Source: a virus | Lineage: Duplodnaviria > Heunggongvirae > Uroviricota > Caudoviricetes | Reading direction: 5' to 3' (one strand) | Virus record (IMG/VR): IMGVR_UViG_2526164629_000027 | DNA length: 37,247 nucleotides | Part shown: positions 1 through 37,247 of the stretch, piece after piece | How the letters are laid out: each line of letters starts with the position of its first letter | How positions within the stretch are numbered: position 1 is the stretch's first letter | Notes under the pieces: model-generated | Seen by the model: only the letters and a program-made list of their open reading frames with translations | The model's database searches: none | What the model was told of the DNA's origin: nothing | Program-made: the position numbers and the translations under genes

Positions 1-1002
1 TTACCCTCTATTGTCAAAAGGGTTCAATTCAACAGCAGCCTCTAAATGACCTGGAGCAAAATGCGCATAACGCATAGTCATTTTTATATCGCTATGCCCC
101 AGTATTTTTTGCAACACAAGAATATTTCCGCCCCGCATCATAAAATGACTGGCAAACGTGTGACGTAGCACATGAGTTAATTGCCCATCAGGAAGCTCGA
201 TCTTCGCTCTCTTAATTGCAGCGTCAAAAGCCTCATAACATGGTGAAAATAGCGCTCCTCGTTTTTTAGGAAGCATAGCCTGCAATTGAGGTGAAATCGG
301 TACAGTGCGGTTCTTCTTTCCTTTAGTTTTAACAAATGTGATTCGACCGGGCAGTACTTGAGATTGCTTTAATCCTTCTGCTTCACTCCACCGAGCACCC
401 GTCGCAAGCCCAATACGGACAACAACCCCCAAATCTTTATTCCGTGACTCATCACACGCAATCAGAAGGCGCTCAATCTCATCTACATACAGAAACGCCA
501 GTTCCTTTTCTTCCTCACGAAACTTGCGAATACCAGTCAGGGGGTTTTCACCAGACCACTCCCCAAGGCGCTTCAGTTCGGCAAAAACAGCATGTAGATA
601 TGACTGCTCGCGATTAACGGTTGCTTCACTAAGTTTTTTCTTCCCCTTGGGATTCCATTCTCCAGATAGCCTTCTTTCCCGATAAGTAGCAAACATATTT
701 TTGTCAAACTGAGAAGCAAATGGATCTCCCAGCCTGGAACAAATCGCCTCAAGTTTGACTTTGCGCTCTGCACCAGAGGACAAGGTTTTACCGTACATCT
801 CAAACCAACGAGCAATCAACTCAGAAAGACGAGGACCAGAACCATCTTGAAACTCGTCTCCAACTCTACTATTCATTAAACGGCGCTCATAAGAGAGCGC
901 CTCACTTTTTGTCGCAAACTGTTTACGTATGCGTTTTCCCGATGCCCCGTAGGGATAACATTCGCAAAGCCATTTACCTGATGGAATCTTACGAACCGAC
1001 AT
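1..1002 (-). CDS. int: Tyrosine integrase, coliphage 186/P2 family
   Basis: 333 aa; N-terminus MSVRKIPSGKW and C-terminal catalytic region (TGARWSEA, HVLRHTFASHFMM, MTMRYAHF) closely resemble phage 186 Int as I recall it; ATG at 1000-1002. Confidence 0.9.
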   Translation of the reverse strand: MSVRKIPSGKWLCECYPYGASGKRIRKQFATKSEALSYERRLMNSRVGDEFQDGSGPRLSELIARWFEMYGKTLSSGAERKVKLEAICSRLGDPFASQFDKNMFATYRERRLSGEWNPKGKKKLSEATVNREQSYLHAVFAELKRLGEWSGENPLTGIRKFREEEKELAFLYVDEIERLLIACDESRNKDLGVVVRIGLATGARWSEAEGLKQSQVLPGRITFVKTKGKKNRTVPISPQLQAMLPKKRGALFSPCYEAFDAAIKRAKIELPDGQLTHVLRHTFASHFMMRGGNILVLQKILGHSDIKMTMRYAHFAPGHLEAAVELNPFDNRG

Positions 1003-1007
1003 TTTAG

Positions 1008-1355
1008 TTACTTATCACATAAATCAAATGCAGCCTTAGTGACATCCCCCAGACTCTTTTTTAACCCTGGGGCGGCATCATTATCTAGCCAAAATGGATT
1101 ATTGTTATCTAACGGTAACGCACCAAATGTTTTACCTTTTATTCGAGCCAAACCTGTAAGTGCATATAACTTATTATCGTCAAAATTCATCACATAAGGA
1201 TTACCATCAAGACACTGTAATTGAACCTCATCAGTATTAAATGGCCATACCCCATTGAAACTCTCACGTTCAATAGTTTTAAAAGGCATTGCGAGGGCGG
1301 AAAAAGAAAACATAGATAAAAAAGTAACTAATAGTTGAACCTTTTTTACTTTCAT
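1008..1355 (-). CDS. Hypothetical secreted protein (N-terminal signal peptide), lysogeny-operon cargo
   Basis: 115 aa ORF with hydrophobic signal-like N-terminus (LLVTFLSMFSFSALAMP); AT-rich; lies between repressor and int on the same strand, 6 nt upstream of int. Confidence 0.6.
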   Translation of the reverse strand: MKVKKVQLLVTFLSMFSFSALAMPFKTIERESFNGVWPFNTDEVQLQCLDGNPYVMNFDDNKLYALTGLARIKGKTFGALPLDNNNPFWLDNDAAPGLKKSLGDVTKAAFDLCDK

Positions 1356-1384
1356 ATCATTACCTCAATTTAGCTCAAGTAAGA

Positions 1385-2035
1385 TTACAAATTAAAAAAC
1401 GCCCTAGAAATAACACCTCCTACCAAAACCCCTACGCAGATAAAGAATATTATTTCTTTTGGATAAAGTCGGATTAATTCTGAAGCACGAAGTCGGACTT
1501 CTGGTAAGGTCGAACTCTCTGTGTGGCTTGATGCCGATTGTTGCTCTAACCACGACAATGCAGACTGTAACTGAGAACGAGTAAGATCGTTTAAACGTCC
1601 TGTACCGAAATTGATATGGCAATACCGCAGAAGTTTTTGTCGAAGTCCACAGTCTTCACTGTTACGTAGTAATAAACTTACAAGAGCCTTACAGGCATCA
1701 TGATCTTTACATCGCTCAAGCATTGCATGCAGAAAACTCTCCGCTGTTTTATATTGATTTACTGTCATATCATCAATACCAGCTACACCAATCTCCGCAT
1801 GTACTTTTTGCCAAATAATAAACGCTTCAGTATTGCTAGCTTCTGCAATAGCAGCAACCAAGCTATTTAGCTCCTTACGCTGAGCCTTAAGCAAAGGGCG
1901 ATCGTCATCATCATTATTCGAAGGGATTGCGATATTGACGGTCTGAGAACCATCATATCGCTCTATCTGAATATTCTTTTCGTGAAAATCACGCCCAGCA
2001 ACGCGATTGTTTGAACCGTTTGAGTTGACGGCCAT
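1385..2035 (-). CDS. Hypothetical protein with C-terminal transmembrane anchor, lysogeny-operon cargo
   Basis: 216 aa ORF; strong SD (GGGAGGTG) before the ATG at 2033-2035; C-terminal hydrophobic helix (IIFFICVGVLVGGVI); acidic DDDD stretch; AT-rich. Confidence 0.6.
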   Translation of the reverse strand: MAVNSNGSNNRVAGRDFHEKNIQIERYDGSQTVNIAIPSNNDDDDRPLLKAQRKELNSLVAAIAEASNTEAFIIWQKVHAEIGVAGIDDMTVNQYKTAESFLHAMLERCKDHDACKALVSLLLRNSEDCGLRQKLLRYCHINFGTGRLNDLTRSQLQSALSWLEQQSASSHTESSTLPEVRLRASELIRLYPKEIIFFICVGVLVGGVISRAFFNL

Positions 2036-2050
2036 GTCACCTCCCTACTA

Positions 2051-2455
2051 TCACCTACCCTTAGTTTCGTTATAGTCACGACCAGCGATACGGTTTTTAC
2101 CACCAGAAATATTTAACTCACGTCCTGATGGCTGAGTTTCCTTTTCACTGATCGCACCTTTTAAAGCCCCAATCACCGCGTTTTTCACATCTAACGAAGC
2201 TGCTCGAAAGCGAGTAATCAACTCCTGCTCATCATCGTTATAAGTTTCAGGTGAGTGAATTCCCAACACAACATACTGAACATCAAGGCCAAAACGAGAC
2301 AGCGCTGCCAAATACGCAGCATCAGGAAAGCTATCTCCTTTCTCATATCTAAGCTGAGTTAGCTTTTTGACTCCACCAATGTCGCTCATGGCAACTTGAC
2401 TAAGTCCCAATCTTTCCCTTTCCTCACGCAACCGCTGACCAATATCATTTTTCAT
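2051..2455 (-). CDS. CI-like immunity repressor (XRE-family helix-turn-helix)
   Basis: 134 aa; N-terminal HTH signature (IGQRLREERERLGLSQVAMSDIGGV...YEKG); located between int-side genes and the divergent early operon, the position of the 186/P2 repressor. Confidence 0.8.
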   Translation of the reverse strand: MKNDIGQRLREERERLGLSQVAMSDIGGVKKLTQLRYEKGDSFPDAAYLAALSRFGLDVQYVVLGIHSPETYNDDEQELITRFRAASLDVKNAVIGALKGAISEKETQPSGRELNISGGKNRIAGRDYNETKGR

Positions 2456-2530
2456 ACAAAAACCTTGACAGGTATCTTTTTTGATACCAAAATGATTTCA
2501 CGAGCTATTAGATGATCACAATATACCACT
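2456..2530. promoter_or_regulatory. Immunity switch region: candidate early promoter and operator
   Basis: TTGACA at 2465-2470, then a 6-bp inverted repeat GGTATC-N6-GATACC (2471-2488) in the spacer, then a -10-like CAAAAT; a further ATACC half-site near 2523; sits between the repressor start and the first rightward gene. Confidence 0.5.
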
Positions 2531-2737
2531 ATGAAACAAGTTCTTCACGATACCAGATCACGCATTCCGCGTAACACCGCCACAGGTCCAAGACTGGCAC
2601 TTCGGCTGTCCCTCGAGGAGCGAGCCGTCATTGATGAAATGGCAGCTAAAGAACAACGCTCATCCTCTAACATGGCGCGCATGATCTTCCTTCGCGGCCT
2701 AGAGCTAACCCAGAAAGAACAAAACAAATCTTCCTGA
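2531..2737 (+). CDS. Small DNA-binding protein, first gene of the early lytic operon (Cox/Apl position; possibly ribbon-helix-helix)
   Basis: 68 aa; position immediately after the switch region; basic N-terminus followed by helical segment (LSLEERAVIDEMAAKEQR...MARMIFLRGLEL). Confidence 0.55.
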   Translation: MKQVLHDTRSRIPRNTATGPRLALRLSLEERAVIDEMAAKEQRSSSNMARMIFLRGLELTQKEQNKSS

Positions 2738-2753
2738 TCAGGAGGCTAGTGGG

Positions 2754-2957
2754 ATGTCAGGTATAACCATCAATATCAATGTGAATGCCCCCTATGTATC
2801 CCTGCAGAAATATGCAGAGATAACAGGTATCCCTCTTAATACATGCAAAAAGATGTTGGCTGACGGTCGAATAATTATCCGCCCCAAACGCGCCAAAATG
2901 GAAAAGCCTGAAGTAAACCTTGTGGCGATGTTAAAAGACGCTTTGGCTAACAGCTAA
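2754..2957 (+). CDS. Small putative DNA-binding (excisionase/Cox-like) protein
   Basis: 67 aa; SD GGAGG upstream; helix-turn-helix-like segment (LQKYAEITGIPLNTCKKMLADGRIII). Confidence 0.5.
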   Translation: MSGITININVNAPYVSLQKYAEITGIPLNTCKKMLADGRIIIRPKRAKMEKPEVNLVAMLKDALANS

Positions 2958-2978
2958 AACAATGAACAGAGCACCATC

Positions 2979-3329
2979 ATGAAAAAAAACGCTAATAATC
3001 CATACTCCAAATTTCGTAATGGCGTAGAACGCCATGTACACCACGTCGCTACCTGTGCATCACGTAGTAACAGTCGCTATAACCTGAACGAGACGCACGC
3101 AACACCGGATGGCCACGCTGTAAAACAAATCGGCGAGCATGCCTGGCTGATTGAGAAAGCTGGAATCGTGGTCCACAAATGCCCACGCAATCCGTTTACC
3201 GGAAACCGCATTTTTGCATTGAACTGCGGCGACAATCACTTCGGGCAGGATTTCACATTATACGAAGCACTTCGCACGGTTGATCGTCTGCTTCGCGGGC
3301 AAAGTTTTATTAAACAGGCTGATTTATAA
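2979..3329 (+). CDS. Hypothetical early protein
   Basis: 116 aa ORF in the co-directional early operon; no recognisable motif. Confidence 0.5.
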   Translation: MKKNANNPYSKFRNGVERHVHHVATCASRSNSRYNLNETHATPDGHAVKQIGEHAWLIEKAGIVVHKCPRNPFTGNRIFALNCGDNHFGQDFTLYEALRTVDRLLRGQSFIKQADL

Positions 3330-3339
3330 CAGGTGCTTT

Positions 3340-3618
3340 ATGACCAAAGAGCATGCACAAGGTGTATTTATCCGTTTTATTGATTTTCGCGGTGAACTGT
3401 TATTACGCGCATCAGCCATTGACGGAGTTGTTCCATCCGAAAAAAACGCAGCTACTTACGTTTATCTGAACGGTACGCGCCTGACTGTGGAGCTTCCGTA
3501 CCAGACCGTACGAGAAATCATTAGCGAAGCTGAAAAGGCACGTCAGGTTAATGGCGATGAACCCTATATCGAAATTATTTGTATGGATTCAGAAGCTGAA
3601 ATTCAGAAAGCAGATTAA
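3340..3618 (+). CDS. Hypothetical early protein
   Basis: 92 aa from the internal ATG at 3340 (the listed ORF start at 3280 would overlap the previous gene); AGGTG upstream. Confidence 0.5.
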   Translation: MTKEHAQGVFIRFIDFRGELLLRASAIDGVVPSEKNAATYVYLNGTRLTVELPYQTVREIISEAEKARQVNGDEPYIEIICMDSEAEIQKAD

Positions 3619-3629
3619 AGGGCGTTGCG

Positions 3630-3872
3630 ATGGGCAAAGAATATAAAACTCTCATTAACAAAGCACTTGAACGATTTTATTTTCGCTTAAGTGCATCAGG
3701 CGCTCATGCTGAACATGCAGCCCGTGACTCATTGACCAGGGCAATCCGGAGTTTGTATGACGTTGCTTTTTACGCTGATGATCTGGATGCACTGAACGAA
3801 CTTTCCGAGCTGATCTGTGCCGCAGAATGCGGGGAACACATTGAACCGTATAAGCTGGGGAATATCGCATGA
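3630..3872 (+). CDS. Hypothetical early protein
   Basis: 80 aa ORF, tightly packed in the operon. Confidence 0.5.
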   Translation: MGKEYKTLINKALERFYFRLSASGAHAEHAARDSLTRAIRSLYDVAFYADDLDALNELSELICAAECGEHIEPYKLGNIA

Positions 3873-3982
3873 GTATATTTATCTCATGGCTTGTTCTGAT
3901 TATTTCGGTGGCCTGCGCCATTGGGATTATGCGAATTATTCATTCAGTAAAAAAGATTGAACGCTTTTTCACTGACAAATAA
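3869..3982 (+). CDS. Small hydrophobic membrane peptide (37 aa)
   Basis: ATG overlaps the previous stop (ATGA coupling); translation MSIFISWLVLIISVACAIGIMRIIHSVKKIERFFTDK is one TM helix plus a basic tail; below the ORF-track size cutoff. Confidence 0.35.
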   Translation: MSIFISWLVLIISVACAIGIMRIIHSVKKIERFFTDK

Positions 3983-4115
3983 TAGCTTAAACAAAACACC
4001 AGATTAAACCCGAAAACCTGAAAACTATCCGCATTCGCGGAGGTATTCGCACACGTAAATAACGGAGATATAAAATGAACGCAAAAGAAAAAATATTATC
4101 AATACATTAAAAATA

Positions 4116-4490
4116 GTGTCAGCAGAGCAAGACAAGCTGTCCAGGGCAGCCCAGAAAGATAATCAACATATGGCAGCGCTTTACGCACTGACCATCGCAA
4201 TAGCCACCTCTGAAGCAGCCAAAATTATTGAGGAACAGGGCAAAGAAATCGACACTCTTAAAACACAGTCAACAGTTGCAGCCATGAATCCGTCCAGCAT
4301 TGGACGCCGCATTTACATTCTTGGTTCGGCAATAATGACGCAATACACCATTATTGCCGAACTGCACGGCAACTACCTGATAACGCCTTACCACACAAAA
4401 GAGTCAGAGCTTCTGACAAATCTCCGCCTGATAGAACGATCTCAAGCTGTATTCATTGATGACGCGCAACGTGCCGTATTTCACGCATAG
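4116..4490 (+). CDS. Hypothetical early protein
   Basis: 124 aa ORF with GTG start; preceded by an 11-codon mini-ORF (4075-4110) with a strong SD; the true start may be the ATG at 4170. Confidence 0.45.
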   Translation: MSAEQDKLSRAAQKDNQHMAALYALTIAIATSEAAKIIEEQGKEIDTLKTQSTVAAMNPSSIGRRIYILGSAIMTQYTIIAELHGNYLITPYHTKESELLTNLRLIERSQAVFIDDAQRAVFHA

Positions 4491-4513
4491 GGTTACTGGA
4501 CAAAGGGGGCGCA

Positions 4514-4717
4514 ATGGCAATTAAGCATTTTCCCATCATTCGCTTTACCTCCAGAGGGCGCGAATACGAGGTCGACGAACGCCTGATTACCACTATCGAC
4601 AAACATCGTTCAGAAAAGGATGCACACCACATCTACCTCACTGACGGCACTTACTTCTGCGCCACCAACGTGGCGCGGGTGAATCTTATCCGACAGGTAC
4701 AGGAGCCACGCAAATGA
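4514..4717 (+). CDS. Hypothetical early protein
   Basis: 67 aa ORF with SD AAGGGGG upstream. Confidence 0.5.
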   Translation: MAIKHFPIIRFTSRGREYEVDERLITTIDKHRSEKDAHHIYLTDGTYFCATNVARVNLIRQVQEPRK

Positions 4718-4980
4718 CCATTCTGGACTACATCACTACACATCCGGGTTGTAGCGGCGGAGAAATCGCCGCAGCACTGAACACCCCAACCACAGCTATT
4801 AATGCTGAGTTACGCCGACTTTGGCGCAGCGGCTTAGTCATCAGAACAAACCGCAGCACAGGTGGTCGCGCTCGCAAAACTGGAGGCCAGGCTTCTTACC
4901 ACGTAAACCCGATGCCGTTCGGGTGTAGCAATCCACTTACTCACATGTTTAACCAGCTACTGAAGGAAGCCAGAACATGA
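4714..4980 (+). CDS. Hypothetical protein, possible winged-helix DNA-binding
   Basis: 88 aa; start overlaps the previous stop (ATGA); segment GEIAAALNTPTTAINAELRRLWRSGLV resembles a wHTH. Confidence 0.5.
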   Translation: MTILDYITTHPGCSGGEIAAALNTPTTAINAELRRLWRSGLVIRTNRSTGGRARKTGGQASYHVNPMPFGCSNPLTHMFNQLLKEART

Positions 4981-5276
4981 GCACCATCAACCACCAGAAG
5001 CTACGCGAACTGGCATTTGCCCTGCAACGAATGGCAACTCCTCAAAAATTACTGGCATTTCGCGTAATGCTCTCGCCGTCTGCTGTGCTGGCACTGCTGG
5101 ATCAGCTGGAGCACGCCAAAACCACGGCTCCTGCCATTCGCCTGACGCTCCATCATGAAATCGCTGATTTCTGCGCAACGCTGGGGGCACCTGGCGAACC
5201 GGAAACGCCGGAAGCAATGCAGCAAGAGCTGCTGCAACGCATTGACAAGGTTTTTGATTTTTTTCTGAACCAGTAA
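4977..5276 (+). CDS. Hypothetical early protein
   Basis: 99 aa ORF; start overlaps the previous stop. Confidence 0.5.
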   Translation: MSTINHQKLRELAFALQRMATPQKLLAFRVMLSPSAVLALLDQLEHAKTTAPAIRLTLHHEIADFCATLGAPGEPETPEAMQQELLQRIDKVFDFFLNQ

Positions 5277-5598
5277 GAAACCAGAACATGCACACACAAA
5301 AAAACCGCTTGCCATGTCGCAATCAGTCAGGTTACATTTCCGCTGCACCTCACAAAACGGGTGTCGGGTTTCGCAGCCTGCTGACTACACAAGCGCACAA
5401 CCGCGCCAGCGGTTTTTTTGTGCGTACTGTATTGCCACGTTTTTTTCGCGTCAGAATTATGGCGGGGCGTACGGGGCCGACTTCGGTCGGGCCGGGTTCT
5501 TGTGTAGCCGGTACTGCGAACCTCGTACGTCTCGCCACCCACAGTTTCGCAGCTCTGGATGGTGAGTTTTCACAACTTACTACACAAGGGGCCACACC

Positions 5599-5829
5599 AT
5601 GGCAAACCGCAAACCACACCGCGCTATCGCGGAGCGTCGTCACATCCAGACTGAAATCAACCGCAGACTTTCCCGCGCATCACGCGTCGCGCAAATCATG
5701 CACATCAATATGCTGCATGAGCGCAGCCACGCACTATCAAACATTTATTCCGCCTCTGTTTACAGCTATCTGGCGAATGATCTGCACGAGCTTCAACAGC
5801 TCATCCAGCAGCAAAACAAACACCATTAA
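5599..5829 (+). CDS. Hypothetical small protein
   Basis: 76 aa ORF with AGGGG-type SD; follows a 320-bp structured non-coding stretch. Confidence 0.4.
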   Translation: MANRKPHRAIAERRHIQTEINRRLSRASRVAQIMHINMLHERSHALSNIYSASVYSYLANDLHELQQLIQQQNKHH

Positions 5830-5901
5830 TTCCTGTTCCGGGCCTTTCCTGCACCTTGCGGCGGGAGGCCTTCGCACATCTGTAACAAGAGGATTGCCGC
5901 A

Positions 5902-6267
5902 ATGATTCTCGCCAACGACTTTCTTGAATACCTGCTCAACACAGAACGTGATCTTGCCGCTCGCGTGCGTGATCGTTATGACATGTACCTGAAATCCCTG
6001 CCTGTACCGCAACTCGCTGACGGAAAAATTGTTATTGATGGTCGCTACATGATCGACAGCCACGAGGGAAATTACAGGCTTTACCGCATTGAAGGTGGCA
6101 CCCCGTCCGTTATTGGCATTTACCAGCGCCCATCCTCTGCAATCGTCGATGTGATTGCCGACAGCATCCGCATCACACATCGCCATGCCGACACAGAAGA
6201 CACCGTGCTGGAAATTCAGCGGCTGGCTACCGTCTGCCGCGACACCCTGAATGGCATGACGAAGTAA
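5902..6267 (+). CDS. Hypothetical protein immediately upstream of the replication gene
   Basis: 121 aa ORF with SD AAGAGG; ends 6 nt before gene A. Confidence 0.55.
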   Translation: MILANDFLEYLLNTERDLAARVRDRYDMYLKSLPVPQLADGKIVIDGRYMIDSHEGNYRLYRIEGGTPSVIGIYQRPSSAIVDVIADSIRITHRHADTEDTVLEIQRLATVCRDTLNGMTK

Positions 6268-6273
6268 ATCACT

Positions 6274-9021
6274 ATGACGGCAGAGTACATCAGGGACTGG
6301 CAACAACCGCGCCACGCCGTGGGGCGTGAAGGAACGGGGATCCCCGCTCCTGAATCCGCGCTTTCCTCCTGGCTGGATGCCTACCGGGCAGAGAACGAAC
6401 GCCGCCAGGAAATGGCTGATGCGGCGTTCTCCGCCACGCCGCTGGGCAACCTGATTAATAAAAGCCTGGACGCACAGGAAAAACAGGACAAAACCATCAC
6501 ACTGGCAGGAGACGCCAGAAAACAGGCACGCGGCGCGGTGGATGAAGCCATGGCCTCGCTGCGCCTGCTGCCGTCCTATCTGCGCGATCCGCTTATTCGC
6601 CACCTCTCCTTCCTGCGCAAAAAACAGGAAGCCGATCGCCGGAAAGGCAAAAAGAGCTGGCAGGCGGAACGCTATGCACGCGGAACCCTGCGCAAAATAT
6701 TCGAACGTCTGGATCGCACTGACGGACACTGGCTGACACCGGGTTATCGCTCCCTTGCCGGACGCGAACGCCTGGACGATTTGCTTTACCTGCCGCAGCT
6801 CAACAAACACCAGATACAGACGCTGGCCACCATGACGGCGGCGATGTTCAGCAGCACCTTCGAAAAACTCTGCGATGGCTTTGGCGCGACCGATGGCGAG
6901 CTGACCATGGATGTAACGCTGAAGGCGTATCAGATGCTGGCCCGCATGGCGTTACACCTGCACGCCATGCCTCCACATTATGACGCACTGACAACAGACA
7001 AAGACCGGAGGAACGAACCAGACACGGAGCTGCTGCCGGGCGCAATCCTTCGCCTGACCTGTGCGGAATGGTGGAAACGCAAACTGTGGCTGTTACGTTG
7101 CGAGTGGAGAGAAGAACAACTCCGCGCCGCCTGTCTGGTTTCCAGAAAAACATCACCCTATCTGAGCCAGGACGCGTTAAGCGAGTTTCGCGCACAGCGC
7201 GAGAAAACACGCGATTTCCTGAAAAGTTTCATGCTAGAAAATGAAGACGGGTTCACGATTGATCTCGAGACGGTGTATTACGCGGGAGTAAGTAACCCGG
7301 TTCACCGTAAGGCAGAAATGATGGCCACCATGAAGGGACTGGAACTTCTGGCCGAAGCCCGTGGCGACAGAGCGGTGTTTCTGACTGTCACCTGCCCGTC
7401 AAAATACCACGCAACAACGGAGAACGGTCATCCGAACCCCAAATGGAACGGGGCCACCATGCGCGACTCCAGCGATTACCTGGTTAACACGTTTTTTGCG
7501 GCAGTCCGCAAAAAACTGAACCGCGACGGTCTGCGCTGGTATGGCATCCGCACGGTGGAGCCTCACCATGACGGCACCGTGCACTGGCATATGATGGTCT
7601 TTGCTCATCCGGAAGAAATCGACAGCATCGTGGCCATCACCCGCGATATTGCCATTCAGGAAGACCGCCACGAGCTGGGCAATGATATTACTCCGCGCTT
7701 TAAGGTGGAGTATGTCGACGGCTCAAAAGGCACACCAACCAGCTATATCGCGACCTACATCGGAAAAAACCTGGACAGCCGCGCCGTGGATGGCATCGAC
7801 CCGAAAACGGGCAAGCCACGCGTTGACCACGAAACCGGAAAATCAATGGCCGAGAGCGTGGAACGCGCCATCGGCTGGGCGCGCCTTCACCGGGTCCGCC
7901 AGTTCCAGTTCTTTGGTATCCCCTCCCGTCAGGTGTGGCGTGAACTGCGCCGCCTTGCCAGCCAGATGGCACGCAACCCGGAAGGCCCGCAACGGCTGAA
8001 GGATGACGCAATGGACGCGGTACTCGCTGCCGCTGATGCCGGATGTTTTGCCACCTACATTGAGAAACAGGGTGGCGTACTTGTTCCACGCAAAGACTAC
8101 CTGATTCGCACCGCCTACGACCTCGCAGATGAGCTGAACGATTACGGTGAACAGAGCGTACAGATTTACGGGATCTGGTCGCCGCTCATTGGGGAGTCTT
8201 CCCGCGTATGCACGCATCCGGATAACTGGAAGCTGGTAAGACGCAAACCGGAAGCGGAAGACAGCGCCCGCGAAAATGGTTTTGACCTTCAGGGCGGCCC
8301 TGCCGCCCCTTGGACTCGTGGCAATAACTGTCCCCGTGTACAGGAAACGGACAACAACGGGACAGAACAGCCGGAAGAACGGCCAGCACCGTGGCCGCGG
8401 CTTCCTGAAGGCGTTGACGTGAATGAATGGATGCGCTCACTGAAACGGCACGAACGCCGGGCACTGATGCGTTCGCTGCGTGACAAACAGGCAAAAAACA
8501 GCAGTGATGAAATGCAGAACTGGACACAGAGCCGCAAACAGCCACAGCCTTTGCCTGATAACCACGAGTTACTCGCTAAAGAATGGCGGGAGTCTGCTGA
8601 ATCTCTCGGCCTGCATATCGGTGAACAGCAGATGCAGCACCTGTTACGAGGCGGCAGTCTGTACGTTGGCGGCAGCATCATTGCACCGCAGGGATTTGAA
8701 ATTGTACGCAAACAGGATACCCGCCCGGACAGCCGAATCACGCAGCTCTGGCAACGCCTGAGTCGTAATCACGGCGTAAGCAGCACGGAGATCCGCCATA
8801 ACCCGGTCGCCAGCTATCTGGAACAACTAGAGGCATCAGACCCTGAAGCCGCCGCACGCCTGGCATCCACACTTCAGCAAGACCAGAACACCATGAAAAC
8901 ACCCGTTACCGTACTTTCTGACATGCTGCGCGCCATCCGCGACGCAGAGCACGCACAGAGAATCAGTGAAACCACTAAACATGCTCGCAAAAAAATCAGT
9001 TTATTGCATCGAACACGATAG
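6274..9021 (+). CDS. A: Replication initiation protein A (rolling-circle HUH endonuclease, P2 gpA family)
   Basis: 915 aa; HUH-type motif (HWHMMVFAH) and a tyrosine-pair motif (YIATYIGKN) characteristic of the P2 A family. Confidence 0.9.
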   Translation: MTAEYIRDWQQPRHAVGREGTGIPAPESALSSWLDAYRAENERRQEMADAAFSATPLGNLINKSLDAQEKQDKTITLAGDARKQARGAVDEAMASLRLLPSYLRDPLIRHLSFLRKKQEADRRKGKKSWQAERYARGTLRKIFERLDRTDGHWLTPGYRSLAGRERLDDLLYLPQLNKHQIQTLATMTAAMFSSTFEKLCDGFGATDGELTMDVTLKAYQMLARMALHLHAMPPHYDALTTDKDRRNEPDTELLPGAILRLTCAEWWKRKLWLLRCEWREEQLRAACLVSRKTSPYLSQDALSEFRAQREKTRDFLKSFMLENEDGFTIDLETVYYAGVSNPVHRKAEMMATMKGLELLAEARGDRAVFLTVTCPSKYHATTENGHPNPKWNGATMRDSSDYLVNTFFAAVRKKLNRDGLRWYGIRTVEPHHDGTVHWHMMVFAHPEEIDSIVAITRDIAIQEDRHELGNDITPRFKVEYVDGSKGTPTSYIATYIGKNLDSRAVDGIDPKTGKPRVDHETGKSMAESVERAIGWARLHRVRQFQFFGIPSRQVWRELRRLASQMARNPEGPQRLKDDAMDAVLAAADAGCFATYIEKQGGVLVPRKDYLIRTAYDLADELNDYGEQSVQIYGIWSPLIGESSRVCTHPDNWKLVRRKPEAEDSARENGFDLQGGPAAPWTRGNNCPRVQETDNNGTEQPEERPAPWPRLPEGVDVNEWMRSLKRHERRALMRSLRDKQAKNSSDEMQNWTQSRKQPQPLPDNHELLAKEWRESAESLGLHIGEQQMQHLLRGGSLYVGGSIIAPQGFEIVRKQDTRPDSRITQLWQRLSRNHGVSSTEIRHNPVASYLEQLEASDPEAAARLASTLQQDQNTMKTPVTVLSDMLRAIRDAEHAQRISETTKHARKKISLLHRTR

Positions 9022-9066
9022 AAATATAGAGCTAAGGCCGCCCTAGGAATAAGGAGGCCTTGAAAA

Positions 9067-9876
9067 TCAACCTATCTTCTTATGAAGTAAAATTAATTTC
9101 TGTATTAATTTGGAATGAAACATAGATATATCAGAAATTCTTATTTCATTAGGCGAGTCTATATGATTGGAAACTTCTTCCTCCAAGGAGTCACAAATAC
9201 TTTCTAGATTTTCAATATCTGCATTTAATTCTGGAAAACTATTAAACAAATATAATGAATCCCGTAACTCTCCTAGTTTTGGTAAAAGAGTATTACTGAA
9301 TACACTAAGAAATTCCTCTTCTGATAATGCCATGGAGTTTTTAAAATTTTGCACAACATCGAATGCCAACCCATTAATTTTAGGCATAATTACTTCTCTT
9401 ACCCAATACCCTTCATTAATAGCTTCTTTACGTTCTTTTCTATGTTGAACACAAGGAATAACAAAGGATGAAACTAAAGCAAATAAAGAGATGCCAATAG
9501 AAATCCACTCTGGACCATTTTCCGGAACCTTTACAATATTATATATATCATAGGAATTTGGAACATCTTTGAAATAATTAGCAAATAAATCTTTTTTGTT
9601 ATCCCTTGCCAGAGATAACTTATGAAAGGTGTCGTTTGCCTTTTCACAAAACATCAAGCCATCATTCGGGTTTCCGGATAACAAAAACGGTGATGATATA
9701 CCACCAAGTCCTGAATCGGAAATATAAAAAGGCGTGTTTGGATAAAGTGACTCATTACATTCAATGTTTTCTTTGTTGGAAAAATCTGTCACAGAGCAAG
9801 CTGCGGGGAATATAAAAAAAATGACAGACAGCGCTGTCATTTTGATTTGAAAAATATTTTTAAAAGAAGGGAACAT
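9067..9876 (-). CDS. Cargo gene d: bitopic membrane protein (signal/lipoprotein-like N-terminus, central TM helix), unknown function
   Basis: 269 aa; about 30% GC; N-terminal hydrophobic segment ending in Cys (VIFFIFPAAC), central TM (WISIGISLFALVSSFVIPCV), acidic C-terminal domain; overlaps the end of gene c by 17 nt. Confidence 0.6.
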   Translation of the reverse strand: MFPSFKNIFQIKMTALSVIFFIFPAACSVTDFSNKENIECNESLYPNTPFYISDSGLGGISSPFLLSGNPNDGLMFCEKANDTFHKLSLARDNKKDLFANYFKDVPNSYDIYNIVKVPENGPEWISIGISLFALVSSFVIPCVQHRKERKEAINEGYWVREVIMPKINGLAFDVVQNFKNSMALSEEEFLSVFSNTLLPKLGELRDSLYLFNSFPELNADIENLESICDSLEEEVSNHIDSPNEIRISDISMFHSKLIQKLILLHKKIG

Positions 9877-10204
9877 TTTTATGTAAGCCTCTCCTTACAG
9901 CTCTATCTAATTCAGAAAGCATACCTTCTTTATATTCACGACCATCAAGTACAGTGCGACTATAAAATTCGCTAGGCGAAGAAAATTTCGGCAAAACCGT
10001 TTCAAGCATACCTAGAAAGTATGAGCTTGATACAACAATTCCCTTGGGGATCAATAGATATAATCTATCATTACTGGTTGTGCAAAATTTCCCTATATTA
10101 AAGTAATCATAGGCTTGGCGCCCATTAGAACGTCCTGCAAAAAGTTTCTTGTTACTATCTTTTACTAACTTATTGAAATCTATGGTGATGTCAGCCATTT
10201 TCAT
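9860..10204 (-). CDS. Cargo gene c: small protein with a STAS-like (anti-sigma-antagonist-like) Ser motif
   Basis: 114 aa; ATG with SD GAGGA; segment GIVVSSSYFLGML resembles the conserved phospho-Ser region of SpoIIAA/RsbV-type STAS domains (recognised by eye only). Confidence 0.55.
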   Translation of the reverse strand: MKMADITIDFNKLVKDSNKKLFAGRSNGRQAYDYFNIGKFCTTSNDRLYLLIPKGIVVSSSYFLGMLETVLPKFSSPSEFYSRTVLDGREYKEGMLSELDRAVRRGLHKNVPFF

Positions 10205-10214
10205 GTACCTGTCC

Positions 10215-11282
10215 TCAAGTTCGCTGGGTGGCGTTTTCTGGTAGAGGAAAACGAATATTGATCATAACTCCAGGAAATCGAGCATCCTTCATACGCTTAA
10301 GATAGTTGCGATCCGGTTCAGATTCAAGCCCTACATCATTAAAAGGGTAAGTAAAAATGTCACTTTCCTCGTCATTAACCAACCTTTGCTTTAATTTATA
10401 TGATCCATCAAAGTTAATATGAGTACTACCAGATATTAAAGTCATTTTTATCCCACCTTTAATATCTCTTCCCATTTTTTTAAGATTATCATGCATATCT
10501 TGAAATAACTTCAATAATTCAATTGTTCCGGTGCCAGAACTGTCAGTTTCTTTCTCGTTTTTACAACTCACCCGCCCTTGCAAGGCCGCTACTGTTGTTA
10601 ATCCTTCCTTAAACATACCCTTTTTCTTAATATGCTTATTTATGTATGGATTAACTTGTTGACTTAATGAAAAATGATCCTCAGGTAAATTATCAAAAGT
10701 TTCGCTGATAGTTTTCCCAAAATTGAAAACAGCCAACTCACATATGGGGTTTCGTACGTTATTATTAACAAAACCTCTCAAATACCAGCGTGGGCGTTGC
10801 TCTAACCCACAATGCCGCTCCGCATTATCAAGGAGTTCCCCCATGCAGGAAGTTAAATGCTTTTCTGCCTCATGTACAAGTTTTAAATTATGATCATTTA
10901 AGCATTCGTTTATGTATGCGGTAAATTTTTCAGCAGTGACATTTTTTCTGTCATGGGCAAAGGCAGAAGCATTCTCCTTTCCGATACTATCAGCAGAGAA
11001 GATTCGTTTCTTCGGATTCGCTTTTTTCGATGCTTCAGTAGAGTCCAGAACTTTACCTGGTGCAGCATTACTAATCTCTTTTACAAGCCCGACATCCCTG
11101 ATAATTTCAAGATACTGTTCATCTTTAGGGTAGATACCATTAATCTGAATCATCGTATCTTTGAAATTTATATTACTTTGCCTTGCTGCTGTAAGAGCAA
11201 CACCTAATAGACACTCAAGACCAAGACAGTGTTTTTGTTTTCTTGTAATCAAAAATATATGATTTCCATTTACCTCTTGCAA
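10215..11282 (-). CDS. Cargo gene b: GHKL (histidine-kinase-like) ATPase-domain protein
   Basis: 355 aa as listed (TTG start); the first in-frame ATG is at 11153; N-box-like GELLDNAERH (ExxxNAxxH) and Gly-rich DSSGTGTIELL segment; AT-rich. Confidence 0.55.
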   Translation of the reverse strand: MQEVNGNHIFLITRKQKHCLGLECLLGVALTAARQSNINFKDTMIQINGIYPKDEQYLEIIRDVGLVKEISNAAPGKVLDSTEASKKANPKKRIFSADSIGKENASAFAHDRKNVTAEKFTAYINECLNDHNLKLVHEAEKHLTSCMGELLDNAERHCGLEQRPRWYLRGFVNNNVRNPICELAVFNFGKTISETFDNLPEDHFSLSQQVNPYINKHIKKKGMFKEGLTTVAALQGRVSCKNEKETDSSGTGTIELLKLFQDMHDNLKKMGRDIKGGIKMTLISGSTHINFDGSYKLKQRLVNDEESDIFTYPFNDVGLESEPDRNYLKRMKDARFPGVMINIRFPLPENATQRT

Positions 11283-11688
11283 TTAATTTTGTGGCAGCAC
11301 TAATAAATAGCAGAGATTTCTCTGGATTGTCATATAAGTCAAAATATTTAGGTATTAATATCTTCTCTGCGTCACGACGAAGAATTGATGAGTCATACTC
11401 TTTTATAATCGATATATTTTCAATGAACGTAGCGACTTGGTTTTGGACAGGAGTTGTTTCATCGGAAAAACGAAGACTACCATTTTTCTCTTGCGCAGGC
11501 TTTTTTTTCTTAGCTCTCTCAACGCTACGAAGAAATCGCAACCATCCACGTAAAAAGGTTCTTTTAGAATCTTCTTTATTGATTTTTTTCATTTCCAAAT
11601 GTTCCTGCAAAGTTAACGTAGCCCACAAGGCGCTAAGTATACTTTCTGCTATATTTTTTTCACTATACAAATGCACAATAGTGCACAA
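11215..11688 (-). CDS. Cargo gene a: small basic protein, or N-terminal part of gene b if the two are one frameshifted ORF
   Basis: 157 aa from TTG, or 125 aa from the ATG at 11590-11592; Lys-rich; overlaps gene b by 68 nt in the -1 frame across several A/T runs. Confidence 0.4.
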   Translation of the reverse strand: MCTIVHLYSEKNIAESILSALWATLTLQEHLEMKKINKEDSKRTFLRGWLRFLRSVERAKKKKPAQEKNGSLRFSDETTPVQNQVATFIENISIIKEYDSSILRRDAEKILIPKYFDLYDNPEKSLLFISAATKLIARGKWKSYIFDYKKTKTLSWS

Positions 11689-11700
11689 ATTTGCACAATT
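11671..11700. repeat. Three TGCACAA direct repeats at 10-bp phasing at the 5' end of the cargo operon (candidate operator)
   Basis: Plus strand reads aTGCACAAtagTGCACAAattTGCACAAtt; the repeats also create short palindromes (TGCAC-N4-GTGCA on the gene strand). Confidence 0.5.
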
Positions 11701-12063
11701 TTTTTGAACGATTTTTTGCCCTTCCGGCCCGCATGGTGGCTGGATCCGTCAAGGATCCGTGCGTGCACAAAAAAACGCATTTTTTCTGCGCGCAGGTGAC
11801 GGGGGAACAGCCCGCGTTTCAGGGGGGGTAAACAGCATTCCCTGAACGATGTCGCAGAGACACAACAGAATGGCCATATTTCTCACGCTGAGCATGAAAA
11901 AGGCGTGAGGGCTTTTGATTTGATGGGGTGAAAGGTAAGGCCGTCAAAATCGCACTGAGGCAGCGAGAACATACAGTCAACGCGGTGGGATTGCGTAAGA
12001 GTCTGACCGTCGATGGTGGCGATAAACTGGAAGGCGTCGTGAAATTATCTGATTGATACAGGA

Positions 12064-12108
12064 GCTGCTTCGCCGGGGCATAAATTTTTTATGCCCCGGC
12101 GAAGCAGC
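12064..12108. repeat. Perfect 18-bp inverted repeat with 9-nt A/T loop
   Basis: gctgcttcgccggggcat - aaatttttt - atgccccggcgaagcagc; GC-rich stem in an intergenic region between the cargo operon and the next gene. Confidence 0.8.
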
Positions 12109-12199
12109 AGACAAGCGAAGCGCGTCAGTGATGCGGCACCTTGCCGACCACACTTCATAAGTGCAAAATACGAGCAAAGAAATCAATGGAGGCTGTTTT

Positions 12200-12724
12200 A
12201 TGGTCATTAATTACAAGCAGTTACGAGAAAAACGAGAGCAGGTAAAGGAAAGTTTTCGCCGCAATGAAGATCTGACCCCGCTTGTACACCTTGCTCAGGG
12301 AATTGTAGATGCTTATGAAATCTCTCTGGAGCTGCCATCACAGACATGGACTGATAGCGACGGTAATCGCCAGCATTACGTTTCATGCGGACTGGAAACA
12401 ACTGAAGGGTTTCGCAGAATGCCTTTATCTCAGATTCCTGCCTCTACCCCCAAAGCAAGGGGCGGCAATGATGAGCGAAAACTGATTTTCAGCATTGAGA
12501 CAGTGGTTGACGACACACCTGGCGAAGTCGCCTTCGTGCATACTCCTCTTTCGATCGCAATGTATAACGATGAAATACAGGTTCGCGTTAATAATAATAT
12601 CGTGCCACTTAAAGAAGGTAATTCACCATACACCACCGTTTGTGAAGCCATTCAATATTACGTTCTCTCTGAAATTGATAATCTCAAGCCTGACGGCACC
12701 CAGAAAATGGTTCAACTCTGGTAA
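12200..12724 (+). CDS. Hypothetical protein (orphan cargo gene between the palindrome and the portal gene)
   Basis: 174 aa from the ATG at 12200 with SD GGAGG 8 nt upstream; convergent with the portal gene; no recognisable motif. Confidence 0.55.
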   Translation: MVINYKQLREKREQVKESFRRNEDLTPLVHLAQGIVDAYEISLELPSQTWTDSDGNRQHYVSCGLETTEGFRRMPLSQIPASTPKARGGNDERKLIFSIETVVDDTPGEVAFVHTPLSIAMYNDEIQVRVNNNIVPLKEGNSPYTTVCEAIQYYVLSEIDNLKPDGTQKMVQLW

Positions 12725-12730
12725 AAAGGA

Positions 12731-12755
12731 CAGCCCCATCACGGGGCTGTTTTTT
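12731..12755. terminator. Bidirectional intrinsic terminator shared by the convergent orphan gene and portal gene
   Basis: Hairpin cagcccc-atcac-ggggctg followed by TTTTTT on the plus strand and preceded by an A-run (a T-run on the minus strand). Confidence 0.65.
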
Positions 12756-13758
12756 CATCAAGAAGAGCATAAGAATTAAAACGGATCACCTCTTCGCCAA
12801 GCCAGTCATTGATGTGCTTCATGGCCTCCATAACGGGCATCAGCTCGTTAATTGCATAAACCCGCGCGGCCTTCTCCACATCACCAAACGCACTTTTTTC
12901 GCCCGGCATCGCCCCCATCAGTTGCGGCGGAACACGGTGCGCAGCCAGCACATCATCACGGGATGCCGCCTTAACATTCATGAACTCATCTTTTGCGGTG
13001 ATCTGCTGGAACGGCAAAATTTGCACCCCCTCTTTGCCCCCGTTGGGCGCATGAATGAGCACGTTTTTAAATGCACCACTACCACGTGCACCCTGTAATG
13101 TTTCTTTCAGGGAGTCCATGCTTTCGCGGTTTACCTGCGCTGCACCGATGTAGATGATGCACCCGGCGTGGGATCCGTTGTCGTAATACAGTTTTCTGAA
13201 CATGTCCGCCGAATGAGACAGGCTGGCCGAGAGTAATGCGCCGAGATATTCCGGCATGCCGTAGATTTCCTGGTTAATATCCGGATTCATCAGGTGGCAC
13301 ACTTTGCCAGGGCGAAACTGAAACGCGTCCTTGCCATCCTGCACATACCACCATGATTCAAGATCGCTTCCGCGTCGCATGTATTTCGCCAGTGCGTGCC
13401 GTAATTTAAGCGGTTCGCCGAGCATATTGCTTCGGAGCTCAAGGTATGCGTTACCGAACACAAACCAGTCCAGCGCCAGCGCCGAGAAATCCTGCCGGGA
13501 AAGCAGCGGGTGCGGAATATAGCAGCCGAGCAATACATTGCGCTTAAAGTAAAGCGCAGACTGATGCCAGGACGTTTGCCGGGCGGCTCTTGCCAGACCG
13601 TACCAGTCCACCGGGGTTTCATACCACCGCCCGTTATCAGCACAGTACATATTGTCCAGCAAATCATGCCCGGTCAGGCGATAAGGACCATCAAAAGTGA
13701 ATGCACTGAGCGACGATTCTTTCCTGAGCGCATCAGCGAGATCAATGCGTGAACTCAT
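12739..13758 (-). CDS. Q: Portal protein (P2 gpQ family)
   Basis: 339 aa from the ATG at 13756-13758 (the listed ORF extends upstream from a TTG); size and position (downstream of terminase, divergent from the capsid operon) match P2 Q. Confidence 0.85.
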   Translation of the reverse strand: MSSRIDLADALRKESSLSAFTFDGPYRLTGHDLLDNMYCADNGRWYETPVDWYGLARAARQTSWHQSALYFKRNVLLGCYIPHPLLSRQDFSALALDWFVFGNAYLELRSNMLGEPLKLRHALAKYMRRGSDLESWWYVQDGKDAFQFRPGKVCHLMNPDINQEIYGMPEYLGALLSASLSHSADMFRKLYYDNGSHAGCIIYIGAAQVNRESMDSLKETLQGARGSGAFKNVLIHAPNGGKEGVQILPFQQITAKDEFMNVKAASRDDVLAAHRVPPQLMGAMPGEKSAFGDVEKAARVYAINELMPVMEAMKHINDWLGEEVIRFNSYALLDEKTAP

Positions 13759-13783
13759 GCGCACTTTTTTATTTTTCTGCTCA

Positions 13784-15535
13784 TCAGAACTCCATAACCG
13801 TGAAACGCTCGTTTTCTCCTTCGCCGCCAATTGGTTCGTTAATGACAGCAAGCATGGTTGCCCACGCAAGGTCGCCGTGGCTGATCCCCCTCGCGCGGTC
13901 CGTTTCGTAAGTGATAAAACCGCCCGGTGTTTTCACCTTACGCACGGCGTTAAAGGCCGCGACCAGCTCGCGTTCGGCGCGATCGTATTCCCACCGCCCG
14001 GCACGCATTATTTGCAGCATTTTCAGTACCAGCGACCGTTTTGATGACAGCGTGAAGGTGTACGGAATAGCAGCAGGGAAAAACCGTTTCACTATCTGAT
14101 AAACAGCCTCCCCGTTCCCGCCCGTCACATCAATGCCGATGTGTTCCACGTTGTAGCGACACGTGAACTCTTCAATGACTCTGGCCTGTTCTTCAAACTC
14201 CAGCCCCTGAACGCGTCGCGTCTCCACCGTTCGAAAACGGCCACCAGGAACAGCCGGAGGAACCACCACAGACACAGCGCCGCTGTCGCCGTTGCCACTG
14301 CTGCCGTTTGCGTCATACCCAATCCATACCGGACGATTCCCCATCGGGCGGGGAGCAAAAGGTTTCCAGTCTTTCCAGTCGTCGTATCCGTCAACACCGC
14401 AGCCAATCAGGATATTCAGGTTAAATGCCGATTCCCCTTCGCGGACAAACTCACACATATAGAGATTGAGGAACTCGTCTTCGGTATTTTCATCACGAAT
14501 TTCGTCGATATCGGTGTGTTTCCAGCCGTGATTAACCACATCTTCCAGCGTGACAATTTGCCGCCACGTCCGGTCAGGGCAGATAAGCCCGTTATGCAGC
14601 GTATTCCAGTCCACAGAAAAACGCTGGCGTTTATGCGTGGCCTTTTTCTCGTTCCAGCGGTCGCCGTTCCAGTAGGCGTATGCTTCGTGCGTTTCGGTGG
14701 ATGGCGTGGAGAAGTAGGTGCGCCGCAGTCCGCTGAGGGTTGCCATAGCGCCAGCCACCTTGCGCAGTTCAGCAAAGCGACTGACCCAGAAAAATTCATC
14801 AAAATAAAAATTGCCCGTATAGGACTGCGCCGACGCAGCAGAAGTGCCGAGAAAATGCAGCTCTGCGCCGTTGGAGAGGATGATTTTATCGCCCCCTTTC
14901 AGCTCCACATCAACTTCAGCCGCAGCCTTCTGAATAATGCTTTTAAACTGGAACGCCTGACGACGCGACGCAGACAAAAAAATCTGGTTACGCTGGTAAG
15001 GTTGCGCCACATCGTCACGCAGCGCCATCAGCAGAGCTTCCTGTGCAAAATACCAGGTCGCCCCAATCTGTCGGGATTTCAGGATCATCCTGTTACGTAT
15101 CCCGGCTTCCCTGCAAAGGGTCAGGGAGTCAAACCAGCCCCGCTGATGCCACTCCAACCTGCTGATGATTTTTTCCCGCAGTGCGGAAATCTGTTCCGGC
15201 GTGAAATGATTTTTGAGTTTTTTCGCCCGGCCTTTCTTTCCTGCGGCCATCACATCCGGATGGCCATCATGCAGCTTTTTAAGCTGCCGGGTCAGCAGGT
15301 CTATTTCCTTAAAGTCACCGCCTGTTTTATTCTGTTTTTCAGTAAGCTGGATGAGGCGCGCATCGATGGACTGCGTGACACGCTGCACGGGTGGCGTTTC
15401 ATCCCACTGGTCGCGTTTTTTCCACGCATAAATCGTGTTCGGGTTTATTCCCATCAGACGTGATATTTCTGCGGGCGGATAACCCTGCCAGTAAAGTTGC
15501 CGCGCACGCTGGCGCACAAAAGCGTCCTGAATCAT
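13784..15535 (-). CDS. P: Terminase large (ATPase) subunit (P2 gpP family)
   Basis: 583 aa; N-terminus MIQDAFVRQRARQLYWQGYPPAEISRLMGINPNTIYAWKKRDQWDE matches the P2 gpP family; divergent from the scaffold/capsid operon. Confidence 0.9.
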   Translation of the reverse strand: MIQDAFVRQRARQLYWQGYPPAEISRLMGINPNTIYAWKKRDQWDETPPVQRVTQSIDARLIQLTEKQNKTGGDFKEIDLLTRQLKKLHDGHPDVMAAGKKGRAKKLKNHFTPEQISALREKIISRLEWHQRGWFDSLTLCREAGIRNRMILKSRQIGATWYFAQEALLMALRDDVAQPYQRNQIFLSASRRQAFQFKSIIQKAAAEVDVELKGGDKIILSNGAELHFLGTSAASAQSYTGNFYFDEFFWVSRFAELRKVAGAMATLSGLRRTYFSTPSTETHEAYAYWNGDRWNEKKATHKRQRFSVDWNTLHNGLICPDRTWRQIVTLEDVVNHGWKHTDIDEIRDENTEDEFLNLYMCEFVREGESAFNLNILIGCGVDGYDDWKDWKPFAPRPMGNRPVWIGYDANGSSGNGDSGAVSVVVPPAVPGGRFRTVETRRVQGLEFEEQARVIEEFTCRYNVEHIGIDVTGGNGEAVYQIVKRFFPAAIPYTFTLSSKRSLVLKMLQIMRAGRWEYDRAERELVAAFNAVRKVKTPGGFITYETDRARGISHGDLAWATMLAVINEPIGGEGENERFTVMEF

Positions 15536-15689
15536 TGCTCCCCCTGAGTAATTACAGGAAGATTACCCGCGCGCGAAACCGTTCTCCTTAACCCCCTGTT
15601 CTGGCCGTTTTCTTACAACAAAAGCCCTTTGTATCAGCCTGTTACGCTTTGCCATCATGACTGAAGAACCAGTCAGAGGGGCAAAAACT

Positions 15690-16526
15690 ATGGCTAATGA
15701 AAAAAAGACATCCCGCAAAAAGTTTCGCGTGGCTGTCTCCGGATCAACTGTTGATGGCCGTGAAATCAGTCCGGTGCATCTGCGTGAAGCCGCCGAGAAC
15801 TTCAACCCGGATGTTTACGCTGCCCGCGTGAACGTTGAGCACTATCTCTCGCCATGCCCGTCAAGCGAATTTTCCGCAATGGGCGATGTCACCGCACTGA
15901 GTACGGAAGACATTACGGAAGGTCCGCTGGCCGGACGTACTGCGCTGTATGCAGAAATCGAACCGACCGAGCGCATGAAGCAGCTTGTCGCGGACGGCAA
16001 GAAAATCTATTCCAGTATCGAACTGCACCCGCAGTTCTCCGTTAACGGGCGTGCCTATCTGGTCGGGCTGGCGATGACCGACACCCCGGCAAGCCTGGGC
16101 ACTGAGCGCCTGAAATTCACGGCACAGCAACGTCAGGCGGTAATGACGTTCAACAGTGTCCAGGGTGAAGCGCCGCTTATCTCCGAAGCCATCGAGTCTG
16201 AAATCATCGAAATGGCAGAACAACGCCAGGAAGAAGGCACCCAGTGGTTTAACCGCGTAATGGGGATTATTGGCCGTGGCCGCAAAGCGGATGACGCCAG
16301 TTTTTCCCGTATTCAGGAAGCGGTGGAAGGCGTCGCAACGTCACAGGCCGACATTATCGACCGTTTTAATGTGCTGGAAACCCGCCATCAGCAGGACCGC
16401 CAGAAAATTACGTCACTGACCACAGAGCTGACAGCACTGAAGGAAAAACTGCGCACGCAGGACGGCGATCCGCAGAACCGGTTCACCGCAACGGGCGCAG
16501 CCTCCGACCAGCTGGCTGACTTCTGA
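15690..16526 (+). CDS. O: Capsid scaffolding protein (P2 gpO family)
   Basis: Start at MANEKKTSRKKFRVAVSGSTVDGREIS aligns with the P2 gpO N-terminus; SD AGAGGGG; the listed ORF begins 33 nt earlier. Confidence 0.85.
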   Translation: MANEKKTSRKKFRVAVSGSTVDGREISPVHLREAAENFNPDVYAARVNVEHYLSPCPSSEFSAMGDVTALSTEDITEGPLAGRTALYAEIEPTERMKQLVADGKKIYSSIELHPQFSVNGRAYLVGLAMTDTPASLGTERLKFTAQQRQAVMTFNSVQGEAPLISEAIESEIIEMAEQRQEEGTQWFNRVMGIIGRGRKADDASFSRIQEAVEGVATSQADIIDRFNVLETRHQQDRQKITSLTTELTALKEKLRTQDGDPQNRFTATGAASDQLADF

Positions 16527-16549
16527 TAAGACAAAGGAGCAAATTTTTT

Positions 16550-17602
16550 ATGAATCTGGTGATGTCAGATATTACCCGCAACAAGCTGGGTTGCTATATG
16601 GCGCAGCAGGCGTCGCTTAATAATATCCCGGTTTCTGCGCTGGTATCGCGATTTACCGTAGAACCCTCGGTGCAGCAGCGTTTTGAAAACGCCTCAAAGG
16701 AAAGCACCGAATTTACAAAAAGAATTAACGTGATCGGCGTGACCGACCAGAAAGGCGAAAAAATCCTCCTGGATACCACAGGACCGATTGCGCGCACGAA
16801 TACCAGTTATGACGGCACAAAACGCCGTAACCCGAATAACGTGGTTGATCTGAAAAACCGCAAATACCAGTGCGAACAGGTGAACTACGACACGTTTATT
16901 TCATATCCGCAGCTTGATGCCTGGGCGGCACATCCTGATTTTCAGTCCCGCATCAGCGCACAGATTGCCCGACAGGTGGCGCTTGACCGCATCATGATCG
17001 GTTTCAACGGCACGTCTCACGCGGATGAGTCCAACTTCAGCACCAACAAGCTGCTTCAGGACGTTAACGTGGGCTGGCTGGAGCACATCAGAACCGACGC
17101 CAGCGAACGCGTTATGAATGACGTGACGCTGACCTCCCGCAACATGGACAACACCGTGGCGCACGCGGGTAAGTATGCGAACGCTGATGCACTGGTACAG
17201 GACGCACGCTCATCCCTGCTGGATGAATGGCACAAGGAAGCTGACGACCTCGTGGTGATTATGGGGCGCAACCTGTTTAACTCGCTGCGTCTGCCCGTGC
17301 TGAACAGCATCAGCGGCCAGAATCCCAATGCGGAATTACTTGCCGGGCAGCTCATCCTGTCATCGCGCACCATTGGCGGGCTGGGCGTGTTCCTTGCTCC
17401 GTTCTTCCCGGATGCAACGATGCTGATCACCTCGTTCAACAACCTGTCGATTTACTGGCAGAAAGGTTCAATGCGTCGCCTGATGAAAGACGAACCGGAA
17501 TACAACCGCATCGCCACCTACCAGTCCATCAACGACGCTTATGTCGTTGAAGACTATGGCAAGTGCGCGATGGTCACTGGCCTGAAGTTCGCCGACAGCT
17601 AA
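16550..17602 (+). CDS. N: Major capsid protein (P2 gpN family)
   Basis: 350 aa; position and size match P2 N. Confidence 0.85.
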   Translation: MNLVMSDITRNKLGCYMAQQASLNNIPVSALVSRFTVEPSVQQRFENASKESTEFTKRINVIGVTDQKGEKILLDTTGPIARTNTSYDGTKRRNPNNVVDLKNRKYQCEQVNYDTFISYPQLDAWAAHPDFQSRISAQIARQVALDRIMIGFNGTSHADESNFSTNKLLQDVNVGWLEHIRTDASERVMNDVTLTSRNMDNTVAHAGKYANADALVQDARSSLLDEWHKEADDLVVIMGRNLFNSLRLPVLNSISGQNPNAELLAGQLILSSRTIGGLGVFLAPFFPDATMLITSFNNLSIYWQKGSMRRLMKDEPEYNRIATYQSINDAYVVEDYGKCAMVTGLKFADS

Positions 17603-17611
17603 TCAACTCAC

Positions 17612-17630
17612 GGCGGGCATCATGCCCGCC
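17612..17630 (+). other. GC-rich stem-loop just downstream of the major capsid gene
   Basis: ggcgggca-tca-tgcccgcc hairpin with no strong T-run; possible attenuator or RNA processing element. Confidence 0.35.
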
Positions 17631-17647
17631 TGTAACGGAGAGAAAAA

Positions 17648-18448
17648 ATGATTACTCCTGCACAGCAACACTGGCAGAACGTGATGGCACAGCGCGCAGG
17701 CCGGGCGAATGAAGGCGTGGACCACGCCGCGCGTACCGCGCATGAAGAGGTGCTGTATCGTCTGCGTCTGGCACAGGCCCGCCTTAAGGGCGTACAGGCC
17801 AGAAGCGCGAAAGCCGCCATCAAAAAAGAGTTATTGCCGGACTTTTCCGGCTGGATTGAGGGAACGCTGGAGGCTGACGGCGGGCAGCAGGATGAAGTGA
17901 TTGCCACGCTGATGGTGTGGGCGATTGACTGCGGCGATCTTCCGCTGGCGCTGCGTATTGGTGCGTATGTGGTCCGTCATAACCTCATTATGCCGGATAA
18001 CTTTGGCCGTACTGCTGCCACGGTACTGACCGAAGAAATCTGCAACCCGGTACTGACGCAGGCCGGGACGGATGCCGACGCGGATTTATCCGCCTTTATC
18101 GAACCACTGGATACCCTCCGGGAGATTGTCACCGACCAGGATATGCCGGACGAAGTGCGCGCCAAATTATGCAAGGCGTGCGCCTTTGCCCGTCGTGGTC
18201 TGACCGATGCAGACAACATGGCCTTATCACTGAAGCTGCTGCGCGAAGCGATGCACCTGAACCCGAACGCAGGTGTGAAACGCGAGATTGCAACCCTTTC
18301 CCGCGCCCTGAAAAAAGCCGATTCCGCAGCCGAACCAGAAGACGCCAGCGCACAGCAGGCGCAGGACGAAAGCAGCAAAAGTAAAAAGACAACGCGGAAG
18401 CCTGCAACACGAAAAACCACCGCGACGCAGAAGGCGAAGCGCGGTTAA
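17648..18448 (+). CDS. M: Terminase small/endonuclease subunit (P2 gpM family)
   Basis: 266 aa; basic Lys/Arg-rich C-terminus; position after the capsid gene. Confidence 0.8.
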   Translation: MITPAQQHWQNVMAQRAGRANEGVDHAARTAHEEVLYRLRLAQARLKGVQARSAKAAIKKELLPDFSGWIEGTLEADGGQQDEVIATLMVWAIDCGDLPLALRIGAYVVRHNLIMPDNFGRTAATVLTEEICNPVLTQAGTDADADLSAFIEPLDTLREIVTDQDMPDEVRAKLCKACAFARRGLTDADNMALSLKLLREAMHLNPNAGVKREIATLSRALKKADSAAEPEDASAQQAQDESSKSKKTTRKPATRKTTATQKAKRG

Positions 18449-18541
18449 CGACTGACCCCGTCAGCGGGCGGCGTGCGCGGTGTTCCGGTTTGACTCCGTG
18501 ACCGTTTACACCGCGCACCCACCGCCCGATTTTTTTCAGGA

Positions 18542-19045
18542 GTGAACCCCATGAGTATGGTTGCCAGAACTGAACCCAGACCCGCAGAGGACGACATCAC
18601 CGATACCGATGATGGCGATACCCGCATTTCAGCGGGTGCATTCTGGCCGGATATTGTGCTGCGCGAGCTGCGTCTGGCGGTACGACTGCCGGGCCGCGTG
18701 ACCACCTCCCGCCTGCTGCATACTGCCACCGGGGCTGTGGCACACGTTACCCGCGAGCTGGAAGCATGGCAGCAGGAACAACAGGCGGCTGGCCATCAGA
18801 CGCTGGCCGATGTTCCGGCACCCGTAATTAACGGAGAAAGCGTCAATCTCTGGCACTGGCGCAATGCTGTTTATACCGCCACGCGCGCCCTGATTCTGGA
18901 GCGTTATCGTGATGCAGACACAACGGACAAGGGCGACCGCCGGGCGGACGCACTGGATATACAGACATCGGATTTGTGGCGTGATGTGAGCTGGGCCATC
19001 TCTGACATTCTGTGTCGCCCGCGAATCTTTGCGGAGTTGTGCTGA
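18542..19045 (+). CDS. L: Head completion/stabilisation protein (P2 gpL family)
   Basis: 167 aa; position and size match P2 L. Confidence 0.75.
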   Translation: MNPMSMVARTEPRPAEDDITDTDDGDTRISAGAFWPDIVLRELRLAVRLPGRVTTSRLLHTATGAVAHVTRELEAWQQEQQAAGHQTLADVPAPVINGESVNLWHWRNAVYTATRALILERYRDADTTDKGDRRADALDIQTSDLWRDVSWAISDILCRPRIFAELC

Positions 19046-19245
19046 TGAAAGTGAAGGCACTGGAAGGCGACACCGTGGATTCGCTCTGTTTCCGGTACTA
19101 CGGCACGACGCAGGGCGTCACCGAAAAGGTGCTGGATGCCAACCCCGGACTCTGTCAGCAGGTATTTCTGGACGCCGGGCAGGAAGTTGAGATGCCGGAG
19201 CCGGAGAAGAAGAAACGAGAAATGATTCAGTTGTGGGGGGAGTAG
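19045..19245 (+). CDS. X: Tail protein X (LysM-like, P2 gpX family)
   Basis: 66 aa from MKVKALEGDTVDSLCFRYYG; ATG overlaps the L stop (TGATG). Confidence 0.75.
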   Translation: MKVKALEGDTVDSLCFRYYGTTQGVTEKVLDANPGLCQQVFLDAGQEVEMPEPEKKKREMIQLWGE

Positions 19246-19247
19246 CA

Positions 19248-19571
19248 GTGAGCACCATTCAAACAGGGATCACAGAGCAGGTTATTGCGTGGCTCTTTGA
19301 CCACCTGCCAACGGTGTATGCAGTAGGCGCGGCGGTCAGCATTTCCGCGCTGATGAGTCTTTATGACGGACGAACACTGGTTCAGACCGTAACGGGATCG
19401 CTGGCGTGCGGCGTTCTTGCCATGGCCGTGGCCGGGTCGTTGCGCTTCTTCGGGTTTCCTGAAGATGCCGTGACGTTTATCGGCGCATCAATCGGTTTTA
19501 TGGGTGCAGAGAAAGCACGCGACAAGGTTATTGCGGCCTTTAATCGCAGGGTGAAGGAGAAGGACGAATGA
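19248..19571 (+). CDS. Putative holin
   Basis: About 107 aa from a GTG preceded by GGGGGGAG; two or three hydrophobic TM segments and a charged C-terminus; first gene of the lysis cassette. Confidence 0.6.
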   Translation: MSTIQTGITEQVIAWLFDHLPTVYAVGAAVSISALMSLYDGRTLVQTVTGSLACGVLAMAVAGSLRFFGFPEDAVTFIGASIGFMGAEKARDKVIAAFNRRVKEKDE

Positions 19572-19960
19572 GCAACACATTTAAATTCAGCAGCCGGAGC
19601 GAAAAGAATTTGCAGGGCGTAAATCCTGATCTGGTGAAAGTGACCCGACGGGCACTGGAAATCTCGGAAGTGGATTTTGGTATCACCGAAGGGTTGCGCA
19701 GCCGTTACCGCCAGAAGCAACTGGTGGCCACGGGTAAGAGCCAGACCATGAACAGCCGCCACCTTACGGGGCATGCCGTGGATGTTGTGGCTTATATCGG
19801 CAGCCAGGTGTCATGGGAATGGCCGCTGTACGAAAAAATCGCAGCAGCATTCAGACAGGCCAGCCGGGAACTGAATATTCCGGTGGAATGGGGCGGCGAC
19901 TGGAAGCCCCTGAAAGACGGACCGCATTTTCAGTTACCACACGGAGCCTATCCGGCATGA
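19568..19960 (+). CDS. Endolysin, L-alanyl-D-glutamate peptidase (peptidase M15-like)
   Basis: 130 aa; metal-binding motif context SRHLTGHAVDVV and C-terminal HFQLPH typical of T5-type M15 endolysins. Confidence 0.75.
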   Translation: MSNTFKFSSRSEKNLQGVNPDLVKVTRRALEISEVDFGITEGLRSRYRQKQLVATGKSQTMNSRHLTGHAVDVVAYIGSQVSWEWPLYEKIAAAFRQASRELNIPVEWGGDWKPLKDGPHFQLPHGAYPA

Positions 19961-20364
19961 AGCTCTGGCCCACGCTTGGCGTCGCTTTCCTTCTGATTGC
20001 CGGATGGGGAACATCCATGCGTCTGTCGTGGTCGCTGGGCCGGGAGAACGCCAGAAACGAAGCACAGGCCAGCACCCTGAAAAGTACCGTCGACACCCTG
20101 AATATCATCAGCACCGGGGTACAGGATATGCAGCAGGTGCTGGCGCAACTCCGCGTGGAAAATCAACAGCGAAATCAGGACGGAGAGGCCAGACGTGAAC
20201 AGCTACGCAACGATATTGCAAAAGATGAATGCGCCCTCGCTTTGCCTGACGCTCGTTTTACTGACAGGTTGCGCAGGCACGCAGAACGCGCCACTGCCAG
20301 CGCCGTCAGTCCGGCTTATACCGCAGACGCTGACCATACCGGTAATGCCTCCCCCCTTCCCTGA
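19957..20364 (+). CDS. i-spanin (Rz/LysB-like)
   Basis: Starts at MKLWPTLGVAFLLIAGWG (N-terminal TM) followed by a coiled-coil-like region; ATG overlaps the endolysin stop. Confidence 0.7.
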   Translation: MKLWPTLGVAFLLIAGWGTSMRLSWSLGRENARNEAQASTLKSTVDTLNIISTGVQDMQQVLAQLRVENQQRNQDGEARREQLRNDIAKDECALALPDARFTDRLRRHAERATASAVSPAYTADADHTGNASPLP

Positions 20365-20515
20365 CACTCCCACATGGGGAAATCTCGGTATATGGGGCGA
20401 CCGCCTTCTGGATGCACTGGAAACCTGTAACGCGGATAAACGGGCCATTGAATTACTGGAACAGCGCAGGCTGCAACGACTGAACAACGAGGATAACAAC
20501 CATGCTGAAAACTGA
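20225..20515 (+). CDS. o-spanin (Rz1/LysC-like lipoprotein)
   Basis: Lipobox LLTGC at the start (MNAPSLCLTLVLLTGCAG), Pro-rich; begins inside the i-spanin gene in another frame, as is typical for Rz/Rz1. Confidence 0.7.
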   Translation: MNAPSLCLTLVLLTGCAGTQNAPLPAPSVRLIPQTLTIPVMPPPFPDTPTWGNLGIWGDRLLDALETCNADKRAIELLEQRRLQRLNNEDNNHAEN

Positions 20516-20969
20516 TTCCCTGCGTGAAGCCATGACCCGTTCATGCCGATGGTGTCAGGCTAACCCGGAAAAATTCACCATTTTCGTGGAGAGCGGCAAC
20601 ATTGAAACGACCGGAGAAACGCCCTCGTTTGTTTACCGCTATCAAATGGTGATGTTTGTCATGGATTACGCCGGAGAGCTGGACGACCTCACGCTGCCGC
20701 TGCTGGCGTGGTTATCCGAAAATCAGCCACAGTTGTTGCTCAACCCTGAGCGTAATCAGGACATCAAATTTTCCGCCGTTATCAATGACGATGACAGCGC
20801 CGATCTCCTGTTTACGCTCCCCCTGCGGGAACGCGTTCGCATCACGCGCAGCAGTCAGGGCACACCGCAGGCAGAACACCTGCCGGAGCCAAAACCCCGC
20901 CTGCCATCTCCCGAAGGCGACTGGTCGCATGTATTCCAGGATGTGACGTGGGGTGAAAGCGATGGATAA
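20502..20969 (+). CDS. R: Tail completion protein (P2 gpR family)
   Basis: 155 aa; position after the lysis cassette. Confidence 0.75.
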   Translation: MLKTDSLREAMTRSCRWCQANPEKFTIFVESGNIETTGETPSFVYRYQMVMFVMDYAGELDDLTLPLLAWLSENQPQLLLNPERNQDIKFSAVINDDDSADLLFTLPLRERVRITRSSQGTPQAEHLPEPKPRLPSPEGDWSHVFQDVTWGESDG

Positions 20970-21597
20970 GGCATTCACCCGCGTGGATGAAACCTTTGAG
21001 GCCATCCGCGACAGCCTGAATCAGCAGGCCATCAATAACATCGCCAGAAAGCTGGCACAGGATTTACGCCGCGCCCAGCAGGCGCGTATCCGGTCACAGA
21101 AAGCGCCGGACGGGACCGCGTGGACACCACGCAGACGCCGCGTAACCCGGATACAGGAACGCATTCGCTTTATCTGGAATAACGAAGCACGCACGCTGAA
21201 AAACTGGCATCACGATACGGGGAAATACGGGCGAACCATTACCGGGTGGGATGAGGATAAAAACAATATCCGCACGTTTTACCGGGATGACATCGACCGT
21301 TTTCTGGAAATACGCACCCGGCGCATCAACCAGGACAGCACAAAGCGCGTCCCCATGTTCGTAAAACTGCGCACCGCCCGCTACCTGAAAGCCCGTGCAG
21401 ATGCTTCCGGTGTGACGGTGGGTTACAACGGCGTGGCCGCACGTATTGCCCGCGTTCATCAGTTCGGTGAGCGCGATCAGGTTGCGCCGGGCATTTTCAC
21501 CGATTACCCGGTACGTGAGCTGCTGGGTATCAGCCAGGCAGATGAGCGCCTGATTTATAACACGGTGCTGGGCCGGATTGCGGAGGCTGTACGGTGA
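20953..21597 (+). CDS. S: Tail completion/virion morphogenesis protein (P2 gpS family)
   Basis: 214 aa; synteny with P2. Confidence 0.75.
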   Translation: MKAMDKAFTRVDETFEAIRDSLNQQAINNIARKLAQDLRRAQQARIRSQKAPDGTAWTPRRRRVTRIQERIRFIWNNEARTLKNWHHDTGKYGRTITGWDEDKNNIRTFYRDDIDRFLEIRTRRINQDSTKRVPMFVKLRTARYLKARADASGVTVGYNGVAARIARVHQFGERDQVAPGIFTDYPVRELLGISQADERLIYNTVLGRIAEAVR

Positions 21598-22175
21598 GCG
21601 CAGAACTCATGCGACTGCTGAGCAATATCATCCGCACCGGGATCATCTCTGAAGTTGATGAGAAGTCCTGGCGCGTGCGCGTTCGCAGCGGCGAACTGGA
21701 AACAGGCTGGTTGCGCTGGAACACCACGCGCGCGGGAGCCTTCAATGTGTGGCTGCCGCCATCACCAGGCGAACAGGTGGTAATTGCCTGCATTGGCGGC
21801 AACCCGGAAACCGCCATGATAATTGGCAGCCTGTGGAGTGATGCCAGTCCGGCCCCCGGCAAAAGCCTGAAAGAAATCGTGGTCAGCGCGCCGGATGGCG
21901 CGGTGTTCCGCTACGACGCGGCCGCAGGCGCACTGAGCGCCAGCGGCATGAAAACAGCCACCCTGCAGGCATCCGTCAGCGTGACACTGGATACGCCCGT
22001 CGTGGAATGCACAGACCTTCTGAGAACGGCGACGCTTGACGTCACAAAAGGGGGAAAGATGAGCGGCAATATCACGCACAGCGGCGGCAATTTCACCTCA
22101 AACGGCATCACAGTGCATACGCATAAACACGGTGGCGTTAAAGGTGGCAGCGATTCGACAGGAGGCCCGCAGTGA
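21594..22175 (+). CDS. V: Baseplate assembly/spike protein V
   Basis: 193 aa; synteny with P2; Gly-rich C-terminus. Confidence 0.8.
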   Translation: MSAELMRLLSNIIRTGIISEVDEKSWRVRVRSGELETGWLRWNTTRAGAFNVWLPPSPGEQVVIACIGGNPETAMIIGSLWSDASPAPGKSLKEIVVSAPDGAVFRYDAAAGALSASGMKTATLQASVSVTLDTPVVECTDLLRTATLDVTKGGKMSGNITHSGGNFTSNGITVHTHKHGGVKGGSDSTGGPQ

Positions 22176-22522
22176 CAACCCGCTACACAGGAATGAACCC
22201 GGACGGAACGGGAAACCTGAATGATATGGAGCACCTGAAACAGTCAGCCAGGGACATCCTGACCACCCCGCTGGCCAGCCGGGTTATGCGACGGGAATAT
22301 GGCAGCCTTGTGCCTGATTTGATTGACGAACCCATGAATAACACCACGCGTCTGCAATGCATGAGTGCTGCCGTGATTGCGCTGACGCGATGGGAACCCC
22401 GCATTGCCCTGGATGCCATCGACGTTGTCTGGAAAGCGGGAGGCCGCGCCGGGGTGACGCTGTCGGGCACTGTCATGCAGACCATGCAGAATGTTGAGTT
22501 AACCATCACGCTGAGGGAGTAA
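22172..22522 (+). CDS. W: Baseplate protein W (gp25-like)
   Basis: 116 aa; synteny with P2. Confidence 0.8.
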   Translation: MTTRYTGMNPDGTGNLNDMEHLKQSARDILTTPLASRVMRREYGSLVPDLIDEPMNNTTRLQCMSAAVIALTRWEPRIALDAIDVVWKAGGRAGVTLSGTVMQTMQNVELTITLRE

Positions 22523-22525
22523 ATC

Positions 22526-23422
22526 ATGCCCGCCGTTGACCTTTCCCAGTTACCGGAACCCGCCATCATCGCGGAGCCTGACTTTGAAGCAATTCTGGCT
22601 GACACAAAGGCCATGATGATTGCGTCCTATCCCGCCGAACAGCGTGAAGCCGTTTCCGCCGCGCTGGAGCTGGAGTCGGAACCCCTTAACGTTATCGCTC
22701 AAACCATGTCGTTTCGTGAAATGCTGTTACGCCAGCGGGTTAACGAGGGCGCACGCGCCTGTATGTTAAGCCACGGTTCAGGGACAAACCTGGACAACCT
22801 CGCGGGCAATATGAACACAAAGCGCCTGGTTATCACTCCGGCAACGGATACCACCGACGCGGTGATGGAGAGCGACACCTCGCTGAGACTGCGGGCGCAG
22901 CGGGCGTATGACGGCCTGAGTGTTGCTGGCCCGTCAGGTGCATACGAGTATTTTGCCCGCAGCGCCAGCGGTCTGGTGCGTGATGCGCGGGCTATCAGTC
23001 CGTCTCCGGCAAATGTGACGGTTTCCATCCTGTCCACAGAGGGCGACGGCACAGCAACGGAGGCGTTGCTTAATACCGTTCGCGCCGTTCTGAATGCAGA
23101 GGATACCCGCCCGGTGGCCGACCGCCTGACCGTACAGAGCGCCAGAATCGTGACATGGCGGCTGAATGCAAAACTGTACTTTTACCCCGGCCCGGAATCC
23201 GAACCTATTCTGGCTGCGGCTGAATCGTCATTCAGGAAGTGGCTGGCTGAACAGGGGCTTATCGGTCAGGACGTGGCGTTGTCCGCCATTGCTGCCGCAC
23301 TGCATGTGCACGGTGTGCAACGCGTGGAGATAATCGAACCCACACAGAATATGGCCATCAGCGACATACAGGCGGCGCGCTGTGAGTCATTCACCATCAG
23401 CGAAGGTGGGCGCAATGAGTAA
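22526..23422 (+). CDS. J: Baseplate protein J
   Basis: 298 aa; synteny with P2. Confidence 0.85.
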   Translation: MPAVDLSQLPEPAIIAEPDFEAILADTKAMMIASYPAEQREAVSAALELESEPLNVIAQTMSFREMLLRQRVNEGARACMLSHGSGTNLDNLAGNMNTKRLVITPATDTTDAVMESDTSLRLRAQRAYDGLSVAGPSGAYEYFARSASGLVRDARAISPSPANVTVSILSTEGDGTATEALLNTVRAVLNAEDTRPVADRLTVQSARIVTWRLNAKLYFYPGPESEPILAAAESSFRKWLAEQGLIGQDVALSAIAAALHVHGVQRVEIIEPTQNMAISDIQAARCESFTISEGGRNE

Positions 23423-23945
23423 TTCACTGTTACCGCCATCAGCCAGCAATTTCATGCGTTGCGCCGAAGCTGTCGGAGCGCGCATTACAGACATCCCGGT
23501 AGACCTCAACACGCTGTGGTCACCTGACACCTGCCCGGTGCATCTGCTGCCTTATCTCGCCTGGGCATTTTCCGTTGACCGCTGGGATCGCAACTGGCCG
23601 GAAGAGACAAAGCGACAGGTTATTCGTGATGCATGGCTTATACACCGACACAAAGGGACCATCAGCGCACTGCGCCGGGCCATTGAGCCGCTGGGATACC
23701 TCATTCGCGTGTCTGAGTGGTGGGAGTTCGGCGGAGAACCGGGAACATTTACCGTTGAAGTCGGCACGCTGGACAGTGGCGTGACGGAGGAAATGTATCT
23801 GGAAATGGAGCGGTTGATTGCTGATGCCCGCCCGGTCAGCCGCCACATGACAGGGCTGAATATCATTCAGGAAATTCCGGGGGATATTTTCGCAGCGGCG
23901 GCAACTTATGACGGTGAAGTTATTACCATTTATCCAGGCGATTAA
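23415..23945 (+). CDS. I: Baseplate/tail protein I
   Basis: Start at MSNSLLPPSASNF (ATG at 23415 overlapping the J end); synteny with P2. Confidence 0.8.
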   Translation: MSNSLLPPSASNFMRCAEAVGARITDIPVDLNTLWSPDTCPVHLLPYLAWAFSVDRWDRNWPEETKRQVIRDAWLIHRHKGTISALRRAIEPLGYLIRVSEWWEFGGEPGTFTVEVGTLDSGVTEEMYLEMERLIADARPVSRHMTGLNIIQEIPGDIFAAAATYDGEVITIYPGD

Positions 23946-23947
23946 GC

Positions 23948-24007
23948 ATGAGTACCACAACACGAAAATTTAAAACCGTTATCACCGATACGGGTGCAAA
24001 AAATTAG
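23948..24007 (+). other. H: 5' fragment of the tail-fibre gene H (19 codons) cut off from the main ORF by a frameshift in an A6 run
   Basis: ATG at 23948 gives [19 protein letters not shown]-stop; with one extra A in the run at 23998-24003 the frame continues as [28 protein letters not shown], which matches the P2 gpH N-terminus. Confidence 0.6.
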
Positions 24008-24051
24008 CTCAGGCAGCCGCGCCAGATGGTAAGCCTGTCCGCCTGACTCAT

Positions 24052-26409
24052 ATGGCCGTGGGCGACGGTGGCGGCGCGTTGCCCACACCAGACAGTAAGC
24101 AGACCCGTCTGGTGCATGAGGTGTGGCGACACACTGTTAATCGCGTCATCCTGGACGCAACACATCAGAACCGCATTATTGCGGAGCTGGTTATTCCTCC
24201 AGAAACGGGCGGATTCTGGATCCGGGAAATTGGTGTGTTTGATGAGCACGGCGATTTAATCGCGGTGGGCAATACTGCCGAAAGTTACAAGCCAGCCGTT
24301 GCCGAAGGGTCCGGACGTGCACAAACATTTCGCACCATTCTGACCGTATCCAGCACTGCCACTGTGGCGCTTACCGTGGATAACACCATGGTGATGGCCA
24401 CAGTGGATTACGTGGATAACAAACTGAAAGAGCATGAACAGTCACGATGTCACCCGGATGCCTCGCTGACCGCAAAAGGCTTTGTTCAACTCAGTAGCGC
24501 CACTAACAGCGATTCTGAAACGCTGGCTGCAACGCCGAAAGCGGTTAAGGTCGCGTATGATCTTGCTAACGGAAAATATACAGCGCAGGATGCCACAACA
24601 GCGCGAAAAGGCCTTGTCCAGCTTAGTAGTGCAACCAACAGTACATCTGAAACGCTGGCGGCAACGCCAAAAGCAGTTAAAGCAGCCAATGACAATGCGA
24701 ATAGCAGGGTGCCATCTAACCGAAAAGTTAACGGAAAAGCACTGACTGCGGATATAACATTAACGCCGAAAGATATTGGTACTTTAAATTCAGTAACGAT
24801 GTCTTTCTCTGGCGGGGCTGGGTGGTTCAAACTGGCTACGGTTACCATGCCACAAGCGAGTTCCATCGTTTACATCGCATTGATTGGTGGCGCTGGTTAC
24901 AACGTCGGTTCCCCACATCAGGCAGGCATTTCAGAACTGGTTCTACGAGCAGGCAATGGAAACCCCAAAGGAATTACCGGGGCTTTGTGGAAGCGTACAG
25001 CCGTCGGATTAACGAATTTCGCCTGGATCAACACATCCGGCGATACATATGATATTTACGTTGAGATTGGCAATTATGCGACGAGTGTAAATATCCATTG
25101 GGATTGTACTGCAAATGCGTCAGTTTCTGTTTATACCTCGCCAACATATTCAGCGAGTAAGCCTTCCAGCGTTACCTATGGTGTTGTTTATACGATGTAT
25201 AGCTCACATCAGAAACCTACACCATCAGATATTGGAGCACTGCCAACAACCGGAGGAACAGTTTCAGGTCCGTTGTCTGTTACAGGTGGATTAACTGGTT
25301 CATTGAATGGTAATGCAAGTACAGCCACGAAATTGCAGACGGCAAGATCTATCGGTGGAGTTGTTTTCGACGGTTCTGCAAATATTAACCTTCCAGGTGT
25401 AAACACTACGGGTAATCAGAACACCACTGGTAATGCTGCAACTGCTACAAAACTTCAGACTGCAAGAAAAATATCCGGTGTTCCATTTGATGGTTCTACT
25501 GATATCACTTTAACCGCCGCGCATGTGGCTGCTTTTGCCAGAAGGGCAACGGATACATATGCCGATGCGGATGGTGGCGTTCCCTGGAATGCCGAATCAG
25601 GCGCTTACAATGTCACCCGCTCTGGCGACACCTATATTCTGGTTAACTTCTATACCGGAGTCGGAAGTTGCCGGACCTTGCAGATGAAGGCACATTACAG
25701 AAATGGAGGTCTGTTCTACCGTTCCTCAAGAGATGGCTATGGTTTTGAGGAAGACTGGGCAGAAGTTTATACCTCGAAAAATCTTCCACCAGAAAGCTAC
25801 CCAGTCGGCGCACCAATCCCGTGGCCATCAGATACCGTTCCGTCTGGTTATGCCCTGATGCAGGGGCAGACTTTTGACAAATCTGCATACCCGAAACTTG
25901 CAGTCGCTTATCCGTCAGGCGTGATCCCTGATATGCGTGGCTGGACTATCAAGGGCAAACCTGCCAGTGGTCGTGCCGTATTGTCTCAGGAACAGGACGG
26001 CATTAAATCGCACACCCACAGCGCCAGCGCATCCAGTACTGATTTGGGGACGAAAACCACATCGTCGTTTGATTACGGTACTAAAACGACCAGTTCATTT
26101 GATTACGGCACAAAAACCACAAATAGCGCAGGAGCTCATTCACACAATATACCTGTTGGTCACACTGGCGCGGGGAATGGTGTATCAGCCGGTTATAACG
26201 CTGCGTTAGGTACTGGTACCACGTCGAGCGCAGGAGGGCATGCTCACAATGTACATATCGGTGCCCATAACCACACTATCGGCATTGGTGCTCATGCCCA
26301 TTCTGTCATTATTGGTCCCCACGGACACACCATCACCGTTAATGCTACGGGGAACGCAGAAAACACCGTAAAAAACATCGCATTTAACTATATTGTGAGG
26401 CTTGCATAA
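24052..26409 (+). CDS. H: Tail fibre protein (P2 gpH family); intact ORF from an internal Met, see frameshift fragment upstream
   Basis: 785 aa; N-terminal region MAVGDGGG...IAELVIPPE...AESYKPA matches the conserved P2 H domain; duplicated [21 protein letters not shown] motif; C-terminal tandem repeats and His-rich HxH repeats. Confidence 0.85.
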
Positions 26410-26804
26410 TGACATTCAGAATGAGTGAACAATCACGGACCATAAAAATTTATAATCTACTGACCGGAACCAATGAGTTTATTGGTGAAGGTGATGCATA
26501 CATTCCACCTCATACAGGTCTGCCTGCAAACAGTACCGATATTGCCCCGCCAGATATTCCGGCTGGCTTCGTGGCCGTTTTCAACAGTGATGAGGCATCG
26601 TGGCATCTCGTTGAAGACCATCGGGGTAAAACTGTTTATGACGTGGCATCAGGGGACTCGTTATTTATTTCTGAACTCGGTCCATTACCGGAAAATGTTA
26701 CCTGGTTGTCGCCGTATGGAGAGTATCAGAAGTGGAACGGCACATCCTGGGTGAAAGATGCAGAAGCAGAAAAACTGTTTCGGATAAGGGAGGCGGAAGA
26801 ATAA
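26409..26804 (+). CDS. G: Tail fibre assembly chaperone, N-terminal part (P2 gpG/Tfa family)
   Basis: 131 aa; position immediately after H; its conserved C-terminal Tfa region is in another frame. Confidence 0.7.
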
Positions 26805-26986
26805 AAAACAGCCTGATGCAGGTAGCCAGCGAGCATATTGCGCCACTTCAGGATGCCGTAGATTTGGATATTGCAACGGAGGAAGAGGCATCGTTACTGG
26901 CTGCATGGAAGACATACCGGGTATTGTTGAATCGTGTTAATACAGCGGTAGCAGCGGATGTTGAGTGGCCAGTCGCCCCACAATAA
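26732..26986 (+). CDS. Tail fibre assembly chaperone, C-terminal conserved region in a different frame (frameshifted continuation of G)
   Basis: Translation ...[61 protein letters not shown] matches conserved Tfa C-termini; no credible independent start. Confidence 0.5.
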
Positions 26987-26991
26987 AGAGA

Positions 26992-27019
26992 AAAAGCCAT
27001 CGATTGAAATATAGATGGC
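26992..27019. terminator. Hairpin terminator between tail-fibre genes and the acetyltransferase gene
   Basis: aagccatc-N12-gatggctt stem flanked by A-run and T-rich sequence. Confidence 0.5.
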
Positions 27020-27029
27020 TTTATGTACT

Positions 27030-27635
27030 CTATTTATACAATACAACACCGCTCTTTTTAGTTATATATGTGCAGTTCGATGGTATATCTTTATTTATAA
27101 AAGACATTGCACCTATTTTTACATTATCCCCAATTTTACGTGATAATCCAATGATGCAACAATTAGCTCCGATATCAACGTTACTACCAATTTTTACTCT
27201 TGAACCAGGCATGTCACCATCTATCTGTCCAATGGTAGTATTCTGTCGTAACACCAGATTTTCACCAGCATCAACAGCAAAATGAACAACAATTCCAGCA
27301 TGATGGGGAATTGTTAACCCTTTTCCAATATTTGCGCCCAATCCAATTTCACAACCAAATTTGTTAATTATTTTACTGTTCAACTTTTTGGCTGCTTTCT
27401 TATGTAATTTATTACCATTAATATACATTTCGTTAGCCAACCGCCACCAGAAAAGGAAATTCCGGTTACGCTGTTTTTTCTCTCTTAAAAGCCTCCAGAT
27501 ATCCATACGTTTCCGCCGAATTACTTCATATTTCCAGAAGTTTTTTAAATTAGTAGAGTTCCCAAATAAAACAAAGTGAATTGCCATTAAGTAAGACAGC
27601 ACGATAATCTCCTTAATTATTATTTCAGACCACAC
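27030..27635 (-). CDS. Hexapeptide-repeat acyl/acetyltransferase (left-handed beta-helix family), cargo gene
   Basis: 201 aa (GTG start; alternative ATG at 27587); hexapeptide-like repeats (IGANCCIIGLSRKIGDNVKIG, IGQIDGDMPGSRVKIGSNVDIG); markedly AT-rich. Confidence 0.75.
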   Translation of the reverse strand: MWSEIIIKEIIVLSYLMAIHFVLFGNSTNLKNFWKYEVIRRKRMDIWRLLREKKQRNRNFLFWWRLANEMYINGNKLHKKAAKKLNSKIINKFGCEIGLGANIGKGLTIPHHAGIVVHFAVDAGENLVLRQNTTIGQIDGDMPGSRVKIGSNVDIGANCCIIGLSRKIGDNVKIGAMSFINKDIPSNCTYITKKSGVVLYK

Positions 27636-27758
27636 ATGTTATAAGGTTAAGAGATTATAAAATCCTGTTATTTGTTATTCAAAAACAATTTTCTGAGAAG
27701 GACATACAACAGCAAGTCGCCAGTCACCTTCATCAGGAAATTGGCGACATACGTTAAA

Positions 27759-28253
27759 TCAGAGCAGCCCCTTAACTGAGCTGGCCGCGCTATTAAGGGA
27801 TGATGTCACCTTATCTTTGAAGCCGGACAACATATCGCTGAACGATGAGGATTGCAGGCGCTCCCGCAAATCCTCATCACAGCGTTCAAGAGTCAGTGAA
27901 AATTCTATCTTTTTCGCTTTACCGTAGCGATCAAACTCGGAACGGGTCGTATTCGTTTCGGTCAGGACATACATGCCGTAAATCTGCCCGACGCCATCAA
28001 TCAGAGGCCAGGGCCGTCCTGTATACGCCTGCGTGGTCAGCAGAGACAGCGACACTTCGCCACCTGTAATTTCAGGATAAAGCACACCAGAAAGAACGAT
28101 GCGGTCATCACCTGCACCGATATACTGCCAGCTTGCTGAACGGTTAACGCGTTCATTTTTCACATGCCGCCAGCTTTTATTTTGCTGTAACTGCTGATGC
28201 GGCAATGTGCGCAGCTCAAAAACAAACATGCCGTAGATCATCATCATGGCCAT
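27759..28253 (-). CDS. U: Tail protein U
   Basis: 164 aa; immediately downstream of the tape-measure gene on the same strand. Confidence 0.75.
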   Translation of the reverse strand: MAMMMIYGMFVFELRTLPHQQLQQNKSWRHVKNERVNRSASWQYIGAGDDRIVLSGVLYPEITGGEVSLSLLTTQAYTGRPWPLIDGVGQIYGMYVLTETNTTRSEFDRYGKAKKIEFSLTLERCDEDLRERLQSSSFSDMLSGFKDKVTSSLNSAASSVKGLL

Positions 28254-28259
28254 GACTCC

Positions 28260-31103
28260 TCAATCTTTATCGCAAAAACTGCCACGCCCGGCACGGGCGC
28301 GCCGTTCCATTTCTGCCCTGACCATTTCACCGACCAGTTTCGCCAGTTCGCGGGGATTCTGCGTAACAACGTTATGCAGATGAACATGAATTTCACCGCC
28401 AAATCCGGAGACAACAGGCTCCCGGTTACGGGAAGTTGCAGGAACTGATGCCACTGGCGATCGTATGGCCTCCGCCACCGGGCGGGAGCTGGCCGCAACA
28501 ACAGGGACCAGCGCCGGAGGCAGAGGAGTCGGGACCACGGGTGTGATGTTGATTGCGGAAGCAGGCTTACTGACCTGCGCAATCTTCCGCTCCTGCCACT
28601 CCCCACGAACGGCAAGTGCGCGGGGCAGGTTCTTAAAGACAATATCGCCGGGGCCAATACGTTTTTTCGTCTCATCAACCAGCTTACCTGTGTTATCAGC
28701 AATTTTGCTGAGTCTGCGTAGCGTACCGGTATTGCTGTCTGTGAGCGGTTTGTTGTCTTTGGGTTTATCGCCTCCGGTGCCATTGCCATTTTCCGCAGAC
28801 TTCGGCGGATTGATTTTCGCAATGTCTCCCTGAAACAGAGCAACCTTGTCCTGAAGAATGGCCGCACGCTGTGCGTCTTCGATTTTCTTGCGCGCCCTTT
28901 CCGCTTCATCCGGAAGCACACCGAGCTTTTCAAGTATCCACGCCAGCGTATCCAGCAACATTTTTGCAGGTGTAAGAACAAGTTGTAACGCACCGCCAAG
29001 AACGTTACCGAATATCTCGCCAGCACTGGTACATTTATCCAGCGTTTCCTTGCTGGACTCCATCGGTGACAGCAGCGATTTAAACCAGTTAAACACCTGG
29101 CTTATCCCGCTTCCGATTGCGTCAAAAACAGGACCAAACCGTTCAAAGGTTTCGCGCAACGGGGTCAGCCTTTCCATAATCCCGCTGAACACCCCGGCAA
29201 AAAATGCCCTGATGGGATCCCAGTATTTCCAGATAAGAACGGCAGCTCCGGCAAGCGCAGCCACGATAAGACCAACCGGACTGAACAACGCCCCGATAGC
29301 GCCTCCCAGTAAAGAAACGGAACCCGTCACCATTCCCCATAGTGCTGGCAGAACCCTGACAGCATTCATTGATCCGGTCAGGAGGGAAAAACCAAGACGC
29401 AGTTTTGCCAGCGGGCCAGCAAGCACACCAATAGCCAGCGACAACGAGCCAACCGTTGCAGTCATTGCCAGCAGTGCACCGCCTGCAATCAGTAGCTGGC
29501 GCGTCAGTGCGGGATGGGCCTGCGCCAGCGCCGTCACCTTTGATACCACTCGCGTGAGCCACTGCGTGACAGAACGCAGCGGACCGTCAATCAGATCTGC
29601 AATGCGGATGCGCAACCCTTCCCATGCACTGCTGAGTGATTTCAGATCGCCGTCAAGGTTGTTGGCCATAACCTTTGCCGTGCGTTCAGCCTCACCGCGC
29701 GCGCCTTCAAGTTCTTTTCTCAGTTTGGGTAAGGAGCCGTTACCTGCCGCATCAACGAGGGCCATAAATGATGTGAAAGCCTCTTCTCCTGCAATGTCCT
29801 TAAAGAACGATACCCGGTCAACTTCCCCGTATTTGCGGGTAGCTTTATAAAGGTCAGCCAGCACATCCTCCATCGGGCGCATTTTGCCCCCGGCATCCGA
29901 GACAGACACGCCAAGCTCTTTCAGCGCCTCTGCTGCCGCCTTTGGCGGTGATGCCAGACGAGCCAGGCTGGCACGCATTGCCGTACCAGCATCACTCCCC
30001 CTGATACCCATATTCGCCAGCACGCCCGCCATCGCTGCGGCCTGCTCCAGCGATATTCCCAGCTTACCCGCCACCGGACCTGCATATTTCATGGTTTCGC
30101 CCAGCGCGCGAAGGTCAGTGTTAGTACGGGTAAACGCTGCTGTAAGCGTGTCACCGACCCGGTCCATCTGGTCAGCGGAGAGGCCGAACTGCGTCAGGAT
30201 ATTTGAGCCAATATCCGCCGTCTCGCCAAGGTCCATACCGCCAGCCGTTGCCATGCTCAGCACGCCCGGAAGCGCAGCCTGAATGGCCTGCGGTGTGAAG
30301 CCAGCCATTGCAAGAAATGCCTGCCCACTGGCGGCATCGCCTGCGGTGAACTGCGTTTCAGAGCCAAGTTTTAACGCCTGCTCACGCAGCGCCTTAAACT
30401 GCGGGCTGTTTTTGTCGATTCGCGTCAGTGCCTGAACGCGGGACATCTCTTTCCCGAACCCGATCGCAGGCTGCAAAAAACGCCCGGCAGCATAGCCGCC
30501 CGCCGCTGCCGCACCAATTGCCAGCGCACCACCTGTTTTCAGTTTTTCCGCTGTTTCCTGCGCGCGCGAATACCGCTCACGCGCCCGCGTTACACGCGCA
30601 AGCGCCTGCCGTTCGCGTTCAAGCTGGTTGTTGTATTGTTCGGTGCGTCTGATGGCCTGCTGGATGGTGTTATCGCTGCCTGTCAGGGAAATGCCGTGGC
30701 GTTTCAGCTCTCCGCCAAGCTCCCGCATTTTCTGAATTTCCCGTGTGCGCGATTCATTCAGGCGTTCAAGCCGGGTGCTTAACTGCTGCATCAGCTTTTG
30801 TTGTTTTTCGCTGAGCACTGTACCCGTGCGTTGTAACTGATTAAGGGCGTTAAGCTGGCGTCGTGCTTTCACGATGCCCGCATCCGCTTTACTGACAGCG
30901 TCGCGGGCGCGCTCAAATGATCGCGCCTGACGCTCGAGATTTTTGATCGCCCCCTGCGTTCGCTGGATGGAGTCACCAAACTGCCCCATCAGGCGGCGGG
31001 CGTTTTCGGCAGGCCGGGTCAGCCTGTCAACGGCGCTGAAAGCGACCCGGATATCAAGAGTCTTCATTGTCTGCATTCCCGCTGCGAAGTGCCGCCCGCT
31101 CAC
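28260..31103 (-). CDS. T: Tail tape measure protein (P2 gpT family)
   Basis: 947 aa; long helical/coiled N-terminal region, Gly/Ala-rich hydrophobic middle; true start may be the ATG at 31076 or 31067. Confidence 0.9.
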   Translation of the reverse strand: MSGRHFAAGMQTMKTLDIRVAFSAVDRLTRPAENARRLMGQFGDSIQRTQGAIKNLERQARSFERARDAVSKADAGIVKARRQLNALNQLQRTGTVLSEKQQKLMQQLSTRLERLNESRTREIQKMRELGGELKRHGISLTGSDNTIQQAIRRTEQYNNQLERERQALARVTRARERYSRAQETAEKLKTGGALAIGAAAAGGYAAGRFLQPAIGFGKEMSRVQALTRIDKNSPQFKALREQALKLGSETQFTAGDAASGQAFLAMAGFTPQAIQAALPGVLSMATAGGMDLGETADIGSNILTQFGLSADQMDRVGDTLTAAFTRTNTDLRALGETMKYAGPVAGKLGISLEQAAAMAGVLANMGIRGSDAGTAMRASLARLASPPKAAAEALKELGVSVSDAGGKMRPMEDVLADLYKATRKYGEVDRVSFFKDIAGEEAFTSFMALVDAAGNGSLPKLRKELEGARGEAERTAKVMANNLDGDLKSLSSAWEGLRIRIADLIDGPLRSVTQWLTRVVSKVTALAQAHPALTRQLLIAGGALLAMTATVGSLSLAIGVLAGPLAKLRLGFSLLTGSMNAVRVLPALWGMVTGSVSLLGGAIGALFSPVGLIVAALAGAAVLIWKYWDPIRAFFAGVFSGIMERLTPLRETFERFGPVFDAIGSGISQVFNWFKSLLSPMESSKETLDKCTSAGEIFGNVLGGALQLVLTPAKMLLDTLAWILEKLGVLPDEAERARKKIEDAQRAAILQDKVALFQGDIAKINPPKSAENGNGTGGDKPKDNKPLTDSNTGTLRRLSKIADNTGKLVDETKKRIGPGDIVFKNLPRALAVRGEWQERKIAQVSKPASAINITPVVPTPLPPALVPVVAASSRPVAEAIRSPVASVPATSRNREPVVSGFGGEIHVHLHNVVTQNPRELAKLVGEMVRAEMERRARAGRGSFCDKD

Positions 31104-31217
31104 GCCAGCTAACCACTTCGCCGGGCGTCATCATGAAGATTTCGGCGGGCGACCAGTTAAAAATGGCGGCAATATCCGCCACAAAGTCTTCTATGTACTC
31201 AAAGCACACAACCGTGA

Positions 31218-31583
31218 TCAGGCTTCCGTCGCCTGTTCGTTCTTCCCGCCAGAGTCCGCACCGCTCAAAAAATTTACGGCAACCACACATAACTGAATAA
31301 AGTCACGGGATGCCATTTTTTTGATCGTCACTTCATCCAGTCGCGGTGATGTCACGCGTGACAGCAGCGTAAACATGGATTCCGCTTTCAGATTCAGCAC
31401 ATCAGACAGCGACAAATCTCGCAGAGATCCAGCCTGCTCAATAGCCCCGGTGATCTCCACATACGTGATTTTTTCGCCGCCTCGCTCAATTGGTTGGGTA
31501 AGTTTTACGCCACGCTCACTGGTTTCTTTCACAGTGTCAGTAACTACCGTGTTTTCGGTATCGATGTTTTTCGTCTCTTTCAT
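31218..31583 (-). CDS. E: Tail assembly chaperone E; E+E' extension to 31054 by programmed -1 frameshift
   Basis: 121 aa with SD AGGAG; contains the slippery heptamer T TTT TTG in frame (VNFL); the -1 frame continues as ...FFERCGLWREERTG... to a stop at 31054, overlapping the T start. Confidence 0.8.
   Translation of the reverse strand: MKETKNIDTENTVVTDTVKETSERGVKLTQPIERGGEKITYVEITGAIEQAGSLRDLSLSDVLNLKAESMFTLLSRVTSPRLDEVTIKKMASRDFIQLCVVAVNFLSGADSGGKNEQATEA
31266..31272 (-). promoter_or_regulatory. Programmed -1 ribosomal frameshift slippery site (TTTTTTG) for E/E'
   Basis: Heptamer read as AA-T TTT TTG in the E frame; the same heptamer is used by P2 E/E'. Confidence 0.75.
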
Positions 31584-31637
31584 CAGGAAACTCCTTTCAG
31601 TCAGAGGCGACGCACTGCGCCGCCTGCATATTACTTA

Positions 31638-32150
31638 TCAACCAAGCCCAAGCGCGGAACGGATACGGTCAGGCACAATGTCCTTGCCGTCCTTCCGGTA
31701 AATGAAGTTCAGCAGGTCAATCTCCCACAACGGGCGATCGTTAACACTCAGCTTGTAGTAGGTGTTTTTAATGGCGTAAGTGTGTGATGTGGCTTCGCCC
31801 TGTTTGGCTTCCCCCATATCAATTTCCGTCACACGTCCGCGCATCTCGATTTCATACAGATCGCTTTCTGCATCGGTGTAGTATTCACCCGCAAAACGCA
31901 GCAGCGTGCCGTCAATCGTGCCGCCATATTTAAGGAACAGCGCACGAACAGCTCCCCCCATAACAAAACTCGCATCAAGCGCGGAGTCGTCCAGACCGAG
32001 ATCAATACTTACCGCCCCCATCATGCCACCACCACGATAGCTGTCGGTTTTGCGCGTCAGTTTAGGCAGGGTGACGGACGTCACCTTACCCACTTCGTTT
32101 TCACCATCCACAAACAGCGTAAAAAAGCGAAGATGTTTTGGTACAGCCAT
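31638..32150 (-). CDS. FII: Tail tube protein (P2 gpFII family)
   Basis: 170 aa; follows the sheath gene with start/stop overlap. Confidence 0.85.
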   Translation of the reverse strand: MAVPKHLRFFTLFVDGENEVGKVTSVTLPKLTRKTDSYRGGGMMGAVSIDLGLDDSALDASFVMGGAVRALFLKYGGTIDGTLLRFAGEYYTDAESDLYEIEMRGRVTEIDMGEAKQGEATSHTYAIKNTYYKLSVNDRPLWEIDLLNFIYRKDGKDIVPDRIRSALGLG

Positions 32151-33334
32151 CAGACACCTCCCAGCACCGCAAATGCGGGACCAAAGAATTCATCAGTAAA
32201 CGACTGGTAAAGCTCCATGTCTTCCAGCGGGGGAACAGGCGTATATTTGTAGCGAATACGCACACGCCCCTGACGTAAATTCGTGGTGCCGTTATCCACC
32301 ACGTCATACCAGCACGACGCCCCAATCAGTTTCCCGGCAGTAACCAGTGAATCCAGTTTTGCCCTGATGGCACTGATAACATCTTTCACGTTCGCAGGCG
32401 TCAGTGGACTGTCGATGGTTTCAAACTGCGCTTCCGCAATTGAATCAGCCAGCACCTGTGCGGTTCGGGTATACACCTCAAAGATGTAGGCGTTCGTTTC
32501 CGGTGTGCGGTTGCCCCAGAAGCGGAACCCGTTGCGACGAATAATGGTCGTGATTTCTTTGTTGTTGAGGCTGTTGGCATCGCTGTCTTCGGCCTGCAAC
32601 GACCAGAACACATGCCTGGACATCCCCAGCACATTTTTAACCGGAACGTTGGACAGTGATTTGTGCCATCCCTGCTCATGGTCAATGTACGCACGAAGGC
32701 CGCACGCATAGGCAGGCGCGGGGAACGTTTCGTTTTTGCCACTTTTCGGGTTGTAGGCGATGAAGTCCGGCCATAAGAGCATCACCTCACGTTCGTTGAA
32801 TTTCTGGCGGTAGGTAATCACCTCAGCCATCGTGTTACAGCCGTGACATGAGGCATACACAAACGCGCGCAGTTTACCCGCAATCACGCACAGGGATTTT
32901 GTCACCGCCTCCGTGTCCAGCTCCGGCGCGGCCAGAATACGCGGACGGTATCCGATGCTTTCATCCTGCTCTGCAACAAGCAGCGCATACATCCCCGTAT
33001 AGCTGCCGTCAGATTCAGAACCACCGATAACCAGTTGATCCTGCGTCTTTCCGTCTTCTTCTTTGTGTTCAGCCACGCGAACGACGATCACCTTTGTGCT
33101 CACCTGGTCTGCGATGGCCTTAAGCGCACGATAAAGCGTCCCCGTTGTCCCGCATTTTCCCAGCACGTCATTGACGCGGGTCAGCAGTGTGGGCTTGTTC
33201 AGCGGGAACAGCTTCGCGTCCGCATCATCCGCCGTTGCCACGATACCGATAACGCTGGAATCAACATCGTTAATCGCTGTTACCAGGTCGGTATTTTCCG
33301 TAACACGGGCACCATGAAAACGAGTTTCACTCAT
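32150..33334 (-). CDS. FI: Contractile tail sheath protein (P2 gpFI family)
   Basis: 394 aa; size and position match P2 FI. Confidence 0.9.
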   Translation of the reverse strand: MSETRFHGARVTENTDLVTAINDVDSSVIGIVATADDADAKLFPLNKPTLLTRVNDVLGKCGTTGTLYRALKAIADQVSTKVIVVRVAEHKEEDGKTQDQLVIGGSESDGSYTGMYALLVAEQDESIGYRPRILAAPELDTEAVTKSLCVIAGKLRAFVYASCHGCNTMAEVITYRQKFNEREVMLLWPDFIAYNPKSGKNETFPAPAYACGLRAYIDHEQGWHKSLSNVPVKNVLGMSRHVFWSLQAEDSDANSLNNKEITTIIRRNGFRFWGNRTPETNAYIFEVYTRTAQVLADSIAEAQFETIDSPLTPANVKDVISAIRAKLDSLVTAGKLIGASCWYDVVDNGTTNLRQGRVRIRYKYTPVPPLEDMELYQSFTDEFFGPAFAVLGGV

Positions 33335-33491
33335 AGCTTTAGCCCCTTGTATCCGTTAAATGATTCGGCAACAATCATCACCCACCACGCGCGTAATCTC
33401 ACCCCTGTGCCGTTCTCCCGATCCGGCGACAACAAAAAGCAGTAACCCCCTCCGCACGCACATGCGACCATGCCGCACAGGGAGGGAACAG

Positions 33492-34601
33492 ATGACCGAT
33501 ACCACCATGCAATTGCTCAGTCAGGGCACAGACCCCGTGAAAATGCCGGATTTTGATATTCTCGCGGAGGGTAAAACGCTGTCAGGCGTGGCAGAGCGCC
33601 TGATGAGCCTGTCACTGACCGACAACCGGGGATTTGACGCGGACCAGCTCACCATCACGCTGGATGATGCGGATGGTCAGTTGCAGCTACCGCCACGGGG
33701 CACGCGCCTGACGGTTCTCATTGGCTGGAAAGGAGAACCGCTGACAGAAAAAGGCACTTACATTGTTGATGAAATCGCTCACGAAGGACCGCCGGACAGG
33801 CTGACTGTTTCAGCCAGAAGCGCAGATTTTCGGGATGAATTTAACGTTAAACGTGAGGTGTCCTGGCATGATGTGACCGTTGAGCGTGTGGTATCCGCCA
33901 TCGCTCATCGGTATGGTCTGAAACCGCAAATCAGCGAAATGCTGATGGATATCGAAATCGACCACGCCGACCAGACCGAAGAAAGCGACATGTCCTTCCT
34001 TACGCGCATGGCGGAAATGCTGGGCGCAATCACCACGGTAAAAAGCGGTAATCTGTTATTCATTATGCCAGGCGGTGGCGTGAACGCACAGGGCCAGCCG
34101 TTGCCATCGTTCGCCATCACGCGCAGCAGTGGCGATCGCCATCAGTTCCGCATTGCTGACCGCGAAGCGTATACGGGGGTACGCGCTTACTGGCTTGATC
34201 TTAATTACGGGAAAAAGAAAAAAGTCAGCGTGAAACACCGCAAACCGCCAAAACCCAAAAAGGAGAAAAGCAGCAGCCGTGAAGGTGATTATATGGAAGG
34301 CGCGGAAGGCAATGTGTTTGTGTTACGCAAGACTTATCAGAACGAGCAGGCAGCAAGACGCGCAGCGGCGGCAAAGTGGCAGCAGCTACAACGCGGAGCC
34401 GCATCATTCTCCATCACGCTGGCATGTGGTCGTGCAGAACTCTACCCCGAAATGCATGGCACGGTAACAGGATTTAAAAGCGAGATTGATAATCAGGACT
34501 GGATTATTGCAAAAGCCGAGCACACCATCGATAACAGCGGCTTTACCACGCAGCTTGAGCTTGAGGCAAAAATCCCGGAATGGATAGCAGAAACAGAGTG
34601 A
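33492..34601 (+). CDS. D: Tail protein D (late control gene D family)
   Basis: 369 aa from the ATG at 33492 with SD GGAGGG; the listed ORF begins 132 nt upstream at a non-ATG start. Confidence 0.8.
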   Translation: MTDTTMQLLSQGTDPVKMPDFDILAEGKTLSGVAERLMSLSLTDNRGFDADQLTITLDDADGQLQLPPRGTRLTVLIGWKGEPLTEKGTYIVDEIAHEGPPDRLTVSARSADFRDEFNVKREVSWHDVTVERVVSAIAHRYGLKPQISEMLMDIEIDHADQTEESDMSFLTRMAEMLGAITTVKSGNLLFIMPGGGVNAQGQPLPSFAITRSSGDRHQFRIADREAYTGVRAYWLDLNYGKKKKVSVKHRKPPKPKKEKSSSREGDYMEGAEGNVFVLRKTYQNEQAARRAAAAKWQQLQRGAASFSITLACGRAELYPEMHGTVTGFKSEIDNQDWIIAKAEHTIDNSGFTTQLELEAKIPEWIAETE

Positions 34602-34643
34602 GCAACTTAGAATAGCAGCAGCACCACGTTAAGGGAGGTCGCT

Positions 34644-34904
34644 ATGTTCCGTTGTCCGCTTTGTGGCGCATCTGCCCGTATCCGCACCAGTCGTCCGGAA
34701 AATGATTCAAACACCGTGCGGCAAAAGTATTACCAGTGTAACAACCTGGAATGCGGCGTATGCTTCTCAACACTGGAAGCTTTCCATAAATTCACATCAA
34801 AACACACCTCCGGCGTTCACTCTTCAGAAGGTATCCCGTGGCATGAGCTGCCAGCTTCACACAGGGGAAACAATCAGATGAGTTTGCCTTTACCTCAGAA
34901 TTAA
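34644..34904 (+). CDS. ogr: Ogr/Delta-family zinc-finger late-gene transcription activator
   Basis: 86 aa; MFRCPLCGASARIRTSRP...YYQCNNLECGVCF with C-x2-C-x22-C-x4-C spacing as in P2 Ogr / 186 B. Confidence 0.85.
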   Translation: MFRCPLCGASARIRTSRPENDSNTVRQKYYQCNNLECGVCFSTLEAFHKFTSKHTSGVHSSEGIPWHELPASHRGNNQMSLPLPQN

Positions 34905-35095
34905 CAGGCAGAATTGCCGGAGTAACAAAAAAGCGATAGATTACGCGCGGGTGCCTTTCGGCTGATGGTCGGAGGGAATACCCGAAGGCCAGATGTGGAA
35001 AGGCCCCGGAAAACATTTCTGTTTAACCGAGGCCCTAACATATCTACCTTAAGCAAGTGATAGGTTAGCGCCTCTCCAACAAAGGAGCAAGCGCT

Positions 35096-35236
35096 ATGTC
35101 GCAAAAATCGCTTACGGCCATCACGTTCTGCGTGACGGTAATCCTCATCATCTGGATGCTACACGGTTCGCTGTGTGAAATACGGATGAGCTTCTGGGGA
35201 GCGGAGTTTGCGGCGTTCTTACAGTGTAAGCAGTAA
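35096..35236 (+). CDS. Hok/Gef-family type I toxin (46 aa)
   Basis: Not in the ORF track (below size cutoff); SD AAAGGAG at 35081-35087; translation MSQKSLTAITFCVTVILIIWMLHGSLCEIRMSFWGAEFAAFLQCKQ has an N-terminal TM helix plus SLCEIR...AAF motifs shared with Hok/HokA. Confidence 0.65.
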   Translation: MSQKSLTAITFCVTVILIIWMLHGSLCEIRMSFWGAEFAAFLQCKQ

Positions 35237-35323
35237 GGAAACCGCGACGGGGGAGCAATCCCCCGTCAATCGGTTGCTAAGGTTGGCTGAAGTGGCACCC
35301 TATCTCACAGACATGAACAACAA

Positions 35324-35356
35324 ACCCGCAGCGTAAGAACTGCGGGTTTTCTTTTT
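35324..35356 (+). terminator. Intrinsic terminator downstream of the hok-like gene
   Basis: cccgcag-N9-ctgcggg hairpin followed by ttttcttttt. Confidence 0.6.
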
Positions 35357-35424
35357 GGAACTATCACTAGCTAGTGTACCGTTAACGGCACATAATGCTC
35401 GCACAACAAACCTGTTAAAAGAGA

Positions 35425-35706
35425 TTACTCAGCATTCTCCTGCTTCCATTGCCGGATCATTTCATCGGTAACATCACCCTCATAACATACCACGTCATAC
35501 CCTCCATTACGGCTATATGCACTGCGTCCACCACATCTACTACCATTCCTTGCATGATTATAAGGACACGCACAATTGCCTGGATAAGATTCAATGGATT
35601 CTTTAATTATTTCTTTTTTGATCTGAGCATCAGACTTTCCTGTTGCTGCATATCCGCTAAAAGATACTAAACAAAGGCAGATTGCCATTAATAAACCACA
35701 TCGCAT
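35425..35706 (-). CDS. Hypothetical secreted Cys-rich small protein
   Basis: About 93 aa from MRCGLLMAICLCLVSFSGYAA (signal peptide) with several Cys (NCACPYNH...RCGG...VVCYEG); the listed ORF extends further upstream. Confidence 0.5.
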   Translation of the reverse strand: MRCGLLMAICLCLVSFSGYAATGKSDAQIKKEIIKESIESYPGNCACPYNHARNGSRCGGRSAYSRNGGYDVVCYEGDVTDEMIRQWKQENAE

Positions 35707-36175
35707 ACCGATACACTCTATTACTAACCAATCATAGCCCACATCATAAAATCGAGATGAGGAGTACAATACCTTTAACAAGAAGGTGTCATAACGATAA
35801 TATGTCGTGCAATTCATCAAAAAAAAGATCTATATCAAAGAGATAGAACTCTTATCAGTGCTTCAGACATCGGCATTCGAGGCAGCAGAAAAACAGTAAA
35901 TCTGACGAATTTGCCTTTTCCCAAGATGTTGTCAGATTAAAAAGATAGATTAGCGCAGGTACCTGTTGGTGGATTGCAGGAGGAAAAATGAAGTCGAGTG
36001 GAAAAATCCCAGAAAAATTTTTGTTTAACAGAGGTCCTGGTTCACTATGCGAAATACGGAGGAGCTGCAGAAGAATTCTGCTTCATCCTTAGAGTTTAAA
36101 CAGCACGTGCACTACCATTGTTTCTGCATATCGCCACACCATCGCCACTCAACCGCCATTGCACAAAATACAAAT

Positions 36176-36203
36176 ACAAAAAAACCACCCGAAGGTGGTT
36201 TCA
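36176..36203 (-). terminator. Intrinsic terminator of the tRNA operon
   Basis: On the minus strand a hairpin with tetraloop (accacc-ttcg-ggtggt) followed by a T-run, directly after tRNA-Leu. Confidence 0.7.
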
Positions 36204-36244
36204 CGACACTGCTTATTGCTTTGATTTTATTCTTATCTTTCCCA

Positions 36245-36331
36245 TGGTACCCGGAGCGGGACTTGAACCCGCACAGCGCGAACGCCGAGGGATTTTAAAT
36301 CCCTTGTGTCTACCGATTCCACCATCCGGGC
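36245..36331 (-). tRNA. leuZ: tRNA-Leu (anticodon UAA)
   Basis: 87-nt minus-strand sequence gcccggatggtggaatcggtagacacaagggatttaaaatccc...gggtacca with long variable arm and CCA end. Confidence 0.9.
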
Positions 36332-36343
36332 TCGGGAAGAAAG

Positions 36344-36417
36344 TGGAGGCGCGTTCCGGAGTCGAACCGGACTAGACGGATTTGCAATCCGCTACATAAC
36401 CGCTTTGTTAACGCGCC
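36344..36417 (-). tRNA. cysT: tRNA-Cys (anticodon GCA)
   Basis: 74-nt minus-strand sequence ggcgcgttaacaaagcggttatgtagcggattgcaaatccg...cgcctcca. Confidence 0.9.
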
Positions 36418-36471
36418 AAATTCTTCAGGCCTTTCAGCCAGACATCCGCTTGACGCCGATGTCTTTTAAAC

Positions 36472-36547
<76 letters not shown>

Positions 36548-36698
36548 ATTCATCAAGCAATCAGTTAATCACTTGATTTTATTATCGTCTGGCAATCAGT
36601 GCCGCCGTTCGATGCGTTGCATTCTACTTACCTGGCGCGATGAGTCAACGATATTTTTCACCACTTTTGATCGTTTGCTGAAAATTACGCCGAAACGA

Positions 36699-37247
36699 TC
36701 ACTGATCAAGCAAATCTGCACGCGCAGCGCTCAAATATTGCAACATTGACCACAGAGTCAGTACCGCAGCCACAAAGAAAAGTGCAATACCGGCGTACTC
36801 AACCCAAATGTTCGGACGCCACAGCAGCCAGGCCAACGCCACCATCTGGGCAGTGGTTTTCACTTTCCCAATCCAAGAGACAGCCACGCTACTGCGTTTA
36901 CCCAACTCCGCCATCCATTCGCGTAGCGCAGAAATAATAATTTCACGGGCGATCATCGTTGCCGCCGGTAGGGTCACCCACCAGCTGTGATAATGCTCGG
37001 TTACCAGCACCATGGCGATAGCCACGAGAACTTTATCTGCTACAGGGTCAAGGAAAGCACCAAACCGGGTACTCTGGTTCCAGCGGCGTGCCAGAAAACC
37101 ATCGAACCAGTCAGTCACCGCCGCGACGCAGAAAATGAGCGCGGCGGCAAACGGCGACCAGGTGACAGGCAGATAAAAGACCAATACAAAGAATGGGATA
37201 AGGATGACACGGAACAGTGTAAGCAACGTAGGGATATTAAATTGCAT
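36699..37247 (-). CDS. pgsA: CDP-diacylglycerol--glycerol-3-phosphate 3-phosphatidyltransferase
   Basis: 182 aa; translation [21 protein letters not shown]...[10 protein letters not shown] matches enterobacterial PgsA as I recall it; sits upstream of glyW-cysT-leuZ as in E. coli. Confidence 0.85.

Follow-up and report, generated by a model that had tools for sequence, protein, structure and literature searches.

A hok/sok-type cassette carried by a P88-like prophage in leuZ of Escherichia coli, from a Hok subfamily apparently lacking mok

A segment of about 420 bp in a prophage of E. coli is very probably a hok/sok-type type I toxin-antitoxin cassette, carried as cargo by a P88-like member of the P2 family that is inserted in leuZ. 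At the right end of the DNA analyzed (the window, 37,247 nucleotides), pgsA and the tRNA operon glyW-cysT-leuZ occupy the minus strand; the rest of it is a P2-like prophage, recognizable by its integrase, gpA, portal, tail genes, gpD, and Ogr. The hok gene itself is already known, annotated, and catalogued. The single point worth following, for RNA biologists, is that the gene belongs to a well-conserved Hok subfamily that apparently, as read from the sequences of its members, has no mok.

Toxin gene and family

The locus had been singled out from the nucleotide sequence (the original prediction) as a Hok/Gef-family type I toxin locus, with a 46-aa ORF containing a transmembrane helix and an SLCEIR...AAF signature, a strong SD, and a terminator of its own. 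All of these elements were confirmed, at 35096-35236 and 35322-35356:

35096..35236, plus strand: hok CDS, encoding a 46-aa HokA-like toxin of Hok cluster 72 (PF01848; WP_000078920.1; dN/dS 0.24)
35322..35356, plus strand: hok intrinsic terminator, found by terminator scan (stem at 35322-35349, then TCTTTTT)

The encoded peptide, MSQKSLTAITFCVTVILIIWMLHGSLCEIRMSFWGAEFAAFLQCKQ, scores 30.1 bits with Pfam HOK_GEF (PF01848), above the curated cut-off of 22 (E 3.7e-7), over residues 7-44 and 38 of the 42 profile positions, and contains the motifs S25-L-C-E-I-R30 and A39-A-F41. Its ATG is preceded at 8 nt by an AGGAG SD (35083-35087). Kyte-Doolittle means over 19 residues range from 1.5 to 2.15 for segments starting at residues 1-13, hydropathy exceeds 1.5 across residues 1-31, and the N-terminal two thirds of the peptide are strongly hydrophobic, a profile consistent with a single N-terminal transmembrane helix. 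In an alignment of 20 Hok sequences that includes HokA and HokC, C27-E28 is invariant and C44 is kept throughout except in HokC, which has Tyr there. Both cysteines are encoded by TGT in the window and are thus hard-coded, making TadA editing unneeded. The median pairwise dN/dS among hok homologs is 0.24, falling to 0.12 for the C-terminal half; judged by these substitution rates, the coding region is under purifying selection. The 408-nt transcript region also folds with a z-score of -7.9 relative to dinucleotide shuffles and, from the Pfam score, this z-score, and the dN/dS value, the 46-aa ORF is not a chance reading frame.

The identical peptide is present in RefSeq as "Hok/Gef family protein" (WP_000078920.1), so the protein had already been annotated; the record of phage P88 labels its copy "MokW-like host killing", which is a generic label. 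A recent preprint (Escalera-Maurer et al., bioRxiv 10.1101/2025.08.07.668861) catalogued 32,532 hok loci and showed that prophages are enriched four-fold for them. Its cluster 72 agrees with the gene in the window in 46-aa length, SD, and gene, with nothing of substance different; member 72_1621 differs from the window peptide solely by V16A, and member 72_1589 equals the copy of an Stx phage. For this cluster only the coding sequence was analyzed there, and its mok, Sok, and mRNA are undescribed in that work. Both members are in the tested set of its Table S2, where 45 Hok representatives were examined by arabinose induction, and the text names just 19_179, 60_1482, and 69_1540 as nontoxic. 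From this literature only, 72_1621 (45/46 residues identical to the window peptide) is taken to be toxic, being tested and not among the proteins named as nontoxic.

Of the two K-12 paralogues compared, HokA is the closest, at 43% identity, against 26% for HokC. HokA shares with the window peptide its hard-coded cysteines and the tail ...SLCE...E(F/L)AAFL.CK..., but falls in cluster 93 rather than 72 when Hok proteins are grouped at 60%; in K-12, hokA comes with a mokA in the same frame that is listed as a pseudogene because it has been cut by IS150. At 46 aa, the toxin is shorter than those of plasmid R1 (52 aa) and HokC (50 aa). The only prophage Hok with a tested role is that of hokW-sokW, a type I system of the Stx2 prophage Sp5 for which toxin and antitoxin activity were shown (Takada et al. 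2021, PMC8621323); HokW is a 51-aa HokD-like protein (MKQQKAM...) from a different Hok cluster.

Position within the prophage and spread of the cassette

The locus had been placed immediately right of the prophage, either as cargo or as a chromosomal copy at the integration junction. The former was borne out and the latter was not, and the border itself required correction, as the element ends in leuZ at 36176-36299 and not after ogr. The features that define this part of the window are as follows:

34644..34904, plus strand: ogr, late-gene activator (Pfam Ogr_Delta, 52.4 bits), the last conserved phage gene before hok
35939..36103, plus strand: psi-hok, a dead second hok locus (pairwise alignment blocks 67-100% identical)
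36176..36299, no strand assigned: attR, true right border of the prophage; a direct repeat of 124 bp that spans the 3'ETS-leuZ sRNA and the final 55 nt of leuZ

Several pathogenic E. coli, 55989 among them, carry 34900-36250 with 100% identity. In 55989, an identical copy (100%) of the 124 bp at 36176-36299 lies between yecA and int. In prophage-free K-12, the match to the window resumes exactly at 36176, and on the yecA side it extends to where these 124 bp end. The duplicate in 55989 and the borders of K-12 homology identify the 124-bp repeat as the att core, and hok, about 820 bp inside attR, lies between the attL and attR copies. Phage P88 (NC_026014; Peduoviridae, Xuanwuvirus) matches 27753-35356 at 97.6% identity with hok included; the hok locus itself is 99% identical to the P88 copy, and the homology stops with the hok terminator, whose last base is 35356. 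The hok cassette is cargo inside a P88-like prophage in leuZ, between ogr and the attachment site. A chromosomal hok copy at the integration junction, outside the prophage, might be suggested by the location of the gene past the last recognizable phage gene and close to tRNA genes, but it is extremely improbable. The K-12 yecA-leuZ gap spans only about 195 bp and holds no hok, the att repeat puts the right border well beyond the gene, the locus is part of the P88 genome record, and the order gpD-Ogr-hok recurs in Salmonella P2-like prophages at other sites.

The sequence between hok and attR (35357-36175), together with int and the immunity region (1 to about 3026), is without a P88 counterpart and forms one contiguous alternative module across attP. 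Matches to this alternative module (35357-36175 and the int side) came from 618 E. coli genomes and from none of the phage records. The possibility that 35357-36175 is an older, separate tandem island was considered and rejected: there is no second att copy there, the segment is contiguous with int across attP, and it is absent from P88. It is treated as the prophage's own integration-proximal module. The psi-hok locus at 35939-36103 has suffered a 128-bp deletion equivalent to 35037-35164, which removes the 5' part of the Sok target, the Sok promoter, the SD, the ATG, and the transmembrane segment.

With a coverage of at least 80%, the cassette is present in 1,537 of 5,426 complete E. coli genomes (about 28%), in up to 7 copies each, and it also occurs on 34 plasmids; all 29 of the full-length matches listed for complete E. 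coli genomes carry an annotated Hok/Gef. It recurs at prophage ends and on plasmids, and its homology to unrelated contexts starts at 34928-34946 and ends at 35283-35350. These constant limits across contexts indicate that the segment from the promoter to fbi or the terminator behaves as a discrete mobile cassette.

Transcript, RNA helices, and antisense RNA

The elements assigned to the hok mRNA and to the opposite strand are listed here; the two promoters are putative and the transcript ends are inferred:

34914..34942, plus strand: putative weak sigma-70 hok promoter, from sequence reading (-35 TTGCCG at 34914-19, 17-nt spacer, -10 TAGATT at 34937-42)
34949..35356, plus strand: full-length hok mRNA with a 147-nt leader, CDS, and 3' UTR (Rfam RF01794, fold, and homology block)
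34949..34961, plus strand: tac element at the 5' end, GGGUGCCUUUCGG (MFE pairing with fbi)
35002..35036, plus strand: leader hairpin (helix 4), ucb paired with the GAGG box; on the minus strand, the Sok terminator hairpin
35066..35096, plus strand: SD-sequestering local hairpin, GGAG (35084-87) with CUCC (35074-77), from the MFE fold
35201..35216, plus strand: intragenic box, the codons for AEFAAF, which pairs with the AUG and first codons at 35096-35111 (helix 7)
35245..35268, plus strand: GC-rich stem-loop of the 3' UTR, 5' of fbi (helix 12); presumed exonuclease stop
35287..35300, plus strand: fbi (fold-back inhibitory) element, complementary to tac
about 34994..35055, minus strand: predicted Sok-like antisense RNA of about 60 nt (K-12 sokC mapped via the hokC/window alignment)
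35062..35090, minus strand: putative Sok promoter overlapping the hok SD (-35 TTGCTC, reverse complement of 35085-90; 17-nt spacer; -10 TAACCT, reverse complement of 35062-67)

Rfam RF01794 aligns to the plus strand at 34949-35106, the full model being matched from its position 1, with 47.9 bits (E 6e-9); this is below the gathering score of 59, at which the hok locus is not reported. As a control, the same model gave 118 bits in K-12 on the mRNA-sense (hokC) strand, opposite the annotated sokC. The control indicates that RF01794, named "sok", actually describes the sense leader of hok mRNA and not Sok, and the start of the alignment places the transcript start near 34949 (GGGUGCC...). The limits first given for the locus, 35000-35360, omit the first approximately 50 nt of the transcript and the putative promoter at 34914-34942. 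That promoter matches the consensus at 8 of 12 positions, and its -10 element is kept as TAGATT, TAGAAT, or TAGAGT among homologs. A generic sigma-70 scan called neither this promoter nor the putative Sok promoter, and both weak matches were placed through homology only.

In the MFE structure, 34949-34961 pairs with 35287-35300 to form the 13-bp tac/fbi clamp. The hairpin around the SD is present in the MFE structures of the full-length and the 3'-truncated hok RNA. Folding of the truncated RNA in silico left the SD and AUG sequestered in the MFE structure and did not reproduce the activating refolding, so the activation step stays an analogy. By comparison with R1 (PMC9841398), the stem-loop at 35245-35268 is presumed to define the end of the truncated, active mRNA.

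Conservation of these helices was assessed in an alignment of 15 homologous hok transcripts, with five species named (Escherichia coli, albertii, Salmonella, Citrobacter, Klebsiella) as well as an Stx phage and plasmid-like contigs. The homologs came from E. albertii, Salmonella enterica (including subsp. diarizonae), Citrobacter braakii, Klebsiella oxytoca, the Stx phage, and the plasmid-like contigs, and this diversity was gathered via exact-protein look-ups. A scan of genome contigs returned only seven loci, three of them in assemblies of unrelated taxa, where they are probably contamination. The RNAalifold consensus of the 15 loci shows the same helices as the window fold. Standard pairs occupy 98.0% of cells, compared to 36-43% when the partners are slid by one to three columns; double-sided changes affect 13 pairs (0-7 when slid) and 42 cells (14 ± 3 in shuffles). 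Helix 1, tac/fbi, has 12 pairs, of which 3 are compensatory, and is 98.3% paired, and the leader hairpin (helix 4) is 100% paired with two covarying pairs. The outer stem of the SD hairpin (helix 6) is 98.7% paired. In helix 7, which joins the AUG to the intragenic box, the 14 pairs are 99.5% paired, and the five that vary do so by G-U/G-C switches only; compensatory changes are found in five of the nine pairs of helix 12, the 3' stem-loop. The tac/fbi clamp, the sequestered SD and AUG, and the 3' protective hairpin are supported, at the level of aligned sequences, by conserved pairing and covariation across the 15 loci.

The overall architecture is that of hok/sok (parB) of R1 and of hokC/mokC/sokC of K-12, with which the locus in the window shares the toxin fold class, the tac-fbi clamp, the hairpins formed by ucb with GAGG and around the SD, the protective stem-loop of the 3' UTR, and the placement and direction of the predicted antisense gene. 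Nucleotide identity to the hokC locus is 56%. The settings of the three differ, the window hok being on a P2-like prophage, that of R1 on a plasmid, and hokC on the core chromosome.

A small RNA had been expected on the minus strand at 35,000-35,100, and Sok-type elements lie at about 34994-35055, in agreement with the expected location. The annotated K-12 sokC maps to about 35054-34994 in the hokC/window alignment. The candidate folds into a free 5' tail and a terminal hairpin (-23.3 kcal/mol), and the leader hairpin, which has a C.A mismatch on the mRNA strand, is perfect when read on the Sok strand, with one G.U pair in place of the mismatch. The promoter anticipated on the minus strand was not called by the scan; the putative one placed through homology is a weak match, agreeing with the consensus at 6 of 12 positions. 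It overlies the hok SD, a site equivalent to that of the Sok promoter in the R1 and hokC loci. The motif AGGTTAG/AGGATAG, which corresponds to the putative Sok -10 box, is nearly invariant in the 15 loci, though it is noncoding and barely paired. A Sok RNA at this locus is a well-founded prediction. None of the records compared annotates the antisense RNA predicted at about 34994-35055.

Absence of mok and possible modes of action

The overlapping mok frame that normally accompanies hok, and had been expected here, is missing. No ORF starting with ATG, GTG, or TTG spans the hok ATG, and stops at -30, -35, and -46 close all three frames; mok was sought as an in-frame extension of hok, in the other two frames, and as short leader ORFs, and none was found. 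The GAGG box is kept at 35029-35032, but the aligned position of the mokC ATG reads CTA/ATC, and the in-frame stop falls at the G of the conserved AGGTTAG box. Short leader ORFs (e.g., 34965-35060 and 34993-35053) were rejected as mok, being nonconserved, without an SD, and ending 5' of the hok SD. Among the 13 subfamily loci examined, eight have no spanning ORF; in the other five one is present, with a start and a frame that differ among them, so the spanning ORF is not conserved. In R1, a 70-codon mok begins 8 nt after the GAGG box, and its translation to the hok SD is needed for Hok (PMC9841398). K-12 mokC is an in-frame extension of hokC, whereas the locus in the window has no such frame. 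A full-text literature search for mok-less hok loci found nothing relevant, and the 2026 preprint survey of Hok left Mok unanalyzed (bioRxiv 10.1101/2025.08.07.668861).

The most likely mechanism is that of hok/sok, in which a weak promoter would yield a stable hok mRNA of about 400 nt that is translationally silent as made, with tac clamped to fbi, the SD held in its local hairpin, and the AUG paired to the coding-region box. By analogy with R1, slow 3' trimming to the stem-loop at 35245-35268 would remove fbi and permit refolding into a translatable form that binds Sok. A short, unstable Sok-like RNA (about 35055 to 34994) would bind to the leader, and the resulting duplex would be cleaved. 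Upon loss of the prophage or of Sok transcription, the 46-aa Hok would be made and inserted into the inner membrane, and the cell would be killed or lysed. Without mok, Hok synthesis must either begin at the hok SD itself, after the structure has opened, or be controlled by other means. It is tentatively proposed that the cluster-72 hok loci, which occur in phages and plasmids of Escherichia, Salmonella, Citrobacter, and Klebsiella, function with no mok frame at all: RNA structure alone (the SD hairpin at 35066-35096 and the helix 35096-35111/35201-35216) would control translation, and Sok, whose target lies more than 25 nt upstream of the hok SD, would act only via RNase III-type decay or by blocking a step of refolding, and not through a halt of mok translation.

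The missing frame could also mean that the locus is a regulatory fossil, with an intact toxin ORF but a native mRNA that is never translated for want of mok, and hence silent baggage, a view already put forward for chromosomal hok loci. The stops in all three frames 30-46 nt 5' of the ATG, the lack of a start codon at the mok position, and the mandatory role of mok translation in R1 genetics (PMC9841398) fit this reading, as do the paired SD and AUG of the predicted truncated RNA and the clearly dead hok copy 700 bp away. The preprint also reports no post-segregational killing by the chromosomal hokA, hokB, and hokC of K-12-type strains (10.1101/2025.08.07.668861). Even so, it appears unlikely. 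The mok-less subfamily keeps a 46-47-aa ORF across five species at the dN/dS values given above; the tac/fbi, AUG, and 3' helices are kept with compensatory changes that a dead locus would not maintain; and the promoter boxes persist across genera. True decay looks different, as the deletion in psi-hok illustrates, and the cassette moves as one block from phage to phage and onto plasmids.

A separate question is what a working cassette would do for its carrier, for which prophage retention, help with lysis as described for hokW, or exclusion of other phages may be considered. That the same machinery serves mainly for faster lysis and phage release (cf. hokW in Sp5), or for abortive infection against other phages, and not for prophage addiction, is a serious possibility that nevertheless falls somewhat short of probable. 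With hokW-sokW, Sp5 release is about two-fold higher, and mitomycin C treatment increases HokW (PMC8621323); hok genes show the prophage enrichment noted above (10.1101/2025.08.07.668861); and hok points here in the direction of D and ogr, two late genes from which no called terminator separates it, so that late transcription could read through. Against such a role, hok is not enriched beside defense systems according to the same preprint, PADLOC returned no match for Hok or its neighbors, and HokW belongs, as noted, to a different cluster.

If translation in this subfamily is indeed gated by RNA structure without mok, the cassette would represent a distinct regulatory variant of the textbook hok/sok system, in which mok coupling counts as mandatory. 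Confirmation of the mok-less subfamily would mean that the rule established for R1, by which no Hok is made without mok translation, is not general.

The hok cassette and psi-hok, in the window and in other genomes

A dead second hok locus, psi-hok, adjoins attR at the right end of the prophage:

35939–36103, psi-hok

Its −10 box and leader hairpin are preserved, as are a 5′ end resembling tac and the C-terminal part of the coding region. A 128-bp deletion, equivalent to 35037–35164 in the intact locus, leaves psi-hok without the Sok promoter, SD, ATG, and TM segment. Variants of the psi-hok segment with 92% identity match end to end and differ in length by only a few bases. In the homologous leuZ prophage of E. 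coli O157:H7 86-24 (L006 2488–4031), an IS30 takes the place of ogr and the entire intact hok cassette, along with the 3′ portion of gene D; all that remains there is the segment from window position 35374 onward, psi-hok included. Two Salmonella loci (L023 1501–2131 and L024 1501–2135) each contain two complete cassettes of the same Hok subfamily in tandem, ~490 bp apart, and each cassette has its own tac, fbi (the 3′ element that pairs with tac), and terminator. The window hok was also found on contigs filed as Planococcaceae (a MAG), Vagococcus sp., and Xanthomonas pisi (L011, L012, and L015, respectively), where the Hok protein is 100% identical to that of E. coli in the first two and 74% identical in the third. 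These contigs most likely reflect enterobacterial contamination of the assemblies.

RNA family matches

Three RNAs in the window scored above the Rfam gathering score:

5345–5419, isrK, 61.9 bits, early region
5455–5542, C4 antisense RNA, 83.2 bits, early region, directly after isrK
26752–26949, IS009, 184 bits, near the tail-fibre/invertase region

The orientation of RF01794, the family named “sok antitoxin”, was examined on the K-12 hokC locus. The match (L009 902–1054) lies on the mRNA-sense strand, where it begins at the 5′ end and stops at the hokC ATG; sokC is annotated on the opposite strand. Matches to RF01794 therefore correspond to the hok leader, on the strand opposite to Sok.

The leuZ attachment site

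The attachment sites are copies of a 124-bp repeat:

36176–36299 of the window, attR
3528–3651 of L003 (E. coli 55989), attL

The repeat contains the entire 3′ETS-leuZ sRNA sequence (K-12 b4759) together with 55 nt of leuZ, so the sequence of this sponge RNA is duplicated in the lysogen. Of the two copies, the one in attR alone is connected to the tRNA operon. The same leuZ site is occupied by Salmonella P2-like prophages with a gpD-ogr-hok-hicAB arrangement (L030 and L031).

Additional low-GC genes

The int-linked module between the hok terminator and attR (35357–36175) is present in 618 E. coli genomes and absent from all phage records in the search. It includes, within a low-GC stretch (36–42%), a gene for a hypothetical protein:

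35425–35706, minus strand, WP_001303543.1, 93 aa

The N terminus of this protein resembles a signal peptide and the sequence contains several cysteines; no family was assigned in Pfam or PADLOC. A separate low-GC block (9000–11500; 32–38% GC versus ~55% in the upstream flank and 45–48% downstream) lies in the interval from gene A (replication) to the portal gene and contains three ORFs:

9067–9876, minus strand
9860–10204, minus strand
10215–11282, minus strand

None of the three matched an entry in Pfam or PADLOC. Phage P88 differs in having ParM/partition genes at this position, which corresponds to the hotspot (tin/old) where P2-like phages carry variable cargo. Given that location, the block could be an undescribed defence cassette.
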